12,398 nt of DNA from Chlamydiota bacterium (lineage in GTDB: Bacteria > Chlamydiota > Chlamydiia > Chlamydiales > Simkaniaceae). Position numbers and translations under genes: made by a program. The notes beneath the pieces were generated by a model. It saw only the letters and a program-made list of their open reading frames with translations. It was not told where the DNA came from and did no database searches. This document shows, one piece after another, positions 1 to 12,398 of this stretch (positions within the stretch are counted from its first letter, which is position 1; the number at the start of each line of letters is the position of its first letter). Location of the stretch: contig JAAKFF010000047.1 of assembly GCA_011065165.1 (NCBI GenBank), positions 1 through 12,398 on the forward strand, in the 5' to 3' direction.

Positions 1-1
1 G

Positions 2-475
2 AAATATCTCCCAAAACTCAAAGAACTCACTACCATCCTAAAGACGTCTAGTACTGATAAAAAGGAGATTTATCAAGAACTTTATGGCATCTTTCTCCAG
101 TCGCATATGATCATGAATAAGATCTGTTCATGGAAGAGAGGAGTTCCTCTCAAATCTGCAGTGAATAGTATCTACAAAGAACTCCAAGTCTACTATAAGG
201 AGCAAAACATTACAGTGGATAAAAGCTTGATAAAAAATGAAGTGGAACAATTTAAACGCATAACGAAAGGAAAGAAGAATGCCAAAGTTCTTGAGTTCTT
301 CCGTCACCCTTTTCAAAGTCAAGTAGGGTGCAACAACCTAAATACCAATCCCCGTTTTGATATCTCCTCCCTAGAATGGTCTAAACAAAAACCCCCGGAA
401 ATTCGTGAAACGGGTATGTTCTCTTCAAACTCTGAGCGTCGCGCAGCTATTGAAGCCCTGGAAAGTAGAGTGTAA
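2..475 (+). CDS. Hypothetical protein, 5'-truncated. The reading frame is open from the first bases of the window, so it likely continues upstream.
   Basis: The frame starting at position 2 has no stop until 475. The ORF track's Met at 107 is internal. The product is basic and lysine-rich. I recognise no family. Confidence 0.4.
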   Translation, partial: KYLPKLKELTTILKTSSTDKKEIYQELYGIFLQSHMIMNKICSWKRGVPLKSAVNSIYKELQVYYKEQNITVDKSLIKNEVEQFKRITKGKKNAKVLEFFRHPFQSQVGCNNLNTNPRFDISSLEWSKQKPPEIRETGMFSSNSERRAAIEALESRV

Positions 476-888
476 TAGGTGTGTGACAATCAATGGCTCA
501 AAAACTTCCTAAAAGGTCTCATACCCTCGACTGCAACAAGAAGCTGTTGCAATGAGTTGTCTCTCACAGAAGAGACCATCCTTACAGTGGGATGAATCTA
601 GAGTCCTGAATAAAGTAGCGGGCTCGACAATGAAACAAAGGATAAATATCCGGCTTCTCTTTAAGAGCGGAGCTCATCCCTCTTCAGAGCTATAGATGAG
701 ACTCTTTGAACTATATAACAGGGATAGCTCCATCACAGAGAGCTTTTAACAAACAAGTTAGTATGTATTTATTACCCATTTGTCATAAATTGTAAAAACA
801 ACTATATAAAAATATAGGTTGGACAGGAAAGCTAGATCTTCTATATCCTTGTTGAACAGAAGAGAGCTAAGCAGGATGAAACAAGAAA

Positions 889-1113
889 ATGAGCGAAGTT
901 GGTAGAAATGATCCCTGCCCATGCGGATCAGGAAAAAAGTATAAGAAGTGTTGCGGATCAAGTAGTCCACCCAAGCAACGCAGCTTCTCTCCAGTAGAGG
1001 CTGAGCAGGGAAAACCCAGCATTCAAAGGATCACAGGTATGGTCTCCCAGATGCTGCGAAAAGGCGCTCCAGAAAGCCCCGATAAAAAAAACAGTGAAGA
1101 CTCTTCCTCTTAA
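889..1113 (+). CDS. Small SEC-C motif (SecA C-terminal-like metal-binding) domain protein.
   Basis: The N-terminus '[17 protein letters not shown]' is the classic SEC-C/YecA-type Cys-x-Cys...Cys-Cys zinc-binding motif. It is followed by a low-complexity Ser/Pro/Lys tail. The 74-aa stand-alone form is common in Chlamydiae-like genomes. The SD is weak. Confidence 0.55.
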
Positions 1114-1146
1114 ACCATCAATTTGCTATAAATGCCCTCTAACTTC

Positions 1147-1219
1147 GCTGGAGTAGCTCAATTGGTAGAGCATCCGACTTGTAATCGGACGGTTGAGGGT
1201 TCGATTCCTTTCTCCAGCA
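1147..1219 (+). tRNA. tRNA-Thr, anticodon TGT.
   Basis: A manual cloverleaf fold works. Acceptor stem is gctggag/ctccagc with discriminator A. D-stem is gctc/gagc. Anticodon stem is tccga/tcgga with loop cTTGTAa. T-loop is ttcgatt. Length is 73 nt, with no encoded CCA. Confidence 0.85.
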
Positions 1220-1229
1220 TTCCCTATAT

Positions 1230-1311
1230 GGGGGTGTCGCATAGTGGCAATTGCAATGGACTGTAAATCCATCGACTTCGGTCTCCGCCAGTTCGAGTCT
1301 GGCTGCCCCCA
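1230..1311 (+). tRNA. tRNA-Tyr, anticodon GTA (class II, long variable arm).
   Basis: Acceptor is gggggtg/tgccccc with discriminator A. Anticodon stem is atgga/tccat with loop cTGTAaa. The long variable arm is cgacttcggtctcc. T-arm is gccag-ttcgagt-ctggc. Length is 82 nt. The 3' half is duplicated at 9391-9447. Confidence 0.85.
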
Positions 1312-1315
1312 TTTC
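1259..1315 (+). repeat. attL: a 57-bp direct repeat from the tRNA-Tyr anticodon loop to 4 nt past the 3' end.
   Basis: It is identical base for base to 9391-9447. Mismatches flank it immediately on both sides (g1258 vs a9390, c1316 vs g9448). Confidence 0.85.
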
Positions 1316-1372
1316 CTCTATGAAAAACCCATATTAAAATGTGCCAAAATTCTATCGCCTAAAAGTAGCTGA

Positions 1373-1389
1373 GGCACACTCATGGCACA
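1373..1389. promoter_or_regulatory. GGCACA-N5-GGCACA (TGTGCC-N5-TGTGCC on the other strand), a candidate arm-type integrase or RDF binding site near attL.
   Basis: 'ggcacactcatggcaca'. The 18-mer AGGCACACTCATGGCACA at 1372-1389 is identical to 9257-9274. A single extra TGTGCC lies at 1340-1345. Confidence 0.4.
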
Positions 1390-1404
1390 CAACCTAATGA
1401 TTAA

Positions 1405-1944
1405 CTATGACAATTCTTGGCTTGCAAAGCTTTCTTCGGTTTTTTTGAAAGAGTATTGTAGATTCATTAATCTTTGCTTCAGGATTCCAGCTCTGTAGGA
1501 GAAAGCCGTCAAGCTCAAAACAAACAACATAAAAACTGGGTTCCATAATGTGATTTTTAAGATGAGTAAGTCCGACTCATCTTCCAAAGTGAAAAATGAG
1601 TTTAAGTTCTTCGCCTGTAATATGAGGAGCAAAAAGGAAAAGGACAAGAAAAGCAAGTCTTTAGAAATGATAGAAAAGGCATGCTTTATATAGTCAAAAT
1701 CAGTGTATTCAAGAGATTTATCTAGGAATTTATTTATAAAAAATTTCAATGCTTGCAGTAGAATAAATCCAAAAAGCGCTCCGATTAGAGTGAAAAAATA
1801 GAAAATATCTATAGCGTTAAATAAAAGAACTAAACCAAAAGTCGCATAAGCCGAAAATAATAGCCGTTTGCCAAACATTTTTATTTGCTTCCAATTGGGC
1901 GCTTTAGACTTTAAAAGCTGAAGAACATCTCTTTTTACTTCCAT
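1405..1944 (-). CDS. Small integral membrane protein (about 4 predicted TM helices). It is a candidate membrane toxin partner of the upstream Panacea-domain antitoxin.
   Basis: The 179-aa product has four hydrophobic stretches: LLFSAYATFGLVLLFNAI, FYFFTLIGALFGFILLQAL, LLFLSFSFLLLIL and PVFMLFVLSLTAFSY. It starts 14 nt downstream of the antitoxin stop on the same strand, with no SD, which suggests coupling. No recognisable family. Confidence 0.5.
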   Translation of the reverse strand: MEVKRDVLQLLKSKAPNWKQIKMFGKRLLFSAYATFGLVLLFNAIDIFYFFTLIGALFGFILLQALKFFINKFLDKSLEYTDFDYIKHAFSIISKDLLFLSFSFLLLILQAKNLNSFFTLEDESDLLILKITLWNPVFMLFVLSLTAFSYRAGILKQRLMNLQYSFKKTEESFASQELS

Positions 1945-1958
1945 ATGTAGGATAATTC

Positions 1959-2864
1959 TTATAGTGCTTGCGATTCTTTTAGAATACGTAGATTTCTTGC
2001 AGATTCATAGCTAATAAACGATCCTTCTTCTGTTTTTTTGTAAGCTTCTTCTTCATGCGATGTTTTGAGGATTTTTTGTGGTCCGAAGGTTTGATATAGC
2101 TTTAATATAAATTCCAATGTCTCTTTTTCTCTATCTTCGAATAAAGTTGGGTCTGATGGAATTAGTACTTCGTATTTATGATTGTTTATTTTTTTAAGAC
2201 ATCCAGCTTTGACCAAGGCTTCATAAATGGGGCTATATTGATCAGGACAAGGACCAAGTTTTAGGGGTATATATCGAGCTCCAGTTAAGCTTACTCCATA
2301 TTTCTTAAAATGGTAAAAATCGATGTAAAAATGCAGTTTGTTCAGATAAAGAATGGATTCTTTAGTATGCTCAACAAGAAATAAGGCAACATTTTTAAAT
2401 AACTGTAAGTTAAACTTTATATTACCGCTGTATATACCTGGTTCATCTCGCTTCCAGTGAACGCTTAAGAAATTCATTTCAGCCGCAGCTTCGTCACATT
2501 TAAGGCGGATAAGTTCATCTTGACTTGCATCCTGTATATAATATGTTTCCCATCTCTTGATGCTGGCTTCCCCAGCACCCAAATAGCGAGCAAACGCTGA
2601 TTGAGACATCCCTAATTCTTCTCGGTAGGCAATAATTTGAGAAGATGTAAGGAGATTGTGGTTTTCTTTATATTTATCTGCCGAAGCGCGTCGTAAAACA
2701 CTCATTTGTTCCGTATTCATAAGTGGGGTTTGGCAGTTTTCACAAACCGTGCAAGGAACAATAACTTCAAGTGTTTCCCCTTTTATCTCAGGGGTGAAAC
2801 GGATCTTTTTTTCAATAAATTGAGTTTTATTGCATTTCAAGCATTTCATAATTTCTTCTTTCAC
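1959..2864 (-). CDS. MqsA-like antitoxin (N-terminal zinc ribbon plus XRE-type HTH) fused to a C-terminal Panacea/DUF4065-like domain.
   Basis: The N-terminus 'MKCLKCNK...(27 aa)...CTVCENC' aligns by eye with E. coli MqsA 'MKCPVCHQ...CVHCEES'. The HTH 'LTSSQIIAYREELGMSQSAFARYLGAGEASIKRWE' aligns with MqsA 'LSLTQKEASEIFGGGVNAFSRYEKGNAQP'. The C-terminal roughly 190 aa carries 'ILYLNKLHFYIDFYHFKKYG...ARYIPLKLGPCPDQY'. That matches the GepA/SocA Panacea pattern (LxKLLYYAd...f.Aw.yGPV...Y). Its ATG overlaps the stop of the upstream mqsR-like gene by 4 bp (ATGA). Confidence 0.7.
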   Translation of the reverse strand: MKEEIMKCLKCNKTQFIEKKIRFTPEIKGETLEVIVPCTVCENCQTPLMNTEQMSVLRRASADKYKENHNLLTSSQIIAYREELGMSQSAFARYLGAGEASIKRWETYYIQDASQDELIRLKCDEAAAEMNFLSVHWKRDEPGIYSGNIKFNLQLFKNVALFLVEHTKESILYLNKLHFYIDFYHFKKYGVSLTGARYIPLKLGPCPDQYSPIYEALVKAGCLKKINNHKYEVLIPSDPTLFEDREKETLEFILKLYQTFGPQKILKTSHEEEAYKKTEEGSFISYESARNLRILKESQAL

Positions 2865-3253
2865 TCTTTCGAATATTTACATTTATGTAATGATACATAG
2901 TAAAAAAGGCCACCTTTGATAGAGAACTTCAAATACATCTGCTGTCTAAGCTGGTAGCTATACCATGAAAAAGCCCATAAGTCGTGATTTTCAATTTTAG
3001 ACTCATAGCTCTTAAGCGGCGGATAAGCACCTTTATAATCTTCTGGGTGTAGTTCATTGATTAATTTCGAAATTAACTCCCATATTTCATCTGTTTGCCC
3101 TATTTCTAGGTTCATTAATTCTCCCACCACTTTATCGGGGTTGGCAAATGCTACCCGTCTATTTTCTAGAGCTTCCTTTGCTTCTTTTAGTCGCTTGTCG
3201 ATTTCTCTATAAGTAGGACGCTTCACTATTCTTCCTGTATCAAATGACACCAT
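2861..3253 (-). CDS. mqsR: MqsR-family toxin (mRNA interferase-like).
   Basis: An eye alignment to E. coli MqsR spans the whole protein. KRPTYR matches KRTPHTR, EDYKGA matches DFYKSM, HDLWAFSWY matches HTIWQDVY, QMYLKFSI matches QVYLKITV and YYVSLHKCK matches LIVSFKEK. The ORF track starts at a TTG (3256); the first ATG is at 3253. Gene order is toxin then antitoxin, as in mqsRA. Confidence 0.65.
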   Translation of the reverse strand: MVSFDTGRIVKRPTYREIDKRLKEAKEALENRRVAFANPDKVVGELMNLEIGQTDEIWELISKLINELHPEDYKGAYPPLKSYESKIENHDLWAFSWYSYQLRQQMYLKFSIKGGLFYYVSLHKCKYSKE

Positions 3254-3373
3254 CAAATGATACCAAAAACCAATATTTTAAGTCAATTTATGAAAATCAA
3301 TAATTTAAATTACTTATATTAAATATATTAAGTGCAAAAGGTTAGCTAATTCACATGCAAAAAAATATTTTAT

Positions 3374-3390
3374 TGTGCCTCAAATGTGCC
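3374..3390. promoter_or_regulatory. TGTGCC-N5-TGTGCC direct repeat upstream of the integrase promoter. It is a candidate integrase arm-type site or operator.
   Basis: 'tgtgcctcaaatgtgcc'. It has the same half-site and 11-bp register as the sites at 1373-1389 and 9258-9274, in the opposite orientation. It lies about 75 bp upstream of the -35. Confidence 0.35.
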
Positions 3391-3464
3391 TTTCCATTAT
3401 GTAAAGTGCATAATCAGCTTATATTAAGTATCTTGAAAAGAGTAATCGAAAGATTCATACTCTA

Positions 3465-3493
3465 TTGACTGATAAATCTCGTCTTTGTATGAT
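3465..3493 (+). promoter_or_regulatory. Sigma-70-type promoter of the integrase gene (TTGACT-N17-TATGAT).
   Basis: -35 TTGACT is at 3465-3470. -10 TATGAT is at 3488-3493. The spacer is exactly 17 bp. The ORF-track ATG at 3485 sits inside the -10 hexamer. Confidence 0.55.
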
Positions 3494-3517
3494 AGCCAAA
3501 AAATTCTGAGAAAACTC

Positions 3518-4585
3518 ATGGCCAATATACAAGAACGCAAATCGAAAGACGGAAAAACTACCTATAGAGTCCAGATTAGGCTAAAGGGATATCCTTCTCA
3601 AACAGCAACCTTTTCAAGAAAGACTGATGCAAGGAAGTGGGTGCAGCAGATTGAGAGCGCGATTCGAGAAGGACGTCATTTCAAAACAGCCGAGTCCAAA
3701 AAACATACCCTTGGGGACCTTATTGATAGGTACATTAAAACAGTAGTACCTGGAAAAAAGCAGTATGGAGTCACTCAAACAGCCCAACTTCTCTGGTGGA
3801 AGCAAGAGCTTGGGTCTTTTCTCTTGTCTGACATCACTCCAGCACTTATTGCGGAGAAAAGAGACAAACTTCTTCAGGGTTTCACCTATCGTAAGACTAA
3901 GAGGTCTCCATCGACTGTTGTTAGATACTTGGCGGCACTTTCGCATGCTTTTAGCGTGGCTGTTAGAGAATGGGGATGGATTGAAGATTCGCCGGTGAGA
4001 AAAGTCTCGAAGCCTTCGGAGCCTAGAGGACGAGTAAGATTTTTGAGCAGTGATGAGAGAGAAAGACTCTTAGATGTTTGTAAACAGAGTGCTCATCCTT
4101 ATTTGTTCACAGTTGTGGTTTTAGCAATTTCCTCTGGGATGCGTTACTCAGAAATTATGAAACTTACTTGGTCGGATGTCGATTTTGCTAAAAAGCGCAT
4201 CACGTTACATGAAACGAAGAATGGGGAAAGAAGGGTTGTCCCTGTTACAGGTTTTGCTTATGAGCTACTCAAAAAGCATGAAAAGAGTCGACGCATGGAT
4301 ACCTTGCTGCTATTTCCAGCACAAAAGGGACAAAACCCACAAAAGCCTGCTGTTTTGCGTTCTGCTTGGAATCGAGCGCTGGAGCAAGCAAATATTTATA
4401 ACTTTAGATTTCATGACCTAAGACATTCTTGTGCGAGTTATTTAGCAATGAATGGAGCTTCCATTGCAGAGATAGCTGAAGTTCTTGGCCACAAAACACT
4501 TCAAATGGTAAAACGGTATGCGCATCTTTCTGAAGCACATACCGCTTCGGTTATTGAAAGCATGAATAAGAAAATTTTTGGATGA
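3518..4585 (+). CDS. int: Tyrosine site-specific recombinase / P4-type phage integrase.
   Basis: The C-terminal catalytic signature 'HDLRHSCASYLAMNG...LGHKTLQMVKRYAHL' gives the R..HxxR..Y tyrosine recombinase motifs. The N-terminus 'KDGKTTYRVQIRLKG...FSRKTDARKW' resembles the P4-integrase arm-binding domain. The start is moved to the ATG at 3518 (MANIQ...) because ATG 3485 lies within the promoter -10. Confidence 0.9.
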   Translation: MANIQERKSKDGKTTYRVQIRLKGYPSQTATFSRKTDARKWVQQIESAIREGRHFKTAESKKHTLGDLIDRYIKTVVPGKKQYGVTQTAQLLWWKQELGSFLLSDITPALIAEKRDKLLQGFTYRKTKRSPSTVVRYLAALSHAFSVAVREWGWIEDSPVRKVSKPSEPRGRVRFLSSDERERLLDVCKQSAHPYLFTVVVLAISSGMRYSEIMKLTWSDVDFAKKRITLHETKNGERRVVPVTGFAYELLKKHEKSRRMDTLLLFPAQKGQNPQKPAVLRSAWNRALEQANIYNFRFHDLRHSCASYLAMNGASIAEIAEVLGHKTLQMVKRYAHLSEAHTASVIESMNKKIFG

Positions 4586-4588
4586 ATC

Positions 4589-5191
4589 ATGAATGATGAA
4601 AGGAAGAAAGCTAACCTGGAGCAGGAAAAGAGGAGAAACCCATTAAATCTTAAGTGGCTGAAAATAGATTATTTAACACCACCTCAAGCTACATTAATAT
4701 ACTATGGTATTGAACCTTCACGTGATGATTCAAGAAATATGCAAATTATTCAAGCCGTTGATTTCCTTGGAGTGCTTCAGGTTCTTACTGCCTCGGAGTT
4801 TATTTTGGTTCGATTAAATGCCATTAGATTTCCAGAGTTTGTAGCATGGCTGGAAGAAAAAGGGTTTGAGATTCCATCGCATCTAGAATCGATGGCAGAT
4901 ACTGCACGTTTGCAAATAAGAAAAGATGCCCCACTAAAAGGTGAGTTATTAGAGCTTGACACTAGGACGCTTAGGCCTGAGCAGAGATTTAAGTTTTTTT
5001 TACGTTGTTGGGCAGGAGACTATTGGAAGTTAGGTGGCAATATATCTGCAAGTGAGCTTGTAGAATGTAATAATGATTTTAAAAAGACTCGTAGCGATTG
5101 GGAAAACCGTACGAAGAAAAAATATGATGATGATACAATCAAAGGCTGGATTTCGGATATGAGTCCTAAGTCGAAAAAGAACGTATCCTAA
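4589..5191 (+). CDS. Hypothetical protein, tightly coupled to the integrase (3-nt gap).
   Basis: The 200-aa ORF starts 'ggatgaatcATG' directly after the int stop. It has a charged N-terminus and C-terminus. No family recognised. Confidence 0.45.
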   Translation: MNDERKKANLEQEKRRNPLNLKWLKIDYLTPPQATLIYYGIEPSRDDSRNMQIIQAVDFLGVLQVLTASEFILVRLNAIRFPEFVAWLEEKGFEIPSHLESMADTARLQIRKDAPLKGELLELDTRTLRPEQRFKFFLRCWAGDYWKLGGNISASELVECNNDFKKTRSDWENRTKKKYDDDTIKGWISDMSPKSKKNVS

Positions 5192-5429
5192 CGTTTGGTT
5201 TTTTTACCCTCTCGTTAAGTAACTTCATCCCCTTCATCGGTGGAAAATACCCCTCCGCACAACAAGGTATCCCCATCGATAGTATTAATCCTTAGCTCTC
5301 ATTCATAGAGACACCCCCCCTGTTTGGCGAGGAGGGGGTACTGTTATCTTCCAAATCTAGAATTAATTTCCATAATTCGTACTAATAAAGATTGTTCTTA
5401 ATTGAAACCCTAAACCCATGAGGTAAATT

Positions 5430-5660
5430 ATGGAAATAGTACAAAAAAACAAAACTGGACGGCTTTTGTCTGTAGCCCAGTTTGCAATAGAACACCCTGC
5501 TTTTAGCCAGCCAGCTTTGAGGCATCTAATATTTGATGCTGAAGCTAATGGCTTTTGGAAGGTAGTTAGGCGTATCGGAAAGAGAAAAATTTTGCTGGAT
5601 GAGCAAGCTTTTTTCGATTGGGTTAACGAGCAGAATAAAGGAGGTCAAAATGAGTCCTAG
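5430..5660 (+). CDS. AlpA/excisionase-family helix-turn-helix DNA-binding protein. It is a putative regulator or recombination directionality factor.
   Basis: The 76-aa product has 'LLSVAQFAIEHPAFSQPALRHLIFDAEANGFWKVVRRIGKRKILLDEQAFFDWV'. This fits the Xis/AlpA MerR-like wing-HTH pattern (..LS..e.a...gvs..t.yrl...g.fP..ik.G.r.rw...e...Wl). An SD 'gagg' lies 9 nt upstream. Confidence 0.55.
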   Translation: MEIVQKNKTGRLLSVAQFAIEHPAFSQPALRHLIFDAEANGFWKVVRRIGKRKILLDEQAFFDWVNEQNKGGQNES

Positions 5661-6000
5661 AGATATGAGATTGTTAAGAAGTTTGGTCGAAGAGGAAAGG
5701 GTATTTGTACGTGACCTTCGCTCTCGAATTGGGTCTTTAAACCCTGCACAGAATGCACTGTCTTTAAGAAACCAGGAGTGGAGGATTCAAACCGACTATA
5801 TAGGTATTCATGATAGGGACGGAGTCCTCTGTCGACCTGGCTATTACTGGATGGAAGAGAGTGAAAGGGAAAGAGCTCGAATCTTTCTTGAAAAGGCTGA
5901 AAGAGCGGCTGCAACCGCTCCATCAGCAAAACTAGATATTTCAGCTCGCGAAAGCAATAAAACATCTAATTCGAAAGATACCATAGGAGGAAAAGGATGA
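5650..6000 (+). CDS. Hypothetical protein.
   Basis: The ATG at 5650 is preceded by a strong SD 'aaaggaggtcaaaATG'. It overlaps the stop of the previous gene. The ORF track's 5599 start is rejected in favour of this SD-supported start. The product is Arg/Glu-rich and has no recognised domain. Confidence 0.5.
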   Translation: MSPRDMRLLRSLVEEERVFVRDLRSRIGSLNPAQNALSLRNQEWRIQTDYIGIHDRDGVLCRPGYYWMEESERERARIFLEKAERAAATAPSAKLDISARESNKTSNSKDTIGGKG

Positions 6001-7451
6001 ACAGCTTTTCTTCCAATCAAGCCCCCATTCCTTTGGGGGCTGCTTCTATTCCTAAGTGGCCTCAAGATATTTTCCCTGATGAGCTTCAGTCTTTTTTAAA
6101 TGAATTGTCAGCGTCAACGGAAACACCTTTGGAGTTAGCGGCACTTTCTTGTTTTTCAATCCTTGCAACAGCGGCACAAGGAAAATTTTGCGTCCAAATC
6201 GATGCGGGGTACTCTGAGCCGGTCAATATCTGGACGTCTGTTGCACTTCCTTCAGGGAGTCGCAAAACGAGTGTATTCAATGCATTGATGGAGCCCTTGA
6301 TTAGCTGGGAGCGGCAAAAGAAGGAGGAATTAGGGCCTAAGGTAGTTCAGGCTCAATCTGAAAAGAGAACTATGGAGGCAAGGATTAAGGAGTTGCGGCG
6401 CCAGGCTGCATCAGCTAAGTGCGATGAATTTAAAACGCTGAGCCAAGAAATAACTCTTCTGGAATCATCCATGGAAGAGGGAATTATTATTCCACATCTA
6501 TGGACTGCTGACGTGACAGCTGAAACTTTGGCTGTTCTTATGACTGAAAATAAAGAAAGGATGGCAATTTTATCTGATGAAGCAGGAATTTTTGACATTA
6601 TAGGAGGGAGATATTCAAATGGAATTCCAAATTTAGATATTTTTTTGCAAGGGCATGCCTGTAGCCCTTCTCGGGTAAACCGGAAAGGCAAGCCTCCTAT
6701 TTTTCTAGAGAAAGCAACATTATCCGTTGGATTAGTGCCACAACCTGATGTTTTGCAAGGGTTGACAAAGAATCCTCTTTTTCGAGGGAGGGGCTTGCTT
6801 GCTCGATTCTTGTATGCCATGCCTATTTCGAATTTAGGAAATCGCACTTTAGATACTACTCCCATGTCATCATCTTCTTGTGCTAGGTATGAGCAAATCA
6901 TCCATTCCATCCTTGATATTGATGGGAGTAATAAGGTCATTAGCCTTTCTCCTGAGGCATATTCAGAGTGGCATGTATATGCAGTAGCGATTGAGATTCA
7001 AATGAGCGAAGGGGGGCCTCTATGCTTTATGCGGGACTGGGCTTCGAAATTACCTGGGGCCATAGCCAGGTTAGCTGGGTTGCTGCATATTTGTCGTCAC
7101 TCATGTGGAGAGCCGGAACTGGTCGCTGTTAGCATAGTGGATATAAAAGCAGCAATTCGCCTTGGGCATTGCTTAATTGAACATGCAAAGATAGCTTTTG
7201 ATTCTATGGGTGCAGACCCAGCTTTAGATGGAGCAAGGGTAGTCTTAGGATGGATTAAAAGGACCCAACCAGAGCGATTTACCTTCCGTGACTGCCACTA
7301 TGCCCTCAAAAGTCGATTTAAGCGTGCGAAGGACCTTGCTCCATCTATAGAGGTCTTGAAAGAGAGAAATCATATCTTTGAAAAAGATGAGGAAAATAAG
7401 AAGCCCTGCCGTCCCAGTAGAGTTTTTCTGCCAAACCTTATGATTTATTAA
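5997..7451 (+). CDS. DUF3987 (YfjI-like) protein typical of AlpA/P4-integrase islands.
   Basis: The N-terminal region 'FPDELQSFLNELSASTETPLELAALSCFSILATAAQGKF...SEPVNIWTSVALPSGSRKTSVFNALMEPL' matches the recalled DUF3987 pattern (FP..L...v..vae..q.P..LAa...L.a.aaa.qg...EP.NLyt.vvappGeRKS.v). It has a degenerate Walker-A-like 'PSGSRKTS'. Its start ATGA overlaps the previous stop. Confidence 0.65.
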   Translation: MNSFSSNQAPIPLGAASIPKWPQDIFPDELQSFLNELSASTETPLELAALSCFSILATAAQGKFCVQIDAGYSEPVNIWTSVALPSGSRKTSVFNALMEPLISWERQKKEELGPKVVQAQSEKRTMEARIKELRRQAASAKCDEFKTLSQEITLLESSMEEGIIIPHLWTADVTAETLAVLMTENKERMAILSDEAGIFDIIGGRYSNGIPNLDIFLQGHACSPSRVNRKGKPPIFLEKATLSVGLVPQPDVLQGLTKNPLFRGRGLLARFLYAMPISNLGNRTLDTTPMSSSSCARYEQIIHSILDIDGSNKVISLSPEAYSEWHVYAVAIEIQMSEGGPLCFMRDWASKLPGAIARLAGLLHICRHSCGEPELVAVSIVDIKAAIRLGHCLIEHAKIAFDSMGADPALDGARVVLGWIKRTQPERFTFRDCHYALKSRFKRAKDLAPSIEVLKERNHIFEKDEENKKPCRPSRVFLPNLMIY

Positions 7452-7520
7452 GGGTATGGATGAGGTTTTGTGGCTTTTGTCCCTTTTGTTCTAAATATCA
7501 ACCAAAATCGAGAAGATAAT

Positions 7521-8138
7521 ATGCAAAATAAGAATGAATTAGCAGCTGAAAAGAGCTCCCATCTAATACGACCAGAAGCATCCCCTGAGCCCTTTCTAAG
7601 GTTCATCTATGTGAAGAATCCAGAAACGGGAGAGAAGGCTTTAAAAACAGTGGAGCTTTCTGATGGGACGTCTCCTAACGACTCTGGCTTTTTAGAAGGG
7701 GTATTAAAGGCCTTGAAGCGAGCAACAGGTAGTGACAACCCTGAAGTAGCTGAGAGAATTATTTCAGATACAGCTTGGGGGATGTCAAGTAAGGATTCTG
7801 AAGAGAGAATGCATGCTGTTAATACGCTCCTTCCTTCACTGAATCCTCTAGATGAGTCTGAAGCACTATTGCTTGGGCAATTTCTAGCTTTAAGAGACTC
7901 TGGTATGCAGTGTCTGCGTAGAGCAAGTGGTGCGGAAATGCTTTATCACATCAAAGAACTCTATCAGTTGAGCATTAAGCTTATGCGATGTGCAAATGAG
8001 ACAATGCAAACTTTATTGAAATATCGCTCGGGTGGTAAGCAGTTGATTCAAGTCGTCCATGTTTCGGGAGATGGAAAGGCTATTATTGCAAATGAAATGA
8101 ATCTAGGAGAGGGGATCAAAAATAATAATAACGTATAA
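7521..8138 (+). CDS. Hypothetical protein (island cargo).
   Basis: An ORF of 222 aa from 7470, or 205 aa from the ATG at 7521 (MQNKNEL...). No family recognised. It lies in the same orientation and has a short gap to the flanking genes. Confidence 0.4.
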   Translation: MQNKNELAAEKSSHLIRPEASPEPFLRFIYVKNPETGEKALKTVELSDGTSPNDSGFLEGVLKALKRATGSDNPEVAERIISDTAWGMSSKDSEERMHAVNTLLPSLNPLDESEALLLGQFLALRDSGMQCLRRASGAEMLYHIKELYQLSIKLMRCANETMQTLLKYRSGGKQLIQVVHVSGDGKAIIANEMNLGEGIKNNNNV

Positions 8139-8172
8139 CCCCATGTATCATTGAGGCAGGAGGAATTGTATA

Positions 8173-8430
8173 ATGAAAGAGCGGCGATGCCGAGCATATT
8201 CAAAGCGCTCCAAACAGAGATGCAAAAACTGGGCCTTAAGGGGAAAGGGTGTTTGCCGGTTTCATGGAGGGAATTCAACAGGGCCTAAAAGTTCTGAAGG
8301 GAAGGAAAGAGTGTCTAGAGCGCACTTTAAGCATGGTTTGTGTTCATCTTCTTTTCGAAGCAAACTGCTGAGCATGAGAAATTTTATTAAAATTAGTGAT
8401 CGGTTATTGAAAAATTTTACTTACAATTAG
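8173..8430 (+). CDS. HGGxSTG-motif small cysteine-rich protein.
   Basis: 'CRAYSKRSKQRCKNWALRGKGVCRFHGGNSTGPKSSEGKER' gives the C-x..C...C.(R/F)HGGxSTGP.(S/T).EG signature. That family is widespread on phages and plasmids. A strong SD 'aggagg' lies 10 nt upstream. Confidence 0.55.
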   Translation: MKERRCRAYSKRSKQRCKNWALRGKGVCRFHGGNSTGPKSSEGKERVSRAHFKHGLCSSSFRSKLLSMRNFIKISDRLLKNFTYN

Positions 8431-8508
8431 TTTAAAATGTTTTAGTTGTTTCATTTTAATTAATAGTAATGTAAAATCTCTCTAAATAATTCACATTGAA
8501 ATGAACTT

Positions 8509-9003
8509 ATGCATAGACAGTCAAAGAAAATAGTCGTTCTAATCCTATCTGCATGTCTTCTTGTGTTGGCTGGCTGCTCTACTCAATATGGTTCAGAAGG
8601 ATTTATTGGAGGGGGATTTTCGGAAACGCTAATGGCTGCTGATACCTATATTGTTACCTTCAAAGGGAATGGGTTCACTTCATATGAGAAGGCAATCAAA
8701 TATGCTCTCAGAAGAGCTTCTGAGCTGACCCTTGAAAATGGGTACAAATACTTCTCCATTAACTCTTCAATGGACCATTCGAAACAGGTGGCTTACTCAA
8801 ATGCTTCCGCGAATTCTTCCGGTCAGATTGATGTTTATAGGTGCTATAACTCGGTTCTAGGCCAATATAAAGGTTCAGGCTCAAGAAGTTCCTACTCGGG
8901 AATTATTACCAAACCACGAGTCAGCATAGGAATTAAGTGTTATCGAGAGAAGCCAAAAGATATAGAAGTCATTGACGCTAGGTTTTTCTTAGCAAGTAAC
9001 TAA
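8509..9003 (+). CDS. Putative lipoprotein.
   Basis: The N-terminus 'MHRQSKKIVVLILSACLLVLAGCSTQ' has a basic n-region, a hydrophobic core and an LAGC lipobox. It has its own AT-rich upstream region. Confidence 0.55.
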   Translation: MHRQSKKIVVLILSACLLVLAGCSTQYGSEGFIGGGFSETLMAADTYIVTFKGNGFTSYEKAIKYALRRASELTLENGYKYFSINSSMDHSKQVAYSNASANSSGQIDVYRCYNSVLGQYKGSGSRSSYSGIITKPRVSIGIKCYREKPKDIEVIDARFFLASN

Positions 9004-9027
9004 CCTTTTTTTGAACTAGGAGTAATC

Positions 9028-9228
9028 ATGGAAAATAATGAAGAATGGGAAGATGAGACAGAACATGATTTCTCGTCAATCCTTGTTTTTTTGGTAATTG
9101 CAGGTTTTGTAATATGGGTAGGGAGTAATGTTTACTCTGCATTTGAGTGTGAAGCTGAGGAATATTTTTTCGAATCAAAAGAGAACATAAAAGCTTTTTT
9201 TAGGATTATCTTTCAAGGCAGAAGATAA
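9028..9228 (+). CDS. Small single-pass membrane protein.
   Basis: The 66-aa product has an acidic N-terminus and one TM helix, 'ILVFLVIAGFVIWVGSNVY'. An SD 'aggag' lies 8 nt upstream. It sits 24 nt after the lipoprotein stop. Confidence 0.4.
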   Translation: MENNEEWEDETEHDFSSILVFLVIAGFVIWVGSNVYSAFECEAEEYFFESKENIKAFFRIIFQGRR

Positions 9229-9257
9229 GAAATAACGTAGGCTTTAATTTTGTTGAA

Positions 9258-9274
9258 GGCACACTCATGGCACA
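9258..9274. promoter_or_regulatory. GGCACA-N5-GGCACA, a candidate arm-type site near attR.
   Basis: 'ggcacactcatggcaca' is identical to 1373-1389. It lies about 117 bp inside the island from attR. It is embedded in the inverted repeat CACTCA-N11-TGAGTG. Confidence 0.4.
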
Positions 9275-9390
9275 TTTCTGAGTGAAAACCAAGGAAACAT
9301 TGCGAATATTTAGGATAAATTTTAGTTCTTAAGTTTTTGGTTGTTATTTCTTTGAATATCATTAGCTATCATGAGTTGTCCTCAAGAAAA

Positions 9391-9447
9391 GACTGTAAAT
9401 CCATCGACTTCGGTCTCCGCCAGTTCGAGTCTGGCTGCCCCCATTTC
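9391..9447 (+). repeat. attR: an orphan copy of the tRNA-Tyr 3' half (anticodon loop to 3' end plus 4 nt), followed by a T-tract.
   Basis: It is a 57/57 identity with 1259-1315. No 5' half of the tRNA is present. It is followed by 'gttttttt'. Confidence 0.85.
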
Positions 9448-9493
9448 GTTTTTTTAGGTGTTTGGTGCTCTCTTTTTAGTGTCTTTGTCCTAG

Positions 9494-9601
9494 CCCTCCT
9501 CGCCAAGCTCATTCAAGCTTGCCGTCGTCGCGTTAGAACAAATCCATCAAAAAATAGATGCCCCAAACACCCAAAAAAACTCATGGGGGCAGCCGCTGCC
9601 C
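9494..9601. repeat. Copy 1 of an imperfect direct repeat of roughly 100 bp. It ends in a GC hairpin and a T-tract.
   Basis: 'cctcgccaagctcattcaagcttgccgtcgtcgcgttagaaca...acacccaaaaaaactcatgggggcagccgctgccc'. The core matches copy 2 at 9744-9835 with few mismatches. It has the terminal palindrome GGGCAGC-C-GCTGCCC. Confidence 0.6.
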
Positions 9602-9612
9602 TTTCTTTGTTT
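9587..9612 (+). terminator. Rho-independent terminator-like hairpin.
   Basis: Perfect 7-bp GC-rich stem 'gggcagc c gctgccc' followed by 'tttctttgttt'. Similar structures occur at 9703-9718 (gggagc tgtc gctccc) and at 9961-9987 (gggagc agcc gctccc, then 'ctattggttttt'). Confidence 0.4.
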
Positions 9613-9743
9613 ATGGTGGGTTTTTTTAGAGGAGTTTGAGAAGTAGTTAGAGGAGCTGTTAGAGGGGTTGTTAATTCTTCGTTAAAAAGCCAATATCTTC
9701 TTGGGAGCTGTCGCTCCCATTGAAGATTTTGGCTTTCTATCCT

Positions 9744-9835
9744 AAGGCTCCTCGCCAAGCTTATCCAAGCTTGCCGTCGTCGCGGTAGGATAAAGCTGAA
9801 CACCCACTACCTCATGGGGGACTGCCGCTATCTAC
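9744..9835. repeat. Copy 2 of the imperfect direct repeat of roughly 100 bp.
   Basis: 'ggctcctcgccaagcttatccaagcttgccgtcgtcgcggtaggataa...acacccactacctcatgggggactgccgctatc'. Confidence 0.6.
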
Positions 9836-10029
9836 CATCAAGATCACTCTAGACGACGCTACGCTCCTTATTAAGGACTGAGTTATATGAGTCAAATAAA
9901 TAATGAGTTCTGTGCTATATGACTCATTTTGACTCAGATGAGTGATAGATAAACCCTCATGGGAGCAGCCGCTCCCCTATTGGTTTTTAAGGGCGTTTTG
10001 TCTATTATTTTGAAGGAAGAGGGAGGATT

Positions 10030-10539
10030 ATGATTCAAATTATTTATTATACTCCAGTTTATGTCTGGCCTCTATTTGCCTATCTGCTTTGGATAGGGTG
10101 GAGAGCCAGGAGAAGCTATGTCGCTTCTTGGAAAACGCTTCTAATTATGCCCACCATTTTGTTTGTCTGGTCAATTTATAGGGCTTTCTCGCATTTTGAG
10201 GTCGTCTCGATCTCTTTATGGGCGGTCAGCATAACTATCGGGATAGTGCTGGGAGCTTTGACCACTCGCAGGCTCGATCTGAGGTTTGACAAGCGACGAA
10301 GAGTGGTTGAAATTGCTGGCAATTGGACTCCGCTACTTCTGTCGCTTTCGATCTTCTCTTTGCGCTACTTTCTTGGAGCAACGTATGTGCTGCATCCTGA
10401 GCTTGCAGGAAGTGCTATCCTCATGGGAGTAGAGTGCATTGCTACTGTTATCTCTGGCACGTTTACAGGCAGGCTTATTGGCTATTGGCAACGAGCTAAA
10501 GAATCTCCGCATTGCGATCTTGCTGAAGCGAATGGTTGA
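10030..10539 (+). CDS. Multi-pass membrane protein, hypothetical.
   Basis: The 169-aa product has a strong SD 'gagggagg' 6 nt upstream. It has at least 4 hydrophobic helices, for example LFAYLLWIGW and LWAVSITIGIVLGALT. Composition is notably more GC-rich than the island. Confidence 0.6.
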   Translation: MIQIIYYTPVYVWPLFAYLLWIGWRARRSYVASWKTLLIMPTILFVWSIYRAFSHFEVVSISLWAVSITIGIVLGALTTRRLDLRFDKRRRVVEIAGNWTPLLLSLSIFSLRYFLGATYVLHPELAGSAILMGVECIATVISGTFTGRLIGYWQRAKESPHCDLAEANG

Positions 10540-10540
10540 T

Positions 10541-11302
10541 CTATTTAGATGCGTTTAGGGTTATGAACCAACCCCAATCATCTGGAAAAAATCTGTGTAT
10601 GAATTTGGGGATCTTATCTGTATCATATTTTGTTAGAAGGGGTGTGGCTTCAACTGTACTGAATTGGCGGAATAGATTATTTAATTCAGAGAGTGAATAC
10701 GCTTTGGTGCCTATACTTTCAACGTGATTCCAAATCACATCTCTAGCGCTACGCCAAGGTTTGCCAGCGAGTAAACTGTGCTTTATCCAGAGTTTGATCA
10801 CTCTTAATGAGCGGCGACCGTACATCATCCCAATAAAGAGCCCACTCTTTTTTAACACCCGATGTATTTCACTGATGATGAGTTCGGGATTTTGCGAGTG
10901 GTGGATTACCCCCCAGGAGTAGACTACATCGAAGGTGTTATCGTCATAGGGAAGCTGCTCTGCATCAATTCGTTTCAACTCAGATGATAAGTTGTGCATC
11001 TCAAGACGTTTTTTTGTGGTCAAAATTGCTGCATCGGTCAGATCGACTCCAAAACATTCTGCTCCTGCGCGAGCCCACTGTAGATGATCGGTACCCGCGC
11101 CCACGCCGACCTCTAAGATTTTCTTGCCATGATGGCGAGTAAATTGGGCAGAGGAGTGAATATAGGGTTCTATCTCATACCGATGTCTTTCAACCTTATC
11201 GAAATATTCGAATGAATATTCTTCAGTAGGACCGGTAATAGTTTGTGAGGTGCCACATGGCTCTTTTTCCCAATAGGAGCGAACCCTCTTATTTAAATCC
11301 AT
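10541..11302 (-). CDS. Class I SAM-dependent methyltransferase.
   Basis: Motif I 'ILEVGVGAGTD' is present. Post-I is acidic (FGVDLTD). Motif II-like 'FDVVYSWGVIHH' and motif III 'LKKSGLF' are also present. Its start abuts the SPFH gene stop (11302/11303). Confidence 0.75.
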   Translation of the reverse strand: MDLNKRVRSYWEKEPCGTSQTITGPTEEYSFEYFDKVERHRYEIEPYIHSSAQFTRHHGKKILEVGVGAGTDHLQWARAGAECFGVDLTDAAILTTKKRLEMHNLSSELKRIDAEQLPYDDNTFDVVYSWGVIHHSQNPELIISEIHRVLKKSGLFIGMMYGRRSLRVIKLWIKHSLLAGKPWRSARDVIWNHVESIGTKAYSLSELNNLFRQFSTVEATPLLTKYDTDKIPKFIHRFFPDDWGWFITLNASK

Positions 11303-12262
11303 CTATCTGGCATGTGCTCCTTTTGAATCGAGGGTGGGAAGCTGAAGGAGAAGCCCTGCTTGATTCCCGCCGAGGAGTGTGGTGGGATATCTTCCGTTCC
11401 ACTGTTTGATCGCTTGGTACTCAATGAGTTGTGGGGTAATTGAGGCGGCAATCTCTCGGTTGGCTTTTGCAAGGGCTGTCGCCTCTTTGATGATCTTATA
11501 AGCTTCGGCGTCGGCGTCGATGCGCTGTTTTTCTGAATTAGCGTTTGCTTGAGTGACCCTTATTATCTTTTCGGTCTCTGCATCGATCGCTTTGATGCGC
11601 TGGTTTTTCATCGCCTGTTTTTCGATCATTGCGAGGCGCTGCTCTTCTTGTTTTGCTAGTTGCACCTCTTCAACTTTTTTGCGTACGATCTGGGGCAATT
11701 CGATATTGCGGATTTGGATGGCATTTAGGCGGAAGGGCCCACCGGACAATTTCTCTCTCAGACTAATCTCGATCTCATTTCCGAGGGAGGTGCGCTTCAC
11801 AGCGATCTCTTCGGCTTGGTATTGACCTGTCACATTCCTCACGACATCGCGCACAATGGGATTAATCAGCTTCTCAAAGTAGTTTTTGCCATACTTAACA
11901 AGGATCGTCTGGGCTTCTTTAGGAATGGGTGCATATTGAACAGTGATCTCGATTCCTATCGCCAGATTTTTACTATCGAGGACGATAATTTTTGGTTTTG
12001 TAATCAATCCCTCGCTTAGATTTTTTTCTCTTTCTCCCTGGTAATTGGCAGTCTGCATCTTCGTGTCAATGACACTGATCTGTTGAATAAAGGGGAGTTT
12101 AAAGTGTAGACCGGGCTCCTGCACTTCAGTGCTGTACTTTCCAAAAGTGGATAGAACACCGACGGTTCCGCTGTTGATGGTATAGACGCCATTAAAGATA
12201 ATAATGGCAAGAAGAAGAAGGGGCATGAAGATGAAAATATGTTTGGGTTTGAGTTCGTTCAT
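11303..12262 (-). CDS. SPFH/band-7 (prohibitin/HflC-like) membrane protein.
   Basis: It has an N-terminal TM helix. 'INSGTVGVLSTFGKY...PGLHFKLPFIQQISVIDTKMQT' is the typical SPFH-domain start. The C-terminus is a coiled-coil rich in E, K and Q. An SD 'gagga' lies upstream. Confidence 0.8.
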   Translation of the reverse strand: MNELKPKHIFIFMPLLLLAIIIFNGVYTINSGTVGVLSTFGKYSTEVQEPGLHFKLPFIQQISVIDTKMQTANYQGEREKNLSEGLITKPKIIVLDSKNLAIGIEITVQYAPIPKEAQTILVKYGKNYFEKLINPIVRDVVRNVTGQYQAEEIAVKRTSLGNEIEISLREKLSGGPFRLNAIQIRNIELPQIVRKKVEEVQLAKQEEQRLAMIEKQAMKNQRIKAIDAETEKIIRVTQANANSEKQRIDADAEAYKIIKEATALAKANREIAASITPQLIEYQAIKQWNGRYPTTLLGGNQAGLLLQLPTLDSKGAHAR

Positions 12263-12398
12263 TGGGGAGATCCTCTGGTTGTTACTTTTTTGGTTGGAGT
12301 ATAGCGTATAGGGGATTTTTATGCACCTGCTTGTAATTTTATTCTTCTTTCTCTAATGAGGTGATAATGCCCACTGTTTATGAAGAGCAGGTCTTAGT

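Follow-up and report, generated by a model that had tools for sequence, protein, structure and literature searches.

Positions 1316-9390 of the window (the whole stretch of DNA analyzed here, 12.4 kb), together with one 57-nt core, very probably constitute an 8,132-bp, tyrosine-recombinase-borne integrative element located in the 3' half of a tRNA-Tyr(GTA) gene. The window is derived from an uncultured marine Chlamydiae genome (a MAG, BioSample SAMN10404973). A sequence-only reading of this DNA had proposed a site-specific island that regenerates its target tRNA, and family-level comparison strongly supports this proposal, although no empty site was found. The island belongs to a family of small islands that combine an integrase with a helicase and carry toxin-antitoxin (TA) cargo; the family is mechanistically ordinary but has not been described before. 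The integration site comprises the following features:

1147..1219, + strand: tRNA-Thr(TGT), chromosomal context (ARAGORN; Rfam, 73.8 bits)
1230..1311, + strand: intact tRNA-Tyr(GTA), the integration target (Rfam RF00005, 52.4 bits; 1229-1312 by ARAGORN)
1259..1315, + strand: attL identity segment, the 3' 53 nt of tRNA-Tyr plus TTTC (exact 57-nt direct repeat; junction read directly)
9391..9447, + strand: attR identity segment, the tRNA-Tyr 3' half without a 5' half
9433..9594, + strand: chromosomal right flank, a hairpin of ~160 nt in which the last 15 nt of the tRNA fragment pair with downstream ATGGGGGCAGCC

The tRNA-Tyr(GTA) gene has no encoded CCA, and its pairing with tRNA-Thr is kept in the relatives L084, L094, and L175. 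A repeat search of the window identified one 57-nt direct repeat, 100% identical between 1259-1315 and 9391-9447 (start-to-start distance 8132), which begins in the anticodon loop of tRNA-Tyr (GACTGTAAATC) and ends 4 nt beyond the tRNA 3' end given by Rfam, or 3 nt beyond that given by ARAGORN. Repeat search and direct reading of the sequence agree on the exact 57-bp att repeats described earlier, and the bases directly outside the repeat do differ at both ends (1258 G vs. 9390 A; 1316 C vs. 9448 G). Neither ARAGORN nor Rfam detected a tRNA at 9391, and a local alignment of the whole tRNA-Tyr against the window recovered, at the second site, nothing but the 3' 53 nt, confirming that this copy has no 5' tRNA half. 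A simple estimate puts the probability that a 57-mer recurs exactly within 12.4 kb at ~7.7e7 × 4^-57, or ~1e-27. The right-flank hairpin (MFE -81.9 kcal/mol, z -6.8) is attB context and lies outside the element; ~110 nt beyond attR are also conserved beside the attR of the sister island L180. In the proposed mechanism, an element-borne attP would recombine with the tRNA-Tyr(GTA) 3' half via the tyrosine recombinase; since attP would hold a copy of that 3' half, the tRNA would be regenerated at attL and a partial copy would remain at attR.

Both ends of the element harbor putative integrase arm sites:

1316..1389, + strand: conserved left arm (five-island alignment A3)
1373-1389, + strand: left copy of the arm-type motif GGCACACTCATGGCACA (GGCACAC-N4-GGCACA), 57 nt from the core
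9258..9274, + strand: right copy of the motif, 116 nt (about 110) before the core and in direct orientation relative to the left copy (repeat search and alignment A4)

Within the left arm, CTCTATGAAAA adjoins the core and is followed by TGTGCCAAAA. The GGCACACTCATGGCACA motif is invariant among the five islands of A3, including the tRNA-Leu island, and was matched twice in the window, whereas 0.03 matches are expected; GGCACAC-N4-GGCACA is found on both arms and is invariant across the sister islands. Its position and conservation suggest a role in recombination, in which the conserved N-terminal domain of Int would bind these arm sites, 57 nt and about 110 nt from the core, while the catalytic and core-binding domains would contact the core itself.

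The conserved backbone consists of seven genes, and all seven ORFs are intact:

3518..4585, + strand: int, 355-aa tyrosine recombinase (PF00589, 4.3e-36; phrog_1, 4.9e-77)
4589..5191, + strand: orf200, 200-aa backbone protein (syntenic in sister islands, 29-35% identity)
5430..5660, + strand: orf76, 76-aa Xis-like winged-helix protein (excisionase fold)
5650..6000, + strand: orf116, 116-aa backbone protein (gene call in L083; 49-55% identical in L084 and L088)
5997..7451, + strand: DUF3987 protein, 484 aa, without a primase domain (PF13148, 1e-88; phrog_2373 'DNA helicase', 1e-58)
7521..8138, + strand: orf205, 205-aa backbone protein (gene call in L083; 44% identical in L088)
8173..8430, + strand: HGGxSTG-domain protein, 85 aa (NF041373, 47.1 bits vs. 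a cut-off of 29)

The Int residues R209-K234-H299-R302-H325-Y334 are invariant across 26 homologues (alignment A2), and the protein is 100% identical to an NCBI entry named 'Tyrosine recombinase XerC [Chlamydiae bacterium]'. Its earlier description as P4-type was rejected: Int lacks the Arm-DNA-bind_3 and Phage_int_M domains of CP4-57 IntA, to which it aligns at 24% identity over 150 residues of the catalytic domain only. The putative AlpA-like HTH protein, orf76, proved excisionase-like only by fold and has no sequence relationship to AlpA, matching neither the AlpA nor the HTH_17 Pfam model. It accompanies int across different replication modules and, from its fold, is a candidate recombination directionality factor that would serve as the excisionase. 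No family match was obtained for orf200 in Pfam, NCBIfam, PHROG, and PADLOC searches, and the end of orf116 overlaps the start of the DUF3987 gene by 4 nt. The HGGxSTG gene had been taken as cargo; however, its homologues follow orf205 in L088 and lie inside the aligned block of L181/L183, and this conservation together with the backbone in sister islands argues against free cargo.

The DUF3987 assignment is borne out by the PF13148 match and by homology to E. coli YfjI (26% identity over 427 aa, E 8e-34). The protein also shares 50% identity with the DUF3987 portion of a Toprim-DUF3987 protein of 720 aa from Nitrosospira and is predicted to be a replicative helicase or initiator; DUF3987 proteins are predicted helicases of mobile genetic elements (PMC5862659). 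A candidate origin is formed by an inverted pair of 9-nt-periodic repeats:

4318..4344, + strand: arm A of inverted repeat I1, inside int, with units AGCACAAAA GGGACAAAA CCCACAAAA
7466..7492, + strand: arm B, 15 nt after the DUF3987 stop codon, with units TTTTGTGGC TTTTGTCCC TTTTGTTCT, the candidate ori iteron set

The repeat spans 27 nt with 93% complementarity and has an inverted-repeat score of 24, compared to a mean of 10.8 and a maximum of 16 in shuffled sequences. The 9-nt-periodic units of arm A translate as QKGQNPQK, and this arm is conserved in L181, L084, L088, L092, and L094, while TTTTGTGGCTTTTGT is near-invariant in the non-coding DNA 3' of DUF3987 in five islands, including that of Nitrosospira (alignment A7). 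The pair, split between the int coding region and the sequence just after DUF3987, may represent a replication origin, and the excised circle would be replicated by the DUF3987 helicase/initiator from the iterons just 3' of its gene. The origins of SaPIs are located directly downstream of rep (PMC9371898), and this positional match was counted in favor of the replication step. The roles proposed for the arm motif, orf76, DUF3987, and the iterons are suggested only by position, fold, and conservation.

The remaining genes and their control region flank the backbone:

1405..1944, - strand: TM179, 179-aa multi-pass membrane protein, third gene of the TA operon
1959..2864, - strand: fusion antitoxin with an N-terminal MqsA-type Zn-ribbon and HTH_3 and a C-terminal SocA/Panacea domain
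2861..3253, - strand: MqsR-like toxin, 130 aa, RelE-superfamily fold (AF2 model)
3257..3517, no strand assigned: AT-rich divergent control region between the toxin operon and int (GC 0.257)
8509..9003, + strand: predicted lipoprotein, 164 aa, with signal peptide ...LAGC
9028..9228, + strand: single-pass membrane protein, 66 aa, variable cargo (sister islands have a 195-aa gene in its place)

The TA module recognized earlier is retained and can be specified as an MqsR-fold toxin upstream of an MqsA-HTH-Panacea fusion antitoxin, whose start the toxin gene overlaps by 4 nt. The toxin did not match any family in Pfam, NCBIfam, or PADLOC, but its AF2 model (pLDDT 85) is closest in the PDB to MqsR 3hi2_B (prob 1.0, TMt 0.64, E 5.7e-3), with HigB, ParE, YafQ, and RelE ranking next. 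The antitoxin exceeds the cut-offs of TIGR03830 (78.1 vs. 61.8 bits) and PF13274 (53.9 vs. 25.7 bits), and the pairing of this toxin with MqsA-Panacea is kept in L175, L177-L179, and L180-L183. TM179 has no family match and varies among relatives: L178 and L181 retain it in part, and in L175 it is a pseudogene. The best promoter-like hexamers of the window are located at 3286-3257 (-) and 3465-3493 (+), although these are consensus matches only and are not enriched compared to shuffled sequences. The lipoprotein and the small membrane protein are cargo, as proposed earlier. The latter is swapped in sister islands, whereas the former is shared with sister islands, where it lies within a 78% nt block common to L180-L183, and with the remnant L175, whose lipoprotein has 64% protein identity. 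The TA pair may stabilize the element, with the lipoprotein and small membrane proteins as probable passenger genes.

The mosaic base composition reported earlier was also found here, as GC is 0.341 in the left arm (1316-3484), 0.419 in the backbone (3485-8430), 0.354 in the right cargo, and 0.438 in the flanks. Copies of this TA cassette are found outside islands as well. Any separate acquisition of the TA module, as previously suggested, would however be old, because nt identity to sister islands is similar for the TA arm (76.6%) and the backbone (78.2%).

Sister islands with the same backbone occupy tRNA-Tyr or tRNA-Leu sites and are flanked by 55-76-nt repeats of the tRNA 3' half; wherever the junctions are on the contig, both this duplication and the same arm motif are present. 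L084 (int 78% identical) contains a 7,658-bp island at a tRNA-Thr/tRNA-Tyr site with a 65-nt repeat at 92% identity, and its block from int to DUF3987 has the opposite orientation with respect to the att arms, an inversion that the simple model does not explain. L088-L090 (int 70% identical) carry three copies of a 76-nt tRNA-Leu 3' half in a tandem layout of an 8.1-kb island and a 2.5-kb islet, while L094 (int 73% identical) has a HEPN TA pair at tRNA-Thr/tRNA-Tyr. In L082, a Phd/Doc-type islet that has the same left end is enclosed by two tRNA-Tyr 3' halves at a distance of 1,638 nt. Four more assemblies from other samples, L180-L183, contain the TA-backbone-lipoprotein element (76-78% nt identity), and their attR has both the core and the arm motif; int is split in L181 (112 + 238 aa), and this contig starts and stops 30 nt inside the core, as expected from a k=31 unitig break at the repeat. 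In L175, tRNA-Tyr is followed by the TA genes and lipoprotein, whereas the backbone has been deleted and attR lost, and this locus is a fossil of the same element type.

The search for an empty site in related genomes, as proposed in the sequence-only reading, returned none: the exact attB junction pattern had 0 matches in JGI metagenomes, the nearest GTDB genome is not syntenic, and the proteins of the window flanks are present on one contig only. An excised circle was not seen either. Assembly duplication of the 57-bp repeat, considered earlier as a refutation, is very unlikely because both copies are present in a second assembly (ENA scaffold_2359; 10 differences over 12.4 kb) and because unrelated assemblies have the same architecture with non-identical (92%) copies. 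The second assembly is from the same BioSample and hence does not represent an independent organism. The window does come from a MAG, and this is the sole other assembly with identical flanks; nevertheless, a mis-join or collapsed repeat in the metagenome bin is scarcely credible, as the two assemblies agree across both junctions, the architecture recurs, with its own variants in both copies, in six or more further assemblies of different samples, and the conserved arm motifs lie at fixed distances from both copies.

Three further readings concern the nature of the element. It is conceivable, though unlikely, that the element is a phage satellite (PICI, PICMI, or PICI-like tycheposon) that excises, replicates with DUF3987, and is packaged by a helper phage, with the HGGxSTG protein or orf205 possibly redirecting packaging. 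Such a lifestyle would refine the transfer step and does not conflict with integration. Its int, Xis/AlpA-fold protein, and DUF3987 'primase' correspond to the mandatory genes of the PICMI model (PMC10803314), and 8.1 kb suits a satellite. IMG/VR contigs carry integrases of 62-64% identity, each accompanied by an orf76 homologue, but many non-viral integrative elements are found in IMG/VR; likewise, the HGGxSTG protein has weak PHROG matches, including the TerS family (8.9e-5), but the TerS-like matches arise from a generic winged helix. Apart from small Microviridae, no phages of Chlamydiae are known to have been described, which we counted against this reading. Moreover, the Pfam, NCBIfam, PHROG, and PADLOC searches revealed no recognizable genes for a capsid, portal, terminase, or other morphogenesis function, the phage collection yielded only distant DUF3987 helicases (≤34% identity), and a chlamydial pangenome paper mentions no prophages.

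That the island is a fixed, immobile cryptic remnant held by its TA module is doubtful. The island is present in both assemblies of the sample without empty-site reads or contigs, its relatives decay (L175 without backbone and attR; L181 with a split int), and obligate intracellular bacteria have few opportunities for transfer. However, the 57-nt copies are still identical whereas those of L084 have drifted to 92%, the seven backbone ORFs are intact, the Int catalytic residues are conserved, and both arm motifs are perfect; in addition, at least two tRNA targets in Chlamydiota, variable cargo, and tandem arrays point to recent activity of the family. Accretion of a CIME-like TA/lipoprotein islet without integrase onto an int-DUF3987 element, such that the repeats bound two histories, is improbable. 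It would account for the GC difference between the arms (0.34 and 0.35) and backbone (0.42), the integrase-less att-flanked TA islets of L082 and the third segment of L088, the contiguous TA and lipoprotein genes of L175, and the TA cassette of L178, which is 86% identical to that of the window and lies outside any island. On the other hand, no internal att remnant was found (the best internal core match scores 20-30 vs. a shuffle maximum of 28), and the gene decay in L175 (TM179 pseudogene) fits deletion rather than an ancestral state. L180-L183 share the TA-backbone-lipoprotein arrangement at near-uniform divergence (76.6% and 78.2%), so that any fusion would predate their split and the whole would now move as a unit.

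Cis-mobilizable elements and tandem accretion at att sites are known from the CIME/ICE concept developed for ICESt1/St3. The relatives L088 and L082 likewise have att-flanked integrase-less islets beside an integrase-bearing element, whereas the window island has two att copies only and no internal att remnant. The TA operon resembles mqsRA in placing the toxin gene first and in the MqsA CxxC-CxxC Zn-ribbon and HTH (TIGR03830) of the antitoxin, and PanAT in its C-terminal Panacea domain, the hallmark of PanA antitoxins. In contrast to MqsRA, the toxin sequence is not matched by Pfam MqsR_toxin, and the third gene of the operon encodes a membrane protein. To our knowledge, a complete MqsA-type DNA-binding module fused to a Panacea domain has not been described.

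The CP4-57 cryptic prophage of E. coli K-12 (intA, yfjH, alpA, yfjI) shares with this element its insertion into the 3' end of a gene for a small stable RNA, the gene order int, small wHTH, and DUF3987 protein, and TA cargo; however, CP4-57 is 22 kb in size, located in ssrA, and has a P4-like IntA, compared to 8.1 kb in tRNA-Tyr here. PICMI and Gram-negative PICI-type satellites are similarly small (6-9 kb), bounded by direct repeats, and without capsid genes, with a shared core of tyrosine integrase, small excisionase/AlpA-fold protein, and DUF3987 replication protein (int, alpA, and DUF3987/DUF5906 'prim' in PICMI) (Barcia-Cruz et al., 2024, PMC10803314). PICMI are located next to fis with 17-bp repeats, whereas the present elements are found in tRNA-Tyr/tRNA-Leu with tRNA-derived repeats (57 nt here), the Chlamydiota host has no known helper phage, and orf76 falls outside the AlpA/HTH_17 models. 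Tycheposons of Prochlorococcus and other marine bacteria also use a tyrosine recombinase and integrate at tRNA genes, with one complete and one partial tRNA at their borders (Hackl et al., bioRxiv 10.1101/2020.12.28.424599). Tandem arrays, degenerate remnants at the same tRNA, a primase/helicase module with an excisionase, and variable cargo are further common traits. Part of the definition of tycheposons is an integrase lineage of their own. The tycheposon integrase is located at the element end and faces inward, whereas the integrase here lies 2.2 kb inside, behind the TA cargo, and the nutrient-acquisition genes carried by tycheposons contrast with the TA modules, membrane proteins, and lipoproteins carried here.

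The window carries a real, intact, site-specifically integrated element of 8.1 kb, which is one member of a recurrent family.

Genes of the island and adjoining tRNAs
1147-1219: tRNA-Thr(TGT), by ARAGORN
1229-1312 (ARAGORN) or 1230-1311 (Rfam): intact tRNA-Tyr(GTA)
1405-1944, minus strand: 179-aa membrane protein (TM179), third gene of the three-gene operon (toxin, antitoxin, TM179) adjoining attL
1959-2864, minus strand: 301-aa antitoxin, MqsA-type Zn-ribbon/HTH (TIGR03830, 78.1 versus a cut-off of 61.8) plus PF13274
2861-3253, minus strand: 130-aa putative toxin
3518-4585, plus strand: 355-aa tyrosine recombinase (int; PF00589, 4.3e-36)
3' of int, plus strand: orf200, orf76, and orf116, in that order
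Plus strand: 484-aa DUF3987 protein (PF13148, 1e-88; PHROG "DNA helicase")
Plus strand: orf205, then an 85-aa HGGxSTG-domain protein (NF041373)
Plus strand: 164-aa lipoprotein, then a 66-aa membrane protein, the last island genes

The sole 57-nt direct repeat reported by a repeat search of the window is 100% identical between its copies at 1259-1315 and 9391-9447 (spacing 8,132 nt) and extends from the anticodon loop to 4 nt beyond the Rfam 3' end of tRNA-Tyr. The two copies of this core, attL and attR, diverge at once outside the repeat (G1258 versus A9390; C1316 versus G9448), and no tRNA 5' half was found before the second copy by ARAGORN, Rfam, or local alignment in the window. By our own arithmetic, the expectation of an exact 57-mer pair arising by chance in 12.4 kb is ~1e-27. 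The repeat search and inspection of the sequence confirm the exact 57-bp repeat, the mismatches just outside it, and the missing 5' half described in the sequence-only reading, and the integration into tRNA-Tyr that it proposed is upheld by the intact tRNA at one end, the exact 3'-part repeat at the other, the intact integrase, and homologous islands. The window derives from the NCBI MAG "Chlamydiae bacterium K1060chlam2" (proteins NGX51169-71). Both repeat copies are also present in the ENA assembly, a second assembly of the same BioSample and not a second organism, which differs from the window at 10 positions, one at 6066 and nine clustered at 719-790. Because homologous islands each have tRNA repeats of their own, the pattern is a recurrent one arising from site-specific recombination, not an assembly accident, and the mechanism of the island is that of a conventional site-specific integrative element.

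Several observations concern the flanks. The cluster of nine of the 10 assembly differences spans 72 nt just downstream of a match to the Rfam family group-II-D1D4-7 at 576-690, which is below threshold (27.2 bits versus a gathering threshold of 34, E 0.019), and a 600-aa gene of the ENA assembly ends near window position 476. Across the window, Rfam found only the two tRNAs, along with weak group II intron and snoRNA matches below threshold. A 74-aa ORF with a SEC-C motif (889-1113; PF02810, 3e-11) lies directly upstream of tRNA-Thr, and the protein collection contains no entry identical to its product. To the right of attR, the chromosomal flank at 9433-9594 forms a predicted hairpin of ~160 nt (MFE -81.9 kcal/mol, z -6.8), in which the last 15 nt of the tRNA fragment pair with ATGGGGGCAGCC. 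The hairpin unit is partly duplicated ~250-380 nt downstream (9475-9542/9727-9794 and 9575-9628/9951-10004), and the first ~110 nt past attR are conserved beside attR of the sister island L180. This hairpin could be the terminator of a tRNA operon, or else a repeat of MITE-like type.

The integrase retains the catalytic residues R209, K234, H299, R302, H325, and Y334, which are invariant in an integrase alignment (A2), and thousands of close homologues share 64-85% identity with it. It had been called P4-type, but Arm-DNA-bind_3 (DUF4102) and Phage_int_M are absent, and only PF00589 and a weak Int_N are matched. A domain search of the CP4-57 integrase IntA matches both missing domains, and pairwise alignment of IntA with the window integrase gives 24% identity over 150 aa (E 0.004). 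The description of orf76 as AlpA-like holds for the excisionase/AlpA fold but not for the Pfam models PF05930 and PF12728, both of which the protein fails. On IMG/VR contigs and in Nitrosospira, the integrase is accompanied by orf76 homologues despite a different replication gene, as expected of an Int-Xis pair. Betaproteobacteria and IMG/VR contigs (L095-L098) contain integrase relatives of 62-67% identity, all of them with an orf76-like gene and paired with interchangeable replication modules: a Zn-ribbon plus Toprim-DUF3987, Toprim-DUF927, Toprim-AAA_25, or a DnaD-like initiator. The IMG/VR relatives came from an alignment-based scan only, and a single-sequence scan of IMG/VR with the integrase returned no match. 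The Nitrosospira sp. Is2 element (L092 8130-15042, CP137134.1) adjoins tRNA-Met, and no long direct repeat was detected in it.

Inside the attachment sites, the 17-mer GGCACACTCATGGCACA occurs twice in direct orientation in the window (1373-1389 and 9258-9274; 0.03 expected), at 57 nt inward from attL and 116 nt inward from attR. Its motif GGCACAC-N4-GGCACA shows no variation among the related islands, the one in tRNA-Leu included, and keeps the same distances in all of them; it is a candidate arm-type site that would serve either Int, through its strongly conserved N-terminal part, or the excisionase. The island end abutting the core (CTCTATrAAAA) is likewise conserved. In an excised circle, the arm motifs would flank the core and form an attP module of ~250 bp.

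Sister islands share this organization to varying extents. A 327-kb chlamydial contig (L084; int 78% identical) has tRNA-Thr and tRNA-Tyr followed by a 7,658-bp island bounded by a 65-nt tRNA-Tyr 3'-half repeat with 92% identical copies, and the island carries the same backbone, a different, Panacea-based toxin-antitoxin (TA) pair, and an ankyrin gene as cargo. Compared with window 1259-9447, L088, L094, and L180-L183, its int-to-DUF3987 block and adjacent TA pair (L084 3822-11565) have the reverse orientation with respect to the tRNA, the core, and the two arm motifs; evidently, the attP module and the remainder of the element can be joined in either orientation. On a 1.9-Mb contig (L088-L090; int 70% identical), the backbone resides in tRNA-Leu(TAA), with three copies of the 76-nt tRNA 3' half, an 8.1-kb island, and then a 2.5-kb integrase-less islet with a Gp49/HTH_37 TA pair. 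Another locus (L094) has tRNA-Thr and tRNA-Tyr, then a HEPN-type pair and an int of 73% identity. The loci from four other samples (L180-L183) encode TA, int, orf200, orf76, orf116, DUF3987, orf199, HGG, and lipoprotein as in the window, with nucleotide identities of 76.6% over 1444/1903-4611 and 78.2% over 5302-8999, and this group has the tRNA-Tyr core and arm motif at attR (tRNA-Tyr attR in L180/L182). At L181 2388-3455, gene calling splits int into two ORFs (112 and 238 aa), owing either to a frameshift that has made it a pseudogene or to a sequencing error in a Logan contig.

Reduced forms also occur. A search with the tRNA 3'-end 27-mer found two tRNA-Tyr 3' halves 1,638 nt apart (L082 1-1886, SDBT01364844.1), enclosing a 1.6-kb integrase-less islet whose left end is homologous to that of the window island. 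The islet contains genes for an AbrB/Phd-like protein and a protein with a Doc/Fic motif (HPFIDGNKR), together with an ORF of 207 aa that includes a LAGLIDADG-like motif (YIAGILDGEGS). Since both tRNA fragments lack a 5' half, there must be a further element upstream. In a Simkaniaceae MAG (L175 5337-7822, JAAUYI010115666.1) and at L176, the same tRNA-Thr/tRNA-Tyr pair is followed by a pseudogenised 5' piece of TM179, the antitoxin and toxin genes (78.5% nucleotide identity), and, immediately after them, the lipoprotein gene (76%). Neither the backbone nor an arm motif was found at these two loci, and a second tRNA fragment is likewise missing (the L175 tRNA-fragment alignment did not exceed shuffles); they are a fossil of the same island type.

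At an empty site, tRNA-Tyr would be followed by the right-flank sequence GTTTTTTTAGGTG (variant AGTTTTGTAGTA in L180). No empty site was found by a pattern search of JGI metagenomes, a GTDB flank scan, or flank-protein look-ups. An exact 77-nt pattern joining the tRNA 5' part, core, and right flank had 0 matches in the JGI metagenomes, and the nearest match of the flanking methyltransferase in GTDB was a Simkaniaceae MAG (70% aa identity) that is not syntenic and, at the expected position of tRNA-Tyr, has tRNA-Ala. Of five flank proteins submitted to exact look-ups and 90% clusters, four returned the source scaffold only; close relatives of the flank SET protein are on contigs <3 kb only, and the junctions in the relatives L175 and L178 differ from the expected empty site. 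The tRNA-Tyr 3'-end 27-mer had no match in IMG/VR. An excised circular form was not seen either: the ends of the L181 contig lie 30 nt inside the core on both sides, as expected of a k=31 unitig stopping at a repeat, and are explained by this k-mer break. Accretion was tested by searching the island for an internal, degenerate att site, and none scored above shuffles.

The mosaic base composition noted from the sequence is borne out by GC contents of 0.341 (1316-3484), 0.419 (3485-8430), and 0.354 (8431-9390), versus 0.438 in the flanks. The TA arm is about as diverged from the sister islands as the backbone is; its separate acquisition, if real, would therefore be ancient. The HGGxSTG protein had been counted as cargo but belongs to the backbone, and a literature search for "HGGxSTG" returned no papers. 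PADLOC matched none of the island proteins to a defence system. Beyond the "integrase", "DUF3987", and antitoxin domains, putative roles are assigned from fold, position, and conservation.

The TA call stands, with an MqsA-type plus Panacea antitoxin and a toxin model of MqsR fold. The antitoxin, encoded after the toxin, has a CxxCG-CxxCG Zn-ribbon and HTH (TIGR03830) and, at residues 174-276, a SocA/Panacea domain (PF13274, 53.9 bits versus 25.7); the adjacent toxin ORF lies upstream with a 4-nt overlap. The putative 130-aa toxin has no Pfam match at E<=10, and none of its 56 homologues, almost all chlamydial, has a Pfam domain. Its AF2 model (pLDDT 85) best matches E. coli MqsR in the PDB (3hi2_B; probability 1.0, TMt 0.64, E 5.7e-3), followed by the HigB, ParE, YafQ, and RelE toxins. 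Given the toxin-first order and the MqsA-type antitoxin, the module fits an MqsRA-like system, in which the antitoxin would have gained a Panacea domain. The membrane protein TM179 was considered as the Panacea-neutralised toxin and rejected, as the pair conserved across contexts is the 130-aa protein and the antitoxin, whereas TM179 is missing or degenerate in L175 and has diverged in the other contexts. This pair is kept in the sister islands, the remnant L175, and L178. At L178 9913-11873 (ATLA15-1 scaffold_1720; also noted with L177 and L179), the toxin/antitoxin/membrane-protein cassette is 86% identical in nucleotides to that of the window, with no tRNA, integrase, or arm motif nearby. 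The host of L178 has the SET, DUF378, ADK, and ATP-grasp synteny of the window's right flank, and its cassette is closer to the window's than are the surrounding housekeeping genes (65-75%). The cassette thus also persists, or moves, outside islands.

The DUF3987 call is likewise sound (PF13148, 1e-88). The protein is a homologue of CP4-57 YfjI (26% identity, E 8e-34) and shares 50% identity with the DUF3987 portion of a 720-aa Toprim-DUF3987 protein of Nitrosospira sp. Is2. It has no exact match on record, which is explained by the single G/A difference from the ENA scaffold at 6066. In mobile elements, DUF3987 domains stand in for known helicases beside primases (PMC5862659). Absent from the sequence-only reading and new here is a conserved inverted pair. 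The sequence TTTTGTGGC TTTTGTCCC TTTTGTTCT at 7466-7492, 15 nt past the DUF3987 stop, is the inverse complement of a 9-nt periodic stretch in int at 4318-4344 (27 nt, 93% complementary). The 9-nt periodic repeats of the pair resemble ACAAAAGCC, and the int copy encodes QKGQ(K/N)PQKP. The pair is near-invariant, and its relative placement is shared by L181, L084, L088, and the Nitrosospira element, the betaproteobacterial island included; in L084, both arms share one variant (GCTACAAAA and TTTTGTAGC).

Arms of the inverted pair in related islands
L181 (sister island): 3188-3214 and 6345-6371
L084 (327-kb contig): 5962-5987 and 9122-9144
L088 (tRNA-Leu island): 10811-10827 and 13981-14007
L092 (Nitrosospira element): 10818-10836 and 14500-14514

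SaPI origins consist of short iterons directly downstream of rep (PMC9371898), and by this analogy the repeat set downstream of DUF3987 is probably an ori. The inverted pair as such may be an ori or a long-range RNA/DNA pairing element.

The family recurs in many environmental chlamydial assemblies, with at least two tRNA targets there, tandem arrays, and remnants. It is apparently undescribed in Chlamydiota, as full-text literature searches found no description of small tRNA-targeting integrase/helicase islands in Chlamydiae. The described mobile elements of Chlamydiae are few, namely plasmids, one Protochlamydia conjugative island, the C. suis tet island, and microviruses. The conjugative island of Protochlamydia is a single large one (PMC548262). 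The recurrence, the two or more tRNA targets, the arrays and remnants, and the very close integrase kin in other phyla make the family a usable marker of gene flow into and between intracellular bacteria. Its integrase, attP, and excisionase may be a source of tools for genetically hard-to-manipulate organisms, and its TA module shows, in nature, a fusion antitoxin of MqsA-Panacea type alongside a putative toxin of MqsR fold. Members occur in Chlamydiota, a MAG labelled Verrucomicrobiota, and Nitrosospira, with integrases 62-85% and DUF3987 proteins ~50% identical. It is, in our judgement, improbable that the islands make up one family spanning phyla and consisting of minimalist, self-replicating satellites or of tycheposon-like elements. 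If it were so, DNA exchange among obligate intracellular chlamydiae would involve a vehicle not yet recognised, for instance vesicles or an undiscovered helper phage, and the 9-nt iteron pair would be a new device tying replication to integrase expression or recombination.

No capsid or packaging gene is recognisable in the window island, and the phage collection yielded distant DUF3987 helicases only. The mandatory set of PICMI comprises int, alpA (PF05930/PF12728), and a DUF3987/DUF5906 "prim" (PF13148/PF19263) (PMC10803314). The window island shares int and the PF13148 protein, whereas the alpA position is held by orf76, which agrees in fold only and fails both Pfam models. PICMI integrate downstream of fis, whereas the window island lies in tRNA-Tyr and the window has no fis gene. 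Tycheposons target tRNAs, are flanked by partial tRNAs, form tandem arrays, and carry pri/hel modules (bioRxiv 10.1101/2020.12.28.424599). The window matches their full and partial tRNA flanks, and related loci include arrays (L088, L082) and a remnant (L175), but their integrase placement is unmatched, as int lies 2.2 kb from attL behind three cargo genes, reading away from it, and 4.8 kb from attR. With CP4-57 the element shares DUF3987/YfjI but lacks Arm-DNA-bind_3, Phage_int_M, and AlpA (PF05930). The TA module shares the antitoxin type and toxin-first order of MqsRA and, as in PanAT, has a PF13274 antitoxin next to a toxin gene. Full membership in the PICMI/PICI, tycheposon, or CP4-57 class is not established, since each comparison falls short in one or more defining features. 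The nearest models for how the element works are PICMI/PICI-type satellites, tycheposons, and the int-alpA-yfjI segment of CP4-57.

Follow-up and report, generated by a model that had tools for sequence, protein, structure and literature searches.

The 12,398-nt stretch of DNA analyzed here (the window; Chlamydiota bacterium, Simkaniaceae, contig JAAKFF010000047.1) contains an 8.1-kb island inserted in a tRNA-Tyr gene and bounded by a 57-bp direct repeat. Two TGTGCC hexamers separated by five nucleotides occur at both arms of the island and again upstream of its integrase gene (int), which raises the question of which protein reads these pairs. A first-pass annotation had proposed that they are arm-type sites for the N-terminal domain of the integrase (Int). 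Arm-type sites give integrase reactions direction and control, and to our knowledge experimental determinations exist for few systems. The features of the locus are as follows.

1147-1219: tRNA-Thr, just upstream of tRNA-Tyr (ARAGORN)
1229-1312, plus strand: tRNA-Tyr (GTA), the integration target (ARAGORN)
1259-1315, plus strand: attL copy of the 57-bp direct repeat (perfect repeat)
1340-1345, plus strand: single inverted TGTGCC half-site of uncertain status (hexamer scan)
1373-1389, minus strand: P' arm, two putative tandem arm-type sites, TGTGCC-ATGAG-TGTGCC (exact motif match and repeat)
1405-3256, minus strand: cargo between the P' pair and the int-proximal pair (Pfam), with the three genes that follow
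1405-1944: 179-aa ORF
1959-2864: MqsA/HTH/Panacea-domain antitoxin-like protein (Pfam)
2861-3256: 131-aa ORF
3374-3390, plus strand: int-proximal inverted pair, TGTGCC-TCAAA-TGTGCC, candidate Int operator and/or auxiliary P' site (exact motif match)
3465-3493, plus strand: int promoter-like site, TTGACT-17-TATGAT (consensus scan, 10/12 matches)
3518-4585, plus strand: tyrosine integrase, 355 aa (Pfam Phage_integrase, 4e-36)
3518-3682, plus strand: predicted beta3-alpha arm-binding domain, Int residues 1-55 (AlphaFold model)
5430-5660, plus strand: 76-aa HTH-like protein, conserved integrase partner (homologues in 41 loci and every complete island)
9258-9274, minus strand: P arm, two putative tandem arm-type sites, TGTGCC-ATGAG-TGTGCC (exact motif match and repeat)
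9391-9447, plus strand: attR copy of the 57-bp direct repeat (perfect repeat)

Paired hexamers at the arms of the island

The left copy of the 57-bp repeat is the 3' part of tRNA-Tyr and extends from the anticodon stem-loop to 3 nt beyond the 3' end of the gene. The repeat also started at the anticodon loop in all relatives in which one was found, and we infer that the crossover and the core-type sites lie at the anticodon stem-loop. All coordinates previously given for the pairs were correct: TGTGCCNNNNNTGTGCC has three exact matches in the window, at 1373-1389 (-), 3374-3390 (+) and 9258-9274 (-). The two flanking sites share the common 18-mer AGGCACACTCATGGCACA (1372-1389 and 9257-9274), as had been reported. 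The P' pair starts 61 nt past the 3' end of tRNA-Tyr and 57 bp inside attL (1316-1372), and 116 bp separate the end of the P pair from the attR repeat (9275-9390), in agreement with the earlier estimates of about 57 and 117 bp. The inverted copy ends 74 bp before the -35 element of int, which had been placed about 75 bp away, and 127 bp before the ATG at 3518. Thus, a repeated motif distinct from the core is present on both sides of the crossover region at distances (116 bp left, 57 bp right) that fall within the size of an attP.

Dinucleotide-preserving shuffles of the window never contained a match to TGTGCCNNNNNTGTGCC (0/200). In a post-hoc control in which the hexamer sequence was left free, no shuffle contained any hexamer followed after five nucleotides by the same hexamer three or more times (0/1000). 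Single TGTGCC hexamers were only mildly enriched in the window (8 observed versus 3.4 expected); the eighth, at 6173-6178 (-) within the DUF3987 gene, was missing from the first-pass annotation. A search of the window for degenerate pairs (up to 3 mismatches) yielded none further above chance. The lone half-site noted at 1340-1345 is indeed present, and an identical TTAAAATGTGCC lies 27 nt past tRNA-Tyr in L001, which among the relatives that share this target is the closest. A counterpart was absent from the six other TGTGCC-class relatives in which it was sought, such that this half-site is kept only in L001.

Placement of the pairs in related elements

Conservation of a phased pair in homologous islands had been suggested as a check on the arm-site proposal. 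Of the 48 relatives with a tRNA, 39 carried an exact TGNNNN-N5-TGNNNN pair on the minus strand, located 37-72 bp beyond the tRNA 3' end (the chance expectation being about 0.001 per locus). An attR was found in 11 elements, and in each of them the inner attR repeat was preceded at 106-119 bp by a similarly oriented pair. The window's trio of TGTGCC pairs, (-)...(+) int...(-), also occurs in L001, L002, L003, L005 and L006, and TGTGCC pairs were found nowhere else in the roughly 100 kb of these loci. Homologous islands thus retain a phased pair in equivalent positions with respect to the tRNA/att core and int. The motif is also specific to the integrase lineage.

Excision of the island would generate a circle with an attP of about 250 bp consisting of the P pair, 116 bp, the 57-bp core repeat, 57 bp and the P' pair. 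The free phage genome L120 contains, in order, a pair, 120 bp, a tRNA-like core, 65 bp, a pair and int, and genes for terminase, primase and helicase are located on the far side. As both pairs flank the tRNA-like core, this genome matches the attP prediction. A second attP-like juxtaposition, in L071, was set aside; its geometry is less regular (95-bp gap) and its contig is too short to interpret.

The third pair differs in its surroundings. Homologues of the window's cargo were not found among the fetched loci L001-L137; the slot between the P' and int-proximal pairs holds other cargo in L001-L003 and comprises only about 90-105 bp in compact relatives. In long-layout relatives 112-199 bp (mostly 127-150 bp) separate the end of the (+) pair from the int ATG, a distance that is fixed despite 0.7-2.2 kb of cargo before the other P' pair. 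When 15 elements were aligned, the T-G-..-C bases of both half-sites were the sole invariant upstream columns besides one G, while the -10-like T, A and T columns were at least 90% conserved and the -35-like columns partly so. The int-proximal pair is absent from short-layout relatives, in which 45-85 bp separate the P' pair from the ATG.

Autoregulation of int through the int-proximal pair, as suggested previously, is plausible. With 74 bp between it and the -35 element, the pair does not overlap the promoter; this distance is too great for simple occlusion and the pair is absent from short-layout relatives, such that its function is the weakest step of our interpretation. The pair might instead be a third recombination arm site (P'2) used for integration or excision rather than a transcriptional operator. 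Its position clear of the promoter fits this reading, as does its proximity to the P' pair in compact relatives, where both would fall within a P' arm of normal size, and in lambda integration and excision use different subsets of five arm sites. However, in the window and in L001-L003 unrelated cargo separates the int-proximal pair from the P' pair and core while its distance to int is kept, the pair is missing from the short-layout relatives, and in L120 the free-phage attP contains no third pair besides those flanking the core. We consider this alternative rather unlikely. Our preferred reading is that the third pair is a further site for the Int N-domain that stays with the int promoter and would most likely allow Int to feed back on its own transcription; in compact relatives it may double as an auxiliary P' site.

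Co-variation of the half-site with residues of the Int N-domain

In the window's Int an extra N-terminal domain precedes the core-binding and catalytic domains, as in heterobivalent integrases. The AlphaFold model of this domain predicts strands at residues 2-8, 14-20 and 28-32 and a helix at 35-51. No match to the arm-binding Pfam families (Arm-DNA-bind, DUF4102), which we take to include the lambda and Tn916 N-domain models, was obtained with the whole protein or with residues 1-75, even at E<=10, and an NCBIfam search of the N-terminus likewise identified no arm-binding family. The N-terminus had been said to look P4-type. As neither Pfam nor NCBIfam gave an arm-binding match, and PF13356 in particular had none at E<=10, this label was dropped; among solved structures the HP1 integrase catalytic domain is the nearest in sequence (E 4.5e-17), and the layout of the sites matches that of P2. 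Identity to integrases of cultured phages does not exceed about 36%. The integrase family is very large (at least 8000 relatives) and uncharacterised.

Among relatives the phase and place of the hexamer are constant while its sequence varies by lineage (TGTGCC, TGCGCC, TGTCCC, TGCACC, TGGACC and others), with at least 10 specificity classes in the integrase family. The highest protein-DNA mutual information fell on beta-sheet residues, with 1.05 bits between residue 19 and base 4, 0.83 between residue 5 and base 4, 0.71 between residue 19 and base 3, and 0.70 between residue 17 and base 5. The co-varying positions 5, 17 and 19, which are Q5, R17 and Q19 in the window's Int, cluster on a predicted beta-hairpin of the model. 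A residue-to-base rule was derived from the first 33 loci and checked on independent metagenome and viral loci, where K19 was associated with TGTCCC in 9 of 12 cases and E/D19 with TGCGCC in 5 of 6, with no cross-class matches. The rule is incomplete; integrases with Q19 are found at TGTGCC, TGCACC, TGTGAC and other sites.

Permutation tests of mutual information ignore relatedness, which was addressed by comparing two proteins on the same 31 loci and by a tree of the catalytic domain. On this tree the specificity classes are scattered, requiring at least 19 changes. The second protein was the 76-aa HTH-like protein, for which neither Pfam nor PHROG gave a match and which we regard as a candidate excisionase or directionality factor. 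Its presence together with the integrase in so many loci means that it could in principle have co-evolved with the sites, and directionality factors are known to bind tandem repeats in att arms (KplE1 TorI, PMC2951348), so that the pairs might be operators of this or another element-encoded DNA-binding protein, be it an excisionase or a repressor. However, the best column of the 76-aa protein reached a z of only 3.8, whereas Int columns reached 10.0, 8.7 and 6.1, with values of 10.0, 8.7 and 5.7 for Int residues 17, 19 and 5. The clustering of the Int positions on one predicted hairpin and the agreement of the pair layout with the Int-bound arms of P2 also stand against such a reader. We consider this explanation improbable, and the 76-aa protein was rejected as the reader of the sites. 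Still less credible, and likewise rejected, is binding by a host factor or an origin of the sites as chance words or repeat debris unrelated to recombination. Short G+C-richer words are conspicuous in A+T-rich DNA and single hexamers are only mildly enriched, but no shuffle yielded three pairs. MAGs labelled Chlamydiae, Gammaproteobacteria, Nitrospirae and Undibacterium share one motif class together with one integrase type, and a single host group can contain different classes, so that the motif tracks the integrase rather than its host.

Because the hexamer co-varies with Int residues 5, 17 and 19 and not with the 76-aa protein, and is kept in place among relatives, the TGTGCC pairs are very probably the arm-type sites of the Int N-domain in an integrative element, as first proposed from the sequence. 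The 355-aa Int would then act as a heterobivalent integrase, its catalytic and core-binding domains working at the anticodon stem-loop core while the 55-residue N-domain, three beta-strands and a helix, binds sites with the core TGTGCC. Two tandem sites per arm, 11 bp apart, would bring a pair of N-domains to the same face of the helix, and the four sites of the two arms would serve the four protomers of the recombining tetramer. The analysis is comparative throughout: it shows the sites, how they are arranged and conserved, and how they co-vary with residues of Int, whereas physical binding, this four-site stoichiometry, the participation of bending factors and the regulatory role of the third pair are inferred.

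Relation to known arm sites and a possible specificity code

Among known layouts, that of P2 (NC_001895) comes closest. In both P2 and the window each arm contains two direct repeats about 11 bp apart, start to start, that begin with TGTG, and both arms share one orientation and flank a core; the P2 repeats are TGTGGTC-N4-TGTGGAC in the P arm and TGTGGAC-N4-TGTGGAC in the P' arm. The differences from the P2/186/HP1 type are the motif itself (TGTGCC rather than TGTGGAC or GCCACT), the core at a tRNA anticodon stem-loop, the extra inverted pair upstream of int, and the number of specificity classes (at least 10 versus two). The arm-to-core distances are also longer, at 116 bp and about 110 bp from the anticodon compared to 36 and 87 bp in P2. 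The arm repeats of P2 and 186 and the discriminator residues of their N-domains have been described, with alignment positions 16, 19 and 21 proposed to distinguish P2-type from 186-type arm sites (PMC3448106). A weak, non-significant hhalign match of our N-domain profile to the P2 Int N-terminus (E 0.05, probability 1%) aligned YRVQIR with P2 YEVDIR in beta2, and by this match and our reading of the offset the P2/186 discriminators would lie on the same strand as Y16-R21 here.

Int resembles the lambda and Tn916 integrases in being heterobivalent, with a three-stranded sheet and helix predicted at its N-terminus, and full-length lambda Int (1z1b) aligns with the Int model over 353 columns. Adjacent lambda arm sites are also about one helical turn apart in an attP of about 250 bp. 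However, the lambda sites (P1, P2, P'1-3) differ in number and orientation, and an hhalign comparison of the N-domain profile with lambda Int showed no sequence or profile relation. The present Int is also unlike the P4-type (DUF4102/Arm-DNA-bind_3) in length (355 aa) and nearest solved relative. In KplE1 the arm sites bound by IntS are situated between the tRNA and the start of int (PMC2951348), which allows Int to act on the promoter of its own gene. The window shares the 'STI' shape of KplE1, with the tRNA before int in the same orientation, and the closeness of the P' pair to the int ATG in short-layout relatives is a further resemblance. In the window, however, the P' pair is 2.1 kb from int and the nearest pair lies clear of the promoter.

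Literature searches for TGTGCC together with integrase returned only irrelevant primer matches, and no paper was found on arm sites of this integrase family. Arm-type sites are an ordinary, known kind of element; they are new here for a large and unstudied family. A joint reading, which we offer tentatively and hold at slightly below even chances, is that these integrases use a simple and largely modular arm-site code and that a split P' region leaves a tolerated cargo slot. In such a code residue 19 may specify bases 3-4 (K, TC; E or D, CG; R, GA; Q or M, TG; L, CA) and residue 17 may specify base 5 (R or K, C; Q or T, A). The split may leave a recombination pair with the tRNA and an Int-responsive pair with the int promoter, and the slot between them may be filled in different chlamydial islands by toxin-antitoxin genes or by genes resembling those of antibiotic-modification enzymes.

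If the modular code is correct, arm specificity would be predictable and re-programmable from sequence and could provide orthogonal arm specificities for engineered integrases; the residue-to-base correspondence is open to single-substitution tests. A motif from one window has become an attP architecture for a family found in phages and in MAGs labelled Chlamydiae, Proteobacteria, Nitrospirae and Verrucomicrobia, and an 11-bp-phased TGNNNN pair about 60 bp past a tRNA and about 117 bp before attR allows automatic annotation of island ends and arm sites. For the environmental Chlamydiae, these loci document what appear to be active integrative elements with a defined cargo slot.

The TGTGCC pairs and the island that contains them

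An exact scan for TGTGCC-N5-TGTGCC found three copies in the 12,398-bp window, each at the position proposed in the first-pass annotation, and none of 200 dinucleotide-preserving shuffles contained even one. As TGTGCC was chosen post hoc, after it had been seen, we also counted any hexamer-N5-same-hexamer arrangement. Three copies occurred in 0 of 1000 shuffles and two copies in 13 of 1000. The two minus-strand pairs have the 18-mer AGGCACACTCATGGCACA in common. Degenerate pairs with up to three mismatches were not in excess of chance anywhere in the window, and single TGTGCC hexamers were only mildly enriched (8 observed, 3.4 expected); one of them, at 6173-6178 within a gene, was missing from the earlier list.

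Features of the island and its integration target
1147-1219, tRNA-Thr (ARAGORN)
1229-1312, tRNA-Tyr (ARAGORN)
1259-1315 and 9391-9447, perfect 57-bp direct repeat (attL and attR)
1373-1389, minus strand, exact TGTGCC pair 57 bp inside attL (P' pair)
1405-3256, minus strand, three cargo ORFs including an MqsA/HTH/Panacea-domain antitoxin-like protein
3374-3390, plus strand, exact TGTGCC pair upstream of int
3465-3493, int promoter-like site TTGACT-17-TATGAT
3518-4585, tyrosine integrase (Int), 355 aa (Phage_integrase, 4e-36)
5997-7451, DUF3987 / PHROG 'DNA helicase' protein (PHROG 1e-58)
9258-9274, minus strand, exact TGTGCC pair 116 bp inside attR (P pair)

The 57-bp repeat begins in the tRNA-Tyr anticodon stem-loop and ends 3 nt beyond the tRNA 3' end. 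Its presence at both ends sets the limits of the 8.1-kb island, and its coordinates bear out the placement of the flanking pairs just inside attL and attR. A loosely conserved extension adjoins both flanking pairs in the window (1390-1402 and 9275-9290) and likewise in three related loci, L001-L003, where it is CTTTCAAATGACA-like; the window copies are more degenerate. Since this extension is conserved next to both pairs, the functional arm element may be about 30 bp long or take in a site where an accessory protein binds.

Small ORFs lie between int and the DUF3987 gene, with more after it. An 85-aa protein (8173-8430) has weak PHROG matches, one of them to a terminase small subunit family (9e-05); together with the DUF3987 helicase-like protein it recalls phage satellites, although this evidence is weak. 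Homologues of a 76-aa HTH-like protein (5430-5660), which has no match in Pfam or PHROG, were found in 41 loci, 1-2 kb downstream of int, and no complete island lacks one; in this family of elements it is a likely excisionase or directionality factor. A 27-nt inverted repeat (4318-4344 / 7466-7492, 93% complementary) links int codons ~268-276 to the spacer directly 3' of the DUF3987 gene. The same pairing joins the same two places in L001 (10802-10828 / 14131-14157, 85%) and L003 (10805-10829 / 14019-14043, 25/25), and was not found in relatives outside this chlamydial clade; it could mean that the int mRNA is tied to the downstream operon by RNA-RNA pairing. Directly outside attR lie imperfect direct repeats of two families (9475-9542 / 9727-9794 and 9575-9628 / 9951-10004) with G+C-rich hairpins (GGGGGCAGCCGCTGCCC), and this host-flank array (9475-10004) looks like REP-like or remnant repeats.

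Conservation of the pairs and a free attachment site

One genome per species was scanned for integrase relatives, which yielded 33 loci. The closest full-length relatives with the TGTGCC motif (L001, L002, L003, L005 and L006; 62-71% identity) each contain three pairs with at most one mismatch, always in the order (-), (+), int, (-), and no further pairs were found elsewhere in the ~100 kb of these loci. Another relative, L004 (63% identity), has the half-site TGGGGA. [quoted passage not shown] Between the (+) pair and the int ATG there are 127-135 bp, and between the distal (-) pair and the attR repeat 116-118 bp, or 111 bp in L001, where the exact repeat begins 5 nt earlier. L001, the closest relative (71% integrase identity), has the same tRNA-Thr/tRNA-Tyr context and comes from a MAG labelled 'Chlamydia trachomatis', which is probably a taxonomic mislabel, as such an island seems unlikely in that species.

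Target tRNAs vary among the relatives (Tyr, Leu, Phe, Lys, Thr, Asn, Ser and Gln), and whatever the target, the att repeat starts at the anticodon loop in every relative with a repeat. The pattern held when the sample was enlarged by 160 loci from metagenome and viral contigs. Where a tRNA lies upstream (48 elements), an exact TGNNNN-N5-TGNNNN pair is on the (-) strand 37-72 bp after it in 39, or in 42 with one mismatch tolerated (chance ~0.001 per locus). On the attR side, each of the 11 inner repeats has a pair 106-119 bp upstream of it. Conservation of the phased pair near the att sites of homologous islands, a check proposed with the original observation, was thus found on both sides. Two layouts recur: a long one with a tRNA-int gap of ~290-390 bp that holds a (-) pair followed by a (+) pair, and a short one (100-160 bp) with the (-) pair alone, 45-85 bp before the ATG. 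Additional copies of the tRNA 3' repeat lie past the inner attR in L002 (19654-19701), L003 (16934-16989) and L019 (20288-20320); none has an arm pair before it, a pattern suggestive of further elements, in tandem or decayed, next to this one at that tRNA.

The viral contig L120 carries terminase large subunit, primase and helicase genes to the left of a tRNA-like sequence, so this region is phage DNA rather than host DNA. Its layout is a pair (9695-9711), 120 bp, a tRNA-Tyr-like core, 65 bp, a second pair (9950-9966), 34 bp and int, which is the attP predicted from joining both ends of the window's island.

The integrase-proximal pair and the cargo slot

The (+) pair stops 74 bp short of a good promoter-like site, TTGACT-17-TATGAT, and 127 bp short of the int ATG. 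Compact relatives have it ~90-105 bp past the P' pair, whereas 0.7-2.2 kb of unrelated cargo separates the two in the window and L001-L003. This interval is a cargo slot whose contents differ by island.

Contents of the cargo slot
Window, 1405-3256, MqsA/HTH/Panacea toxin-antitoxin-like module
L001, 8094-9851, Panacea-domain protein
L002, 9144-9853, chloramphenicol-phosphotransferase-like protein
L003, 7666-9856, chloramphenicol-phosphotransferase-like protein and GNAT/NUDIX proteins

The P' pair is always kept with the tRNA and the (+) pair with int. When the regions upstream of int were aligned for 15 elements, T-G-..-C of the two half-sites and one G did not vary, and the -10-like T, A and T columns were at least 90% conserved. 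This linkage to int and the invariant half-site columns favour a role tied to int expression, for which KplE1 IntS autoregulation is a model (PMC2951348); unlike that system, the window's (+) pair does not overlap the promoter. It is missing from the short-layout relatives and from the L120 attP. We give about an even chance to the (+) pair being an Int operator. That it serves as an auxiliary recombination site, a role compatible with that of an operator, we propose only tentatively. A separate dyad, GGGATT-N5-7-ATCCC, is present at ~3445-3470 of the window, where it is degenerate, and in L001, L003, L005, L006 and L010; in several relatives it adjoins the -35-like TTG or overlaps with it, and it may be an operator for another regulator.

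The integrase N-terminal domain and its proposed half-sites

The integrase has an identical counterpart in a Chlamydiae MAG, and its relatives at E≤1e-20 number at least 7989. The best solved structure by sequence is the HP1 integrase catalytic domain (4.5e-17); among cultured phages, the closest integrases share only 34-36% identity with the window's. AlphaFold pLDDT was 83.9 for the whole protein and 80.1 for residues 1-64. Both models contain strands at 2-8, 14-20 and 28-32 and a helix at 35-51, the topology of the lambda and Tn916 Int arm-binding domains and also of AP2/ERF domains. Foldseek aligned 353 columns with full-length lambda Int (1z1b_A, E 9e-10) and returned no matches for the isolated N-domain. 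The N-terminus had been described as P4-type. That label, and with it P4/SXT-type membership, is unsupported, as neither PF13356 nor the other Pfam arm-binding families matched even at E≤10; P2-type membership is plausible.

Other lineages have different hexamers in the same phase and positions (TGCGCC, TGTCCC, TGCACC, TGCACT, TGTGAC, TGGACC, TGCCCC, TGCGAC, TGCAAC and TGGGGA). We aligned the first 70 residues of 49 integrases with half-site orientation set by geometry. Mutual information was highest for residue 19 and base 4 (1.05 bits), followed by residue 5 and base 4 (0.83), residue 19 and base 3 (0.71) and residue 17 and base 5 (0.70), each value being exceeded in 0 of 2000 permutations.

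Integrase residue and corresponding site
Residue 19 Q/M, TGTGCC
Residue 19 E/D, TGCGCC
Residue 19 K, TGTCCC
Residue 19 R, TGGACC
Residue 19 L, TGCAC(C/T)
Residue 19 C, TGCCCC
Residue 17 R/K, base 5 C
Residue 17 Q/T, base 5 A

The rule was already visible in the first 33 loci and was borne out by the metagenome and viral loci, an independent set in which K19 accompanied TGTCCC in 9 of 12 cases and E/D19 accompanied TGCGCC in 5 of 6, none having another class. Q19 was ambiguous (TGTGCC 4/14, TGCACC 3/14, other sites 7/14). As a control for relatedness, both proteins were compared over the same 31 loci: the Int columns gave z = 10.0, 8.7, 6.1 and 5.7, and the best column of the co-inherited 76-aa HTH protein 3.8. 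A neighbour-joining tree of 45 elements, built from Int residues 65-355 only, required at least 19 changes of half-site class and at least 20 of residue 19, so the classes do not correspond to single clades. The predicted sheet has residues 5, 17 and 19 on its strands 1 and 2; in a 2-8 / 14-20 hairpin they would share one face, as cross-strand or i+2 neighbours.

The P2 genome annotation lists an Int 'P arm' TGTGGTCAATGTGTGGAC and 'P' arm' TGTGGACACTGTGTGGAC, two direct repeats 11 bp apart with one orientation in both arms. Nilsson et al. described P2-type (tgTGGaCa) and 186-type (tgccGCCActt) arm repeats and proposed that the N-domain residues at positions 16, 19 and 21 of their alignment act as discriminators (PMC3448106). 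With hhalign, YRVQIR of the window's integrase aligned with P2 YEVDIR non-significantly (E 0.05). Judged by sequence, the TGTGCC pairs and the arm sites of P2/186 are one kind of site; the pairs belong to a different, much larger family, and differ in motif, in their longer arm-core distances and in the tRNA anticodon-loop core. According to Smyshlyaev et al., phage and ICE integrases with arm-binding domains fall in few subgroups (10.1101/542381).

Conservation of place, the L120 attP and covariation with Int residues support the original proposal that the pairs are arm-type sites, here of a very widespread, uncharacterised integrase family. Nothing in these data contradicts the textbook mechanism. 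What they add is an attP geometry for the whole family and a residue-to-base correspondence, a code testable by single substitutions.

Follow-up and report, generated by a model that had tools for sequence, protein, structure and literature searches.

Among the known partners of Panacea antitoxins (PanA), MqsR-like toxins are the commonest (n = 90; Kurata et al. 2022, PMC8832971). A system of this type from Bacillus fungorum, MqsR:ZBD-HTH-Panacea, was dissected experimentally by Ernits et al. (2023, PNAS; PMC10440598). Its MqsR, in which Y97 is a catalytic residue, was neutralised by the ZBD alone, and neither by Panacea alone nor by HTH-Panacea. The locus described here consists of three genes (genes 1 to 3 in the order of transcription) within a stretch of 12,398 nucleotides, which was analysed as a whole and is called the window. 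Genes 1 and 2 resemble Bacillus fungorum MqsR(D2):PanA, L. rossiae MqsR:PanA and the 90 MqsR-like PanT loci in that the toxin gene comes first and is followed by a gene for a ZBD-HTH-Panacea antitoxin. The first-pass annotation of the window had taken this architecture to be undescribed; it had been predicted in 2022 (PMC8832971) and dissected in 2023 (PMC10440598). Furthermore, Dataset S1 of Kurata et al. (PMC8832971) lists an untested PanAT pair from Parachlamydiaceae HS-T3, toxin cluster T50, in which an HTH-PanA is preceded by a 'hypothetical protein' toxin in the order T|A with a -4 overlap. This pair comes from the genome of our locus L049, whose genes 2 and 1 are 54% and 55% identical to those of the window; it is very probably the pair of L049 itself and so of the same family. 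The catalogue gives no MqsR-like class for its toxin and no third gene.

Two other described systems are partly comparable. MqsRAC (Vassallo et al. 2022, PMC9519451) likewise combines an MqsR/MqsA-type pair with a third gene; it has a documented role in phage defence, and the third gene codes for a SecB-like chaperone on which the function of the antitoxin depends. In contrast, the product of gene 3 here is a helical membrane protein and shows no similarity to SecB, by which a toxin-antitoxin-chaperone arrangement is ruled out, and most loci of the family are without gene 3. In the PanA:membrane-PanT pairs of E. coli STEC O31, Bartonella apis and Helicobacter sp. (PMC8832971), a PanA gene is closely followed by the gene for a protein with TM helices, as it is in the window. 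However, the TM protein is the conserved and only toxin in those pairs, whereas here it is the MqsR-like protein that is conserved as the partner, and the TM gene occurs sporadically, in most cases without PanA nearby. Kurata et al. (2022, PMC8832971) noted accessory third genes at small fractions of their PanAT loci and considered a general part for them in toxicity or neutralisation to be unlikely.

The three genes lie on the minus strand of a tRNA-integrated genomic island, in which repeats of the 3' end of a tRNA gene flank a tyrosine integrase. The tRNA-Tyr gene occupies positions 1229-1312 of the plus strand (ARAGORN and Rfam tRNA). A 57-nt direct repeat is present as an attL copy at 1259-1315, within the 3' part of the tRNA-Tyr feature (1229..1315), and as a perfectly matching attR copy at 9391-9447, also on the plus strand, at the far end of an island of about 8.1 kb. 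The integrase gene (3485-4585, plus strand; PF00589, 124.7 bits) is transcribed divergently from the toxin-antitoxin operon, and genes 1 to 3 are placed between it and the tRNA-Tyr gene, at the attL end. Both the integrative island and the three tightly packed same-strand genes between attL and the integrase, as first annotated, are thus borne out by the open reading frames, the tRNA, the repeats and the PF00589 match. We think it probable that genes 1 and 2 make up a type II MqsR:PanA module, bicistronic and with the toxin gene first, at the attL end of this tRNA-Tyr island, with gene 3 as an optional accessory.

The longest reading frame of gene 2 (2864..1959, minus strand) starts with GTG at 2864 and encodes 301 amino acids, and its overlap with the longest frame of gene 1 reads GTGA, not ATGA as previously noted. 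The ATG at 2849, 11 nt past the stop of gene 1, is the likelier conserved start and gives 296 amino acids, since in close relatives the gene has been called from the corresponding ATG, 11-12 nt past the toxin stop. Residues 8-130 (2475..2843, minus strand) constitute an MqsA-like part with a CxxC...CxxC zinc ribbon and an XRE-type HTH. This part scores 78.1 bits against the MqsA family TIGR03830 (cutoff 61.8), and the protein scores 25.0 bits against HTH_3 (cutoff 23) and 28.5 bits against PF15731, just below the cutoff of 30. The zinc-ribbon cysteines C8, C11, C41 and C44 are invariant among 21 homologues. Residues 174-276 (2037..2345, minus strand) form a Panacea (DUF4065/SocA-like) domain, which matches PF13274 (SocA_Panacea) with 53.9 bits against a cutoff of 25.7 and covers positions 1-113 of the 113 in the profile. 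The MqsA and Panacea parts proposed in the first-pass annotation are therefore both recovered by profile searches, with PF15731 as the one profile that stays under its cutoff. Matches of gene 2 in PHROGs are to unannotated or regulator families only, and PADLOC gave no match for the proteins of genes 1, 2 or 3.

Judged by these profile matches, the single reading frame of gene 2 encodes an MqsA-Panacea fusion, a PanA-type protein with ZBD, HTH and Panacea. Compared with E. coli MqsR/MqsA (PDB 3HI2; PF15723/PF15731), in which MqsA has about 131 amino acids and stops after the HTH (about 130 amino acids), gene 2 carries about 170 more residues with the Panacea domain. A frameshift artefact had been considered as the source of the fusion. 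It is ruled out by the best 120 of 316 homologues, which share the full-length fusion, are nearly all 288-303 amino acids long and all carry PF13274 in precomputed annotation. The family is largely chlamydial, and the Panacea domain is strongly conserved in it across at least 187 genomic loci.

For gene 1, the longest reading frame (3256..2861, minus strand; 131 amino acids, TTG at 3256) had been annotated, yet the most likely start is the GTG at 3226, preceded by a Shine-Dalgarno sequence (SD) AGGAAG and giving 121 amino acids (3226..2861). Relatives have kept this start together with the SD and the promoter. The structure model of the protein (pLDDT 83.6) has an MqsR/RelE-like alpha-beta fold, and its best match by two methods is MqsR. 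Sequence searches did not reach significance. Gene 1 has no match in Pfam or NCBIfam; PF15723 matched 3 of 28 relatives with a best E of 0.15; hhalign of the family against E. coli MqsR gave probabilities of 4% and 0.2% with profiles of 16 and 28 sequences; and searches of PDB sequences with gene 1 (phmmer) and with the family profile (hmmsearch) found no MqsR match. The assignment to MqsR hence comes from structure comparison, so that the homology previously claimed from an alignment by eye holds for the modelled fold but not for a significant PF15723 or other sequence match. The toxin is unrecognisable by sequence when set against E. coli MqsR, and is too divergent from the MqsR of the B. 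fungorum system for PF15723 or hhalign. It resembles the latter in the predicted fold and in a conserved tyrosine of the catalytic type.

The positions of K56, Q68, Y81 and K96, the proposed catalytic residues of E. coli MqsR, can be compared in the non-significant hhalign alignment. There, the invariant tyrosine of the MYLKF motif of gene 1 (Y98 in the 121-amino-acid numbering) stands opposite Y81, and an alanine stands opposite Q68. When the register is continued by eye, K96 falls on an invariant histidine and K56 on a variable lysine. With alanine and an invariant histidine at the positions of Q68 and K96, the RNase activity of gene 1 is putative. It could be argued that the MqsR fold of gene 1 is inactive or has been repurposed, and that the pair works as a regulator with its partner and not as a growth-arresting toxin-antitoxin. 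The differences at two of the four proposed positions, as read from a non-significant alignment, would fit with this, as would the absence of a significant MqsR sequence match and a length about 20 amino acids above that of E. coli MqsR (121 against 98), with a longer N-terminal helical part. Nevertheless, gene 1 is under strong purifying selection (dN/dS about 0.11), the tyrosine and the histidine are invariant in the family, the C-terminal strands are rich in lysine, and the gene comes first and is coupled with an MqsA-type antitoxin in most of the loci considered below. A related architecture was moreover toxic and neutralised in experiments (PMC10440598). An inactive gene 1 thus seems very unlikely to us, and gene 1 is most likely an RNase toxin, MqsR-like but divergent, of which the fold is modelled and the activity inferred.

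The association of genes 1 and 2 was followed in 80 genome loci carrying the gene 2 family, out of at least 187 genomic loci. A gene 1 homologue lies directly upstream of gene 2 in 73 of the 80 species-level loci, the stop and start codons usually overlapping. Kurata et al. regarded as a PanA partner a conserved adjacent gene within 100 nt in at least two species, and the gene 1 family, with its 73 loci, is such a partner. Downstream of gene 2, by contrast, the genes of the 80 loci are variable and include no conserved third gene. At the same tRNA-Tyr as in the window, L100 and L002 carry genes 1 and 2 without gene 3. DNA similarity between the window and its relatives ends at the 3' end of gene 2. 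The predicted fold now places a chlamydial PanAT cluster, catalogued with an unclassified 'hypothetical' toxin, in the MqsR:ZBD-HTH-Panacea class.

Upstream of gene 1, a candidate promoter with an overlapping inverted repeat was located at 3237..3286 on the minus strand by a consensus scan combined with conservation across lineages. It has the -35 box TTGACT (3286-3281) and a TG-extended -10 box TATCAT (3262-3257). The inverted repeat GTATCA-N15-TGATAC at 3237-3263 overlaps the -10 box and is likely a putative operator, which differs in sequence from that of E. coli MqsR/MqsA. The number of sites found in the consensus scan was not above that in shuffled sequences, and the promoter is therefore called on its conservation and not on the scan. 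The block of promoter, inverted repeat, SD and GTG is kept in L082, L005, L002, L003, L006 and L007, whereas the flanking DNA is not. A conserved candidate promoter/operator is hereby defined for the chlamydial MqsR:PanA pair. A terminator scan of 1300-3520 found none. Gene 3 probably shares a transcript with genes 1 and 2.

On the model of E. coli MqsA and of B. fungorum MqsR:PanA, the N-terminal zinc ribbon of gene 2 would neutralise the gene 1 toxin, which may act as a divergent MqsR-like RNase. The HTH may dimerise and repress the operon at the inverted repeat over the -10 box. The Panacea domain would then be an accessory, possibly sensory, part of the antitoxin and not the neutraliser, and gene 3 would stand outside the core toxin-neutralisation circuit as an optional and lineage-restricted gene.

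Gene 3 (1944..1405, minus strand) begins 14 nt past the stop of gene 2, has no SD, and encodes 179 amino acids with four hydrophobic segments and long helices, modelled as an all-helical membrane bundle of about 4 TM helices. All of this agrees with its first description, as does the absence of any match in Pfam, NCBIfam, PADLOC or PHROGs. With a dN/dS of about 0.08, it is a genuine gene of a small, uncharacterised family of helical membrane proteins (142-188 amino acids, four helices). An orphan without relatives was considered and overturned by closest-relative metagenome contigs and an exhaustive HMMER search, which revealed a small family with three linked lineages; JGI metagenomes searched with a subset of the gene 3 alignment contained no relatives. 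Homologues of gene 3 are situated downstream of gene 2 in the window (14 nt), in L081 and in L082-84 (36 nt). Those behind gene 2 elsewhere are 72% and 48% identical to gene 3, and the arrangement occurs in at least two flanking contexts.

It had been proposed that gene 2 is a hub antitoxin with one toxin on each side, its zinc ribbon neutralising gene 1 and its Panacea domain neutralising gene 3 as a putative membrane-disrupting toxin. The order of a PanA gene and a small TM protein gene on the same strand, 14-36 nt apart, is that of validated membrane-toxin PanAT pairs (PMC8832971), and the dispensability of Panacea for MqsR neutralisation in B. fungorum leaves the domain functionally 'free' (PMC10440598). 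However, strong as the conservation of the Panacea domain is, tblastn and a family HMM found a relative of gene 3 in none of the 80 loci with gene 2, nor is gene 3 present in the two relatives at the same tRNA-Tyr. Moreover, 7 of the 10 distinct contexts of the gene 3 family are without an adjacent Panacea protein (L085/86, L087-89, L090-92, L093, L094-96, L097 and L098). Several of these members are solitary with non-coding DNA upstream, which is unexpected for a toxin in need of a co-encoded antitoxin. Typical small membrane toxins are also smaller than four-helix proteins of 142-188 amino acids. Since gene 3 is absent from all of the 80 loci and its relatives are mostly without a Panacea protein, the hub is not supported and we hold it to be highly improbable; given the comparative data, toxicity of gene 3 with rescue by Panacea is unlikely. 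Gene 3 is an optional, lineage-restricted accessory gene, probably outside the core neutralisation circuit, of a family not tied to Panacea.

Alternatively, the gene 3 family may be made up of accessory effectors or modulators, for instance membrane effectors or sensors in phage defence, that join toxin-antitoxin or abortive-infection operons of different kinds and are not themselves neutralised by Panacea. In L094-96, a gene of the family lies behind an AbiEi/AbiEii pair at the same tRNA-Tyr/Thr/SEC-C hotspot. Members of the family thus follow two unrelated types of toxin-antitoxin pair at this hotspot, on the same strand and at 14-36 nt. Synonymous divergence (pS) between the window and L082 is 0.84 for gene 3 as compared with 0.43-0.46 for genes 1 and 2. 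Such divergence of gene 3 suggests that its association with gene 2 is old or recurrent and hints at a functional link, and high divergence is often seen for defence-related genes. On the other hand, the pattern is found in only about four lineages, other members follow non-toxin-antitoxin genes or stand alone near relaxase, transposase or housekeeping genes, PADLOC has no match for gene 3, and a shared hypervariable hotspot may produce the association by chance. Such a role is unlikely, though less so than a hub antitoxin. More speculatively, the family could be an unrecognised membrane component recruited by toxin-antitoxin and abortive-infection operons, elsewhere with AbiEi/AbiEii, and here checked or triggered through an 'unemployed' Panacea domain, so that one antitoxin would control two unrelated effectors; we regard this as a long shot. 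With gene 3 as an optional accessory of an MqsR:PanA module, its sporadic occurrence offers a cheap experimental handle on the role of Panacea where a separate domain neutralises the toxin.

In contrast to the B. fungorum system, the family here is largely confined to Chlamydiota, a phylum whose toxin-antitoxin biology has hardly been studied, the pair of the window is located in a tRNA island, at its attL end, and a membrane-protein gene stands behind it in a few lineages. The module probably stabilises the island, serves phage defence, or both. In environmental Chlamydiota, the pair is found repeatedly in islands, at the end next to the tRNA, and this recurrence suggests that it serves island maintenance or defence.

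The three genes in question lie on the minus strand within an integrative island of about 8.1 kb, which is bounded by a 57-nt perfect direct repeat of the 3′ end of tRNA-Tyr (1259–1315 at attL and 9391–9447 at attR). The tRNA-Tyr gene itself occupies 1229–1312, with tRNA-Thr at 1147–1219. Gene 1 (3256/3226..2861), gene 2 (2864/2849..1959) and gene 3 (1944..1405) are placed between attL and a tyrosine integrase (3485–4585; PF00589, 124.7 bits), and the coordinates and layout given by the first-pass annotation were confirmed by mapping the ORFs, tRNAs, repeats and integrase. Among the cargo genes of the island (5997–7451, 4589–5191, 7470–8138 and 8173–8430) are one for a DUF3987 protein (298 bits), probably of the replication or helicase type found on mobile elements, and several ORFs with no Pfam family.

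Gene 2 encodes an MqsA part and a Panacea part in one protein, as had been proposed. The N-terminus (aa 8–130) matches NCBIfam TIGR03830 of the MqsA family at 78.1 bits (cutoff 61.8) and Pfam HTH_3 above threshold, while PF15731 at 28.5 bits falls just under its threshold of 30. The C-terminal half (aa 174–276) covers the whole PF13274 SocA_Panacea profile with 53.9 bits against a cutoff of 25.7. Among the best 120 of 316 homologues, mostly Chlamydiota (Neptunochlamydia, Simkaniaceae, Waddliaceae, Parachlamydiaceae), nearly all are 288–303 aa long and all 120 carry PF13274. The homologue alignment shows no variation at the four cysteines of the zinc ribbon or at many Panacea residues. Lengths, domain content and invariant residues together rule out a frameshift artefact as the origin of the fusion. 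The overlap with gene 1 is GTGA, not ATGA as first read, and the ATG at 2849, 11 nt past the gene 1 stop, is the likelier conserved start, as annotated in close relatives.

The reading of gene 1 as an MqsR homolog holds for predicted fold and context and fails for sequence profiles. Gene 1 was recognised by none of the HMM libraries run, its family profile found no relevant match among PDB sequences, and only 3 of 28 relatives touched PF15723 (best E 0.15). Alignment with E. coli MqsR by hhalign was non-significant, at 4% probability over a C-terminal W...Y..YLKF stretch, and at 0.2% with a broader profile. In the non-significant alignment, whose register is that of the earlier alignment by eye, MqsR Y81 is paired with the MYLKF Tyr, which is invariant, and extension of the alignment by eye pairs an invariant His with K96; Y81 and K96 are among the proposed catalytic residues of E. 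coli MqsR. With the AlphaFold2 model (pLDDT 83.6), Foldseek ranked E. coli MqsR first (3hi2_B, probability 1.00, TM 0.72 on target), followed by HigB, YafQ and RelE. The model and this ranking thus identify gene 1 as MqsR-like in predicted fold.

Scanning a single genome for each species yielded 187 stretches encoding gene 2 relatives. Of the best 80 loci, 73 have a gene 1 homologue immediately upstream of gene 2, usually overlapping it, and several of the remaining seven have no upstream sequence. Upstream of gene 1, a −35 TTGAC and a TG-extended −10 TATCAT, the latter spanned by the inverted repeat GTATCA-N15-TGATAC, precede an AGGAAG SD and a GTG start directly ahead of KRPT. This block, unlike the DNA on either side, is kept in lineages whose proteins are only 60–90% identical, and it places the start of gene 1 at 3226 (121 aa, as in homologues). 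The repeat is a plausible operator for the gene 2 HTH. The core is probably a toxin-first MqsR-like:PanA type II module, presumably autoregulated.

The architecture was thought to be undescribed, yet it has been both described and tested. MqsR-like proteins are the commonest known toxin partner of Panacea (n=90), and HTH N-terminal domains occur in 343 PanAs, in the study that named Panacea (Kurata et al. 2022, PMC8832971). Its Dataset S1 lists, as untested, an HTH-PanA and 'hypothetical protein' pair of Parachlamydiaceae bacterium HS-T3 (T|A order, −4 overlap, cluster T50), and this genome is one of our 80 loci (L049). Besides the Parachlamydiaceae protein, cluster T50 contains two deltaproteobacterial ones. 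The MqsR:PanA system of B. fungorum, whose antitoxin is ZBD-HTH-Panacea, was dissected by Ernits et al. 2023 (PMC10440598); the toxin was neutralised by ZBD or ZBD-HTH, not by Panacea or HTH-Panacea, and Panacea was proposed to be a sensor. The gene 1–gene 2 module is a new, sequence-divergent member of this experimentally characterised kind.

The pair also recurs as a passenger at the attL end of chlamydial islands, at different tRNAs. Downstream of gene 2, 12 of the 80 loci have an opposite-orientation tRNA gene (Leu, Met, Tyr or Arg) no more than 1 kb away, and in several others one lies within 4 kb. The 3′ end of the pair is repeatedly 85–900 nt from such a gene, mostly tRNA-Leu (e.g. L004, L017, L034, L036, L042, L046). 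The whole arrangement of tRNA (here tRNA-Met), gene 2, gene 1 and divergent integrase is seen again in L004, whose integrase is 34% identical. Such a position is consistent with an addiction or defence role, but is no proof of it.

Gene 3 encodes a helical membrane protein. The expected 4-TM protein agrees with its four hydrophobic segments and the four helices of the AF2 model (18–44, 47–74, 80–117 and 125–178; pLDDT 76), of which the fold matches were uninformative. Comparison with its 72% relative gives a dN/dS of about 0.08, which shows it to be a real gene. Membrane-disrupting PanTs have been validated (PMC8832971), and in the known tripartite MqsRA variant, MqsRAC (PMC9519451), the third gene is a SecB-like chaperone. 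The first-pass annotation proposed that gene 2 would be a hub antitoxin controlling gene 1 on one side and gene 3, as a second toxin, on the other. However, neither tblastn nor the family HMM found a member of the gene 3 family within 4 kb of gene 2 at any of the 80 genome loci, where the downstream genes are heterogeneous. The hub is disfavoured because Panacea is conserved in many dozens of lineages without gene 3 and the gene 3 family is mostly found without Panacea.

Gene 3 is rather an optional accessory gene. The closest metagenomic relatives carry a homologue: L081 has the gene 2 C-terminus, a gene 3 homologue (72%) and tRNA-Tyr, in that order, and in L082-84 a gene 2 of 91% identity is followed after 36 nt by a 188-aa homologue (48% identical), with different flanks and no tRNA within the 560 nt available. 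In L100 and L002, with gene 2 87% and 76% identical respectively, the pair lies beside the same tRNA-Tyr/Thr/SEC-C locus but lacks gene 3. DNA similarity of the window to all of these does not extend beyond the 3′ end of gene 2. When the window is compared with L082, gene 3 (1405–1944 against L082:6930–7496) gives a saturated pS of 0.84 and dN of 0.53, far above genes 1 and 2 (pS 0.43–0.46, dN about 0.06), which marks it as a separate evolutionary unit. By these divergences its alleles are either much older than the neighbouring TA pair or were exchanged independently of it.

Searched exhaustively with HMMER, 1.84 billion representatives included only 12 of the gene 3 family. At L094:1384–3419, in a related genome sharing the tRNA-Tyr/tRNA-Thr/SEC-C hotspot (tRNA-Tyr at 5449–5532), an AbiEi_4/AbiEii pair is followed after 20 nt by a family member; members of the family thus occur behind TA pairs of two unrelated types, AbiEi/AbiEii there and MqsR-like/PanA in the window. 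The member at L097:1988–2551 comes after a 77-aa gene of no family and an 83-aa DUF7660 gene, both small and on the same strand, which might be another two-gene module, and the one in L098 comes after a 79-aa ORF among housekeeping genes. Other members stand alone behind non-coding DNA, near a MobA/TraI relaxase (L085), near Imm40-type genes (L087) or next to a DDE transposase (L093). Since a TA pair followed by a gene 3 family gene recurs and the alleles are deeply diverged, a Panacea-linked role for gene 3 keeps a slim chance, and a looser TA-associated role a slightly better one, though still unlikely.

In L002, a Simkaniaceae MAG, nt 2973–3383 match window 8611–9021, and a homologue of the island's 164-aa lipoprotein-like ORF (8509–9003) adjoins gene 1. 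The DNA available has no integrase or DUF3987 gene between the two and no second att copy, which suggests a decayed or internally deleted island. Just within both island ends of the window is an 18-nt perfect direct repeat, AGGCACACTCATGGCACA (1372–1389 and 9257–9274). One copy is 57 nt from attL and the other about 117 nt from attR, and they may be binding sites of the arm type for a recombinase or excisionase. Just outside attR, where ORFs overlap on both strands, there is a 68-nt imperfect (79%) direct repeat (9475–9542 and 9727–9794, spacing 252 nt).

Follow-up and report, generated by a model that had tools for sequence, protein, structure and literature searches.

Palindromic repeats, probably of local origin from the tRNA-Tyr 3' end, at the right border of an integrated island in a Chlamydiota bacterium

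The closest analogue of the repeats described here is found in the distal repeats of the tyrTV locus of Escherichia coli, an array that starts from the 3' end of tRNA-Tyr and carries terminal bases of the tRNA in every unit, as our repeats do. The tyrT repeats were the first case of a tRNA gene whose own 3' end gave rise to a repeat array and, though known for decades, are still unexplained. We re-verified them in E. coli K-12, where 3.1 copies are arranged with a period of 178 bp and each unit contains, in direct orientation, the final 19 nt of the tRNA; a similar array of 179 bp x 3.0 runs from the end of a tRNA-Leu after the attR of a related island (locus L067). Other described systems share different traits with our locus. 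The REP, REPIN and BIME elements (PMC3116915, PMC3733652) are extragenic imperfect palindromes that lie adjacent in opposite orientation, form larger hairpins and are situated downstream of genes, where they are often terminator-like, but they occur in tens to hundreds of dispersed copies with a GTAG or CGTC tag and, for the GTAG type, with a RAYT transposase. Palindromic MITEs such as ERIC, Correia/NEMIS and RUP, of about 100-160 bp, are likewise imperfect palindromes over their whole length, but show target-site duplications and many dispersed copies. Tandem islands at tRNA genes, which are comparable in that they also lie immediately distal to an attR, leave att copies that are long, direct and inclusive of the exchange region. 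Finally, template switching at quasi-palindromes and the resulting homogenisation of inverted-repeat arms are established mechanisms (PMC7202029, PMC8604942): fold-back synthesis copies one arm onto the other, and direct-inverted-direct arrangements can be produced between two short palindromes (PMC7202029, PMC8604942, PMC3907307).

The window analysed here comprises 12,398 nt of a contig from a member of the Simkaniaceae (JAAKFF010000047.1), in which a gene-free stretch (9448-10029) adjoins an integrated island to the right of its attR and separates it from a gene for a DUF6622 protein with start codon at 10030. The original prediction had found no credible open reading frame in this stretch, and indeed the gene caller placed no gene at 9200-10000 of the source contig, while the two mechanical open reading frames present have no Pfam match above threshold. 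The repeats it had described are real too, but their organising principle, namely palindromes derived from the end of a tRNA, was not recognised. We read the stretch as an array of palindromes that arose locally from the 3' end of tRNA-Tyr and the trailer behind it and did not disperse, an interpretation which, taken as a whole, commands about half of our confidence. The array has an ordered anatomy, its units contain tRNA-derived sequence, a homologous array exists in one relative (locus L061) and no other copies occur in the data searched. All further copies in the window of an 11-mer from the tRNA-Tyr end (up to one mismatch) fall within this region. Inverted copies of the tRNA end lie at 9583, 9814 and 9959, direct degenerate ones at 9595, 9707 and 9970. 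The tRNA-derived pieces measure 10-12 nt each and about half are inverted, their orientation alternating along the array, whereas the copies of E. coli tyrTV are all direct. The array thus resembles the tyrT type in starting at a tRNA 3' end and in having terminal tRNA bases in each unit, but its units do not follow each other head to tail in direct orientation: they are palindromic and about 70-80% alike, in contrast to the plain direct tandem repeats of tyrTV and L067, which are 95-98% alike. It would be a second, structurally different case in which repeats grew out of a tRNA gene's own 3' end, implying that palindromic forms of such arrays are possible and have been able to persist in two environmental chlamydiae beside a hotspot of island integration.

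The attR core (9391-9447, plus strand) is a perfect 57-bp copy of the 3' half of tRNA-Tyr, identical to 1259-1315; the final 12-15 nt of this core also serve palindromic unit 1 as its outer left end. This unit (9433-9594, no strand) is a 162-nt imperfect palindrome, as indicated by its self-inverse blastn match (166 nt, 73%, E 3e-21), its RNA fold (-81.9 kcal/mol, z -6.8) and the complementarity of its arms (54/71, z 9). The left arm (9433-9501) begins with GGCTGCCCCCAT, the last 12 nt of tRNA-Tyr, inside attR; the centre hairpin (9502-9523) reads GCCAAGCTCATTCAAGCTTGCC; and the right arm (9524-9594) terminates in ATGGGGGCAGCC, the exact reverse complement of the tRNA-Tyr 12-mer at the left end. 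That the unit is a 162-nt palindrome which takes in 12 nt of the tRNA-Tyr copy at attR had not been noted earlier. Two copies of a roughly 100-bp unit had been reported instead, corresponding to 9475-9542 and 9727-9794, which are 79% identical over 68 ungapped nt (blastn E 8e-12); a profile of the units enlarges them to 9425-9594 and 9701-9826. The second copy is palindromic unit 2 (9701-9826, no strand; profile E 1e-23), shorter than unit 1, with its centre at 9754-9775 (GCCAAGCTTATCCAAGCTTGCC) and a right arm terminating in CTCATGGGGGACTGCC. Both units fold as long hairpins. Between them, the closest matches are those of right arm to right arm (z 13.1) and of left arm to left arm (z 6.6), cross pairs scoring 3-4, which suggests that a unit already palindromic was duplicated in tandem.

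Three GC-rich palindromes had also been singled out in the original prediction, and these are present as GGGGGCAGCCGCTGCCC at 9585-9601, GGGAGCTGTCGCTCCC at 9703-9718 and GGGAGCAGCCGCTCCC at 9961-9976. At each of these joints, an inverted copy of the tRNA end abuts a direct one, and the T run that comes next resembles that of the trailer; those at 9585 and 9961 are preceded by CTCATGG and followed by T-rich runs, as had been stated. Joint palindrome 1 (9585-9613, plus strand; GGGGGCAGC-C-GCTGCCC, then TTTCTTTGTTT) is terminator-like and, because AAAAAAA lies upstream, has the shape of a two-way terminator. It overlaps a degenerate direct copy of the tRNA end and trailer (9595-9632, plus strand; GCTGCCC--TTTC ... 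GTTTTTTTAG, cf. 9434-9457). Joint palindrome 2 (GGGAGC-TGTC-GCTCCC, 9703-9718) is the tip of a 51-nt hairpin (9686-9736, no strand; AAAGCCAA...TTTGGCTTT), which shares its 3' arm with unit 2, in which this arm is the outer left one; the surrounding 9683-9739 is self-inverse (E 2e-7), with segments H4 and H5 matching at z 7.4. Beyond unit 2, a weak fragment at 9852-9865 (minus strand) resembles an inverted unit centre (GACGACGCTACGCT versus AGCTTGCCGTCGTC, 79% of 14 nt). The array ends with partial unit 3 (9951-10004, plus strand), in which an inverted tRNA-end copy, CTCATGGGAGCAGCC, leads through joint palindrome 3 (9961-9976) into a direct copy of tRNA end and trailer, GCTCCCCTATTGGTTTTTAAGGGCG. 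This partial unit (blastn E 6e-5; segments H2 and H8, z 7.3) is terminator-like; it ends 25 nt before the DUF6622 start codon, with the joint hairpin about 54 nt upstream of that codon.

The comparison with the downstream region of tRNA-Tyr in relatives, suggested originally, gave a divided result: the same layout is present in L061 but absent from L060 and L062, two island-free relatives with an identical tRNA-Tyr end. The array is therefore dispensable for expression of the tRNA. It is absent also after the terminal att copy in L064, L073 and L075. In L061, a related metagenomic contig, the array directly follows a tRNA-Tyr att copy in the order tRNA end, arm of about 70 nt, centre (GGCAAGCTTATCAGCTTGCC), other arm, GATTGGGGGCAGC, GTA, CTGCCCCCA and second unit. 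Common to the two organisms are the tRNA-like ends and the centre CAAGCT-N4-6-AGCTTGCC, whose hairpin stem is invariant in 4/4 units around a loop of 4 to 6 nt. RNAalifold, applied to the four units, recovers this hairpin only, because the arms are not alignable by sequence. Indeed, beyond the 12-mer the left arms of the two organisms are no more alike than shuffled sequences (z 0.7), and the right arms retain some residual similarity (56% identical, z 4.4); yet in both organisms the arms are complementary within each unit (z 5.7-9), as expected if arm pairs have been copied or homogenised locally. The inverted copy follows the local trailer bases, CCCCCAATC occurring with GATTGGGGG in L061, and CCCCCAAAAC with GTTTTGGGGG at the L061 att copy 11159. 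Conservation between the two organisms reaches 73% for the centre with its asymmetric flanks (CTCCTYG ... CGTCG), against saturation in the arms, and this hints at sequence-specific constraint or recent common descent, neither of which is predicted by a purely neutral local origin. Moreover, that the repeats of both organisms stop 10-12 nt into the tRNA requires either a single ancient event with maintained pairing or a recurrent hotspot. The contigs with the closest integrases (85% and 79%) stop at the att site and thus include no distal flank, L158 begins inside the island, and the IMG/VR loci retrieved with an integrase alignment are trimmed and reach no more than 64% identity, none of them having an att pair. 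Synteny around DUF6622 was considered and abandoned, for the best homologues are only about 60% identical and not syntenic, providing no orthologous intergenic region.

We infer an origin by template switching that could account for this anatomy. The ancestral trailer would have carried a short natural palindrome, CAAGCT..AGCTTG, as a first turning point, and the tRNA end a second quasi-palindrome, GGCTGCC (reverse complement GGCAGCC). Fold-back copying between these two turning points would have generated an inverted copy of the trailer extending 10-12 nt into the tRNA, that is unit 1, after which the whole palindromic unit may have been duplicated in tandem, its copies decaying with distance. 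Tandem duplication of a palindromic unit would explain the alternation of direct and inverted tRNA ends and the GC palindromes, which would be head-to-head joints. In bacteria, template-switch events are known mainly from point-like or short-patch mutations, and in eukaryotes from large duplications (PMC7202029, PMC8604942, PMC3907307); a product with arms of about 70 nt, fixed beside a tRNA gene, is here reconstructed rather than observed as an event.

Several other explanations have to be weighed against this local origin. The repeats had been attributed to decayed earlier integrations at the same tRNA, each tRNA-end copy being the leftover of an old attR or attL. The presence of tRNA-Tyr 3'-end sequence in the repeats agrees with this, as does the tandem stacking of the island family in relatives, since L061, L063 and L075 contain five, two and three tRNA-Tyr 3' copies, respectively (att copies at 1734, 6927, 8652 and 11159 in L061); the three degenerate direct copies listed above and the degenerate island-left-arm sequence that follows the second unit of L061 would also fit. 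We nevertheless regard stacked remnants as very unlikely. In all relatives, true att copies span 41-57 nt, are always direct and include the part from anticodon to T loop, whereas the pieces here are short, half of them (three) inverted, devoid of T-loop or anticodon sequence and of the exchange region, and in no case followed by an island arm. Inverted copies are impossible for a tyrosine integrase acting on an asymmetric core. Neither the left-end motif of the island, CTCTATGAAAA, nor the GGCACA-N5-GGCACA arm sites occur in 9448-10029, and the next 10 kb on the right are free of att copies. The tRNA-derived pieces are not ordinary decayed att ends, a point of relevance for calling the boundaries of islands and prophages, because a sequence that mimics a tRNA end beyond attR need not be an old att site. 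An alignment by MAFFT of the unit centre with CTCTATGAAAA, about 43% identical by count, was rejected as noise. CTCATGG occurs 8 times in the window against 1.4 expected, three occurrences being due to unit duplication and two to the 18-mer repeat; its proposed link to the arm-type 18-mer is coincidental, for relatives keep GGCACA-N5-GGCACA while the inner heptamer varies (CTCACGG, CTTATGG, CTAGTGG). Alternatively, the units might belong to a small non-autonomous element of MITE or REPIN type that inserts at the tRNA-Tyr 3' end or into its own ends and thus piles up. Their palindromic nature over 120-160 nt, with conserved ends and centre, recalls ERIC, Correia and REPIN-type elements, and their alternating clusters recall those of REP sequences (PMC3733652, PMC3116915), units 1 and 2 being inverted doublets that fold into a longer hairpin; in L061 they lie between the att core and degenerate island-arm sequence as though inserted, and arms that differ between genomes would be expected of separately evolving element populations. 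Against this, all known copies are at one tRNA locus. The unit profile and the centre motif match only the four units in 1.71 Mb of loci, and no copy away from tRNA-Tyr was found in these loci, in 20.5 kb of the source contig or in 11.5 kb of L061. The tRNA 3' end and joint palindrome gave 0 matches in IMG/VR, a BLAST of the region against phages and plasmids gave nothing, and JGI metagenomes gave 0 matches to a 23-base centre pattern, which is too strict for centres of the L061 type. In species-representative genomes, a 19-mer common to both units had 53 matches, all in high-GC genomes and with only 19-25 nt matched (one with 90% identity over 30 nt), which we rejected as chance. The dispersal of REP- or MITE-like elements suggested originally is therefore not borne out by these sequences, although, with 20.5 kb of the source genome covered, a dispersed family of few copies may still exist. 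There is no target-site duplication either, the terminal inverted repeats being the tRNA end of the host and the flanks of unit 1 (GAGTCT / GCTGCC) being inverted rather than direct, and the called genes of the 20.5-kb locus include no transposase or RAYT gene. A GTAG or CGTC tag is missing from the joint palindromes; the centre hairpin has CCTC on its 5' side and CGTC 2 nt 3' of the stem in 3/4 units, but these motifs are placed unlike those of described families, the stem starts with G/C instead of A/T pairs and there is no CCA tail. We consequently judge insertion of such an element to be rather improbable.

A selected structure, in which a long hairpin pairs the tRNA-Tyr 3' end with its downstream complement and is kept as RNA or DNA, is unlikely in our opinion. 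As RNA it could serve 3' processing, cleavage by RNase III or termination of the tRNA-Thr/tRNA-Tyr transcript, or sequester the acceptor strand in an antisense-like manner; as DNA it could form a cruciform or provide half-sites for binding of the island integrase. If exchange takes place in the T loop, the right-hand core-type region would be the part of the tRNA that is duplicated, and the T arm of L061, which is a hybrid, points to exchange at or close to that loop. Selection would be consistent also with the arm pairing kept in two organisms despite unrelated arm sequences, the covariation of the inverted copy with trailer bases at three different att/tRNA ends and the invariant centre stem with its variable loop. 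In a reconstructed pre-insertion transcript, moreover, the hairpin is predicted to prevail over the cloverleaf (-98.7 kcal/mol overall). However, units 1 and 2 differ by one compensatory versus four disruptive changes in 20 pairs, too few to decide, and the transition mismatches, as judged by eye in the arm alignment, show no strand bias. The element is missing from the relatives named above, the array lies today 8 kb from the functional tRNA gene, and the joint palindromes, which have neither the T stem nor the 6-8-bp overlap, cannot be complete core sites of a tyrosine recombinase. It is quite unlikely, too, that the units are an undescribed site-specific palindromic element tied to the tRNA-Tyr att site of a widespread family of islands with integrase and DUF3987 genes; such units could be miniature hairpins homing to the tRNA 3' end, or arrays of integrase half-sites acting as landing pad, decoy or modulator of excision. 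A protein would then recognise the conserved centre hairpin, GNCAAGCT-loop-AGCTTGCC, which, if linked to the island integrase, would indicate an unknown accessory layer of integration at tRNA sites. Small genes were a further possibility, either open reading frames of 18-24 aa from the ATG of CTCATGG or a basic one of 49 aa on the minus strand from 9516, analogous to E. coli rttR and tpr. The tyrT repeats of E. coli do yield the RttR RNA and an annotated Tpr peptide, and by reading the sequence the CTCATGG ATG opens short hydrophobic frames in copies 1 and 3. Such genes are nonetheless extremely improbable here: the small RNA proposed originally has no Rfam match in 9300-10100 at E <= 1 (only two tRNAs pass the threshold in the window), the region has no promoter-like site on the plus strand, no Shine-Dalgarno sequence precedes the ATGs, nothing was called by the gene caller and the frames are not conserved among units 1, 2 and 3 or in L061.

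Returning to the local array as the preferred reading, its repeats look like a local oddity, likely with a role in stopping transcription, and not like a genome-wide mobile repeat. Two hairpins have the form of intrinsic terminators, with a GC stem-loop and a T run (9585-9603 followed by TCTTTGTTTA; 9961-9976 followed by CTATTGGTTT). The original suggestion of terminators holds to this extent; yet the two sites flagged by the consensus scan are not in excess of those in shuffled sequences (1.1 +/- 1.3). Each joint would combine a GC stem with the T run of the trailer, so that the array may contain several terminator-like hairpins, which would originally have stood between the tRNA operon and the DUF6622 gene and would now stand between the island and that gene. 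From these features we infer a terminator role, and transcription stop or insulation in both directions appears the most probable effect at present.

The remaining repeats of the stretch are of other kinds. The three TTAGAGGRG units described previously are exact copies at 9626, 9647 and 9659 (9626-9667, plus strand; spacing 21 and 12), lying within the decayed stretch between the units, and are the only exact ones in the window. A 13-mer common to 9921-9933 and 5644-5656 was dismissed, since it is at chance level for this window size, and a role of the TGASTCA cluster as operator of the DUF6622 gene was rejected, as no conservation is seen upstream of DUF6622 homologues. The cluster itself is present as predicted, but with three exact heptamers (9888, 9920 and 9930) rather than four. 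These are contained in a hairpin or inverted repeat of 60 nt (9878-9937, no strand), which bears no relation to the tRNA-derived units and overlaps a 26-nt direct repeat (9869-9894 and 9901-9926).

Between attR, the copy of the tRNA-Tyr 3' half at the right end of the island (9391-9447), and the gene of a DUF6622 membrane protein (start at 10030) lies a repeat region of 580 bp. Self-comparison reveals that 9433-9594, hereafter called unit 1, is a single long imperfect palindrome (166 aligned nt, 73%, E 3e-21) with a predicted fold of -81.9 kcal/mol (z -6.8). Its left end, GGCTGCCCCCAT, is the last 12 nt of tRNA-Tyr and lies within attR; its right end, ATGGGGGCAGCC, is the exact reverse complement of the same 12 nt. 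The original prediction had missed both this palindrome and its tRNA-derived ends, from which it follows that the recurring 'CTCATGGGGGCAGCC' is the inverted tRNA end plus the first bases of the trailer, namely the sequence just 3' of the tRNA. Immediately 3' of the inverted copy the tRNA end recurs in direct orientation and degenerate form, together with the T run of its trailer, GCTGCCC--TTTC...GTTTTTTTAG (cf. 9434-9457), so that each of the three GC palindromes (9585-9601, 9703-9718 and 9961-9976), whose presence we confirm, is the head-to-head joint of the two copies. The T run found 3' of each GC palindrome is, as far as sequence comparison indicates, inherited from the trailer.

A second, shorter palindromic repeat, unit 2, spans 9701-9826. 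Alignment of eight half-units in one orientation, with pairs scored by z, brings out their family relationship: the two arms of unit 1 score 14.8, the right arms of units 1 and 2 score 13.1, their left arms 6.6 and the two arms of unit 2 score 5.0, while the fragment 9970-10029 matches the reverse-complemented right arm of unit 1 (7.3) and its left arm (4.2). Like arms score above cross arms, which argues for tandem duplication of an already palindromic unit. All four kinds of repeat previously described lie where they had been placed, save for small corrections. The two copies of about 100 bp were recovered (68 nt ungapped, 79% identity, blastn E 8e-12), as was the TTAGAGGRG triplet, of which the window has no other exact copies; the TGASTCA cluster is present within a 60-nt hairpin and contains three exact heptamers rather than four. 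No gene is called in the region, and mechanical ORFs there belong to no family.

The window is contained in a 45.6-kb metagenomic scaffold (ENA ERZ23486238, BAEC19-1_SAMN10404973 scaffold_2359), the proteins of which are named 'MAG: Chlamydiae bacterium, K1060chlam2' by NCBI. This naming presumably fits the chlamydial MAGs of Loki's Castle marine sediment, for which a paper search gave no confirmation. Upstream of the island is tRNA-Thr (1147-1219), followed by tRNA-Tyr (1229-1312); then comes the 8.2-kb island, which carries a tyrosine integrase, a DUF3987 primase-like protein and an MqsA/Panacea pair. The island lies between the two copies of a perfect 57-bp direct repeat (1259-1315 and 9391-9447), which corresponds to the tRNA-Tyr 3' half plus 3-4 nt. 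Between the upstream gene and tRNA-Thr, 576-690 gives a weak Rfam match to group II intron D1-D4-7 (27.2 bits, below the gathering score of 34; E 0.019).

Comparison with the region downstream of tRNA-Tyr in relatives, which rests on two or three comparator loci, was based on four contigs (L060-L063) retrieved by scanning JGI metagenomes with the tRNA-Tyr 3' 21-mer. Two of these (L060 and L062) have tRNA-Thr and tRNA-Tyr with neither island nor palindromic unit. In L061 (SDBV01011444.1), tRNA-Tyr is followed by four further 3'-half copies, representing stacked islands and remnants, and an array of the same architecture as the window's comes after an att copy ending in the window-type CTGGCTGCCCCCA. 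Its order is tRNA end, arm of about 70 nt, centre GGCAAGCTTATCAGCTTGCC, second arm, GATTGGGGGCAGC, GTA, and then CTGCCCCCA, with which a second unit (centre GACAAGCTAATCTTAGCTTGCC) begins; the first unit makes a 160-nt hairpin (fold z -5.9 over the 351-nt stretch containing it). Of the two att copies in L063, the first precedes an island left end and the second leads into sequence like that of an L061 arm, up to the contig end.

The four units of the window and L061 share the tRNA-like end, the centre and the palindromic layout. By manual count, window unit 1 and L061 unit 2 agree at 27 of 37 centre bases, the stem being invariant and the loop 4-6 nt long. In either organism the two arms of a unit are complementary to each other (54/71 and 50/72, z 8-9); compared across the two organisms, left arms without the 12-mer fall to shuffle level (z 0.7) and right arms retain residual similarity (56% identity, z 4.4). 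The inverted copy tracks the local trailer bases, CCCCCAATC being paired with GATTGGGGG, and in L061 a further att copy, whose tRNA end differs, pairs CGCCCCCAAAAC with GTTTTGGGGGCG, enclosing a classic terminator. This copy (11159-11260, reverse strand) has a different T arm (GGTTGAGTACCAACC), then the terminator GGCCCCACATTGTGGGGC and TTTTGTTTT, nested in the tRNA-end pairing. Another att copy on the reverse strand of L061 (8652-8704) has a hybrid T arm, with the 5' half GTTGG of resident and island tRNA copies and the 3' half CTGGC of the window-type tRNA. Strand exchange, or a later conversion, would on this evidence take place in or near the T loop and not where the 57-bp identity block starts in the anticodon loop.

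The reading with most support is that the array originated locally by template-switch or fold-back copying, duplication and decay, an account of the whole to which we would give about an even chance. The unit is delimited by two short quasi-palindromes, of which one is the centre, built on AAGCTT, and the other is the GGCTGCC/GGCAGCC of the tRNA end; template switching or fold-back copying between quasi-palindromes is established (PMC7202029; PMC8604942; PMC3907307). Such copying would yield the trailer in inverted form up to a point a few bases inside the tRNA, followed again by a direct copy, which is the direct-inverted-direct order observed. The whole unit would then have been duplicated in tandem, later decay leaving the present array. 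If this process also homogenised the arms, that would account for arms that remain complementary yet diverge between organisms. At each joint a GC stem leads into a T run, and the joint of unit 1 also has an A run before it, so that the array presents terminator-shaped hairpins; two pass a consensus scan, and the last ends 53 nt upstream of the DUF6622 start. Termination of transcription is a putative role for them. A weak promoter-like TTGGTT-17-TATTAT (9980-10008; 8/12 matches by eye, below the tool cut-off) lies between the last hairpin and DUF6622.

That selection has kept the hairpin, as RNA or DNA, would accord with the conserved centre and co-varying ends, but we find it unlikely: paralogous units differ by one compensatory versus four disruptive changes, the hairpin is missing from island-free relatives and other island-bearing lineages, and the array now lies 8 kb from the live tRNA gene. 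The shape of the units, and the fact that those of L061 lie between an att core and a degenerate arm of the island, would also suit a mobile MITE- or REPIN-like element homing to the tRNA end; the original prediction had named MITE/REP-like elements. We hold such homing elements to be quite improbable, as no dispersal, target duplications, tags or transposase were found. Searched with a profile of the four units, and with CAAGCT-N2-8-AGCTTG as the centre motif, 1.71 Mb of loci yield those units only; about 0.7 chance matches to the motif are expected there (own arithmetic). No copies were found in a further 8 kb of the source contig, in species-representative genomes (a 19-mer query gave chance matches only), in JGI metagenomes (23-base centre pattern), in IMG/VR or among phages and plasmids. 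REP-like copy density is unlikely; a low-copy dispersed family may exist in the source MAG, of which a contig portion was searched. The array resembles REPIN/BIME clusters in form but differs from them in its tags and, over the sequence searched, in copy number.

Decayed att ends stacked at tRNA-Tyr, also proposed originally, have a real counterpart in the island family, with five copies in L061, two in L063 and three in L075. However, every true att copy is direct, 41-57 nt long and includes the anticodon-to-T-loop part, whereas the region has only terminal pieces of 10-12 nt, three of them inverted, and neither T-loop sequence, island-end motif nor extra att copy occurs over 10 kb rightwards. 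From an asymmetric core a tyrosine integrase makes no inverted copies, and we judge this origin decidedly improbable. The nearest precedent is the tyrTV locus of E. coli K-12, where a 178-bp x 3.1 array containing the annotated RttR RNA and tpr starts from the tRNA-Tyr end, each unit bearing the terminal 19 nt of the tRNA. For the window, genes for small RNAs or peptides are scarcely credible, its repeat region giving no Rfam match. Strikingly like the E. coli repeats is a 179-bp x 3.0 tandem repeat (98%) beside a related island (L067, 10222-10751), which starts from the exact 3' end of the attR tRNA-Leu copy; each unit contains a hairpin in which the tRNA end pairs with its complement (TCCGAGCAAAAAA / TTTTTTGATCGGA), a degenerate T-arm copy, two more GC hairpins and a called 53-aa ORF. 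Seeding from the tRNA end is common to all three arrays, but that of the window, unlike the other two, is palindromic and alternates in orientation.

A very basic 49-aa ORF (MSLARRARTKTLKREHQTPKKTKW...) runs on the minus strand from an ATG in the unit 1 centre (9516) down to about 9370, across the tRNA copy of attR. It recalls E. coli tpr, but is not called as a gene and is not conserved in unit 2 or L061. The heptamer CTCATGG, previously tied to the arm-type site, occurs eight times in the window versus 1.4 expected, an excess due mostly to two duplicated families. That tie fails, for the conserved motif is GGCACA-N5-GGCACA, the inner bases of which differ among relatives (CTCACGG, CTTATGG, CTAGTGG, GGTGGTG). 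Such putative arm-type integrase sites occur as two direct copies, one close to either island end (1373-1389 and 9258-9274, plus strand), and a third, inverted (GGCACATTTGAGGCACA; 3374-3390, minus strand), upstream of int; the motif is kept at the island left ends of relatives.

The integrase family is huge and unusually conserved (7961 matches at E < 1e-40), with 65-85% identity in proteins source-named Chlamydiae, Verrucomicrobiota, Nitrosomonas and Nitrosospira. The order int, small ORFs, DUF3987 is invariant in the relatives fetched (L064-L076 and L158 among the loci), which target tRNA-Tyr or tRNA-Leu(taa); the integrase-DUF3987 island looks like a broad-host-range satellite-like island. 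In one relative (L073, 17105-18373), the attR tRNA-Tyr copy (17161-17222) lies within a large-serine-recombinase gene of the opposite strand, split into Recombinase and Zn_ribbon_recom ORFs. The longest inverted repeat of the window (AGCACAAAAGGGACAAAACCCACAAAA; 27 nt, 93% complementary) has one arm inside the integrase gene (4318-4344) and the other (7466-7492) at the beginning of the ORF at 7470.
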